Part shown: piece after piece, positions 1 to 64,000 of the stretch
Position numbering within the stretch: the first letter of the stretch is position 1
Layout of the letters: each line of letters starts with the position of its first letter
Assembly: GCF_040938485.1 (NCBI RefSeq)
Contig: NW_027270911.1
Location: 682,001 to 746,000 of the forward strand
Origin: Diadema antillarum
Lineage: Eukaryota
Direction of reading: 5' to 3'
DNA length: 64,000 bases
Notes under the pieces: generated by a model
The model's database searches: none
What the model saw: only the letters and a program-made list of their open reading frames with translations
Told to the model about the DNA's origin: nothing
Position numbers and translations under genes: made by a program

Positions 1-12605: not shown

Positions 12606-15234
12606 ATGTCAAGTTTTTCAACGAAGCAGTTGCCGAGGCCCAGCAGCGCAGGTAGCAATCCGCTGACCAGGTCGCTGCCGTCCTCATCTCCGGGAGCGGC
12701 CGGGGCGACATCGGCTGGCAGGGTGCTCCAGTACCGGGCACTTCACACGGGGGATCGCTCACTGAAAAAGACGGCTCAAGTTTCGCCCCTTCAGATGAGT
12801 ACTCCCAACACAAGAACCGACACAGCATCGTTTAAGACTCACAAGTTCAAAGCAAGGCACAGTCAGTGGACCCCTATTTTGCATAAGCCATCAAATGAGC
12901 AGGTAATCTCATTCTCAGGCTCGAGGCTGTTTCTTACTGTAGAGTCTACTCGGCTTACTTACAGTAACTGGTAACTGTTAGTGGTAACACTAAAAGTAGT
13001 TGTGGGTAACAGTAGAGTCAATAGTAACAGTTTTATAAGTAGGTCTAACGTTAATGATTATGATTAAGTTAGATCAAGTCACATCTGCTTTTGAAGATTT
13101 AATGAATTTAGTCACCGATCGTAGAAACCCTACCTAGTTGACCGAAAGATCGGTCTGTATCTGGTTGTGGGGGATATGCTCTGCGGAGACTGCGTCTGGC
13201 TTCACAGATGTCTCTGCTCTGGAGGAGAGCGATAACGTCCAAAAAAAATAAAAGACTCCTCCAGACAGACAGATTTTTCTGTCTATTCTAGTAGTATTGA
13301 GAAATCCCAGCACGGGGCGCTGTTTTTGGTTGCTGGTGTGGTTATTCTAGTAGGTGTCTGAAGTAGTTTCAATATGGTGTTGACTTCTGAGCTTTTTAGC
13401 TTTAACGTTTCGACCACTGCCACCTTCACTCACAGAGTCAAAAAGGATGCATTAGTGCCATTACGTTAACATTTAAATGACGCCTTGGATTTCTAGATTC
13501 TACATTCTAGCTACATTGTCATTATGTTATGTCAGATCTTGAAATGATTGTTTGTCAAATCTTAGATAAGCAAAACCATTATTTTCTTTATGTATTTCTT
13601 TCTTACCTTCGATCTCTCCAGCTGTACCTAGAAAGAAGAGATCTGGTTGCTCATTGGGTAAGTAGACTACAAATGTAAATGGTGGTGCAGGGTGTTGCAG
13701 AGATATTGCAGCCAATGTCCTATTCAAAACAAGGCAGAAAGAGCCCCTTTTCTTAGAGGGGAGGGGGCTAGGGCTTGTTTTTTTGTGATTTTAGTGATCA
13801 TGTTTTTACCATGAAATGTTCAATCAAATCAACTACACCATGTTTTTACCATGAAATGTTCAATCAAATCAACTCAGAATTTTTGTTGTAAATTTGTTGT
13901 CAATTTTGTTTGTAGATTTTCAAAATGTTTAACCTAGCAATTAAATATAATTTTGTCAGCAACTTACAGGAAATAATTCGTCACAGGAGCGTAGAATTGT
14001 GATATGCTCGACATGTTCTTTATATGTCGCTACTCCCATAGATGCGAGTTTGAGAAGTATATCAATTGGTTTTCATGCTTTACAAGGATGTGACCAAGCC
14101 GTTTCAGCAAATTGATATTTCAAGCACAATTTGTGGCATTTGGCTAATTTTGTTTGAATTGTGTAATCACAGATTACTATGTTTATTATGTTTTTGTAGT
14201 ATGTCATGATCAAAAAGAAATTTTGTGAAATGAGAAAGGTTATAGCTTGTTTTATCTTTCTCAGGTGCTTTCCAAAACTATATTACAGGATTGTAGACAA
14301 ATGGCTAGCTGCTGAGCATTTGTGTACAGGATATCTCCACAGAAATAAGGCTTCCCTCTTTCTGCTCACTGTTATGTGATTTACACTAAAATCTTTCTCT
14401 TGTGCCATTGTTTCAGTGGTTCAATATGGCAAAAGAAGAAAAAAAAATGCCCTCCTACCTCTGTCTTACCACACCCCTACCCTATAGGCATGATACTCAA
14501 TTAATGCCATTTTCCACTCACCTGCCCAGTTTGACCTGTGGACAGACTCCCAGCGCAAGCGCTTTCTCCAGTTCCTGCTGGTGCACTGCCAGCGCAGCCA
14601 GCTGCTCTTCCTCCAGCATTTCTTCGACAGCGCCATCCCGCTCACCCACGTGGACTTCACCAAGATGCTGCCCCGCTTCCTCTGCCTCCACATCTTCTCC
14701 TTCCTGGACCCCCGCAGCCTGAGCCGGGCGGCGACGGTGTGCTGGCACTGGAAGTTCTTCACAGAGCAGGTGCGTTGTCGCCATGGGATTATGATGTCAG
14801 GGTGGGGTGTGTGGTACAAGTGGTATTCTTGTTGTTTGAAGATTTGTGGTGAGTCAGACCTAAAGTTCAAAACATATGAGTCCTCAGTCAAAAGATTTCT
14901 TGCTGTTGTTTTAATAGCAAAATGAAGTCATAAAGACTGCTTATAGCATATGAGTAGGAAGTTTGAATGATACTTGAATTTTCTCCTGCCAACTCTATCT
15001 GTTTGCTTTCTCTTTATACTTCATATTTTGGTAGATGTGTAGGCATGTTAGAAGAGCATGCCATCACAGTGATTATTATGATATTGTTGATACACAAAGT
15101 GTCACTTCTTTTCTCCGATGAAATCATAGTACACTAAACTAGCATGACAGCTTATGGGCTAAAAATGAGAGGAGGTGATCCCTACTGTATGGCTACTGTT
15201 CCATAACTTCACTTCCTTCCCACACCTTAAACCT

Positions 15235-15267
<33 letters not shown>

Positions 15268-18200
15268 CAGGATGAGCTCTGGATGCCCAAGTGCCTGAGA
15301 CACGGTTGGCTCCTCCCCTACGTGCCCAGGGAGAATGAGTACGGCTCCTGGAAGAAGCACTACATCCGATGTTTCCGGTCCATGGATGTCAGCCAGCCCA
15401 ATGAAAAGGTAGGAATTCCTTGTTGCTATTTCTTGGCCTAGTTCCAGTGATCCAACAGGAATCAAGAGAGCTGTTTAATTGTGTGTCTTGTTATAGAAAA
15501 ATACATCAGAAATCATGATACGTCTTATCTAATTCAACAGTTGCAATGAGAATGGTGCTGCTGAAAATACTCGTATAGTAATGATGAAGATATTCATTTT
15601 CATAATTATGACAGTATTGATGATGATGATATTCACATCAGATGCATCAGCATGTCTCATTTTATTTAAGGTGATGATAGTGTTTATGAAGAGGTTGATT
15701 TTAATTATGATAATGATACTTATGATGACTTTGATTGTGATGATGATGATGATGATGGTGGTGGTATTGGTGGTGGTGATGATGCTGAGTAAGAAAAAGG
15801 GGAGGGAGGAGAGAGGAATAATTTTTCTGGTGTGATTCTCTTTCACCACACATGCTGATCACAAGTCTTGTACAAAATGATTTAGAATACTTGTCATAAG
15901 ACTCCCGAAACACCAATCAGTCATTACCCGTCTATTGTCTGTAATCTTTCTTCTGTTCTTACTCAATCCTCCTCTCAGTCTGAAAGGTATTGCAAACTTG
16001 GTGACGGCTCCACTCTCGCTGATAAGGAATATCAGAGGAAACTCAAGGCCGGTAGAATCAAGGAACCGGCCCTCAATCCACGTAAGTAATCTTTAAGCCT
16101 TGTTATAACATTACATCATGTTTCCTCTCTTCCTAAAAATGGTAACAAGATCATTATGCATTGATCGTTTCAAATCGAATACAGAATTGATATTGTACAT
16201 GTACATCAGTGATACATGATAATTCCTGATCGATATTCTTCCATGTAACCCGTAATATTGTCCTTAAAAATAAAAAGTCCTTATGTGCTTGAATAATCAC
16301 GAGAACACATTTTACGTTAGTATTTGACTTTTTTACTTGTAAATTTGTGTTTTTGCAAGCCATGAATTATTGCAATAATTATGTAATTGTTTTGTTTCCT
16401 TTTTTGTTTTGATTGAGTATGTCAATTGATGTTTGTTCATATTATTGTTCTCTGTGAACATTTTCACAAAGCATAAAGTAGCGGGGATAAAGTTTAGACA
16501 GAGCAGTAAAGCACTACTGTCCACCATATATGTGACCCGCTACAACAAAATGATCCTAAAGTCGGGCGAGGTCGATTATTTGAAAATTGCATGATATAAT
16601 CCCCTAATCTTTCTGCTTTAAATTGATATATAACACATTTTATAAAAATACTCGGCTGCGGAGATATCGATGTTTAAAAGAGAACATGTCGAGACGTCTG
16701 GAAAAGCACTGTTTCGAGAAAAGCACCCTAAAAGTCTTCCTTTCGACGCAATCACGATCAAGAGACACGCAATTCAGTTTTCACATCTGGACAATAGAAG
16801 GTAAGCCCTAGCAACCCCCGAAGAGTTCATTCAAGCACATCAGTGTCGGCGGTCTCCTCACCAACCAATCAGTGACCAGGATGTGAGAAGCGGCTGAACA
16901 TAGCACACCCCGCCCGCACGTGCACCAGTCAACTGGGCAGTGTGCGAGCTTCACGCTTCGGTTAGCAGCAAGCAGCAAACTGACCAATGAGATCACTCTG
17001 GTCGTTGTTAGGGGCGGAACCTATCTGTGGCGCTCAATCCAAATTTTCGATCCAGTTTCTGCTTCGTTGAAACGCCAAAAACATGGCTCAGAAAAACGCT
17101 ATTTTTTTATCTTTCCTTTGATCATTTTGCTTCAAAATTTCGACAGATGATAGAAGACATGTTAGACTCCAATAATATATCAAAATCAGAAAATATTAAG
17201 TTTTGACCAATTTTGATGCTCTGACTTCAAACTTGATTTTCACGGCTTCGACAGTGCGCGACTTTAGGACCTTTTTGTTGTAGCGGGTCACATATTATTT
17301 GAAGGTTCTGCATTTTCTCAGAATCTGCTTGTGTTACAAGTTGATGAGATTGATTTCTAGGAGGCTGTTAAAATAAAATCCAATTTAGATTAATAACTGT
17401 ATGCATTGCTCTGCAAACATCAGATCCTTATGACGAGAGGGGACCGTGGCTGGACCCAGACCCCCGTCCCCAGGACACGGAGAAGGCATTCCGGGGCATG
17501 ACGGACACGGCCAGCCCAAACTTTGGCTTCCCGCTACCCAAGGTCCACCAGAGGTCCTGGACGGAGCCGGCCCGCAAGTTTGAGTATGGCCTGGAGTCCA
17601 GTGGGCGCAAGAAGCAGCACCGCGTCGCACAGGTGAGAGATTGTCTGTTACTCCACTAAACAGAATCTGAGAGTACGACTGTAGGTCTGTTGTGATGTTA
17701 AGACTGTGTCCATTGATGATGTGAGTATAGTATATACCTTTTTTTTTTACCTCAGTGATTAATGATTCAAAGTTGTGTTGTGGAATTGTTTAAAAAGGAA
17801 AAGGAAAATGAGAGGAAAGAGAGAGGAATTTTACCATTCAAAGGAGAAGACTTAAATTGACACTGTATTTAAATNNNNNNNNNNNNNNNNNNNNNNNNNN
17901 NNNNNNNNNNNNNNNNNNNNNNNNNNNNNNNNNNNNNNNNNNNNNNNNNNNNNNNNNNNNNNNNNNNNNNNNNNNNNNNNNNNNNNNNNNNNNNNNNNNN
18001 NNNNNNNNNNNNNNNGTTTGTTTTGTTTAACTTTTACAGACTATACATACAGTGCACTCCTGTTACAACGAACACGGTTATAATGAAATTTCGTTATAAC
18101 GAAGTAAATCTTGTGGTCCCAAAATTATCACCATTAAAGTCTATGGTGCAAAATTCGCTTATAACGAACACGGTTACAGCAAAATTTCCGTTATAACGAA

Positions 18201-21200
18201 GTCTTTTCCGAGCGCCACAGACAAAGAAAAACAAAAGAAATGTGCTCCGTTATAACGAAACGCGAATTGCTTTCGAAAATACGTAACGGAACAAGCATTT
18301 TATAGCGTCTCTGCATAGGTGAACGCTTCACACCACTGTGTGTTCGCTCCTTGTGTCACGCACTGTTTCTGAGGGGTACTTGCGTTTATTATTGTAATAC
18401 AGTTATCCCATCACATTTCACAAAGCTTTCCAGTGTATGATGAGTATTCAGCAAACAGAATATGATATACATATACGTGGTTTCCTTGTTTTCGTTATAT
18501 ATTGTATTTGTTCGGTTATAACGAAAGAAAACTGCCAGTCCCGAGCATTTCGTTATAACGGGAGTGCACTGTACTATCTTTCTATTAAACAATTCTGGAC
18601 AGAGTAAACTACTTCTACAGTCATATGGCATTTTTTTTTAGAGGACCCTATGCCACATACTTGAAACAGAGCTATCATGACAGTTGTCAATGAAAGAACA
18701 AAGAAAATCACAAATTAATCAGTGGCATAAGAGCATCCCAATGAATGGTACACAGCATGTTATATCCATTCCGTGTCAGTGTCAGTGTCAGTACTAGTAG
18801 GAACAGAAACAAAAAAAAAAAAAAATGACCCTTTGATGCCCTTTTATACCAATCAAAAGGATGCCGAGGACACCGTGGGTCTGGAGAGGCACATAGCTGC
18901 AACCCTGACGGCCCACATCGCAGAGGAGCTCCACGACAATCCAGACGTGATAACACAGACCTGGTCCAAGCCCCAAGTCCAGCCAGTCTCCAGAAGGTAG
19001 GAGCCCCCTAAAAGGGACAGGTCTTCTTCCTGTGTAGGCTTGCAATACTCCATCTTTGAGTGAGAGAGAGAAAAAAACAGAGGTTGTTGTCCCCTTATTT
19101 TTTATAGATGATAAGAGGAGACAGTCATATGGCTGCTGTGACACTTGCTCACTGTGAATGAGTTATTTCACCAGGCCATAGTAAAATGTGTTTGACACTT
19201 CTCATAGAATAAAATTACAGGATATTGAAAAACGTTGCAGGTCACCAATGTTTTGTTTCTTTTGTTTTGTTAGTTTACCCTTTTAACCTGTATTTTTTTG
19301 TTGCTTCTTTTCTTTTCTTTTCCCTTTAATTGTGCCTATGTATAGGTCGTTTTTGTTCAAAATATGAGACCTTTGTATAGTGTTCAAACCTCCTTTTCTC
19401 TCTCATCTTATTAAATGAAAATGCTAGGCCAGGGTGTTAAAGCCACCATACCTTCTCTGTGCACTAGAATGAAGTATAGCTACCGCTGTGCATTAAAATG
19501 AAATTGAGACACTGATGTAGGTAGCTCTCTGCATCTGAATAGAACAAGTCTGTCAGCGATTAGAGGTCTTTTTGTCGCACATCTGTGGGAGGCCCCCACT
19601 TTTGGAAGACATCTGTATGAGACTTTCTCCTCATATGTGATTATTCAGACCAGATCTTTCACGGGGAGGGGACTACTCAGCATTTCGGTCCACCTCAAGA
19701 CAGGAAGTGGGGTCAAAGATCATAACAGGGGACTCCCCTTTCAGGGTCCTGCTGATATCAAGTGAGGTGCCTGCGTACCAAGTAAGTTTTTTTTTTCTTG
19801 TCCTTTTTCTTGTTTTGTTAAGGTTTATTTGCTTTGTTTTGGAGATATTCTTTTTTAGTAGACTGTTACCTTTTCTTACTTCTTTGGCATACCTACAAGG
19901 ATTGTTTGGTTTTCTGTGTCATTTATTGGCTTCAAATCAGAAATTTCCTCTCCCCCCCCCCCCCCCCCCCCCCCCCCCATCCCCCCGGCCTTGTATAAAT
20001 CAAATTTAGGTTGGGTCAAGAGTGAACAACTACAGTATTTGTATATAATAAAAAAGACAGCAATATGTGTTCCTATTTCACAGATAGTATCAGTAACATC
20101 AAACCAGGTCAAGTGAGGCTATAATATTCCTATTATTTTTTTTTTCACCATTCTTCTACACTGCAATCAGTGCATTCTTATATTTCATATACCAGCTTTC
20201 AAAACTTGTTTGATGATAAAATCAAGGGGAAAAAAAGAGAGAAAGAAAGGTCAGCAAAGGTTTGAGTTGAAATGTAAGGATAGAAAGATGAGAAGCAGAT
20301 TTGTGATAAATTTTGCAGCCACTGTTAATTTGATGAACAGGTTTTAATTTCTAGTCTTTGACATTTCTAATTGTTTATTACAGCTCCTCGTGTCAGCTGC
20401 CAAACCAGATGTTGTGCCGATAGTCTATGAGTATGACGGGACCACCATCGAGGCTCTGCTGGGGATGCTGGTGTCCACCGTAGGCTCCCACCAGGCAAGG
20501 TATCGTCATGGTGATAGTCACATGGAACGTTGGAAGAAGAGTGTATGGAAGAAATGCTGGTAGCCATGTGTACTGAGAAATAAAATTTTGCTGAATGTGG
20601 GAAGAAAGCAAGGGGTGGAGTGAAGTAAGGATGACAGTGAAGAGGAGAGAACAAATGAAAGGAAGGAAGGAAAAAAAGAGGAAAAGGGAAAGGAGCTGAG
20701 AGAAGAGTAAGACATAAAGTAGCTATTGGGTTGACATGACCTATAGCCTATGTTTTCACATAGGAATATGTGTGTGGCAAAATTTGTTGCTCGGGCGTAT
20801 TATATTCTTCCAGAGTTTTGTATATTGCTCTAAAACTATTTGAATAATACATGTACATGGCAGGTCTCTGTTTTATTACTGTATGACCAGAAATATTCAC
20901 AGCACCAAGCTTTCACAAATTGGCGTCAAAGGCCTGTTTTACAGCATGAAACTGTCGTGAATTGCTATAATGCATTGTGTAGACAAGATTCATGTGCATT
21001 TTACTTCACGAATCTTGGGTCCTTGCATAATTCTCAATAGTTTCATGCACACAAAAATTTCTGATTTTACAGTATCATCATTTTGTCATTGTGTGATGTG
21101 CCACGGGTTGTGAGTTTTTGACATTTAGCATGTGGCATCAGCAAGGCCATCGGCAAAGTTCATAGGGCAGTATCCCGCTATTCATCACCCAAGAAATAAC

Positions 21201-23729
21201 AGGTTCCACGTAAATATGCATCCAACACAAATTTCTTGATATCAAGTGTAGCATGCTATTAAAGGAATTTTACATCAAGCAGTAAGAATACACCGCTTAT
21301 CCAACCCATTTTAAAAATGTGAAATAATGTCTCCAAACATGCAGATTATATTCTTCCAGTCATTATTTTGCTCTTATGGTTTTGACGTTTTCTACGTTTC
21401 TAGTTTCTCCTTTCAATCTTTTCCTCTTCATGCAATTCATACTTTTTACTATAACGGTTTCAATTTTTCTAAAAAATCCAGGAGCATCGGAGTCTTCACC
21501 CTAGGAGAGGATGCCCCTCGTCTCGTCAGGGAGACGGCCATCACGGCCGAGATGATCGAACACCCCGACATCAAGCACTTCTGGGAGTCCTTAGCCGAAT
21601 GCGTTGATGCGGGCAAAGACGGCGGCTGCATCGATTTCTTCTCACCGCTGGAGGCTACGGGTAAGAATCTCTATTCTCTATGCATTCTTATGAATCAGTA
21701 AAAATGTCAAGGATCAAATAAAGAGATTGATCGCAAAACAGGATAAGCACCATTTTCAAACATTTCAACATAAGTCCGTCATCAAATAGAGCATAATAAA
21801 ACATTTCCAGTTATACCTTAGTTGCATAACAAGAAATATCCTTCAAGTTATATCCCATATTTTCTTATCATTTTCTGATTTTTAGATCATTTTGATAGCT
21901 AATATCTTACATTGACAAGAATGGCATTAACTCATTTTACAATCGACCTCTTCACGTACTGTCATGTATTTCACGTGCGGTCATATTTTGCAAGAATCTT
22001 TTTTTTTGTGTTTGTTTACTTAAAAAATCATGCAAACACAATAAATGCAAAGTATGTTGTCTCTGTGGTAGGAAATTGCTGACTTTGCTTCTTTGAAAGG
22101 GATATGTCAATGCTTGTTTTGCATCCTATCACGGTGGTTCCAGGAATGTGATTTTAGCTACTCCTGATATTGTGTGATAAGTCCTGATCTGTGAGATATG
22201 TGATTGCATAAACAAGACACAGTTAATCACTTTCACCTTTTCCTTTTTTTCTTGTAAAATGCAACAGTTATGAAATGATCAAATATGCCATTTACAGGGA
22301 ACTGAGATCAAGCGAAAACTTAGACACTTTTGAAGATGCAAAATTATTTATGGCAGTATATTTTGCCCGCTTGATTAGCAACTGCTATTAGAAATGTCTT
22401 GTCCATATGTTACATAGCTGTGTTCTACTATGTTTACTGTGCATTTGGCTTCTCTTTTCTCTTCCAGCTGGTGGTCATGAAATGCTGGCCCAGCTTTCTG
22501 CCCTCATTGGTCTGACTTTGTCCAGTCCTGCCTCACTCTCCCCAACCACATTTGACTATGGTAAGCCAAACTTAAAAAGAATTTTCCTCTTCATTGTAAT
22601 GCTCAAGTGCATTTTCAACTTATATACATGTACATAGAGGTTCAAGGACAACTCACCTGTAGATATCTACAATCTTACAAATGTAGTGAAACTGTGTCAT
22701 TGATGTACAGTGATGCAGATTTTTCATTCGTCCTTGTGACGGCAGTTATCATTGCTACGGGAAAACCTATGATAGCAGTCAGGCCATTTGGAAAATGCTT
22801 TATTTCTGTGGTTTTCATAATGGCACTCGAATACCGTGATGAAATTCAAGAAAAGTCCTTGTCATTATGGAGAAAGCAGTGACTACAATCAAATATTTGA
22901 GTGGGTTGCTGTCATATAATTTACACAACAAATAGGAAGGCGACACCAGGGGTGTTGGCCTACATGAAGTAGAGCGTGTGCTTTCTTAGCTTGTCTTCAA
23001 ATGGAAGCAGACAGTGATAAGAATGTTTTAACTATATACACTGTTTGAATACTGACATACAATGTGGAGTGCACTTCCATACTCTTCAAATTGAGGAAGA
23101 CAGTGTTGGGTGATTCAAGTCTAAATGTTTTAAACACTGACTTGATGTAACAGAAATGTGGTCTCTCATCTTCTGAAAGAAAGGTGACAATAGTGTTGGT
23201 TTCCCAAGTTAAGTGTTCACAAATACCAAATCAATGTGAAAAGGAGAAAGTGCAGTGTTTGCTTTATCTCTTGGTGAAGTATCATCCCCCGATTTTGGTC
23301 TCCTTCCATTCCGTCCTGCAGTGACGGGAGAGTGGCAGACGTCGAGCCACTCCAGCCCCGCCCGCCCGCCGCACTCCTCCTACTTCCAGCAGCGCCCCCT
23401 GCAGGCGTGGCAGGCCCTCGCCGGTCGGGTGGCTGAGACCACGGCCCGCTGTAGGGAGGAGATGCGGGGATTCTTTGTGCAGAGGAGAGAGCAGCTGCTG
23501 CACAGGGTTACAGGTAGGTGTTGACCAGATTCAAAGGGAGGCATAGGTGATGACCAGATTCAAAGGGAGGCATAGGTGATGACCAGATTTAAAGGGAGGC
23601 CTAGGTGATGACCAGACTTAAAGATAAAGTATTATATTGCATGACTTGATGCAGAAGATGCTAAATATATTTGATATTTGTTTGAAGTATTGTGTTTAGT
23701 GGAAATTAACTGTACTATCATCATCTCCA

Positions 23730-23763
<34 letters not shown>

Positions 23764-26700
23764 TTAATGTTTGCAGTTTTTGTAATTGTTAGTATTATCA
23801 TCATCATTATCATCAATATTTTGGGGATTATCATTATTCTCATCTTACCATCATCATAGTCATCACCATCATCAACAGCAGCTGGGGCTGAGGCTCTATC
23901 ATTGCTATTGTCATTGTTTAGCTGCAATCTTACATTTTCCCTTCCCGCTCACAGGTGATGTAGTAATGCAGGAGCTAGGTGAGGATGGCCTGGGGCTGGC
24001 GGATGATGTCATGACCAGCCTGAGAGAAGCCCTAGAGGAGCTGGCCAGGAATCCTGAAGAGGTAAAATGGTCTTTTGTGACGTGCCTACTGGTATCTCCT
24101 GCTCTTCTTGCCTGTCGTGAAACATTATGGAAAATCATCTCATTATTATCAATCTCATCATCATTATCAATCATCACTACCTTATGTGTGTGTTTTTGTT
24201 TTGTTTTTGTTTTGTTTTTTGATGTCCACGACCTCTGAAAACTATTAGACAAGAGGAGAATTGAGTTCAGAGAGTTTGCATATGATAGCTAGATGTGAGG
24301 AGCACATGATTTTGCTTAATCCAACATTGTATTTGAGTTACAAATGCAGTTTGATCATAAACTGATAGATGATAAAAAGAATGCTCTTTCTAGGGTGCTA
24401 CCGTGAAAACAAATGTTCAAGGAGCAGTTACAAAAGCCCTTGTTTCTTTGTATGTTTTTCAATGAAAGACTCCTACATGGTCATAGTAACTTGTGCTGTT
24501 GAACATGATGAATATGTCATGCTTTAGTTGCCTTTTCTTGCATATTTTTTTCTTGATTGGGAATTTTTGTGGCTAGTACTTTGTTCATCAATTTTCATGA
24601 ATTGTCAGGATGTTTTTTATCCTAGTGATTTTTGTCCTACCCTCTATTGTGGAAATGCATTGAACAGAGTTGCGAAAGTTGCAGTTTTGCAATTGGTCTG
24701 TTTTGTTATGTGCAGATATCAGGAACTGAGTATCATGTGAGAATTACTGTTCTTCTTCTCCTCTCTCTTAACCCCCCCCCCCCCCCCCCCACCAATTCTT
24801 GAAACTGCAGCCAAACCCAGCAGCTTTCCTTGGTAGGACTCTCATCAACATCTCCAGCAGGTCTGAAGAAAATGGCCCAGGACAGACAAATGGTTTGGTG
24901 CCAGACACAACGAGTAAATCAAGCAAGATGCCATCTGGACTGAAATTGGTAAGAATCTGTTTGATGTTACACATTTGATATGCATCTGGTCGCAGAGAAG
25001 ATTCTGTGTAATTTCATAAGTTTATCTTTCAGCAGCGTCAGATGGTGTCAAAACCTGTTAGGGTTGTACTTCAGTGTCTTTGCCTATGGCAGTGTTCCCA
25101 AATAAATGAATGCTTGATATTCTTTCACAATAAAATGAAAAAACAAAAAAGAACAAAACAAGTAGTTTGATGGAACCTTGGGAGGCATTGCCTTCAACTA
25201 TGTTTGTTTGTTTGTTTGTTTGTTTGTTTGTTTGTTTTTAAACCTGGTTGTGCAAGATTACTTTATTTGCTGAAGATGACAAAACAGTAGCAGTATGGTG
25301 ATGAGTTGATCACCAGAACATCCAATATTTGTAAGTGGACTGAGATGGTGCCTCATTTGGTGAAATCACAGCAACACCAATCATGTGTACTAGGAAAGTC
25401 CCAGAATCCAGCAAGACATGAGTTTTAACAGCTGCCTGGAAAATATATCAACTTTTAAAGTTCATTTCACAGAGATCTATATGCTTCATATTTGTCAATT
25501 CTGATTCAATCTTTCAGGGGCATTGAAAAACTTTCTGAAGTCTTTGTCTGGCATTTCATAAGCCATCTAATGTCATANNNNNNNNNNNNNNNNNNNNNNN
25601 NNNNNNNNNNNNNNNNNNNNNNNNNNNNNNNNNNNNNNNNNNNNNNNNNNNNNNNNNNNNNNNNNNNNNNNNNNNNNNNNNNNNNNNNNNNNNNNNNNNN
25701 NNNNNNNNNNNNNNNNNNNNNNNNNNNNNNNNNNNNNNNNNNNNNNNNNNNTTCTGTAAAAGCAGGGTAGTCCCATTCTGAGCCACAACGGCCTGCTTTA
25801 TAAGGAAGCCCCGCATCAGACATATTACAGTATTACATTATCAGGGACCCGTTTCATAAAACTTGTTATCAGTGACAACTGCCACATTTCTATGACAAAT
25901 TTGCTCTCAGCCAATCAGATGCAAGGAATTCAGTAGCTTGTCACAACTATGACAACTTGTCACTGATGACAAGTTTTATGAAACGGGCCCCAAGTGTACA
26001 CATTCAGTCAAACCATCCACTACTGATGCCATCTTTTCCATGTGAGGTGATGAGTTTTGTCCCACTTTGTGGACAATAATTTCAGTGCTCTTTGTATATT
26101 TATAAACAGACAAAGAGAGATAGTTCTGACTCAAATTCCATCATTTTTGAAACCCTATCTTTCCTCTAAAAAATAAAAAAACACACAAAAAAGGCGGGTC
26201 TCCATGGCGATGACCTGTCTATGGATGAAGAGATCGCCGAGAGCATCGACGAAGACATTCAGGAGGAGATTGAGGACGAACTGGACGTTGAGTCCATCTC
26301 AGGACATGTGCGGCCTCCGGGCAAAGCTGACAGTCTCAAGGCCACATCAGCCTCACGTCTCAGTACGGGAAATCCAACGAGGACACACTTCCAGCCTCTA
26401 ACTATGCAACAGACATTCCAAACTATGCAGGTAACGAGGAGTGTCTGCGATCATGAAATCGAAATTGAGATGCCTGGCAGACCCATATGATAGCCATACC
26501 TCACCTATGCACATGTTCTTGGAATGTGTGTAAATGTATGATTAGAATGTAATAATCAACCCTGAGGAGGTTGCAGAAATTGGTGGTAGTATGTGAAGAG
26601 TGTTCCACAGAATATGCGGAAGGCTTCCGAAATCTACAATCCAAGCGGAATGCTTGAATGACACCTCTGTGTATAGTGGCAATACTATTGAAGCTGAATG

Positions 26701-29700
26701 AATTCTTACTGAGCACTGTAATGAAGACATGTTTGGGTTATAGTTCTGCAAAATCATGTCCTCTGTGGATATTGTACAAAGTGTGACAGCAATATCTGGA
26801 CCCATCAAAGTGTCGTCTAATTTTCTGTGTAAATAAACGGGAAAAAAGGTTCCAACTGCTAGTCATTAGATGGAATGTAGATTTCAATCTTACTCTTTTG
26901 AATCTCATGAATGTCTGCACTCTGATTAATCTTTGTGTTTGCACTCAGCTCACTACACCCCCAGGGAAGACCCAATCAGAACGCAGGAAAGCAGTGGCCA
27001 ACGAGCTGCTGGAAACTCAGCGTGTCTACGTGCGCAGGCTGAACATCGTCCACAACGTCTACTACCAGAGACTCGCGGCGGCGCTGCGGTCGAATCACGC
27101 CATCATCGGTCAGACAAACCTCAATCTCATCTTCACCGACCCAAACAACATTCTCAGCGCAACAAAGTGAGTTTGAGTTGGAAGTCATCTTGCATTACCA
27201 TTGAAGAAGCTATTAAGAATGTGAGCAACCAGGACCAATAGCTGTGAAGACTAATTCACACCATCTAGTAAATACAACTGAGTTCTATGTGATCTCTGCT
27301 GCTCTGACCAAAGAAGAAAATCAATAATATGTCAATATGTCGCAAGTCCATGTTCATATCTGTTTTTAATCAACCGGTCCGTTGTGGTCAATTACACAAG
27401 ATGACTGACATACATGCTGTATGAGTGTGCTGAACAAATACTTAAAGTCTAGTGCATGTTGCTTTAAATCAATGCAGAATCACCTGACTCGAGTGCATGT
27501 TTGCCATTGGCTATATTGGGTCTAGGGCAATTGTCCCTTGCCCTGACCCTAACCCTAATCCTGAACCTAATCCTAACCCTAACCCAAACTCTCACCCTAA
27601 ACCTAACCCTAACCCTAATCTTTACTCTAACCTTATCACCAACTAGTATTTAGCAAGGGGAAGGGGGGGGGGGGGGGGGAGGTAATTGTCCACAGGGGGT
27701 AATTGCCCTGATACAGCTACATCCTTCAACTTATCCTATGAAATGTCACCCCCCCCCCCCTTTACACCTACCTGGTGCGTTTACCCTTTCTCCCCTCCCA
27801 CCCCCCTCCCCTTCCCCTCCCAGGGGTCTCTATGAGGAGCTGAAGGGACGCCTGGAGAGCTGGAGTGCCCAGCAGTGCCTGGGGGACTGCTTCGTCAAGT
27901 TCCAGTCTAAACTCAAGGCCTACACCAACTTCCACAACAACTATGCAATCATTCTCTCAACCATCGACAAGGTCAGCTTGCTTTGCCTGTTAACCTGTTA
28001 AGGACGGGCTAATTTTGCTACAACATGCATTTCCCATAGACACTTGCCCGAGTATACTCCGGACTCATCCCCAATGGGTTAAAGTGAAAACATAGTTCAC
28101 ATACACCTGTAGAGACTGTTGAATTTTACTTTATACTGGAGACATATGCAAAAGAAATGTGTGATGACGCTTTGATAACACAATTTCAATTGGGTAGTGA
28201 CGAAAATGTGAAATATTACTCAAAAAGGTACACCAGAAGTATTGTCATCTAAGGGCACACCAGATCGTGGTTGTTACATGATGTTTTATATTCAGTGACA
28301 TCGATTACAATATATCAGGCCATAGCAGTATCCGTCATGCGAGAGTGAATCGCATACTGCAGCTTGTGAGCTGCATGTGATTAAGTGCTACACTGCTAGG
28401 GCACAATTTGGTCATCTTGTACTGGTAACGTTCTACCAAACCACTGCCGCATGGGGATCGCGCTTCAGGAATAGAAGTTGTCTAATACTACCACTGAAAC
28501 TATTTTACACTTACGATCTCTACTCCAAAAACAACTCATCCTGGCAGATCATGTCAGCCGGACAAGTTTCTTGATTGACCCTTTCGATATGTGACGTATG
28601 GTACATGTAGGTATTGGATTGTTATATTGTAGTGATTTTTTATGAAATTTTAGTGATATACTTTCACATGAATTGATGGATTGTAGTAATTGTTGTATTA
28701 GTGAATGACATGAGAAGAACGCTTTAAAGATTACAGTGAAAGACCATATTCCAAGCTTAGTTTCGCTCCACCTTTGTTAGTTTGAAAATTAAAAACAAAA
28801 AAATATTTGCCTTTGAAATAGAATGGCAAATTTTTATCACATAGTCTCTCTGGGGGGCTTATCATAAACGTATACATAGACTATATGCAACTAATAGCAT
28901 CAGCTAAGTAGTTTGTTGCTGATGTATGAAAACTGTGGCACAATTTTTGTGCTGAAAATTATTGTATTTCAAACAGACAAGTTCCATCCAGCTGCTTCCT
29001 TTTTTCACTCATTCAGTGCCGAGAACAAGAACCGTCATTCCGGGCCTTCCTGAAACAGCACGATTGCTCAGCGGCCAGCGAAATGATGACTCTGGACGAG
29101 CTGTTGCTAGGCGTGGCCCACCACATCCATCACTACATCCGCCTCCTGCTGGCCCTTCACCACGCCACGCCCGACGACCACCCTGACAACGGTGACTTGC
29201 TGACGGCCATTGAGACCTTCCGGCAGCTCCAGGGTATCATTGATCAGGTGAGGAGTTGATGATGACTCCTGACCGATGACACAACATTTGCTCCTGTGAC
29301 AATTACTCTCGTCTTATTTTCTCCAGGAACTTAGAGTTAGGGTTGTGATAGGGTTTTAGGTTTAGTTTGATCTAAAGATTAGGATTAGGGTTTATGTTTG
29401 TGGGTAGAATTTATGTTTGGCTTAGAGTGCAGATATTGCATGGGAGCAATTGTCGCAGGAGCAAATGTCATGGAACCCTCCCGACCACAGTGAGATGATT
29501 TCAGCACTATACATGTAGATGAAGCAGTCACTGTAACTATCACTTGAGTTTTTTTTTTTTTAGGGGGGGGGGGAACTCCATGAAATTTGGAACAATGTTG
29601 ACACTGTTCTGCTTCTCACCTTGTGATATATATAATAATATTTCACTCTTAGACCCACACGTTCAGTTTGTGCAGAATTGTGTGTGTGTGTTTGTGCACA

Positions 29701-32700
29701 TATATACATATTATATGTTTACTGTGAATCTTAAATGCATAATGTCAACGTGGAAGCATATTTTATGAAATATCATAAAAAAGATTATATAATTTCATGC
29801 TGTTTGATTTACTAGTTGTGTTCATCATCATGTATCACATTGCAAGTGCTTTGTTAGAGGTGATATAGAAGTGGAGGAGACAGAATTTTCTCAATTCCAG
29901 CCTAATTTGGCTACACTTTTTTTGAGGTCCTTATAGAAGGGCAAGCAATTTTTTTTTTCCAAATCAGTATCCCTGACTCTCTCTTTCTTTATCTCTCTAT
30001 CTCTCTATCTATCTATCTATCTATCGCTATCTCCCTATCTGTCTATCTATNNNNNNNNNNNNNNNNNNNNNNNNNNNNNNNNNNNNNNNNNNNNNNNNNN
30101 NNNNNNNNNNNNNNNNNNNNNNNNNNNNNNNNNNNNNNNNNNNNNNNNNNNNNNNNNNNNNNNNNNNNNNNNNNNNNNNNNNNNNNNNNNNNNNNNNNNN
30201 NNNNNCCCGTGCATTGGCCGCTAACACAATACAAATTGTATTACGTTAACGGCCAATNNNNNNNNNNNNNNNNNNNNNNNNNNNNNNNNNNNNNNNNNNN
30301 NNNNNNNNNNNNNNNNNNNNNNNNNNNNNNNNNNNNNNNNNNNNNNNNNNNNNNNNNNNNNNNNNNNNNNNNNNNNNNNNNNNNNNNNNNNNNNNNNNNN
30401 NNNNNNNNNNNNNNNNNNNNNNNNNNNNNNNNNNNNATCTATCTATCTGGGTATCTATATACATTGTGTATAATAAATCTATCTATGTCTCTGTAGAACA
30501 AGCAGCGTGGTGAGAGGGAGCGGGTGCTAAAGGGTCTCCAGAAGCGCATCGTTGGCTGCCCCAGCCTCCTGGAGGCCAACCGATTCCTCATCAGGCAGGA
30601 GACTGTGGCACTCCTGGAAGCTGTCACTCTCAGCAAGTCGAGCGACATCCCAAAAGGGTGGGTACCTGCTAGTAAAGTGGATTTGAGTGCAGTAGATAAG
30701 AGTCCCAACAGGGTATGCATTGTAGCTATAAAAGTGTATTTTAGCAGTTAATATACAAATAGTGAATGGTCACGAGTGCAATGATACGAGATTTCACGAC
30801 GAGGTGAAGCCAAGTCAAATAGTGCGTCTCATTATTCACAGAGTGCGAAATCTTGTTCCATTGCACGAGTAAACACTATTTGTTTATACAAGACCTCAGA
30901 CATCAACAGATGTGGTCTGCACAGATTCTTATATTTAGTACAGAAATGGCAACCATATTTTTTTTCTTCAATGGTGAATGAATGGCGCACGCGAGAGTGA
31001 TCGGTTGAAGTTGTTGACGGTAAAATGAGTGATTGAATGTGCACGGGCCTTGTGACTGACTGTGTGCGAGTGCAGCAAGAGGTTTGTTTACTCTAACAGA
31101 GCTGTGCTGTGGAACAAAAACTATGGGTTGATTGTGACTTTATACAGGAGTCAATAGAAGTTGGTGATGTCAGCTGTGCGCTATCCATTTTTGCTCAATC
31201 AAAATTGCACAACTAAACAGCAAGATTGTGCAGTGTCACTTTTAACTGCATGTCACATGATCATATTCATGTATATAGCTCACCAGCAGGAAATGCTCGA
31301 ATATGGATTCATTTTAAAGAGCTTTTGAATCAAGAACAAGTTATCATTGGAGTAATTGTTGCGTTGCTTCAGTTATCATCAGCTTGTTTCTGTGAAGTGA
31401 TGGTATGGTCTGTATGTGACTTTTCATGTAAAGGTTTATTACAAGATTCACAGAAGAGTTATTCTCTGAAAACTTTGTAACATCTGGTGCTCTGACCCAC
31501 TGAGCTATGGCAGGCCCTAGTGCAATGTTTAATCCGAGAAACCCCTAAATTCTCAATTATTGTGTGGTCAGAAACTTACTTAACCCTGATATAAACCCAA
31601 AGGATAGAAATCAACGTTGGAATAATTGCAAGGGATCACCGAAATGATGCAGATCTTTGAATAGTTAATTCTTTAAAATTTCATTTATTTTTCTCCAGGG
31701 CCGTGAAACATGTCAATGACCTCTGTCTCTTCCTGTTCAACGACGCTCTGGTTGTCACCCACCAAGGGTCGCGGCACGTGCCTTACACCCGGCGGTCAGA
31801 GATCTTCTATAAGTTTGTGGTGGCTCTGAGTCTGAGTAGACTCCAGGTGGTGGATGTGCCTGACTCAAAGTGTGAGTATAGAATGCAAGGGGGAGGAAAA
31901 ACTAACCCTTTCTTGTCCCTGGGGTGACAAGATCTTGTATCTCTCTCACAAACCATCATATGGATTTTCAGGACAGAAAAAACACTTTTTTTAATTTTCG
32001 CAGAATGATGAAAATTTGGATGTCAAGTAATATAGAAACATTGTTTTGGATTACATTCATACAAAGTGTACCTATAATGTTTTAAAACTCAAATAAGTAA
32101 TTCTCATATTCAAAATGGAGTTAGGACCTTTTTGAATGTACACATTGTAGCCCACTGAGATATGACCCCCTTGATGCCTCAGTTACATACCACTGTGAGT
32201 CAGTATTCTCTTTCACATGTAGTATCTGTTTCCTGAAAAACTATTTCCAACACACAAGTGATACAATACAATTATTATGTTGTTTCTTTGATTGCTTGTA
32301 GCACAGAAAATAAAACAAAGGTTACAATTCGATGTTCATGCTGTCTTTGTCTGGGCTGTAGATATAGCAAACTAAATCATATGTGTGCTTTTGTTCCTAA
32401 TATTTTGTTCATGAAGGTTAATCAGAGCAGCATGCACGAGCAAAAACTGAATGTTTGTGACATGCTGTGCAGTTGTTATGGACCGATACAGTACAGTATT
32501 TTACAACGGGTAAAACAACAAGAGTTTATTGTTGTGTGGTGTGGTAAAGCTTTGACAAGTCGTGGATTTTTTTTAAAGACACCTTCAAATTTGGGCCTCA
32601 CTTCACAAAAGATGTTAGGATAGCAATTCTTGCTAGAATGCCAACTTCTTGTAGCATCAACCAATCAGGAAGCGGGATTCTTGTCACTACCATGACAATT

Positions 32701-33473
32701 GCCATTACAGGAAGAGTTGCATTCATGAAAGAAAGATATTATTCAGAGGGGTAAAGGTTCAGGTTGCGAGTTTCTTCACTTTGTCTCCCTCTACAAATTA
32801 AACTTGTTAAGATCGCAACTGCTGATCTGTAAATCAATTAACAAACATGTCGGAAAAAGGAACCAGTGGGACTCGAACCTGTCATCTACTGCTTTCCGGG
32901 CAGCGACACTACCACCAGGCTGTCTTTCTTTCATTTAATATGCCTTGTCCGCCTTGGACTACTTAACATAACAATGTCGGAATTTAGGAGCTTGGGTATT
33001 TTGTCCATGTTCGTCGCGTCACTGCCGGCAACCAGGGACAGCCTGGTGGTAGTGTCGCTGCCCGGAAAGCAGTAGATGACAGGTTCGAGTCCCACTGGTT
33101 CCTTTTTCCGACATATTTGTTAATTTACAGATCAGCAGTTGCGATCTTAACAAATTTAATTTGTAGAGGGAGACAAAGTGAAGAAACTCGCACCTGAAGT
33201 TGCATTCATGTCAACTTTTTTTTAACCCGTTCTGGGCCGATGAGTCAAATGTGCATAAATTTTAAACACGTAACCCATGGACAGAAAGTTAATGTGGCTT
33301 GCAGAGGTTTAATGAAATGGACCCATGGCTTTCCATCTCCAGATATCCAGAATGCGATCCAGCTAGTGTCCCCCAAGAAGAGGCTGCTCTGCTCTGCTGA
33401 GGACTACTCCTCCAAGCTATCCCTGCTCAGCGTTCTGGAGGAGGCCGTCCGGGCGGCGCTGGACCTGGACTGA
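12606..33473 (+). CDS. ECT2L: ECT2-like protein (F-box, central DUF4347-like region, RhoGEF DH-PH), 21 coding exons, 1138 aa
   Basis: Exons 12606-12902, 13622-13657, 14530-14769, 15271-15408, 15979-16081, 17424-17632, 18860-18996, 19649-19781, 20384-20499, 21482-21660, 22468-22560, 23322-23513, 23955-24061, 24811-24948, 26194-26430, 26949-27166, 27824-27971, 29017-29247, 30497-30657, 31699-31871 and 33343-33473 total 3417 nt with frame kept throughout. Motifs: WTP...LYLERRDLVAHWFDLWTDSQRK, F-box LPRFLCLHIFSFLDPRSL, WMPKC..GW..PY.P.ENEYG.WK.HYI, RVLLISSEVPAY, DH ELLETQRVYV and PH LFLFNDAL. Extra exons could hide in the N-gaps. Confidence 0.92.
13799..13874. repeat. 40-bp-period direct duplication
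   Basis: catgtttttaccatgaaatgttcaatcaaatcaact occurs twice, 40 bp apart. Confidence 0.9.
15575..15790. repeat. Degenerate (GAT/ATG)n low-complexity tract
   Basis: Repeating gat/atg/gtg trimers. Similar tracts occur at 3640-3800, 23715-23900 and 60700-60780. Confidence 0.8.
16528..17295. mobile_element. Non-autonomous DNA transposon, about 770 bp
   Basis: TIRs atatgtgacccgctacaacaaaatgatcctaaagtcg / cgactttaggacctttttgttgtagcgggtcacatat; no transposase ORF. Confidence 0.8.
18050..18571. mobile_element. Tc1/mariner-pogo-type MITE (CAGTG termini, TA TSD)
   Basis: TA|cagtgcactcctgttacaacgaa ... ttcgttataacgggagtgcactg|TA, with many internal gttataacgaa repeats. Confidence 0.85.
23515..23623. 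repeat. 29-bp minisatellite, about 3.5 copies
   Basis: Unit tgaccagattcaaagggaggcataggtga at 23522, 23551 and 23580, partial at 23609. Confidence 0.9.
25844..25991. mobile_element. PIF/Harbinger-type MITE with internal CCAAT motif
   Basis: TIRs gggacccgtttcataaaacttgt / acaagttttatgaaacgggcccc; central agccaatcag. Confidence 0.75.
27518..27714. mobile_element. MITE with (CCCTAA)n telomere-like core (family B)
   Basis: Ends gggtctagggcaatt / aattgccctgatac, core of cctaaccctaat repeats, decayed 9-bp flanking repeat ggctatatt / agctacatc. Confidence 0.65.
27994..28078. mobile_element. 85-bp piggyBac-type MITE (TTAA TSD), copy 1 of 3
   Basis: TTAA|cctgttaaggacgggct...catttcccatagacacttgcccgagtatactc...caatggg|TTAA. 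Homologous copies at 39284-39368 (inverted) and 46076-46159. Confidence 0.8.
29275..29477. mobile_element. MITE family A, copy 2 (opposite orientation), TTAGGG-like core
   Basis: Reverse complement of 5843-6057; TSD ctcctgacc / ctcccgacc (8 of 9 match). Confidence 0.85.
29985..30050. repeat. (TC)n/(TATC)n microsatellite running into an assembly gap
   Basis: tctc and tatc repeats that resume after the gap at 30437. Confidence 0.85.
30752..30888. mobile_element. Small TIR element
   Basis: Imperfect TIRs tatacaaatagtgaatggtcacgagtgcaatg / cattgcacgagtaaacactatttgtttata. Confidence 0.6.
32591..33225. mobile_element. Harbinger-type MITE split by the tRNA-like foldback insertion
   Basis: 32591-32727 matches the first 130 bp of the intact copy at 35136-35292. 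The remainder (tcaactttt) resumes after 33210. Confidence 0.7.
32728..33197. mobile_element. Unclassified foldback element with two inverted tRNA-like (Pol III B-box) heads and 13-bp TSD
   Basis: Inverted arms 32758-32924 and 33037-33198. GGTTCGAGTCC at 33082-33092 and its reverse complement at 32869-32879. Direct repeat agttgcattcatg at 32715-32727 and 33198-33210. Confidence 0.8.
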
Positions 33474-34480
33474 AGCCCCACCCACTTTGTACCACCCGCT
33501 CGGTGATCTCTATGACCACCGGCCGCCATGATGACAGACTTCGCTGGCAGGGACGCGTAGATTTCTACGTTGAAAGTAGCAGACTGCCATGTGAGGACTT
33601 CGGCACTTAACACACATCACATTCTTCCCCTTACCGCTATATATATATGTACCCTGGCCAGTCAAGAATGCATCTCTCCTGATTATGTTGTCACCCTAAA
33701 TCTAGCCACTCTGCTCACATGAGATATCCGTCATGGCGTGTTTGGGAACGTGATGGTTATGTTCACTCCTTGTGGATTTGCGTCCACCAGAATTTACAGA
33801 AGACTTCTGTGGACATCTTACAGAAATGAACTGTAATGACATACATGACCAGTCAACACAAACATTGTATTTGCCAAGTTGTTGTTTTTAAAGACATACA
33901 CACACACACACAAAAAAAAAATTGTTCAAGGGAATGCAGTGTGCCATTTTCAAATGTTTTGGTGAAGAAAGCCTTACCCCCATTTGTGGTGGTAGTAAAA
34001 GGGGTTTTGTGAGATGAGTGATGGAATTTCTTGGAGTAGTGGGATGGGTATATTGCAACTAAACTCTGAGCAGAATAGAAGTGTTCACAATGTCCAAATC
34101 CAGCATTTGGTGGGTGCATGTGTATCTCTCCACAAAATTTAAGTGTGTGATGCCTATCAAGACTGGGCAGCTATGCCACAGATTACAGGCTGAAAAGATG
34201 AAGACTAACATTTTCGCTTGTATCCTCAAGCAAGCTGGTGGGAGGGGCTCTTCTCAGCTGAGGTATTATACGTAGCCTTCCATGTTTTAGCTGCTTACCT
34301 ATCTATCTAAAAACTATTCCAAGATTTCTTCTTGCAACTTCCAGGTAGACATACTCACAGTCTCGTTATGCAGTGCATTTACCATGTATTCAAGTTTACA
34401 GGTGGGTTAAAGCGAAGTTTGAGGCCAAGTTGATGTTCCAGATTGTTCACAGAGACTGATTCTCTGTTTGGGATTTAGAG

Positions 34481-34990
34481 TACTGTAAACGTGGAAATTT
34501 TCGCGGATTTCGCGCTACGCTCGGCTAGCGCGAATTAAAAAACGCGCGAATATATCTTCACAATTTTCTACGCACATTTTGAACGGGATGAATTGTGTGC
34601 GCTTCATCGATGATACTGCTACGTAGTACAATGTACAGGCATGTTTACGCTACTAGTACTGTGCGAAGAGGCGATACCCTAGATTGCTGTGTACTGTAGA
34701 ATGCATGTGTGCACCGCACGCATCGATGCTACAGTCCCCGGTGACTACGGTACTAGAGTCACAGCTGTACTACGTATTTGAGTGCTTGTACTCGCAGTCG
34801 AGCCGCTCGCTACGTCGCTTGTCGTACGCTGGCATAGCAAGCTATGTAGCAGAGGCTTTGGATGAAAGCAGTGAATGTGTACTACAGTAAAGTAACCTGC
34901 TGCGGAGCGCGAATTTAAGAACCCGCGAATACGTTTTCGAGCCGCTCAGCGCGAAAAATTAATCGCGCGAAAATATTGACGTTTACAGTA
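34481..34990. mobile_element. TACTGTA-terminated MITE with CGCGAA-rich subterminal repeats
   Basis: tactgtaaacgt...ttttcgcg at the left end, cgcgaaaat...acgtttacagta at the right end. Confidence 0.8.
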
Positions 34991-35135
34991 TTGTAGAATG
35001 AATGTAGTCTTCAAGCTGTGATTGTTGTGGTCTTGTTGTACATACTGAGCAATATGTTTAGTGCCTTGAATACAGGATTGATACATGTGATGGGATAGAG
35101 GTATGATGTGTGTTTGGTTGTGAGAGACTCTCCAG

Positions 35136-35292
35136 GGCCCCATTTCATAAAAGATGTTAGGATAGCAACTCTTGCTAGAATGGCAATTTCCCATAGCAAC
35201 AGCCAATCAGGAAGCTGGATTCTTGTCATTACCATGACAATTGCCATTCCAGCAAGAGTTGCTATCATATCAACTTTTTATGAAATGGGGCC
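35136..35292. mobile_element. PIF/Harbinger-type MITE (3-bp TSD CAG)
   Basis: TIRs ggccccatttcataaaag / cttttatgaaatggggcc, flanked by cag at 35133-35135 and 35293-35295. Confidence 0.85.
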
Positions 35293-35405
35293 CAGGTATA
35301 CCATTACGAAGGGAGGTGCTCCCTTTTGAGAAGCATCGGAAAACACTGAAACCAAGATGCGGAATGTTAATGCAACAATATGACAGTCATGTTTGCACTG
35401 TCTGT

Positions 35406-36025
35406 CGGCCTTGAGATGGCAAAACAAAGTATCTACATCCAACATCATTTCCAGCAAATCGAATTTGAAGTTTCGCAAACCTACAGCTCTTTTTCTGTTT
35501 CCGTTAAACACTTCATATCTTACCCTAGAAGGACCAACAGTATCAGTAATACAGTGAATGCAAATTGTTTTCACGAGAACCTGTATTTTTTTAATAATTT
35601 GCATTTAATGAAAACATACATTGTTTTGCCGTCTCAACATAACCACGCTGTTGCCATTGATATGGCAAAACAATGTAAGTCTCGATCACTGGCATGCATA
35701 TAATGTCCTACAACGTCACTATGCGCTCGCTTCTGTAGGCGCGCGCAGCCTATTACTGCGTAAACATGTAGATACGTTGTTTTGCCAAGTCCATGCCCGA
35801 CGTGTGTTGAGCAGAGGCAAGCATATCGCCGCTTATGTTGTTTTGCCGACAAAATTTGAACAATTCCCACTGGGAGGGAGCATCATATCTCAGTAACGGA
35901 ATGGGTTCTGATTTCAAGACTTGGTCAAGACTTGGATTATACTAAAATAGGCTGAAATATGTGACTACACTGTAAGTCAATTTTCATGAATTTTTGACAT
36001 ACATTGTTTTGCCATCTCAAGGCCG
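35406..36025. mobile_element. 620-bp TIR element
   Basis: 27-bp TIRs cggccttgagatggcaaaacaaagtat / atacattgttttgccatctcaaggccg (one mismatch), with internal tgttttgcc repeats. Confidence 0.8.
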
Positions 36026-38460
36026 CTATGTATATTTGTATTTGCCCTCTTCCAGATTTCCTGCATATTGATGGGAGATCAAATTCTTTGCAGTGGATGT
36101 ATTTTTTAAAAAAAGAACAAAAGAACAATAAAAGAGCACAGTGTATACCGTGTTGATTTTGTGTTTTGTTCAAACATTATCATACTTCATATGATTTCAT
36201 TTTTTTATGCAGATGGAGGATCATCAACTCCCATCTTAAAAGACCTCTAATACTTTCCTGTTGTTGTTTTTGTTCTGAAGTAAAGACAGGTTTATTAAGC
36301 CCAATATTGGCAGAAACATCTATCTATACAATGTACATACAAGCAAAAGAAAGAAAAAGCAAAACAAGAAAACATCATGTCTTACCTCAGAGAGAATGGA
36401 TGCAGCACTGACAGTTTACAAGATGATGAAATGGACATTCGTTGATACCATGTTGTTTCAGGTATTAAAAAAAGAAGGAATGATGACTGTAACATTTATA
36501 TATTTTTTAATCCATGAAAGAAAAGGAAAATTGAAAATCTTTATAAGATACTGACCTAGTGCTATGTAGAAACTGATGGTTTGAAATTTCATGGAATGTT
36601 GAGAAGTATAATATGTTTTATACAGTAATTTGGGGGAAATGCAATTTGAGTATGCAACTGGTCTTGAACTAGAAACGTGGGTATTTTTTAATTTCTTTTG
36701 AAGTGAAATTCGGCAATGAGATTGTCAGAATATATTGACATATACAGTACATGTAATTATGCATGCTGAAGTCAAATCTGACAAGGCTTGCTCTAAAGCC
36801 AAATTAAATGTGATAAATTGTACATAATAGGAAATCCTCTAATATGGAGGATTATGAAGTACAACGATAATTTTTGGCGACACTATCATTCTTTGCATTT
36901 TTACATCGCATGTCCAACTTTCCAACTGCATGTTTAAAAAAATTGCAAGTGCTGATACATTTCCACCTGTACAAAGTGTCATCATCAGTCAGTATATCAT
37001 TTGGTCAGTTTTAGTTGCATTTTCATATTCCCTCCTGCATTACACTGGTGTCTATAGTTCAAAGCGTCTTTTGTTTTCATTCCAGTTTTACATGGTGCAG
37101 TTAAATAGTGTCAGAGGAAGACAAAAATATTTGGTATTAGATGTGGATAGAGGAGAGAGGGAGAGAGAGAGGGAGAAAGATAGAGGGTAAGGGAAATTTA
37201 AAAAGATATTGGGGAATAAGGAATTTATGTTCGATACATAAGTATGTTCAACTGGATTTTGTCCATTTCTAGGATCACACGTTCAAACATCTGCTATTCA
37301 GTATCAATTAATGTATATATTGTACATTCATTCAGATTTGTTTAATCAATGGAGATGTGATTCATTTAATTTATCATTGCTCTGTTATTTGCCAGCACTT
37401 GTAAATGGAAAACCATCAAGCATGTTGAGCTCCATCTGTGTGCTAAGCTTAATTATTTTATCTCATATCAAAGTTGTGGAGTGTATTATGGCATAATGCT
37501 CTACTGTACATTAACTTTTGATGAATTACTCAAAGTTTCTGTGCCTCCTTACAAGTGCTGAAGGTGTGATTTTTAGACTATTTAATATCAATGAGTATTT
37601 GAATTGACACTGAAATAATTGTATGAAATTTCATGTGAATCGATTTTTAAAATGACTGTATTATAAAGTTGTCATATATAGTGTGCTGTGTGTAATATCA
37701 GTGGTTTAAAACTGCATTGCATACGATTCCTAAATTATGAATGAATTTACCAACTATGGTCTATTGTGATTATTCCTTCAGTCAACTTTTATGGCTATTA
37801 CATGTGTCTACTTTTTTTTTCTTGATGTGGAAGTTTATCACTATGTTTGCTGTGAATTATCAAATAGAAACTCATTAATGTGATGAAATGCCACCATTGT
37901 AGAATATTCTCTGTCATCTGAATAGACAGCGTGCATTTGTTCAAGTATTTGCCTGTGAAAATGTAAAATTGTTTTGCTTTGTTTTTTAACACATGTCACC
38001 AGTTGTTCAAACCGATGTGACTGGATACATATGTGATGCAAATTCCGTCTAAGCCGAAACTTTGATTGCAAAGGAGCAAAGTTATTGAAAGTTAAAAGAT
38101 AGACTTTTAAGGCATGTATGTCTTGCCTTCATTTGTGTTTTCTCAGCCTGAAGAACATTCCAGATGACAGTGCGAAGTGGAATGTTATGTGGCTATATAT
38201 CTGTACAAATATTTTACTCAAGCACTTAATAGCAGGATGTTTGACATCAAGGAACAAATTCCTTGTTGAAGCTTAAACATATTTTTGTACCAGTATGCAC
38301 TAGTGACTCTTGTGTCAGACCAACATCGGGTATTGGAGCTGTCCCGGTCTTTGATCAAATCTATTGTACAACTTATCCGTCAAACTGGATGTTGTGTGTA
38401 TCAAACAGTGCCGTGGCTTGACAATTCACTTCCCATGTTGTCATATCATGCACTGTATAT

Positions 38461-38702
38461 TACTGTATACGCCATATATTTCGCGAGTCTAAATTTTCGT
38501 GGATCAGGAATTCCCGATGATTTCGTGAGTGGTTGAATTCGCGATAATGGAGTCCTGTACTGAACAGAGAAATGTACACGCATATGTCACATTCACATCG
38601 GGATCAGTCAATATTTTCGCGTGTCTTTAATTTTGCGAATAGCACCTGACTCGCGAAATTCGCGAAAATAAAAACCTCGCGAAATATTCGCCGTATACAA
38701 TA
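38461..38702. mobile_element. TACTGTATAC-terminated MITE, copy 1
   Basis: tactgtatacgccatatatttcgcgagt ... cctcgcgaaatattcgccgtatacaata; closely similar to 42076-42318. Confidence 0.85.
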
Positions 38703-39283
38703 TATCAAAATACCACAAAATGTGAATCGAGTATGCACAAATACTGTTTTGTGTGAATTAAGGAATGTACTAAAGTAAATAATTATATCCTGATATCTGA
38801 GGCTTTTTTTTTATAAGTATTACTGTATGCAGACTTTGTATTCATCAACAAAAAGAACTATTTTGTATCAATGACAAGAATTTTTCATGTACCAGAAAGA
38901 CCCTAAATAAAGTCTTATTTGAAATTGAATTTATCTTTTTCTTTCTGATCCATTCATTCATTTTATCATACACTTGTACCTCAAAGATTGATTGAAACAA
39001 TTCACAGCAGCAGGAAGGAACAGTGCATCTAAATCTTTGTGCTCTTTGAAGTACAAATTTCAGTATTTTTTAACTATTTTTTCGTGTCCTCTAAGACTTG
39101 TGGATGACACAAAAATTTCTTGAAACCAACCATTTCATGACAAAAGGGCAGTTCAAACCAATTGTGAAAATTTTGCGACATTAGTAAAATCATGACATTA
39201 CAGTGAATTGCATGTACATAGCCATCCAATCCATCGCTAGAGAAATCACACACCGTTTCGCAATTTTGTTCCTTCTAATTTAA

Positions 39284-39368
39284 CCCGTTGAAGACGAGTC
39301 CTGATAATACTTGGGCAGGTGTCTATGAGAAATACATGTTACAGCAAGATCAGTCCATCCTCAATGGG
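39284..39368. mobile_element. 85-bp piggyBac-type MITE, copy 2
   Basis: TTAA|cccgttgaagacgagtc...gtgtctatgagaaat...caatggg; reverse-complement homologue of 27994-28078. Confidence 0.75.
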
Positions 39369-39777
39369 TCAGCACGATAAAAAGCTGTGACGATTTGCTG
39401 TGTTATGCTAATATTACATGTGCAATTTTGTATATTGTACCTACTGCTCTATATAACAGCTACAGTAGATGCAAAATGTACATTGTACGTCCAGTGTGCC
39501 AGGGCTATTGGTATGTCAGCTACTCGCAGCAGACTGCTTACTCCCACAGCACAACATGCGCATCATGGCGGCCTATGTCTCACACTGTTTTCCTTGCGTT
39601 ATAGCAGTAATTTCTTAACGGAAGGGCTAAGTACATTATGATTTGTAATGAGATATTTCTAAATGAGAACCGACCTTTTTTTTTTTCCAGAGAGAGAAAT
39701 AGAGGACCAGTTGTGTTGGTTTCATGTTGGATTCCACTCCAGTTCGAAGACCCACATCATCTTTGACGAATACAAAA

Positions 39778-39968
39778 AGTGGAACCTCGTTATAAAGAGA
39801 TTAGATACCAAAACCCTCCTATAACGATGTGATTTCGTCACTACTAACTCTTCATTTTTATTCATTTATTCATTTATTTGGTTGTTGTTCCCTGATATTG
39901 TGAGAAACTTGATATAACAAAGTAATTGTCAGGGGTTTTCAGGTCCTCGATGTAACAAGGTTCCACTA
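39778..39968. mobile_element. pogo-type MITE (decayed)
   Basis: agtggaacctcgttata ... gtaacaaggttccact inverted termini. Confidence 0.6.
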
Positions 39969-40460
39969 TGTACCACAAATGAGAGACCAAGAGTCGGTGC
40001 AGCTACATTGTAGATATATTGCATGTTGGTTTATCCACCATCCATAGAACAGAAAATTATACAAACATCATGCGAAAAAATATACATCAAGTAAAACATT
40101 TTACACATGTTATCCAATCATCACAAAACATCAAGGTTATAGTAACAACAGATCGGCTTATGCTTCAAAAGCTTGTCTGGCACATTTCACAATCATAATC
40201 ACACTTATGATGATTTTTTTTTTTTCATTTTAGATTTTGGCACCTTTTAAGTGGTGCTCAAAGCACTTTCCAACATACCATTACCAGCATAAATGGAATA
40301 TATCGACATAAACAAGACACTTGCACTATCACCCCCCCCCCCCCCCCCCCCCCCCCCCCGAGGTACACTCACACCAAGCTGCAACTCCATACTAACAGCT
40401 TCCCACCAGGTACCCTCTTAGATTTAATAATCAAACGCCATCTTCACTGGGTGCACCATG

Positions 40461-40842
40461 GGGTGTGTTCGAGTACTCTAAAGCAAACAAAAGCAAACTG
40501 AACCAAAGCGTACCGTACTGAACTGTGCCAGATTTGGAGCGTTATGTTTAGAAGAGGTCACGCATTTTGTAGCAAGAGGGTCATTCACCTGACGCGCTTG
40601 AACTACTTAGATGTCCCAAACAAAGAGAATGAACTCTTTGAATATCACGTATGTGTATGTTATGCGCATTTTCACATGCAAACTTTTGGTACACTTTCGG
40701 TACCCTTTTGGAGCACATCAGGATGTGGTCCACTTTTGGTTTGGTACAGTATGGTACGGTACACTTTAGGAGCGTTCGAGCGCTCCTCTGGCGTGGGTAC
40801 CATACAGTACAGTTCGTCTTAGGAGAGCGCTCGAACACACCC
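40461..40842. mobile_element. PIF/Harbinger-type MITE (3-bp TSD ATG)
   Basis: TIRs gggtgtgttcgag / ctcgaacacaccc flanked by atg on both sides; internal ggtac/gtacc pentamer repeats. Confidence 0.8.
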
Positions 40843-42075
40843 ATGGATAATTTGTCTTGCTCAATTACACATTCAAGTGCCACAGCTGGCCCTGACCTCT
40901 GACCTTTGTCACTGAAAGCACAGTGGACAGTCCACCTGACCACCATACTTACATCCATCTCTGGGAATTTACTGACCACTTTCAACCATTTTTTTCATGC
41001 TCCTCTTCAAATATAATGGATGACTTTGTCGTGGATTTTGAAATGGGGTCTCTTTTCGAGTCTGGATTATCTTTTATTCCTTTGTTGTTGTTTTTTTTCC
41101 ATGGATGACTTTGTTTGATTTTGATATGGAGTGTCTATTCTAATTTTATATTTATTTCAATAGTATTTCTGGAGTCCAGAAGAAAAGGCACAAAACACAG
41201 GAAAGAAATATAAGAAACATAGTCCAAAGACTTCTCACAGAAGATCATAATACATTTGAATTCATTCCAATCTACCTATTTGCTTTCCATCTTTGACTCA
41301 ATACTTGCAAAGCTACGCATCACAGCTACTACAATCTAGAAAGTGGTACACTACCCTTACTTATACTGTCGACATATATCTATGTAATCAGGACACATGA
41401 GCACCACTGACCTTGACAAGACTGAGGAGAGCTTTACCAACAAATCTGAGACATTGGCACTACACAAAGACATTGATAACAATAATGCAGAATATCAATG
41501 TTTTGGGCCACACTACATCTTGCAAAGGCCATGCCCAGCTGATGCACTACACAAATCATTCTTTAAACCGATCGCCACGCAGAGAGTTGATTTCTCTAGT
41601 GAATCTTACTGTATTCCCCTCAAGATTCAGATTTACCCACCATACAGTGTGCATAGAACTCTCCAGATAGTAACCCGTGGGCTTACGGGGTAATTACGAG
41701 ACCCCCATGGGGACCCCATGTCGCTTTCCAACGACTCCTCATTTCCCATCCCCGAGAATGATTCTTGCCAAAGTTGAACACTTTGAAAACTGATGGCAGC
41801 TTTTAATTGCATCAATGCGGTCATCCCTGGAACTGCCATGGAAGCTGTTATCTTTTCCTTGAATACCGTAGGTAGAGGTACACGTACCAGCTTGGAGGGT
41901 TTCTTACCAGGTCGATAAAAATCTGACTTTGCGGATCAAAATGTCTATCTCGAGTCCAAAACAAACTAAGGTGTAGTTATTCCTTTTGCTTTTGGCTCAG
42001 GTGAGCTACAAACTAAAAAGAGCATCCAGGTACACCACGATAGTTTTATGACATAATCATGTCTTGCACCTGACA

Positions 42076-42318
42076 TACTGTATACGCCATATATTTCGCG
42101 AGTCTAAATTTTCGCGAATCAGGACTTCGCGATGATTTCGCAAGTGATTAAATTGGCGATAGTGGAGTCCTGTACTAAACGGAGAGGTGTACACGCATAC
42201 GTCACATTCACATTGGGATCAGAATCAATATTTGCGCGTGTCTTTAATTTCGCGAATAGCACCCGACTCATGAAATTCGCAAAAATAAAAACCTCGCGAA
42301 ATATTCGGCGTATACAGT
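42076..42318. mobile_element. TACTGTATAC-terminated MITE, copy 2
   Basis: Closely similar to 38461-38702, same orientation. Confidence 0.85.
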
Positions 42319-44688
42319 GAATTAAATCAGAAAACAACAGCTGCATAGCTACTTTCTGCAGTTGTAGCTTCAGGCCTACATGGTATTCCAGTCTCTCCAT
42401 AGTTTGCTTGTCTCAGGATTATGCTTTTCATCTGTTCTATTTCTGGCTACAAATTATGGCTACAAATTACCCCAAGAAAATCTAATGGTCATCGATTTTG
42501 TGATTTTTCCAGCACACAGGCCTTGGGGCCCTTCCACTGGGTGGGAAGGTGACAAATTACCTATCAAGGTATATTGTATGCAAGTATGTCCATGTAAAGC
42601 AGTGAATAAGCAACCATCCTCTGCTAACTCTCAAATATCATTGTTAGCACATTGCAACCAACATATGGTGATTTTCCTTGTATTTCATACACATGACACC
42701 CAATACTCAGCATGAAATGTGTGAACGATGCACCATGGAAATTTAAACCAACTTAACAGCTGTTGCTGTTTTCTAACTCCCATCCCCCCCCAAAAAAAAA
42801 AAAAATGTTCAGACTGCTTACAAAATTACTATTAGAGGTAGACTTGATGGCAAAAATTATATCGCATAAAAAACATAAAAATTCATAATTATATTTTTCT
42901 ACCCTTTTCAACTGCTTTGCAGAGCCAACAACGCCAACTGGAACTCTAGGTACATGTAGTTCTCACACAAGCTTGCTCTCGACAATTTCTAAGACATCGT
43001 ACCCATTGAAAAAATACAAAAAGTCCTTCTGCAACATAGCATCCTTTGTTACATGATTTATAGTTTCACAACCTTGTGAATGATTTTTCAATCTATTGGA
43101 ATCGCTCTTAAAACTATCACAGAGACAATACTGTATAAAATTAATATAATTTACAGCACATCCTTCAAAATATGCTTTAACAATAATTGCACCTTTAATG
43201 TAAGACATTGAAATGGATCATATCAAGATCATAAGCACATACTATATATGACAAACACAAGCATAACCTTTTGGCAATGTCTGATCACGTAGCTTGATTC
43301 ACATTATACGAAAGTCACTGTGTTTTAATTTTTGGTAAACCTAGCTGAGGGCTGTGTTCGTGGTTATTCACAAATAAAAATACCAATATGTGGCAAAAAT
43401 AAAACTCATTCACATTATAATATTAAAAAGACAGTTAAAACAAGCATAGACCACAGCTGTTGCTTATGTGGCATTTTTTTTTAAAGCTCCCTTAATCACA
43501 TATAGCTTATGTATGAATTTCTCTAAAAGATGATTTTCACTTTATTTGCTTTGCAAATTTCTTTTCTCAGAGAAGGGGCTTTCCCATTAATCATTGCACA
43601 ATGACAATGCCAAAAATAGGCCGTTGTATACCCATGAAAATTTTTTGACAAAAGCGAGCAATCGCAAGAATGAGAAAAAGAAGTGTTTGGATATGTTCTT
43701 AGAACCAGCTTGAAAGATTTCTCATCAGATTGGCGTAAGTTAGCACACTATTGCATAGGCATTGGCTGACAGTGGCATAGTGTTGTGTACAATTGCATAT
43801 GCATGGCATATAGCAGCCCAGTGTCGCATAGACTTGCACATCAACTGCACATTTTTCCATCATGTGCTCCCCATCAGAGTTATGCAGAAAAATTAGACAC
43901 GTTTGATTATTTTGAGTACCCTGCGTACCCCTTTTTCATTGCTCCCTGTGTATTGTTACAATGAATGGCATAAGCACAGCGTAAGGTCGTGTAAGCTCGG
44001 CAAAGTCGCTACGCAGCTCTACCAAGCCGCTCTACCAAGCCCAGTGTGAAAAGCCCTTCAGATAAAAAATAAGAACTACAAATTGGTCTGTTGCTTTGGT
44101 GACCACAAAGTTTGCAAATAGTTTGGCCTGTATACCTGCACAGTAGAAATCAATGTACGGAAACAAACGTAAATCATGATTGCTTTTTACTGCATTTTTC
44201 CATCTTTTGCCCCTCTTCCTAACCCCCCCCCCCAAAAAAAAAAAATAAAAAAAATAAATAAATAAATAAATAAAAAGGCATCTATCTAAAACAATAACAA
44301 CAACAATTCTACCTTGTATCCTAGTTTTGCAATTTTGGTTATGGAGAAAATGTCATAATAATCATACAATGTCTCAAGAATAGCTACATATTTCTTTGAT
44401 CACCACTACTGATTTTATAAATTATCAAAGGCTCCCAGTAAGTTACAGAGTAGCAACAAACACACATTCATAAACACGCATAATGGAAATACCACGGGAA
44501 TCCTTGAATGAATAGAGTGCTGATGAAAACAGACAAGCACAAGAACACATTATTACCATCATAATATCTTAAAAAAAAAACATAATGCCTCTGGCACCCT
44601 TCGGGCGGAGGCATAAAAACAATCATTCTGCATTAGAGTCAAGTCATATTTGATGATCATGATTTAACTTTTCATGACAGGCATTTAT

Positions 44689-47600
44689 TCACATGCCCTG
44701 ATCTTTACCCAGACTTTTACCGTGTAGACTTGACGCGGCTATGGGTGCTGTCCAACCCCCGAATCCACGCTCCAACTCCCTGGCAACAGCCAATGTCAGA
44801 TGATCGCAGTATTTGTTCCCAACTACCTGCACTCCGAGGGGGAGTCCGTTGCTGCTAAGTCCCAGTGGGACCTGTGTCACCGGCAGTCCAAGGGCGTTGA
44901 AGATGCCCGTGTATGCCACGTTGAACGGGTACAGGAGTGGCGCATTGTGGAACAGCGCCATCTTGGGGTGGGTTGGGTAGAGGAGGACGCCGTCGTCGCC
45001 GAGCATCGTCATGATCTCATTGCGTAGTTTCTGGCACGCACGCAGCACCTTCTCTGACTTGCGCGGGATGACCCTATCGAGGGACTCCAGCAGGCCGAGG
45101 GCGATAGCAGGAACCGTGTGCTGGGAGCGGCCGACGCAACGCTTGGCTGCTTCCACATAGCAGTTCACGGCCGAGCCGTGGTCGCCCATCAGCGATACGA
45201 AGCTCTCCTCGTCTGCCGCCTGCATCATCTCGAACCAGAAGCTGATGGAATGGTAGAAACGACGGTTGCTGGTGTGCGTCACCTGAACATCTAACTCTTC
45301 CTCCAAGTACCGTGCTGCCTGCGATAGAAAAGATCATCAACACATACATCAACTTGATTTAGATTACTCTTGCATGGCAGCAACAGTGAACTTGAAGTCA
45401 AATCATCAAGGAACAGGCATAGAGGTATGTTGTGAGGTTCAGTTGTGAATTAGGATTCAGAAGTAATTAATCAATAAGCCAGTTCGTAGTTCTACTTTGC
45501 ACATGAGCAGAAAAAGGTCATTTGTACCAAGACGCATGATGGTTTTTAAATTTACGGAGATAAGCATCTGTCATACAATGATTATTCATGCAATCCTTGT
45601 AAATGATACATGCCAGTACATCCACCTGACATCAAACCTGGTATTTGGCAATACGAATAAAAACATGTTATAGTGCATTCAAGACAAAAGAAAGAAATGG
45701 ATGTTTCCCCTGAGGGTTGTTTGACGGACCATTCTGGTCACCTGGTCTCACTATGCGAGATCATTTTTTGTTTAACACGAATTCCATAAATTGTTACGCC
45801 GGGCAAACTTACCGGTACGCAGTATGTTGCTTTGAATACGAGTGAAGAGCCTAACTAACTGAGAAAAAAGAAAGGTCATTTGTACCAACGTGCACATGAG
45901 CTAATTACGAACTGGCTTATTGATCATGTCCATCATCATGATAATGCAGCATGCAGACTGATGGTTTCAGTTTCCTCAAGTGCTAATCTTTACAGAAAGA
46001 GAAACAACAGAACAAAAACATCTGCACAGAGTCGCACTTCAACAAATCCACAAAATTCCTAAGAACTGCCATTAACCCGTTGAGGGCGGACTGATTTTGT
46101 TACAATATGCATTTCTCATAGACACTTGCCAAGTATACTCGGGACTTGTCCTCCATGGGTTAATAACAAGATCATGATTTCCATGCACTGTTACAAAAAC
46201 AAACAAATAAACAACACTGGGCAATGTTGTGATGTGCATCCATTTGAAGTGATTGAGATAATGCACAGATTGTATAGGAATGTCATTAGTGTGTACAGTG
46301 TAAACCCATGCATGAGTTCATGGATATGAGGTGACGTACAATGTACATACACTGTAAGTACCGAATTCTTCTTCTTCTTCTGGTTAGGTCTGCCTCCTTC
46401 AACAAGCTAAAGATTCTTGCAGATTATGTTAGTTACATTATAATACAGTGTAGCATTTTAGAGCTCCGATATAGGAATCCCCTGAACACATCAATGTAGC
46501 TCTGCCATCCCTTTTCTCCATAAATTCTGAGTAGAGCAGCACTGACTAGATGAAGAGCTGCCATTATTTTCACGATCAAAACTAGGGAAGTTCCATATTA
46601 CGGGTAAAAGCAATCAGGGAGATAAAAAGGTTGCATGTTACATGCATCTCAATATTACTGTGATAACAGCTCCCATATCGGGTAGGCTTTCATGTTCTTC
46701 TGTCAGGATGTAAAGAATTTTTTTTTTTTTACTTTTCAGATAGAGACACAACACATATGTGGAAAATTCACGCTCAGAGAACATTTTACATCACCCATGT
46801 GCTAGAGAGGCATCTGCAAGCGAGCTCTCAATAGGTGTGTCATGATTTTTTTTTTTTTTTTCAATTCATGCTATGGGGGTCCACCTGAAAGTCAATTCAA
46901 AGGTACACAGGGCAGTGTACTGACCCTAAGCTGGGCATCCCTGAGTTCTGGGTCCAGCTTCGATACCAGGAGCTTCCTGTCGTCGGTACCCATGCTGAAG
47001 TACCTCACTCGCCTGAGGTCCACATGGGTGTCCAGCTGCAGCTTGGCCATCCCGTGCGGCCCGGCCATCACCTTCAGGAGCGGGGCGAGGTCCGCCGCAA
47101 AACGACAGATGGGGCCGGTCACCATCAGCTCGTTGCCCTTGCCCTCGCACGTCGGAAACTGGCCGACATTGGATACCACGTCTGCCAAACAAGTGGAAGT
47201 GGAAGCAAAGTTTGATGACGTTAGATTTGTGAGAGCAGGATGTGGTGATGAAACAGACTTTACAATTTAGCAGCAAAGCTCTAAATTCATGGGTCCCACA
47301 ATGTGGATGTTTGATTTTTACCTCCATGCGAATACTAATAACGAAAATGATATACAGTGGGTAGAATATTCCAGCCCTATTCGTGTCCATAGATCCATTA
47401 TTAGACTACAATCAATATCAATCACTTTCCATTCTTTAATTTTGTGCACAGCCAACATTGCTTTTAGTAAATGCAGTCATAGAAATGGCCAACTAAAAAA
47501 CTCTAAGAATCAGTATGGCACACTTAGATACAGCAGAATTTTAAACACATTGTATCATTTTTATCTTATTATTCCACAATGCCTCAGGATGTCTCATTGT

Positions 47601-50600
47601 TTTAACTGGCATTACAGCAATTTCCGATCTGCAGGATCATCAAACATGACCAAAATTCTTGTTTTGACTGTTACATTCTACTAAATGATGATTTTATTTT
47701 TTCTTTGAACAACTGTTATTGTCAACTTATCAATTTGTGACCTTGTTAAAAACAATTTAACAATATGCTTGTTAGGTTTTCCAGTAATAGAAACAGAATG
47801 TTTCAATATGTCTTTACAATTTAATTGTGGATTTGCCTGCAAATCTACAATCAACAAAAACTGTTCCAACTGGTAAAAGTTTTCAAGAGGTTTACCGTTG
47901 CTGGGTTTGTGTCCAAAGACGCCATTGAAGAAAGCGGGCATGCGAATACTGCCACCAATGTCCGCTCCAATTCCCATCACAGAGGCGCCAGCACCAATGA
48001 TGCAACCCTCCCCACCTGCACATAACATAATAAAAGAAGTGTACATTGGCATCAGGTTTGTTGACTTCTCACGACACAAACCAGCAGTACAACATTATGC
48101 ATTCAAACATGTTCACTGTGTGTTTTGTTTGTGTGTGTGTGTGCATGTGATGGTGCAGCCAGCACCCTATTCCATGCAAGACACCTAAACAACAAATGTT
48201 CCACTCTCGGGAGCCACAAAGGATTCGCCAGTGGCCAATCATTCAAACCTCTCTCTACGAGATTTTCCGTAGTGCATCTATGGGAGGAGCTAAAGATCAG
48301 CAAAAGGCAGGAAATAGGAAGTATTATGGTCCATCGGGAATAGCCTTCTTTTTATGAGGAGTATGAATAGGGACTCCTCACCATGAAGAAAATAATTGAA
48401 TTTTCTGTTTAATGGTTCATATAAGCAGCAGATTAATGTACAGCATTATTTACTGTTGTTGACAATTGTTTCATTCACCACATTCAATAGACACTTGCGT
48501 CATACTTTCATACTGACAACATGTACAATGTACATATCTAGATATTTAACAGCATAATGTTTTTCAGCATCTATGGATTGGTCAACCTACTTCCGTAATG
48601 TGAGGAAATCTTGCTCTTGAATAACGAGTACATTTCTAATTAAATTGATTGAATTGCATAGATATTAATCACACAAAAAACTACACAATGAAGGATTCTC
48701 ACTCGTATTATTGGCTACTCAGCATTTTAAAGTGTCTAAGGGGGAAAAAAAAATCAATCAAATGAAGAAGTCTCCTTGTGTTTTGAATAGCAAAAAATGG
48801 GGGAAAAGTATCCTTGTCTGCAAAACAGTTTTATTATTGCATGTTAAGACAAATCGCCATCCAGAGCGCTCACCAGAACTTCCGCCAACCATCCTCCTGA
48901 TGTCGTAGGGATTGCTGGTCTTGCCGTAGACATAGTTCGAGGACTCATACCACATGCACAGTTCGCTACAGTTGGTGAGGCCGAGGACGATGCAGCCGGC
49001 CTTCTTCATGTTGGCCACGGGCGGGGCATCGTTGGGGGCCTTCACGTCCTTTCGGCTGACCAGGCCGCTGGTGTTGGCCATGCCTGACAGGTCAGTTTTA
49101 GTTTGTGTTATGCCCATGAGGAGGAAGGCGCAATGAAGGCCTTTTGTTATTAGCTCTGCTAACACTACTGTCTTGTGTTATACTGTCTCTACTGTTTGTG
49201 TTATATTTGCCTTATAATCACATTCTGCCCCGCTAAGCTCAGCGAACAACATGAGACATTGTGGCATATTTTATACAGGTTATTCAAATACTATTCAGGT
49301 AATGGATAAATATGATTGTGCATCACTTGTAATGTTCTCCAAAGGACAAAACATTCCTAGGGATGTTCTCACTCGTAGAACATTCTTCTCTTCTCTTTTC
49401 TTTTTTTTTTCCCTTTGTGAATGAAGGATGCAGCTATGATAAATATGGGGCACATAATTCAAGTATACACTTCAAAACAGATATTGTGTACAGCTGTGAA
49501 CTGCTAGCTACAGGTCTGGACTTGTAAGTTATGTTGCAAAAATGGCTATCACAGTAAATTCAGTGGAAGGCATGCATTACTCTACCCATCCCATATAACT
49601 GATGATAACTTTTGATGATAACGATACACAAATAAAAAATGTTCGGACCTTAAGGTGTAAAGTGCTACTTCGAGAAAAAAAAAACATGACTTCATGTGTG
49701 TTTATGAATACATGTAGAGTTCTAGTTCAAAGTGGACCACAGTCAACATTTCTTTTCTTGTTTTCATGGCAGGATCATAGAAGACAAATGATGCTATATA
49801 TTTACTGACCTTTCACACTGAAGGCTTCCTTTATCGACACCGGCACTCCAAGGAATGGAGCATTCTTCTCTGAGAATCTGTCGGGCACATTCCCCGAATC
49901 AAGCATCTCATCCACCTGTCTGGCCTCAGCCAGGGCATCATTGAAACGCTCAACGACCATGGCATTGAGCAGGCCATTGACCTCCTTGATCCTGGCGATG
50001 TATGCCTCTACTACTACAGTGGAAGTGACCTGTCAAAAGCAAAAAAGCATAGAATTAGATAGAAAAAAACAGACATTTGTACACATCATACAGTAACTAT
50101 TCCTTGATTTCTAAGTGGCTGGCTAGGAAAAAACAAACAAAAAAAGAAACAAAACCCTCCCACCCCCACAAAAAAGAAAAAAATAAGAAATAGCAATAAC
50201 AATAAACAGTGATTACAAAGAAGACTGGGCAAAAACAAATTACCAACTGAGATGATATGTACTTTGTACAAGGGCAGATCCAGGAATTCCAAAAAGAGAG
50301 AGCGCCTTTACAAAATTAAAGGGGAGCACACATGCCTCCCCCCCCCCATTTTTTTCCTTTTTATTTCTATTGTTTTAACAAAGCTTGAGAACTACTAGAC
50401 TAACTAAATGTTATCCTGATGTTTTCACATAGTGTCAACCAAGGCATGTAAGTTTTTGGGAAGAAAAGGAAAAGACAGTATGGAGTAGCCAACATTTTGC
50501 TCTGGGCAGCAATATCTTAAAAGGGCTAAAATGTTCCAATTTGGAAGTAAATGATTTTTATAGGCACATTTTTAATCTTTAATTTGGAGTTCCTGGAAGA

Positions 50601-51237
50601 AAACCAGCACAAATAGAATAAAATAACAAGAATTGATGGGAAGGTGGGGGGGGGGGGGGGGGTTGAAGTTGGGGGGTCAATTACGCAATCTTAAACACAT
50701 GACATGTGCATCACACATGTAATTTGAGAAGCAGCACAGATGGTTAACCTTTCAGCAATTTGGCAGTTCATCAAATAGAACAGAAATGTAGTGGTTGCTT
50801 CAGTTCAACTCTTGACACATTTGTGTCAAGGGTCAGCAAATACACCTTGTAACCAATCATCATCTGGCATCTTTTTAGAAAAGAATGGGAGAAAAAGGAA
50901 TTTACACAGTGTAAATAGCAGTTCAGTAGGACTATGCAGGACAAGTCAAGCTTAGTTTACATGTACTATGTACATGTACATCCTTAGTGAAATGATAATC
51001 TTAACCTTTTGAATGTGTGCATCTTCAGCGAGACTTGAAGACAAATGTAAAGAGCAGACTAACCTCTCTGGAGCGTATTTTGCGAGCCAAGCTAACACCA
51101 CTCTCCAGCAGGAGGGAATCTCTGATTGCCGGTATCCTAGCCCTGGGGCGATCTCCATTGATCATCAGAGACAGAACGCTGATCAGCCCACCGATGACCC
51201 ATTCTAAAAACTTTTGCACCTTCTTCAAGAACGACAT
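44689..51237 (-). CDS. FAAH2: Fatty-acid amide hydrolase 2 (amidase signature family), 6 exons, 536 aa
   Basis: Minus-strand exons 51237-51064, 50029-49810, 49083-48874, 48015-47896, 47181-46925 and 45318-44689 total 1611 nt, all GT-AG. Catalytic motifs are intact: PFLGVPVSIKE (Lys), GGSSGGEG (cis-Ser) and GADIGGSIRMPAFFNGVFGHKP (nucleophile Ser). FAAH2-type features include TNCSELCMWYES and LGLPVTQVPLG...GLPLGVQVV, plus an N-terminal hydrophobic anchor. Confidence 0.93.
46076..46159. mobile_element. 85-bp piggyBac-type MITE, copy 3
   Basis: TTAA|cccgttgagggcggactg...catttctcatagacacttgccaagtatactc...catggg|TTAA. Confidence 0.8.
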
Positions 51238-52120
51238 CTTCGGGATTTCTCGCTGAAATTATCCGAGGAGTTGCTGCATTTTGAATAGAGAATTATAATC
51301 CATATCTATAAAATTTCTGGTGGAATTAGGTAGCGTTAAGTTTTATATATTTTCATGAATACTTACTGACAGTACGGGCACACAACAATCTGTCAACATG
51401 TCTACTAGTATTACTACTAGTAACTACTAGTCGACATCAACCAAAATTTACTAACCCGAATTTACCCACAACATGAATCATACTGTATATAGATTCTAAT
51501 TTCTACACATAATCAAAAATCAGTTACACTCACACAACCGCAAACATGACAAAGTAAAGCCAGGGCAAAGACCAAGACTCGTTCTCAAATTTCAAAATAA
51601 CATCAAACAAAATGCCATCATCGACCTCATTGTGGGATTAATTTCAAGAATGCATTCATTTAAACTTAAACTTGCTTTAATTTACTGAGCAGACTAGACT
51701 AGACTAGACGTCTACATGTATATCTCCACTGTCTACAAAATCTTGATCTGCGCTGCATCATTTTTCACTAGCATACATATATCACACACACATTACCCTA
51801 GCTAGTCGAGTCATGAGGGTTTGCTAAATCGAGTAAGTGATCTAAAGTCAAAACTGTAAACCTAACGGTTAGATAGAGGAGTAGAGGCTAGAGTAGTAGA
51901 CATTGTCTATTTCAGTCCGGGAAACCCGCTCATGAGGACCGCTCCCACGTACGAGGACTGCCCCGCCTCATGAGGACCGCCCCCATGCCTCATGAGGCCC
52001 CCCTATTCACTTCTATTCATCTCACATCTGACGTATAAATTGTCGCAACTTTGCACGGTGATTTTTTGTTACACACACATGTCCACTATCCATGATGAAA
52101 AGAAGAAAAAATCCTATCTG

Positions 52121-52237
52121 GTTTTTTTTTTCAAAAATCGAGTTTTAATCAACCGATGCAGAGCGCCCATTAAAACACACGTGTTTTAATGGCGCTCTGC
52201 ATCGGTTGATTAAAACTCGATTTTTGAAAAAAAAAAC
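52121..52237. repeat. 117-bp near-perfect palindrome
   Basis: gT10-caaaaatcgagttttaatcaaccgatgcagagcgcc(c)attaaaacac|ac|gtgttttaatggcgctctgcatcggttgattaaaactcgatttttg-A10c. Confidence 0.92.
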
Positions 52238-52238
52238 A

Positions 52239-53003
52239 GGGGTGGTATTCTGAGGTCGTAATTAAGTCTGTAATTAACTTCGTGATTAAGTCGTGAAGTT
52301 AATAGGCCCTTAATCATGGGCAAAATCGGTATTCTGAGGACGTAATTAAGGTATGATTAAGTCCCCTGTAATTATCTTAGGCCCCTCCCATCCAATTGTT
52401 ATTCCATCCAATCAGACGCGTTGTTAGAAACCAAAATGATGACTACACGCGCAAATATGCCCTCAATGCGCGCTCCTCCACGCCCCCTGTAATTACAACC
52501 CAAGAGCTCCGTGCGCACACTCCGGAATTTGATTACAACCCCTCACCTATGCACGCGAAGATCTCAACCTCTTTGCTCACATAAAATGACAAAATTCCTC
52601 GAGGATCGGCTATATTTCTTTTTTTCTCTGAATTCTACGGATACCATGATAACAAGATTCAACCGCTCCTCGGTTACCGAAGACGGTAAGCATCGTTGTG
52701 GCAGAGAAAACACGATGTATTGCATGATATCGGAGTAGTTAATGACACTCTTTTGTATCATTAAATTTTCCATTAACTTTCATACTTAATTACACCCTCA
52801 GAATACCGATTCGTAATTAAGTCTGTGATTAAGTCCTCTCAGAGGTACACGCGCATTGATACGCGCAAACGCGTAGGTCCTTCCCGCCAAAACGCTTGTT
52901 GCTATGGTAGTTAATATACCCCCTACTTAATCATGCTCTCAGAATACCAATTCGGTAATTAAGTGCTAATCAGACACTTAATGAGCTCTCAGAATACGGC
53001 CCC
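52239..53003. mobile_element. Harbinger-like element (GGGG...CCCC ends) inside the foldback
   Basis: Ends ggggtggtattctgag / ctcagaatacggcccc, with repeated taattaag and ctcagaatac subterminal motifs. Confidence 0.65.
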
Positions 53004-53236
53004 AGATAGGATTTTTTCTTCTTTTCATCATGGATAGTGGACATGTGTGTGTAACAAAAAATCACCGTGCAAAGTTGCGACAATTTATACGTCAGATGTG
53101 AGATGAATAGAAATGAATAGGGGGGCCTCAAGAGGCGTTCCCCCCAGGCCTCATGAGGCATGGGGGCGGTCCTCATGAGGCAGGGGGGGGCGGTCCTCGT
53201 ACGCGGGAGCGGTCCTCATGAGCGGGTTTCCCGGAC

Positions 53237-53484
53237 GCGTTTTTTTTTAAGACGGCACAGATTGGGGCATGGCGCGTGTTAAACCTATGGGAAAAACGTT
53301 GGGTTAGGGTTTTTGGTTATGGTTATGGTTAGGGTTAGGGTTAGGGTTGGGGTTAGGGTTAGGGTTAGGGTTAGGGTTAGGGTCTGATGGTTAGGGTTAG
53401 GATTAGGATTAGGGTTAGGTTTAGGGATAGGGTCCCCGATAGATTTTTAGTTTCCCCAATCTGTGCCGTCTAAAAAAAACACGC
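53237..53484. mobile_element. MITE with 31-bp TIRs, 9-bp TSD and near-canonical (TTAGGG)n core (family C)
   Basis: TIRs gcgtttttttttaagacggcacagattgggg / ccccaatctgtgccgtctaaaaaaaacacgc, TSD ttcccggac at 53228-53236 and 53485-53493, core ggttagggttagggttag... at 53300-53432. Confidence 0.9.
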
Positions 53485-54254
53485 TTCCCGGACGCGTGAT
53501 TTGGTACGCAAACAACAATCACTGTATTCTGTAATAAACTTAATCAAAGCTAATCATTAAAGATTTCTGCAAAGTGCACTGCCAACCTCTCTACAAAAGC
53601 GACAGAATAATCATCTTGTTGATTGTGGTCGCTAACCTGGAAGAAGAAGAAAAGGAACAAGAAATGTGAAAGGGGTGCTTTGGGTTTTTAGGTATATCTT
53701 CCCACACACAAGTGAAGCTGTCGGACTATAACGTTACAGCCGTACGGTATTTTAATGGACGACCAGTGCTCTATTGACTGCAGCGCACTGCATGCACTAC
53801 TGAGCAGCGAGAAAAGCAATGATAGTCAAATGACATTTTGTAACATGACAAAATATCTTGCAAATGAAGTGGAAGATAATTACACAGAATATTTACCTGG
53901 TAATTACTCAGGCACTGCTCTAGAATTTGCGAGGTGGTCTGATCTGCCAGCTCTGGACGGACACGTCGCTGCTGCTTGGTATCCCAGGATCGAGTCAGTG
54001 TATGTACGAGTTATCAGCTGATGAAGTGAGTCATGAACGCACGCACCCTGGCCACGGACCGCATACCCTAGGCCCTCACGTTATCAAGAGAACGGTATTA
54101 CGTAACCGCACGTAAAAGACAATGACGATGAGTCAATGCTTTCGGACGTGACTTCCTAAACGGGATCACTGCTCGACAATTCATGCTCTACTAGAATTCT
54201 AACCACGTTACTGTGTTGTATTTTTGTTGTTATATGACAAGCATATATCAAGTG

Positions 54255-57200
54255 ATGGGAACGTTCGTAGTTTCCGTCAAATTAGTAAGCGGGAACCTCT
54301 GTGGGCAAAGAAACGTAAGCTCTGCTCGTTCAATGCTGAATGTTGTGGTCGATCCCTCGCAAAGTGGCAGCTGCCTACGGAATGATGTTGCTCGTCTGTC
54401 GGGCCAGTCTCCCGGTGATATTCGACTAATTTTCGCTGGAAGAGAGATATGCGATGACCATTCAATCAAGGTTTGCATGCGTCCATACTATAATTCTCTC
54501 CAAGTGAGATCCTTTCATGCGAATTTATGCCATCATTGATAAAGATTTCAATGGAAAAAAAAAAAACCACAGTAGAACTATTACAACTGTAGAGTGTCTA
54601 CCTCCTTCTTGCTAAAAGCTTGGCCTTGCTAGTTCATATTTAACACTACAGACTAAGTACAGTCATACTCTATATACTATAGATCTAGTTAATTAAATGA
54701 TACACTCTAAAAAATTGTTTTTGTTTTGTGAAGTGCATTTATTGTCACAAATTCAAGTCAAGAAAGTTTAATCACCTGATCATGACATGTTGCTTTGATT
54801 CCTTTCCGCTATAAAAAAAGGACCTGGAACTAGCGGAGCACACAGTCATCCATGCAGTGCCAGCCATCAGCAGAGACAATTCTGAAGAAGCAGGCAGACC
54901 TGGTCTTGAAGCACATTCTGGTGTTGAGAGGTCTCTAGTAAATTCCACAGGAGTGGAAGTTGAAGGTTGGTTGTAATAGTCTTGTATTTATAGATTACTT
55001 ACAATAAGTCATTACCGATCTATCGACTTGTTATGTTTATCATGATTTTATTGCACATATCATTGTCATGTAATGTATGCTAGTATCATTTTATTTTTGT
55101 TCCTTACTTAATGGTTAGTGTGAATTGCCCGGGTGTGAATAGTAGATCTCATGGCATACAAATTGTATGTATACAATTGTGAACAAGTTAGTCCATAAAT
55201 CATTTGTATAAAGTTGTGTAATTTGTGCTGCAGTATTAGGGTAGCAATATTGTACTTATGAAGGAGAGAGAGAGAGAGAGCTCAGTCAAATTGCTGCATG
55301 TTTCCGTTTTAATTATTTTTATTTTGGTTATATCCATTCTTTATTTCCTACTCTCTCTCCCTCCGTTTATGGGTCTCCCTCTTTTTACTGACTCTTTCTC
55401 TCTCCCTTTCTCGATCTTGATCTCTCTGAGACTGTCATGAGATTATCATCTCTCTCCATCTTTTGTCATGTTAGGTAATGGAACTGAAGACAGCATGCAA
55501 GGATGGAAGTCCTGCTTCCACACGTTCTGCAAGAATCACTGTCGGTCGGTCCAGCGAGGAAGGTTGAGAGTGAGGTGCAATCGATGCAAAGATGATGCCT
55601 TCCTTGTGACCCAGGTGAGGCTGTCCATCTCTTCCTTCAATCCACTACTTTCAAATCCAAACTGTGAAAGTCCTCATGCCACATGTGACTGTGCATTACA
55701 AAACCAACAAAAAGTTGCACACACTGATTTTATGTCAGGACTCGAAATAGACGAGATGGGTCAACCTTGTCAATCTAGAGTTTTTCATATTTTCAAAAAA
55801 AGAAAGACTTCATCTACATCATGGTCAAGTTTTGGATCATGAAACGAATGGGAAATTGTGTTTTTAGTAGTTTTACTAGAACACATATTTTGTAGAGAAG
55901 TGTGATTAGATGTGCCTTCTAGAGTTCCCTTTTCATTTCTTAAAAATCCTTTACACACTCTTCAATTTAAACTCTAATAACTCTTGAAAGGGTGATGCTA
56001 CGTACTGCTTTGAAAGTTGTAAGTACAGTAGTCATGGATAGATTGTGTTAATAGAGCAGGATCAATTTCAGCTTAATCTGATAATCCCTTCATTGTTTAT
56101 ACTGCAGAGTTTCACATCCTGTTATTTGTTCCATTCATTGCACCACTGGCACTGCTTGGAAAGATTAAGTGCTTGAGTAGAACCTGTACTTCAGAGCCTC
56201 TTTTTCTCAGTTTACACTTTTCAGAGTGTGTGCTTTCTTTCCAATATCAGGACAGGTTCGGAGAGTTTATTTGACTTGAGTTATACACTATTTTAAAGCT
56301 TAGAGTGTGCTCTTTCAGGATCTGTCCTTTACTAAAAATCCATGTCTGGCAACTTTTCGTTGGTTTGGTGGTGTAGGGTCACATATAGTTTCTAAACAGT
56401 GACCATAGATCAAAGGTGGAAGTGAGACAACAGGCCAGTGCATCCACCAGAAGTGATATACCAAAGTTGCTCACATACATCTCGATTGTTTTCATTTTAT
56501 TAGATAGTGTATGTGTGTGTATGTATGTGTGTGTATGGGTGTGTATGTGTTTACGTGTGACACACAAGCAAACACGCAATTGTCAAGGGTGATATGCATT
56601 ACATACAATTATGCTGTTACAGGGGCCGTGCAACCGGGGGCAGGGGGCTGGGTGCAACACTTTTGGCTCTTCGGGGGAAAAAGAAAAAGAAAAACTCTAA
56701 AAGAAAAAAAAAAATCACCAAACCTTTGACCTTCTCAAGCTTCCATTCGGAGATTGTTCTTGTCAAAGCAGGGAAACCATTGACCCTTGACTACCCCCCC
56801 CCCCACACACACACAAACATTAAAAAACATTCTGTGGCCCCTCTGTTGTCAGTTGTGTGTGTATAAAACATGTCTGCATTGTTATTTTTTTGTGTGTATG
56901 TCATGTGTTCCCTTTAACTAGGATCCCAGCTGTTGGGAAGATGTTCTACTTCCAGGGAGAATATCGGGAAGCTGTCACGTACTCGGCTGTGGAGGTCACA
57001 AAGCTGTAAGATCACCTTCTCTATTCTTTTCCATTTAATCGATAAAATACACCATATCAAAGTCAGTACCGGTACTTACTATGATTATGTTTTGAAAACA
57101 TGAGTGTAGTCTTGGGCTGTTGCATTTTTAAGGAATTTTTGTTTTGTAATCTCATTACTCAATTACTGGTATTAATTTTCTGTGTGAATTTCCCAGTATA

Positions 57201-60200
57201 CAAGTGTGAAAGTTCTCTTTTCAGGAGTTCTACTTTAAGTGTGGTGGCCATTCAGCATCCATCCAGGATAACATCAGTCCACTGCCCCTTGTGAGAAGCA
57301 ACACTAGGAGAGCCATCTGCATCACTTGTGAGGATGTTTTGTGAGTATCGCTTTTGGTAGAGTATGGTACTTAAAGGTGCATAGTCCCGGTAGTGCAGAG
57401 GGCGCTGTTGATGATACTTCCAATCATCGTTAGCATTGATACGAAGATTACCGAAGTTGAGCTGTCATCAAGAGTAAAGTGCGTAGGTGTTGCTAAGTTA
57501 TGTTGCCTTCGTTGTTTTCTCTGCGCATCGCGCAGTCTGTAGTACTGCCAGGGTGCGTGCATATGTGTTTCTTATTATGACATCACAAAAGAAGTTTGCT
57601 AAAGCTGTCATCCCCGTCAGCGGAATCATGAGCCAAACTGTGATCGGACCACAGTGGATCCGACTTCTTCAGACTAGGGGAAGTGGGCCACAGCGTAAGC
57701 GCTAAAGAGGAGTCGATAGCGTAGGTCTCTATAGGAAACTTGCACCGTGCGCTCGCATACGCATTTGACTAAACCACCAGGACCATGTGCCTTTAAAGCC
57801 GGTCTGCACTGGCCATTATTTTGATGCCAGAACTTTTTGTAAAGAGCGCCATCTATCAAAACTTCCAGTGGCCGGGTTACATCCATAGAACTCTAGTCAG
57901 AACTCTAGTTCTGTGGTTACATCGTTTGTGGCTGATCGCCGCCTGCATGCCAGTCAGCGCACGATCTCACAGCAGCTGTGCGCAGAGCCGAGAGAACACA
58001 CACAAGCAGTGCATAATATGGTGGGGTACCGAGAGCCCAGCCCCGCCCGCCCGGCGCGTCCTCGATCTTTCGGCCGATCGCGAGGGAACGGGTTACTTGT
58101 CGCGAGAGAGATCCGCGACAATCCACTCACTCAACCAAATGACCTACTCGCTATACACCATACCAGCGCAGCGAGCAGAAAAACATCGCTGGGCGGTGAA
58201 TTAGTGTAATGTGGCCGTCGGTTTCTTCGTCGGGCCAGCTGATTGAGATATCTTCATGATGTGCAGTAAAATATTCCTTCAAATTTCATGCTCTTTATTG
58301 AGTTTTCATGAAGTCCAACACGATGAGTGATGAAAGCTCCAGATGCATTTACGAATATCTCTCACACATAAATCTTTGCTACTACTAACAGTTAGACGGT
58401 AAGAGTTATAGATCTAAACGTTAGTAGTAATAGTACTACTACTAGGCCTAGTAGTACCAGAACAAATGTACATGCGGTTCCTATATCTATGTGCTGTCCC
58501 CCTGCCCTAAATATTATTATCACACATGTGAGAAATGACACCAAGCTAATATATCTCGAGATTGCAATTGGGAAACAGATAACATATCGTGAATTGATCA
58601 TGATTTCCCTTCCTAGAAATTTCATTCGACAATTTGTTGAGGCTAGATTAGTGAGGAACAATAACCTTAAATGCTAAAATGAAAACGTTCATACTGATTG
58701 ATAGTGATACTGATAATTAAATATGGCCCGTTATGGATGCGTCTAACGCTACACCGTACACGTTCACTAATTGACTTAATCAGGCCTAGGTCTAGGTCTA
58801 GTCATTAAGTCATCATAGACACTTCTTGTCGTAAGTTGGACGTCAGTATTTATTGTAATAATCACTGAAAAAAATGTGAATAAGGTTGTTTTAAATTTTG
58901 TCATCGTTCATCGCGACGTTATGAAGATCAACGGCAACGCAGCGGTAATTCGAGTAACGGTAACGTTAGTCGTTACCTGGATTTGGAAGGTTATAAATTC
59001 AGCATTCAGTGAATGTCATTTGCAACTGAATAAAAAGTAGGTACAATTGTATATCATACAAGTTGAGTTTCATCCACCTTGGCTTATCAGATGCTTCTGA
59101 CTCAGTCTGAGTGCACGTGGAAACTTTCACGACGGGTTGATCCCGCAATCCTGACACACAGCTTCACTGTAGGCTCGACACCAGTGCTGATGGCAAGATG
59201 CCCAGTGGTGGACATCCAGCAGCTAGCAGATGACCAGCAAAGTCATCCTGCGTTGAATGGCTTGATGGGCTGTCAAGGGCAACGTTTATCTTGTTCATTT
59301 CTTGCCGATAAACAGCTCGCATTTCCTCCCACTGGATCCAGCATTTACCAAGTCGTATCTGCGACATACCGGTACATTGTAATCGCAGATTGAACTTCGA
59401 CACAACGATCAGAATAAACGATCTGAGTGTCGAAGTGTTTGAAAGCACCGAACATACATGCAGATCTATCGCGCATCGCGAAGTGATAAAACACCATTTA
59501 GTGCCAACCTATAATGGTATCGATATCTAGATATTTGTGGTACGTGAATGTATGCAATGGACTGCGCAAGATCATGCGGGAGCGAAGCGAGCCGCTGCTA
59601 GGCTATCCCCTACGGGAACCTGGTGATCTGTGTGTTAAGTCTATGGGAATATCAGAATTCAGTATGGAACGGGTTAATTTTGATGCACGCCGCTAGGCAT
59701 TATGGGAGAAATGCTGGGCACCACAGAGAAAAATGAGCCTTATGATGGCGCTAGACATGTTTCTTACCAATGCAGACCCACTTTAAAGTATAATGAAAGG
59801 CTGCAACCCCCACCCCTTATCACTCTTAGAAAAGTGAATACAGAAATTTAAAAGAAAAATGGCAAACCTGAGAAAACCCGTGAGAGTTACGGCCCAAGAT
59901 TCTTCCATACGGAAAGGGGTGGGAGCTTTGCTCCTTGAAGTGGCCACAATTGAACACAAAACAGCACCCTCCCATTGCAGCTGCATCCTGAAGTGTATTA
60001 TCAAATTATTTGTTTAGTTGTGTCTTTGCATTTTTGCTTTTCATTCATTGCTGATTTCCTATGTAATTTTTTTTTTTTAAACTGTGTATCCCTGTCCTTC
60101 TTATTCATTCTTCCCTTCCCCCAAAGGAACCCAGTGCTGGTCTTTCCCTGTGCAGCATCCCACACCATGTGTCTGGAGTGCTTCAGCCAGTACTGTCGGC

Positions 60201-63200
60201 TTGGCCTCGATGAGAGGAGGTTCATCCACCACTCCGAGGTTGGATACACCCTGCCATGCCCAGGTGAGTGATGAGATGCTGGCAAGATCCTTCCACCCCT
60301 GGTGGAGTGACATTTCCAAGAGAGTTAATCTTTATTTTCTTTAATCAAAAAGCTACAATTCCTTATGTTTTTGTGAGTTCAGCTGCTGTTGCACAATGAA
60401 AATCAAGATTTACAAGCATGGTAACTCATACAGCACAAACTTTTTCAAAATGTTACACTGAAAAGCTGAATAGGGAAGTCTGCTGTAAACTAAGTAGGCC
60501 TATTAAGGAAGGGGAGTTAGGAAGAAATGTTACTCTGCTTTGGTGCCATCCACAAGAAAAAGATTGCAATAAATGTTTCCTTGTTTTTAATTACAGCCGG
60601 TTGCATGGACTCTTTCATATCAGATGCTCATCATTTTCTTGTGCTGGGAAAAGAACAGGTTGGTAGCAGAAGTTTTCTATGCTATTTTTGCCATCATCAT
60701 CTGCATTATACACATCATCATTGTTATTGTTATTATAATTATTATTATTATTATCATCATCATCATCATCATCATCTTTGTAAATAGGTATTATTATTTT
60801 GTATACATGTATGTATATATATATATATATGTATCTTTCATTAATTTGTTTATTCATTTCATCATTTATTTCTTTATTTTAGTTGTTGGGAGGGGAGGAG
60901 GCTGTTGACTGCTTCAGCCTTTAAGCTGAAAGAAAAAATCCACTCCTTGTGAAAGTTGACCACAAAAGGAAGAGTCCAAGAACAGAACAGAACAGAACAG
61001 AACAGAACAGAACAGAACAAGTTTCATAAACATCAGACAAAACATGATGAAAGTTGTGGAAGTTGAATAGGTTGCCACAAAATAATGATACTGGTTGGGG
61101 TCGAATGGTATATTTGTAATAGACAATGTGATGATGTCATTACTTCACAACTGTAACTAACTTTCCCTACCAACTTTCATATATGTACACTGAAAATCTT
61201 TCTCTTCCAGTATGCAAGATACAAACGCTTTGGAGCCGAAGAGTACCTTCTGCAGGAGGGTGGGGTGCTCTGCCCATCCCCTGGGTGTGGGGCTGGCATC
61301 TTGCCAGACTTGGATGACAGGAGGGTGGTGTGCCAACAAGGAGGTGGCCTCGGATGTGGGGTAGGAACAATCCTTTCGAGTTGCAGGCCCTTGTGAAGCC
61401 CTATAGAGTCACCTCGTTCATGTACATTTGTACATTAATTAATTTTTTCCATACAAATGATTGTATGCAAAGTTCAAGTACGCTATCAAAGTTGTTACAG
61501 GTAAAAGTATCCCTTCTCGAATTTGAATAGCAATTTCAGTTGATGGACATTTATTTTGAACAAAGTGGTATACAACTCATTGTAATGAAATTGCTACACA
61601 AATAACATTTTTTATCGCAGTCATATCCAAAATGCATAGCAAATTGCTATGCGATACCAAGAAAATTATTCCCTGTTGTATTATACTACTGCCAAATTCA
61701 TACAAACTATGGTACGTACTTCACAAGCTTTGGCATACATCTGTCTTTTTACCACAGTTTATCTTCTGCCGTGAATGTCACAATGCTTACCACGATGGAG
61801 AGTGCAATCGGCCAGGGGCACCACAGGAAGTCATGGGGCGACCAGGGTCAGAGGTCAACCCAGAGAGGGAGAGGCAGGTGAGATGGGAACGGGAGGAGAG
61901 CGAACGGACCATTGAGCAGACCAGCAAGCCATGCCCAAAGTGTAAGGTGCCTGTGGAACGGAATGGTGAGTTCTAGCTCTGGTAGCTGCTATGTGCCTCA
62001 ATGAAAGCACTGAATAGCATTTATATCATGCAATGAATCTGGACACATTATTGAGACAATTATTTTGCAAGTACATACAAGTGTAGTTAGATTAGAAAGA
62101 TACTTCAAGTTTCATTTTTCAAAGAGCAAAGCTGGCTAGCTCCCACTTTGTAGACGAAATATATATCACACAAGGCAGTGTTTCATTGTTTTATTCACTT
62201 TATCTTTTCGATCTTTTTTTTGTTTGTGTGTGTGTGTGTGTGAAAATAATCTTCAAAAGAACAGATATAATAACATTCTTGTTGGACCCATCACAGTTAT
62301 ACAGGCAAGGACCTGCAACATGATGGTTCTCAAGTACTGCCTGAAATGAATGTTGAATGTTCATAGTAGGGCATGTCTTGTAGTACCATTACCCTATTGG
62401 ACCCATATCCTTCTGTTCTCTTAAAGGGAAATAAAAGATGCAAAGGAATTTCACAAAGTTTCATTTCTTGCCATTAAAAGCATATATGCATCCTTTCCTT
62501 GAATTGTTTTGAAGGATTTGTTTGGACAGACATTATTCTTTATGCCTTTTGGAGAAGTAAGGCCAACGACTCTTCAATTCCATAGAAGTATGAAGTTTTG
62601 TTGATTTTTTTAAATAGTTGCATGATGTAGTACACTTGTGTTAATTGTTGTAGAATTTGCACTGAGAGAGGGCAGCTCATGGAATTGACTGACACTGTGC
62701 AAACTCTAAGTTTTTTGCATGGATTGCCCCATTTCCCACAAACTTTCAGCGAGTGTAACACTTGTCTTTCTCCATGCATTGAATCCACATGAGCAATTTG
62801 GGAAACTTTCCCTTTAAAGGGAAAGCAAACTCAAAGAGCAATGTGGATTGAGTGAAATCAGCAACATTACTAGAACACATCAGCGAAAGTTTGAAGAAAA
62901 TTGGACAATCAATGCAAAAGTTATGAATTTTTAAAGTTTTGGTGTTGGAACCGCTGGATGAGGAGAATACTAGAGGTTATGACGTGTTAGTGGACAACAA
63001 TATAAAGAAAATTCCACAAAAATTCATTTTTCATGAAAATTACTAATTCCATCAATTTGGTACTGACATATGTCAAGGGTAGCAATTATTCCCCCTGCTT
63101 TCTCAAAACGGTTAGTCAAGTGCTTTTTCATAATGGTAGAAAAGTGAATTTTCGTTGAATTTTCTTTATTTATTATTTTCTTTGTATTGTTGTCCACTCA

Positions 63201-63607
63201 TATGTCATAACCTCTAGTAGTCTCCTCATCCAGTGGTTCCAACACCAAAACTTTGAAAATTCATAACTTTTTGCATCAATTGTCCAATTTTCTTCAAACT
63301 TTCACTTATGTGTTCTACTAATGTTGCTGCTTTCACTCAATCCACATTGCTCTTTGGGTTTGCATTCCCTTTAATGGCCTTTTGTAAATAAAGTACCAGC
63401 AACCTTCTCTGAGGGCACCACATTACAGTAGATCTAATTGTTTCTCCTCCTTGCTTCACTGCACTCCATGATGTACTCCAAGGTGGCTGCATGCATATGA
63501 CGTGCAGCCGAGCCCAGTGCAAGTTTGAGTGGTGCTGGCTGTGCGGTATCCCATGGAACTCGGACTGTCTCCAGGACCACTGGTTCAGCACCGGGATGCT
63601 CGGATGA
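54255..63607 (+). CDS. PRKN: E3 ubiquitin-protein ligase parkin (Ubl-RING0-RING1-IBR-REP-RING2), about 460 aa
   Basis: Exons 54255-54470, 54821-54965, 55475-55614, 56922-57005, 57225-57340, 60127-60263, 60597-60658, 61211-61360, 61758-61965 and 63483-63607 total 1383 nt, all GT-AG. Motifs: Ubl [13 protein letters not shown]0 FCKNHC...GRLRVRC and [13 protein letters not shown]1 C..C...[33 protein letters not shown]2 KPCPKC...GGCMHMTC...EWCWLC...DHWF. The true start or first exon is uncertain (see findings). Confidence 0.95.
57375..57792. mobile_element. Kolobok-like non-autonomous element (TTAA TSD, AGG termini)
   Basis: TTAA|aggtgcatagtcc ... ggaccatgtgcct|TTAA. Confidence 0.7.
57797..59782. 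mobile_element. About 2-kb Kolobok-like element (TTAA TSD), no intact transposase seen
   Basis: TTAA|agccggtctgcactgg ... ccaatgcagacccact|TTAA (16-bp TIR, 3 mismatches); CpG-rich interior. Confidence 0.6.
60979..61019. repeat. (AGAAC)n pentanucleotide microsatellite
   Basis: About 8 units. Confidence 0.9.
62818..63370. mobile_element. Kolobok-like MITE with long (about 200 bp) inverted arms, TTAA TSD
   Basis: TTAA|agggaaagcaaactcaaagagcaatgtggattgagtgaaa... matches the reverse complement of ...tttcactcaatccacattgctctttgggtttgcattccct|TTAA; it lies in the last Parkin intron. Confidence 0.85.
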
Positions 63608-64000
63608 TGGTCATTTTGACGATGCGGGGGATGATTACTGCCAAAGTCCACTGACCTAAAAGCACACCTCAGAATTAATGTCAAGGTGACAGATGATACC
63701 TATCATATCCATAAATAATGAAAACAAATGGGACCTTTCTGTAATAAACCCAGCCGTTTCTGTGTTTGTTTTTGTTTTACTGTCTTCATATCTAATCGGG
63801 AAGGGGGGATGTGTGTTGTGTGTAGTACTTCTACAGTTTATAGGAATGTTCTATTTTGAGAGCACATTGTTTATATAGGTATCCTACTGCCAGCTGTGAA
63901 ATAAACCCAGTATTTTTTGTTTTTGTTTTTGTTTTACTATCTTCATATTTTATGGGGGGGATGTGTGTAGTACTTTTACAGTTCATAGGGATGTTCTATT

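What the first reader, a model, noticed from the sequence alone, without database searches (positions are those of the whole stretch)
32715..33210. Foldback element with two outward-facing tRNA-like heads and a 13-bp target-site duplication
Seen: arms of about 165 bp in inverted orientation around a 112-bp spacer. Each arm contains GGTTCGAGTCC (Pol III B-box). The right copy folds tRNA-like over 33030-33100: acceptor-like aaccag/ctggtt, anticodon-like stem ctgc/gcag with loop ccGGAaa, decayed T stem. A 13-bp direct repeat (agttgcattcatg) flanks it, and it splits an older Harbinger MITE. Established: SINEs are single-headed with long variable TSDs, while MITEs have TIRs with short fixed TSDs. 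This hybrid fits neither, so it may be an undescribed element class (inference). It would also form about 160 bp of dsRNA in the last ECT2L intron.
Basis: partly seen in the sequence, partly recalled or inferred. Interest (0 to 1): 0.72.

Follow-up and report, generated by a model that had tools for sequence, protein, structure and literature searches.

The report
Penelope-style inverted insertion of tRNA-like repeat
The "foldback element" is one young insertion of a very abundant ~305-base, tRNA-like repeat of this sea-urchin genome, laid down as two head-to-head copies in the way Penelope-like retrotransposons insert. It is therefore a by-product of a known insertion mechanism, not a new SINE/MITE hybrid class.

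Summary
Two ~165-bp inverted arms, a perfect B box in each, and a 12-13-bp direct repeat are present. A colinear second copy of the locus (contig C279) lacks the 470-bp insert and has the 13-mer once, so the target-site duplication is real.

The arms are not the ends of a foldback transposon. They are two copies of a ~305-bp unit with thousands of genomic hits. The "spacer" is the 5' part of the right-hand copy.

Genome-wide the unit occurs as 5'-truncated monomers, head-to-tail arrays with a 300-bp period, and head-to-head pairs. At least 11 other foldback copies each have a different central junction, with TSDs of 9-15 bp. Outer ends fall at two fixed 3' termini 30 nt apart (unit ~275 and ~305), usually one of each.

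Partial tandems, an inverted 5'-truncated copy, a 30-40-bp "tail" at one end and short variable TSDs are the published signature of Penelope-like element (PLE) insertions. No hammerhead ribozyme and no autonomous partner were found; only four PLE families could be sampled.

I read it as a PLE-mobilised non-autonomous retroelement carrying a tRNA-like gene module (confidence ~0.7). The scan reached the same reading for other tRNA-like repeats elsewhere in this genome.

The parts
32715..32727 (.). Left copy of the target-site duplication (AGTTGCATTCATG)
   Evidence: Exact 13-nt direct repeat. The empty site on C279/L032 has it once.
32728..32757 (-). 30-nt 'tail' (unit positions 276-305), present only at this end of the insert
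   Evidence: It follows unit position 275 in tandem arrays and in other copies. It is absent at the right end of this insert.
32758..32924 (-). Left arm: a 5'-truncated copy of the repeat unit (unit positions 114-275) in minus orientation
   Evidence: BLAST of the unit against the locus: unit 114-305 on the minus strand at 96%.
32924..33198 (+). Right arm: unit positions 1-275 in plus orientation, ending at the inner 3' terminus (site A) without the tail.
   Evidence: The same 1-275 stretch is found head-to-tail in arrays.
33027..33103 (+). tRNA-like module of the right copy (acceptor-like and anticodon-like stems, decayed T stem)
   Evidence: Rfam tRNA-Sec at 17.9 bits, sub-threshold. ARAGORN negative. 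Near-invariant in 76-92 copies.
33082..33092 (+). B box GGTTCGAGTCC (right copy)
   Evidence: Read directly. Each position is kept in 85-92 of ~92 copies.
33103..33107 (+). T5 run directly after the tRNA-like module (Pol III terminator-like)
   Evidence: Read directly. Invariant in 92 of 92 copies.
32858..32924 (-). tRNA-like module of the left copy, lacking its first ~10 nt. Includes the B-box complement at 32869-32879 and the A5 run at 32854-32858.
   Evidence: Mirror image of 33037-33103.
33198..33210 (.). Right copy of the target-site duplication
32593..33237 (.). Older ~165-bp MITE copy that the insert interrupts (32593-32727 plus 33211-~33237)
   Evidence: Other copies run through the junction of the reconstructed empty site. 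TIRs are seen in 9 copies.
33345..33473 (+). Terminal coding exon of the host F-box/RhoGEF (ECT2L-like) gene, ~135 bp downstream of the insert
   Evidence: Open frame ending in a stop, conserved on C279 with 2 amino-acid changes. F-box and RhoGEF exons lie upstream.

Best explanation
The 470-bp insert (32728-33197) is one retrotransposition event of an abundant, young, non-autonomous repeat. I infer it was made by the machinery of a Penelope-like element (PLE).

The unit is ~305 bp. It has a ~100-nt 5' region, then a tRNA-like module (unit 104-180) with a perfect B box, followed at once by a T5 run. Next comes a ~90-nt body ending at 3' terminus A (~275), then a 30-nt tail ending at 3' terminus B (~305).

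Proposed mechanism (inferred):
- The PLE endonuclease nicks both target strands about 9-15 bp apart.
- Both exposed 3'-OH ends prime reverse transcription on copies of the unit RNA.
- One starts at site B (with tail), the other at site A (without tail).
- The two cDNAs run towards each other, are 5'-truncated at arbitrary points, and are joined head-to-head.
- Gap repair duplicates the 12-13-bp target.

Here one arm covers unit 305->114 and the other 275->1, so 162 nt are present twice in inverted orientation.

What is shown: the unit, its copy structure, the two fixed 3' termini, the variable junctions, the variable TSDs and the empty site. What is inferred: that a PLE enzyme did it, and that both strands were primed.

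The tRNA-like module is most likely a captured tRNA gene with its terminator. It cannot by itself give a full-length Pol III transcript, because of the invariant T5 run. Whether it serves as promoter, as an RNase P/Z processing signal or as mere cargo is open.
For: 1. Repeat family: 2722-3109 first-look candidates for an arm or for the insert. Depth in DNA runs of two organisms is roughly 10^4 times that of the unique flanks (rough, contig-based).

2. Head-to-tail arrays with a 300-bp period: 7.7 copies at 98% in L015, and an array of ~19 units on C480.

3. At least 11 further foldback copies (12 loci, two probably allelic) have different central junctions, always 5' end to 5' end. Junctions in the less biased sample are also scattered (132|223, 200|1, 244|231, 11|229, 137|194, 64|125).

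4. Census of termini in 84 loci:
- 3' ends next to flank cluster at unit 270-279 (20) and 300-305 (27).
- No tail-to-tail junction was seen.
- 5' ends abut an inverted copy 42 times, a same-strand copy 30 times and flank only 14 times.

5. In most foldbacks one outer end carries the 30-nt tail and the other stops at ~275.

6. Foldback TSDs flank the whole composite and vary from 9 to 15 bp: 9-10, 14-15, 12, 13, 8-11, 12, 13 with one mismatch, and 9. Chance of a >=9-nt exact repeat at such boundaries is below 1% per locus.

7. The empty site on colinear C279 has a single 13-mer.

8. Published PLE anatomy:
- Partial tandems, an adjacent inverted 5'-truncated copy, and a 30-40-bp tail often at only one end (PMC8557442).
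- A 9-bp TSD around inverted pLTRs with a 31-bp optional tail, and head-to-head as the most frequent arrangement (PMC3846280).
- A purified PLE protein cleaves and extends both strands and starts reverse transcription at two adjacent internal sites that bracket the tail (PMC11167929).

9. The genome holds many GIY-YIG-bearing long ORFs of up to 1031 aa: 585 candidates, of which the 150 scored all passed the Pfam cut-off, often in inverted pairs.
Against: - No autonomous partner was identified. The 3' regions of four sampled GIY-YIG-bearing families (L085-L092) share nothing significant with the unit.
- No PLE coding sequence lies next to units in 84 loci.
- No hammerhead ribozyme was found, by Rfam scans of the window and of a tandem array or by a core-motif search. 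Canonical PLEs and metazoan retrozymes have one; Naiad/Chlamys PLEs do not.
- Published PLE TSDs (8-10 bp in Adineta) are somewhat shorter than some seen here.
- The two arms of a foldback are not clearly more alike than random copies: 0.85-0.98 within pairs against a mean of 0.94 between copies. Shared private variants therefore do not prove the single-event origin. That rests on the TSDs and the empty site.
Confidence: 0.7

Rival explanations
1. A classical tRNA-derived SINE mobilised by a LINE, with the inverted copies produced by twin priming: the second target-strand nick primes on the same RNA internally.
For: The TSDs are variable and 9-15 bp long. The topology TSD - inverted 5' segment - direct 3' segment with tail - TSD is that of twin priming (mechanism from my own knowledge of Ostertag and Kazazian 2001). 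A tRNA-like module with a B box is present. Copies are 5'-truncated.
Against: - The inverted arm always begins at the same internal site (~275), not at variable microhomology sites.
- The two arms overlap by ~160 nt rather than being adjacent segments of one RNA.
- Head-to-tail arrays and head-to-head pairs are the rule, not the exception.
- The tRNA module lies ~100 nt inside the unit and is followed by an invariant T5 terminator.
- There is no poly(A) tail.
Confidence: 0.15
2. A new class of foldback or MITE-like DNA transposon with long tRNA-bearing terminal inverted repeats and a 13-bp TSD.
For: Long, nearly perfect inverted arms and a flanking duplication. The foldback form recurs at 12 or more loci. 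Foldback transposons (the TU family) are known in sea urchins, from my own knowledge.
Against: - TSD length varies from 9 to 15 bp.
- Arm lengths and central junctions differ in every copy.
- The two ends are asymmetric, with the tail on one side only.
- The same unit also forms monomers and one-orientation arrays.
- Copies are graded by 5' truncation.
Confidence: 0.03
3. An ordinary single insertion followed by a local inverted duplication, or two independent nested insertions, or an assembly artefact.
For: The two arms differ at ~2%. Repeats of this kind are hard to assemble (stated in PMC8557442). No read-derived contig spans the central junction.
Against: - The TSD brackets the whole composite, and the empty site lacks both arms.
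- The same architecture with its own TSD recurs at many loci.
- A 141-nt contig of run X1 crosses the left flank/tail junction without mismatch. X1 may, however, be the source sample.
Confidence: 0.05

Closest known systems
Insertion architecture of endonuclease-positive Penelope-like elements (Penelope/Poseidon, Neptune, Nematis, Naiad/Chlamys)
   Same: Partial head-to-tail tandems, an adjacent inverted 5'-truncated copy giving head-to-head inverted repeats, an optional 30-40-bp tail at one end, two discrete reverse-transcription start sites, short variable TSDs and frequent 5' truncation (PMC8557442, PMC3846280, PMC11167929).
   Different: There is no ORF (RT or GIY-YIG) in or next to the units. 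No hammerhead ribozyme was found. No sequence is shared with the four PLE families sampled. Unlike several PLE families, including those sampled here, it does not sit in microsatellites; its targets are merely AT-rich.
Metazoan non-LTR retrozymes (150-300-bp tandem repeats thought to ride on PLEs)
   Same: Small, non-coding, of similar unit size, arranged in tandem arrays, and presumed to depend on PLEs (PMC7761336, PMC8969392).
   Different: Retrozymes are defined by a type I hammerhead ribozyme and circular RNAs. This unit has no hammerhead and carries a tRNA-like gene module with a terminator instead. Circular RNA was not tested.
MRC1 and other non-autonomous Chlamys elements of Chlamydomonas
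   Same: [quoted passage not shown]
   Different: Those share their 3' ends with identified autonomous families. Here the partner is unknown. They are from a green alga, not an animal, and no tRNA module is described for them.
tRNA-derived SINEs (SINE2/tRNA)
   Same: A tRNA-related module with a consensus B box, short length, high copy number, variable TSDs and 5' truncation.
   Different: The module is internal (unit 104-180), not at the 5' end, and is followed by an invariant T5 run. The unit has two fixed 3' termini, no A-rich tail, and dominant tandem or inverted arrangements.
L1 twin-priming inversions
   Same: Same overall topology: 5' ends meet in the middle, 3' ends face outwards, and one TSD surrounds the whole.
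   Different: The internal start site is fixed and the arms overlap by 160 nt.
Foldback DNA transposons (Drosophila FB, sea-urchin TU elements; from my own knowledge)
   Same: Long inverted arms built from repeated units, and variable arm length.
   Different: Those have fixed-length TSDs (8-9 bp) and symmetrical termini. Here TSDs vary and the termini are asymmetric 3' ends of a retro-copied unit.

Membership tests
PLE-type (Penelope-like) insertion / PLE-dependent non-autonomous element | Head-to-tail partial tandems (pseudo-LTR arrangement) | tested here: met
   300-bp-period arrays and partial dimers. 30 of 86 5' ends abut a same-strand copy.
PLE-type (Penelope-like) insertion / PLE-dependent non-autonomous element | An inverted 5'-truncated copy adjacent at the 5' end (head-to-head), never tail-to-tail | tested here: met
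   12 or more foldback loci with variable junctions. 42 head-to-head and 0 tail-to-tail junctions.
PLE-type (Penelope-like) insertion / PLE-dependent non-autonomous element | An optional 30-40-bp tail at one end, i.e. two discrete 3' termini | tested here: met
   3' termini cluster at unit ~275 and ~305. Most foldbacks have one of each. In the window the tail is at 32728-32757 only.
PLE-type (Penelope-like) insertion / PLE-dependent non-autonomous element | Short target-site duplication of variable length around the whole composite | tested here: met
   9-15 bp at 10 loci. The empty site confirms 12-13 bp here.
PLE-type (Penelope-like) insertion / PLE-dependent non-autonomous element | Hammerhead ribozyme motif in the repeated part (canonical clades only; absent in Naiad/Chlamys) | tested here: not met
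   No hammerhead at E<=10 in the window or in a tandem array. No CUGANGA...GAAA core on either strand.
PLE-type (Penelope-like) insertion / PLE-dependent non-autonomous element | 3' end shared with an autonomous RT + GIY-YIG element of the same genome | tested here: inconclusive
   Four families sampled show no similarity.
Classical tRNA-derived SINE (LINE-dependent) | tRNA-derived Pol III promoter at the 5' end of the element | tested here: not met
   The module lies at unit 104-180, behind ~100 nt that belong to the unit in arrays and dispersed copies.
Classical tRNA-derived SINE (LINE-dependent) | No Pol III terminator before the 3' end, so that the whole unit is transcribed | tested here: not met
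   T5 at unit 180-184 is invariant in 92 of 92 copies.
Classical tRNA-derived SINE (LINE-dependent) | 3' part derived from a partner LINE, or an A-rich or simple-repeat tail | not testable with these tools
   No repeat library and no further genome letters were available. The end is ...CTTTCTTT(CAT) without poly(A).
MITE / foldback DNA transposon | Fixed-length TSD and symmetrical, constant terminal inverted repeats | tested here: not met
   TSDs of 9-15 bp. The arms differ in length between copies and one end carries an extra 30 nt.
L1-type twin priming | An internal priming site that varies between events; inverted and direct segments that adjoin on the RNA | tested here: not met
   The inverted arm starts at unit 273-276 in nearly all cases. 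The arms overlap by ~160 nt.

The most novel reading that the evidence does not exclude
This genome may hold SINE-like retroelements that depend on Penelope-like elements rather than LINEs, each carrying a complete tRNA-like gene (B box plus terminator) in place of the hammerhead ribozyme of retrozymes. The tRNA module could be the functional substitute for the ribozyme: RNase P/Z would cut multimeric transcripts of the arrays into unit-length templates. Alternatively it could act as a Pol III entry point. Earlier notes of this scan describe other tRNA-bearing families with the same geometry in this genome. If they hold, the association would be recurrent, not accidental. I found no description of such tRNA-type PLE passengers in the searchable literature.
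Probability: 0.3. Interest if true: 0.6.

Novelty: new variant of a known kind. Interest (0 to 1): 0.4.

Why it matters
For the finding as given, the result is deflationary. A striking two-headed foldback with a long TSD needs no new transposon class, because it is what PLE-type insertion produces.

Three things remain of value:
- The locus is a clean, dated example: filled and empty sites in one assembly, arms ~98% identical. It shows both target strands apparently primed from two fixed start sites 30 nt apart, which fits the recent in vitro result for a PLE protein.
- The family suggests that PLEs can carry tRNA-gene-bearing passengers to about 10^4 copies. This would widen the definition of SINE-like elements and would matter for repeat annotation in echinoderms, where such units may be filed as SINE, satellite, MITE or 'unknown'.
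- Thousands of head-to-head pairs are a large source of long intronic dsRNA hairpins, as here 135 bp upstream of the last exon of an ECT2L-like gene.

Tried and rejected
- tRNA gene: ARAGORN found none. Rfam gave only a sub-threshold tRNA-Sec match.
- Hammerhead or other ribozyme (retrozyme idea): Rfam at E<=10 on the window and on three tandem units, plus a regex for the catalytic core, found nothing.
- Autonomous partner:
  - A GIY-YIG scan of the genome gave 150 matches.
  - Eight regions representing four families were fetched and compared with the unit, with no significant similarity.
  - No PLE protein similarity was found in the 84 family loci.
  - No GIY-YIG hit lies near a listed unit copy (compared by eye).
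- Single-event origin from shared variants: identity within a foldback pair is not clearly above identity between copies, because the family is so uniform.
- Clustering of 5' truncation points at the tRNA module: a mild excess at unit 90-149. I discount it because the loci were selected for resemblance to this very foldback.
- RNA evidence: no run on record as RNA holds the stretch. One possible RNA run (X19) has contigs on the unit and none on the equally repetitive MITE, which is suggestive only.
- 'Harbinger' label of the host MITE: no TWA duplication was seen at nine copies, so the superfamily is left open.
- Earlier-findings look-ups by sequence and by many words returned nothing.
Full report
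**What is in the sequence**

Reading 32400-33600 and the repeat finder confirm two inverted arms: 32836-32924/33037-33125 at 99% and 32765-32837/33120-33192 at 97%. By eye they extend to 32758 and 33197. They are separated by 112 nt.
- Each arm holds GGTTCGAGTCC: 33082-33092 on the plus strand and its complement at 32869-32879.
- An exact 13-nt direct repeat lies at 32715-32727 and 33198-33210.
- ARAGORN calls no tRNA.
- Rfam gives only a sub-threshold tRNA-Sec match (17.9 bits) over 33027-33103.
- The stretch does not fold into a cloverleaf by minimum free energy.

The module is therefore tRNA-derived, with a B box and acceptor-like and anticodon-like stems, but it is not a tRNA gene. As RNA, the whole 470-nt insert would form one long hairpin (dG -325.6 kcal/mol, z = -34).

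**The duplication is a true target-site duplication**

Searching the genome with each flank found contig C279, where the two flanks overlap by exactly 13 bases. Alignment shows C279 colinear with the window from 31010 to at least 36775, at 90-98% identity. The terminal exon is intact there, with two amino-acid changes.

C279 carries a single AGTTGCCATCATG where the window has the 470-bp insert between two identical 13-mers. C279 is either the other haplotype or a very recent duplicate. Many loci in this 1.75-Gb assembly come in near-identical pairs, which favours the haplotype reading. Either way the insert is young, and its arms differ at only ~2%.

**The arms are copies of an abundant ~305-bp unit**

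One arm as query gave 2722 first-look candidates, with full-length matches at 97-99%.

The unit has these parts:
- Position 1 is window 32924, and the unit runs to 33198 (position 275).
- In other copies it continues with a 30-nt tail. In the window this tail is found only at the far left (32728-32757, minus strand).
- The tRNA-like module is at unit 104-180.
- An invariant T5 run follows at 180-184, kept in 92 of 92 copies.

The window therefore holds unit 305->114 on the minus strand joined head-to-head to unit 1->275 on the plus strand.

The unit also forms arrays with a 300-bp period: 7.7 copies at 98% in L015 and about 19 units on C480. Contigs of DNA runs from two organisms cover it at roughly 10^4 times the depth of the unique flanks. 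Depth rises from 5' to 3' (a rough figure, contig-based).

**The foldback is recurrent, but it is not a heritable design**

The whole insert as query found 11 further foldback copies at 86-90% identity, at 12 loci of which two are probably allelic. Mapped onto the unit, each has a different central junction. Examples are 274<-1|95->304, 304<-126|1->274 and 274<-148|263->304. The less biased sample shows equally scattered junctions.

A census of termini over 84 loci gave:
- 3' ends next to flank cluster at unit 270-279 (20 cases) and 300-305 (27 cases).
- No 3' end abuts an inverted copy.
- 5' ends abut an inverted copy 42 times, a same-strand copy 30 times and flank only 14 times.

Most foldbacks have the tail at one outer end and stop at ~275 at the other. 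Their TSDs bracket the whole composite and vary from 9 to 15 bp.

**What this excludes**

A foldback or MITE-type DNA transposon would have a fixed-length TSD, symmetrical ends and a constant structure. None of these holds.

L1-style twin priming has the right topology. However, it predicts variable internal priming sites and adjoining, not overlapping, segments. Here the inner start site is fixed to within a few bases and the arms overlap by ~160 nt.

A classical tRNA-SINE would have its promoter at the 5' end and no terminator inside. Here the module is internal and is followed by T5.

A one-off local inversion or an assembly artefact is unlikely. The empty site lacks both arms, and the same architecture with its own TSD recurs at many loci.

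**What it matches**

The literature held here describes exactly this anatomy for Penelope-like elements.
- PMC3846280: an Adineta example with inverted pLTRs, a 31-bp optional tail and a 9-bp TSD, with head-to-head as the most frequent arrangement.
- PMC11167929: a purified PLE protein cleaves and extends both DNA strands. It starts reverse transcription at two adjacent internal sites that bracket the tail.

The two termini at ~275 and ~305 fit that picture, and so does the usual 'one of each' pattern. Tail ends that sometimes run on into the next unit's first bases point to initiation inside a longer, multimeric RNA.

The genome is rich in long ORFs with GIY-YIG domains, often in inverted pairs. 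Non-autonomous PLE passengers are known: metazoan retrozymes and MRC1.

**What is missing**

I found no hammerhead ribozyme.

I could not identify the autonomous partner. Four sampled GIY-YIG-bearing families share nothing with the unit. No PLE coding sequence lies beside units.

The lack of a hammerhead is compatible with Naiad-type PLEs, which also lack it. That is a lead, not a result.

The role of the tRNA-like module is open. The invariant B box and T5 run suggest a captured tRNA gene with its own terminator. Such a gene would yield only an ~85-nt Pol III product, not the transposition template.

A possible RNA library (X19) has contigs on the unit and none on the equally repetitive flanking MITE. 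This hints at transcription but proves nothing.

**Host context**

The insert sits ~25 bp from the right end of a ~165-bp MITE with TIR C[AT]GGGCCCCATTTCAT and more than 1500 candidates. Other copies of that MITE run through the reconstructed empty site. I saw no TWA duplication, so the 'Harbinger' label is unverified.

The plus-strand gene has an F-box exon near 14.6 kb and a RhoGEF exon near 27.8 kb. Its terminal exon is at 33345-33473. This fits an ECT2L-like gene whose last intron holds the insert, 135 bp before the acceptor site.

**Relation to earlier notes of this scan**

Notes on other DNA of this genome report other tRNA-like repeats of ~325-328 bp laid head-to-head in (TA)n tracts 'the way Penelope-like retroelements insert', and a tRNA-Arg-headed palindromic element. 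I reached the PLE reading from the termini census and the literature before seeing these notes, and I did not test them.

The present family differs from those: it is ~305 bp and shows no microsatellite targeting. If the notes are right, tRNA-bearing PLE passengers are a recurrent theme in this genome. The notes also say the genome is a sea urchin (one names Diadema antillarum), which I did not verify.

**Verdict**

The proposed new hybrid class is not supported. The locus is an ordinary product of PLE-type insertion by an abundant, apparently undescribed, tRNA-module-bearing non-autonomous family.

My confidence in the PLE-type mechanism is 0.7. Interest is 0.4, mostly for the family rather than for this copy.

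Noticed in passing
window 32593-32727 + 33211-33237; second copy at window 35135-35279: A ~165-bp MITE family with 14-17-bp TIRs (C[AT]GGGCCCCATTTCAT) and more than 1500 first-look candidates genome-wide. No obvious TWA or 8-bp TSD was seen in nine copies, so the superfamily is undetermined.
   Followed up: partly
window 33220-33317: A second, different ~97-bp interspersed repeat (394 first-look candidates, ~80% identity) abuts the MITE, just upstream of the terminal exon of the ECT2L-like gene.
   Followed up: no
C23 (window) versus C279 (L032, L036): The two contigs are colinear for at least 5.7 kb at 90-98% identity. Many family loci come in near-identical pairs on different contigs (C1165/C1144, C783/C770, C793/C41, C607/C135). 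The 1.75-Gb assembly probably holds both haplotypes, which gives filled and empty sites for young insertions for free.
   Followed up: partly
L085, L087, L091, L092 (GIY-YIG-bearing elements on C348, C705, C316, C108): Copies of GIY-YIG-bearing elements end in or next to dinucleotide microsatellites. In L091 two copies face each other across one. Many GIY-YIG hits lie in closely spaced inverted pairs.
   Followed up: no
L013:1669-1685 and L009:~1880-1900: One monomer copy ends at unit ~272 and is followed by a T13 run. Another copy has an expanded A-run inside the tail. Both are length-variable homopolymers at or near the 3' termini.
   Followed up: no
run X19 laid on window 32725-33192: A small size-fractionated 'metagenomic RNA-Seq' library from an echinoderm has contigs on the repeat unit, deepest over unit ~176-270, but none on the equally repetitive MITE flank. 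This may reflect transcription of the family.
   Followed up: partly
window 14581-14925 and 27738-28001 (+): F-box-like and RhoGEF exon matches support an ECT2L-like gene on the plus strand, upstream of the Parkin gene that earlier notes place at ~54-61 kb.
   Followed up: partly

Follow-up and report, generated by a model that had tools for sequence, protein, structure and literature searches.

Leucine in place of Arg305 in the phospho-ubiquitin pocket of sea urchin Parkin and its recurrence in sea slugs

The phospho-ubiquitin pocket of Parkin is a textbook element of mitophagy, the pathway affected by mutation in early-onset Parkinson's disease. The pocket is commonly depicted as an invariant triad of Lys151, His302 and Arg305. 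A window of 64,000 nucleotides from the sea urchin Diadema antillarum (contig NW_027270911.1, positions 682,001 to 746,000 of the forward strand) encodes a Parkin in which the third of these residues is leucine. Is this leucine an error, the sign of a switch that has been weakened, or part of a pocket built differently?

The Parkin gene in the window

An intact Parkin gene occupies 54255-63607 on the forward strand of the window, and its ten exons, all with AG/GT boundaries in a splice model built from the sequence, give a coding sequence of 1383 nt and a protein of 460 aa (Table 1). The exon that carries the leucine is 62 nt long, is preceded by an acceptor AG at 60595-60596 and followed by a donor GT, and needs a G contributed by the preceding exon to complete its first codon. 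Its 21-residue translation matched human and rat Parkin end to end in a phmmer search of the PDB, with no non-Parkin chain among the matches, which places the CTT codon in the column of human Arg305; exon 9 likewise matched Parkins (E 7e-15). Both exons also matched the Parkins of Pediculus humanus, in complex with phospho-ubiquitin (PDB 5CAW), and of Bactrocera dorsalis (6DJW, 6DJX), invertebrate proteins that served to define the phospho-ubiquitin (pUb) and phosphorylated Ubl (pUbl) sites. Over the stretch compared, human exons 4-9, the exon boundaries agree with those of human PRKN, while human exons 10 and 11 are fused here.

Table 1. Exons of the Parkin gene in the window and the residues discussed, numbered as in human Parkin
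Feature	Position	Strand	Content
Exon 1	54255..54470	+	Start codon, most of Ubl domain; in-frame ORF, donor GT
Exon 1, detail	54426-54428	+	Leu at Val43 position; echinoid-specific insertion in Ubl beta1-beta2 loop also in this exon
Exon 2	54821..54965	+	Ubl end, linker; Thr (ACA, 54842-54844) at Ser65 position; AG/GT, alignment column 65
Exon 3	55475..55614	+	RING0 start; Lys151 equivalent (FCKNHC) 55531-55533
Exon 3, detail	55561-55563; 55567-55569	+	Arg at Lys161 position; Arg163 equivalent
Exon 4	56922..57005	+	RING0; aligned with other Parkins
Exon 5	57225..57340	+	RING0 end, Lys211 equivalent 57237-57239; RING1 start
Exon 6	60127..60263	+	RING1 including Ubl-binding helix
Exon 6, detail	60188-60190; 60203-60205; 60218-60220	+	Gln at Leu266; Gly at Arg271; Arg at Gln276
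Exon 7 (human exon 8)	60597..60658	+	His302 equivalent 60629-60631; Leu (CTT) at Arg305 60638-60640
Exon 7, detail	60650-60652	+	Lys (AAA) at Glu309 position
Exon 8	61211..61360	+	RING1-IBR helix, IBR; Tyr312 equivalent 61211-61213; Lys (AAA) at Gln316 61223-61225
Exon 9 (human exons 10 + 11 fused)	61758..61965	+	IBR end, REP with Trp403 equivalent 61884-61886, RING2 start
Exon 10	63483..63607	+	Catalytic RING2, stop codon; equivalents of Cys431 63488-63490, His433 63494-63496, Glu444 63527-63529

The protein has the same order of domains as human and rat Parkin (PDB 5C1Z, 4K95, 4ZYN, 5N2W), that is Ubl, RING0, RING1, IBR, REP and RING2, at ~44% identity. The NCBI entry parkin-like [Diadema antillarum] (P0265), 98.4% identical to the window protein, has the complete set Ubl, RING0, RING1, IBR and RING2 (Pfam PF00240, PF17976, PF17978, PF01485, PF22191 and PF22605). 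This model starts only at an internal Met, so that the first 26 residues are missing, while the N-terminus encoded by exon 1 of the window aligns with the MD[RQ]F[LM]ISV[KT]L of other urchins. Besides the substitutions S65T, K161R, L266Q, R271G, R305L, E309K and Q316K, the protein differs from the human one in its Ubl, where the beta1-beta2 loop carries an insertion, and in having a short linker; the gene, too, differs, spanning 9.4 kb. The original prediction had identified the gene as Parkin, with Leu for the Arg of the triad, Thr at the PINK1 phospho-acceptor Ser65 and unchanged equivalents of Lys151, His302, Tyr312, the REP Trp403 and the catalytic Cys431/His433/Glu444, and the PDB alignment and gene model bear all of this out. 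Arg163 and Lys211 are kept as well and, with Arg at 161, the RING0 pocket that pUbl occupies in solved Parkin structures (K161/R163/K211) retains its basic character. The gene is most likely a functional Parkin (PRKN) orthologue.

The same assembly holds a second colinear copy or haplotype (C279:812529-822811), also intact and with T65, L305, K309 and K316, to which the NCBI protein, the product of this allele or copy, is 100% identical. Its exon 7 (G000:C279:819012-819073) has the same CTT beside a synonymous TCA>TCG change. The two copies differ by 14 synonymous and 8 non-synonymous changes (dS 0.047, dN 0.0075), or by 9 and 0 between residues 105 and 375; with a dN/dS of 0.16, the gene is under purifying selection. 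Weak support for this reading comes from assembled contigs that cover 60510-60670, obtained from two runs each of this species and a relative, with no difference at 60105-61344 among those listed.

Leu305 and its companions in urchins, sea slugs and other animals

The best BLASTP matches of the window protein are echinoid Parkins, and all orthologues from related urchins, a comparison suggested by the original prediction, have Leu305. Ten states (L43, T65, R235, Q266, C/G271, R276, L305, K309, K316 and S437) are common to all urchins sampled, namely Diadema (both copies), a Logan transcript (P0227), Lytechinus variegatus (P0240), S. purpuratus (P0264) and L. pictus (P0266), the last being a partial model that reaches residue 309 and has the urchin states up to there. 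His302, Lys151 and Tyr312 are invariant across them, and in both Diadema copies as in all the others residue 65 is Thr. Camarodont Parkins, at 59-61% identity to the window protein, resemble it in T65/L305/K309/K316 and in the Ubl insertion but have Cys271, whereas Diadema has Gly271 and also Arg161. The sea stars Acanthaster, Patiria and Asterias and the crinoid Antedon have S65/R305/Q316. In an IQ-TREE gene tree the urchin sequences form a clade (100/100) within echinoderms (92/85), as expected of Parkins of their own phylum. On this comparison Leu305 is ancestral and fixed in echinoid Parkin, and would have arisen after the split of sea urchins from sea stars and before that of Diadema from camarodonts. 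From echinoid phylogeny as known, these animals have probably been without Arg305 for >200 million years.

The closest likeness to this set lies in another phylum. The heterobranch gastropods Aplysia californica (P0185), Plakobranchus (P0184) and Elysia crispata (P0186), together with one Logan transcript, have L43, T65, R235, Q266, C271, R276, L305, K309, K316, E412 and S437, 11 rare states as in urchins, and the partial model of Elysia chlorotica (P0223) has L305, K309 and K316. By comparison, the median for 66 control pairs is 3 rare states in common, and urchins and sea stars, true relatives, have 8. Heterobranch Parkins otherwise differ, with only 38-40% overall identity, K211R and no trace of the two-residue RING2 insertion found in deuterostomes and sponges. 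Urchins and heterobranchs are each nested in their own phylum in the gene tree with starred support, the latter among gastropods, and a joint clade of the two is rejected by the AU test (delta lnL 57, p-AU 0.00012); the tree, this test and the low identity rule out hidden paralogy or contamination as the source of the likeness. By these comparisons heterobranch sea slugs acquired the set independently of urchins, so that it looks like another way of building the PINK1-Parkin switch and not like damage or error.

Across animals, residue 305 may be R, K, H, C, S, Y, Q, N or L. In aligned insect and crustacean Parkins (an alignment without a Pediculus row) it is usually basic, with Lys in Bactrocera (P0105, P0108), other dipterans and crustaceans and Arg or His in others, while many arthropods have S, A or G at residue 151; the K151/H302/R305 triad is thus not universal among animals. 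For covariation, 229 rows were scored at both 305 and 316 on a 231-row tree. Lys316 is present in 15/19 rows with a non-basic residue 305 and in only 16 rows overall. Counterexamples include Oscarella pearsei (Tyr305 with Gln316) and an arthropod-like sequence (Leu305 with Gln316). All sequences with Leu305 have Thr65 (10/10, from three independent origins). Independent origins are few, n=3 for Leu305 (sign test p 0.25) and ~4 changes for Lys316. Scleropages, aphids and a tick have Thr65 as well, but with Arg, Lys or His as residue 305. Of the alignments, A1, A3 and A5 were used, and two in which window exon pieces, set against just one or two full-length rows, came out scattered (A2, A4) were left out; a broad-profile word search returned mainly vertebrates and insects and no echinoderms, and a one-exon representative search only relatives at <=51% identity.

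Readings of the altered pocket

Human Pocket 2 consists of K151, H302, R305 and Q316, and the effect of R305A in vitro is modest (PMC4552487). On balance, the comparison leans towards a compensated, selected variant of this pocket, which would probably still bind pSer65-ubiquitin, together with other, coordinated changes to the Ubl/phospho-ubiquitin switch. The remodelling as a whole would involve the Ubl itself (S65T, V43L), the RING1 surface that holds it (L266Q, R271C/G, Q276R) and the surroundings of the phosphate pocket (R305L, E309K, Q316K). From their co-occurrence with Leu305 and the published definition of the pocket, we infer that Lys309 and Lys316, one and three helical turns onward, replace the positive charge lost at 305. 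Since Gln316 is already part of the human pocket, a pocket of Lys151, His302, Lys316/Lys309 and Tyr312 would most likely still accept pSer65-ubiquitin; the polyubiquitin encoded in this genome, the ligand of the pocket, is canonical and has Ser65. Thr65 can be phosphorylated and would still be a PINK1 site, and we infer that both pUb binding and phosphorylation by PINK1 persist in urchin Parkin. In a deep mutational scan of human Parkin for mitophagy, substitutions of R305 have a median score of 0.96, barely reduced, and S65T is the sole tolerated substitution at residue 65 (bioRxiv 10.64898/2026.02.09.704749). The two lysines that accompany Leu305, the dN/dS of the gene, this tolerance of changes at both positions in human Parkin and the modest effects of R305A argue for a compensated rather than a weakened pocket. 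The original prediction that both PINK1-dependent inputs may be altered holds only to the extent that positions 65 and 305 change together, and compensation is probably the better description of the outcome.

Searches of the genome with sequence probes did not locate PINK1 itself. A degenerate DNA pattern for D-F-G-C-C-L-A-D had 0 matches genome-wide, exact or with 1 mismatch, and a 39-aa human activation-segment peptide also had 0 in the genome, neither of which says anything on the presence of PINK1; a D-F-G-C-C-[LF] pattern, with 50 matches versus 12 in the control and every one of them outside a kinase context, is equally uninformative on that point. One candidate (C284:4094309-4094325) was rejected, there being no kinase exons within +/-10 kb.

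A true weakening of the pUb input, in which urchin Parkin would bind pUb poorly, rely on phosphorylation of Thr65 in the Ubl or on other recruitment and have an attenuated feed-forward loop, appears unlikely. R305A abolished the pUb pull-down of rat R0RBR, so the lack of this Arg can have consequences in vitro, yet the R305A mutant had full wild-type ligase activity once phosphorylated (PMC4609182). The Ubl-binding surface is altered too (L266Q, R271C/G) and, as L266K abolishes Ubl docking in rat Parkin, these changes could pre-release the Ubl and lessen the need for pUb. However, the invariance of His302, Lys151 and Tyr312 in urchins and the gain of two lysines next to the pocket speak against weakening, as does the small effect of R305 substitutions on mitophagy in human cells. 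Moreover, Leu305 is present in 6/6 urchin and 5/5 heterobranch sequences, where drift would be expected of a relaxed site.

Drift is the essence of a second reading, quite improbable in our view, in which position 305 is permissive, Leu was fixed neutrally and its companions are coincidental noise on long stem branches. These branches are indeed long (echinoid 0.88, heterobranch 1.11), the site is variable among animals and, in the human scan, tolerant, and the tests on independent pairs lack statistical power. Set against this are the retention of Leu without exception in two clades, each time with Thr65, Lys309 and Lys316, the excess of rare states in common over both the control pairs and the urchin/sea star comparison, and the non-random clustering of the shared sites where the Ubl meets RING1 and at the pUb pocket.

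It is similarly doubtful that urchins and heterobranchs independently reached a second co-adapted PINK1-Parkin switch, in which a phospho-threonine Ubl would work with a Leu305/Lys309/Lys316 RING1 pocket, perhaps tuned to pThr or with a rewiring of the allostery that couples release of the Ubl to binding of pUb. If so, positions 65 and 305 would be functionally linked, a link that present structural models of Parkin are not known to predict.

Very unlikely is a retuning of specificity as such, whereby the Leu305/Lys309/Lys316 pocket would prefer phospho-threonine or another phospho-Ubl (for example pNEDD8, or the pThr65-Ubl of Parkin itself, whether in cis or in trans), rewiring the phospho-signal read at the RING1 site. 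The company of Thr65 in every Leu305 sequence would fit, the leucine could contact the gamma-methyl of pThr, and published work shows competition among phospho-Ubls, both in cis and in trans, for the pockets of Parkin (PMC11368401, bioRxiv 2023.11.21.568018). Against it, ubiquitin in this genome keeps its Ser65 and Thr65 is also found with Arg, Lys or His at 305. Furthermore, pUbl goes in solved structures to the RING0 pocket, still basic here.

Finally, an artefact or private variant, whether the consensus error, heterozygous polymorphism or very recent substitution that the original prediction had envisaged, can be set aside as having a negligible chance: CTT is one base away from CGT and the contig differences listed leave room for a minor allele, but CTT stands in two independently assembled copies with 4.7% synonymous divergence, the NCBI protein of the species has Leu, and so do four further urchin species or transcripts, including a species only ~59% identical.

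Implications for the PINK1-Parkin switch

The Leu305 locus does not indicate a broken pathway. An entire class of animals has long lacked Arg305 and carried Thr as its PINK1 site residue, and a distant clade of molluscs has the same multi-residue solution. This offers an evolutionary explanation for the surprising dispensability of Arg305 in the human mutational scan, and calls for caution before R305 variants are classed as damaging on structural grounds alone. The covarying set at positions 43, 65, 266, 271, 276, 305, 309 and 316, natural and probably selected, would thus provide a probe for the allosteric Ubl/pUb switch of Parkin.

The Parkin gene of the window and its second copy

A gene model assembled by reading the + strand between 54.2 and 63.6 kb comprises ten exons, all AG/GT-bounded, which give an uninterrupted CDS of 1383 nt and 460 residues. 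Exons matching human exons 4-9 appear to have the same boundaries as in human PRKN, whereas the counterparts of human exons 10 and 11, separate in PRKN, are fused here.

Parkin exons in the window
Feature	Position	Strand	Basis
Exon 1	54255-54470	+	AG/GT model
Exon 2	54821-54965	+	AG/GT model
Exon 3	55475-55614	+	AG/GT model
Exon 4	56922-57005	+	AG/GT model
Exon 5	57225-57340	+	AG/GT model
Exon 6	60127-60263	+	AG/GT model
Exon 7, with Leu305 codon	60597-60658	+	AG/GT model, phmmer vs PDB
Exon 8	61211-61360	+	AG/GT model
Exon 9	61758-61965	+	AG/GT model
Exon 10	63483-63607	+	AG/GT model

Exon 7, 62 nt long and flanked by an AG acceptor and a GT donor, encodes 21 residues when one G from the preceding exon is included. 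A phmmer search with this 21-mer against all PDB chains found Parkin only, end-to-end with the human and rat proteins, placing the first His of the exon opposite His302 and the CTT (Leu) at 60638-60640 opposite human Arg305. The original prediction, which had called Leu at the Arg305 position, was thus right in every detail. The model also contains the residues that it had listed as retained (Lys151, His302, Tyr312, Trp403, Cys431, His433 and Glu444, in human numbering), the Thr that it had placed at the Ser65 position, and equivalents of Arg163 and Lys211. The gene is an ordinary Parkin orthologue. The NCBI model of the Diadema antillarum protein (P0265) begins at an internal Met (MLNVVVD...) and misses the first 26 residues (window 54255-54332); starting at the in-frame codon upstream brings the N-terminus into line with the other urchin Parkins and adds back the first β-strand of the ubiquitin-like domain (Ubl). 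In all urchin Parkins the Ubl β1-β2 loop is longer than in sea stars, amphioxus and vertebrates, by a poorly conserved insertion of some 11-16 residues (window 54285-54340, residues 11-29).

In this assembly (1.75 Gb, 2963 contigs), where the window is C23:682001-746000, the entire region has a colinear second version on contig C279, with 86-97% noncoding identity. Its Parkin (C279:812529-822811) is intact, with 462 aa and the same splice sites, is 100% identical to P0265 across the latter's 436 residues, and also has Thr65, Lys151, His302, Leu305 (CTT), Lys309 and Lys316. The copies differ at 14 synonymous and 8 non-synonymous sites, and a two-codon indel separates their linkers (dS 0.047, dN 0.0075, dN/dS 0.16); residues 105-375 show nine synonymous and no non-synonymous differences, and a synonymous TCA>TCG lies six codons upstream of the Leu codon. 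One inter-copy difference, V11E, falls at the edge of the Ubl insertion. Since the F-box gene upstream of Parkin and the polyubiquitin locus (C614 and C271) also occur twice, the copies are most simply, and probably, two haplotypes of a highly heterozygous urchin in an unpurged assembly. The argument would be the same for a recent duplication: CTT was assembled twice independently and is older than the 4.7% synonymous divergence, which disposes of the earlier suggestion of a recent substitution, polymorphism or consensus error. Assembled contigs from two runs labelled as this species and two of a relative span the bin of the exon, with no difference among those listed.

The F-box exons (window 14494-15438, same strand, motifs LPRFLCLHIFSFLDPRSL... 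then ELWMPKCLRHGW...) lie ~40 kb upstream of Parkin and are colinear in the second copy, window 14400-15500 corresponding to C279:765708-766793. Intronic stretches at 62764-63407, 59544-59704 and 61476-61797 are very high-copy repeats, probably SINE- or MITE-like and common to D. antillarum and its relative: in each of the four runs their contig depths add up to between 10^3 and 10^6, and inverted joints are numerous.

Positions 65, 305 and 316 across animals

A search seeded with gastropod Parkin yielded echinoderm sequences, and a profile of the best two plus the window exons retrieved four named urchin proteins, from Lytechinus variegatus, Strongylocentrotus purpuratus, L. pictus and D. antillarum ('E3 ubiquitin-protein ligase parkin-like', P0265). 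The leucine was borne out by these orthologues: all six urchin sequences (the two Diadema copies, the Logan transcript-derived P0227, L. variegatus, S. purpuratus and a partial L. pictus ending before 316) have Thr65, Leu305, Lys309 and Lys316 wherever the sequence extends, and share Leu43, Arg235, Gln266, Cys or Gly271, Arg276 and Ser437, although identity to the Diadema Parkins is just 59-61% for the camarodonts and P0227. The same configuration is thus transcribed in another urchin (P0227). Three sea stars (Acanthaster, Patiria and Asterias) and the crinoid Antedon, the echinoderms sampled besides urchins, have Ser65, Arg305 and Gln316, a contrast that places the change on the echinoid stem or perhaps earlier, before holothurians or brittle stars branched off.

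Among 236 aligned Parkins, Gln316 accompanies Arg305 in 124, Lys305 in 42 and His305 in 26. Other states at 305 are Cys (caenogastropods, Patella), Ser (Littorina), Tyr (Mytilus, Oscarella pearsei), Gln or Asn (a few others) and Leu (urchins, heterobranch gastropods and the arthropod-like P0213). Lys316 is otherwise rare but present in 15 of the 19 cases with non-basic 305 (231-row tree). Thr65 occurs in 10/10 Leu305 sequences, which represent three origins; it arose about six times itself and also accompanies basic residues (Arg, Lys or His) at position 305. With such a small number of events, significance is out of reach of independent-pairs tests (p 0.25-0.5), so this covariation is suggestive, not proven. 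The Lys151 position is Ser, Ala, Gly, Thr or Val in 30/128 Parkins, mostly of arthropods and usually with Lys305, and the K151/H302/R305 'basic triad' is not as widespread as structural papers imply.

In the hemipteran Parkins P0209, P0216 and P0231 (phylloxera, adelgid and aphid), Thr65 occurs together with Lys305, Glu316 and a Tyr in place of His302, which is otherwise invariant. Arg276 and, mostly, Lys309 are also common to them and the urchin/sea-slug set, and they constitute a third lineage altering both phospho-related sites. P0213 (ENA; arthropod placement, long branch) has Thr65, Lys302, Leu305 and Gln316, a third independent Leu305, here without Lys316. The vertebrate Parkin of Scleropages formosus (P0129) has Thr65 on an otherwise standard R305/Q316 background.

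Convergence with heterobranch sea slugs

The urchin set recurs in heterobranchs (Aplysia, Plakobranchus, two Elysia species and one transcript). A scan for residues that are consensus in both groups and present in <15% of all other sequences found 11 sites (V43L, S65T, N235R, L266Q, R271C, Q276R, R305L, E309K, Q316K, K412E and P437S), against a median of 3 for 66 group pairs, 8 for urchins and sea stars and 14 for heterobranchs and caenogastropods, the last two being true relatives. Paralogy or contamination was ruled out by an ML tree (LG+C20) placing urchins within echinoderms and heterobranchs within gastropods with starred support, by an AU test against an urchin + heterobranch clade (delta lnL 57, p 0.00012) and by an overall identity of only 38-40%. 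The likeness is convergence. Shared sites fall in two clusters, the Ubl-RING1 interface (266, 271, 43) and the site for pSer65-ubiquitin (pUb), lined by 305, 309 and 316. Leu266 stacks against the Ubl Ile44 patch, to which Val43 is next, and Arg271 adjoins the Ubl.

A remodelled phosphate pocket

The phosphate pocket was defined as Lys151/His302/Arg305/Gln316 (Kazlauskaite et al., PMC4552487), and because Gln316 belongs to it, a Lys at 316 would be positioned to make up for the missing charge. One helical turn from 305, residue 309 changes from Glu to Lys in the urchin/sea-slug set; it is part of the RING0/RING1 hinge (Kumar et al., PMC4609183). On the ligand side nothing has changed: the polyubiquitin repeats of this genome are canonical, with Ser65 present. 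PINK1 was not located in the assembly with short motif and peptide probes, an outcome that has no bearing on its presence.

Purifying selection, strict Leu conservation within both clades, human mutant data and the unchanged ligand together suggest that the Leu305 pocket is a compensated, selected variant, which probably still binds pUb beside a Thr65 that would still be phosphorylatable by PINK1. R305A abolishes pUb pull-down, yet phospho-Parkin remains fully active (PMC4609182) and effects on pUb-stimulated phosphorylation and activity are only modest (PMC4552487); a truly attenuated pUb input, which the pull-down would suit, is unlikely. In a 2026 deep mutational scan, R305 had a median score of 0.96 against 0.80 for K151, R305 substitutions reduced mitophagy minimally, and Thr was the sole tolerated substitution at Ser65 (bioRxiv 10.64898/2026.02.09.704749). 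Such tolerance would suit a plainly neutral position 305, a reading that is improbable beside the strict conservation of Leu. That the pocket was retuned in a manner linked to phospho-threonine is improbable as well, Thr65 accompanying every Leu305 but also basic residues at 305.

The original prediction that both PINK1-dependent inputs may be altered therefore holds in that positions 65 and 305 co-vary, but a functioning, co-adapted alternative form of the switch fits the evidence better than an impaired one. The literature search found no mention of a Thr65 Parkin and no discussion of urchin Parkin residues; what is new is a natural, convergent multi-residue variant of Parkin's phospho-recognition switch.
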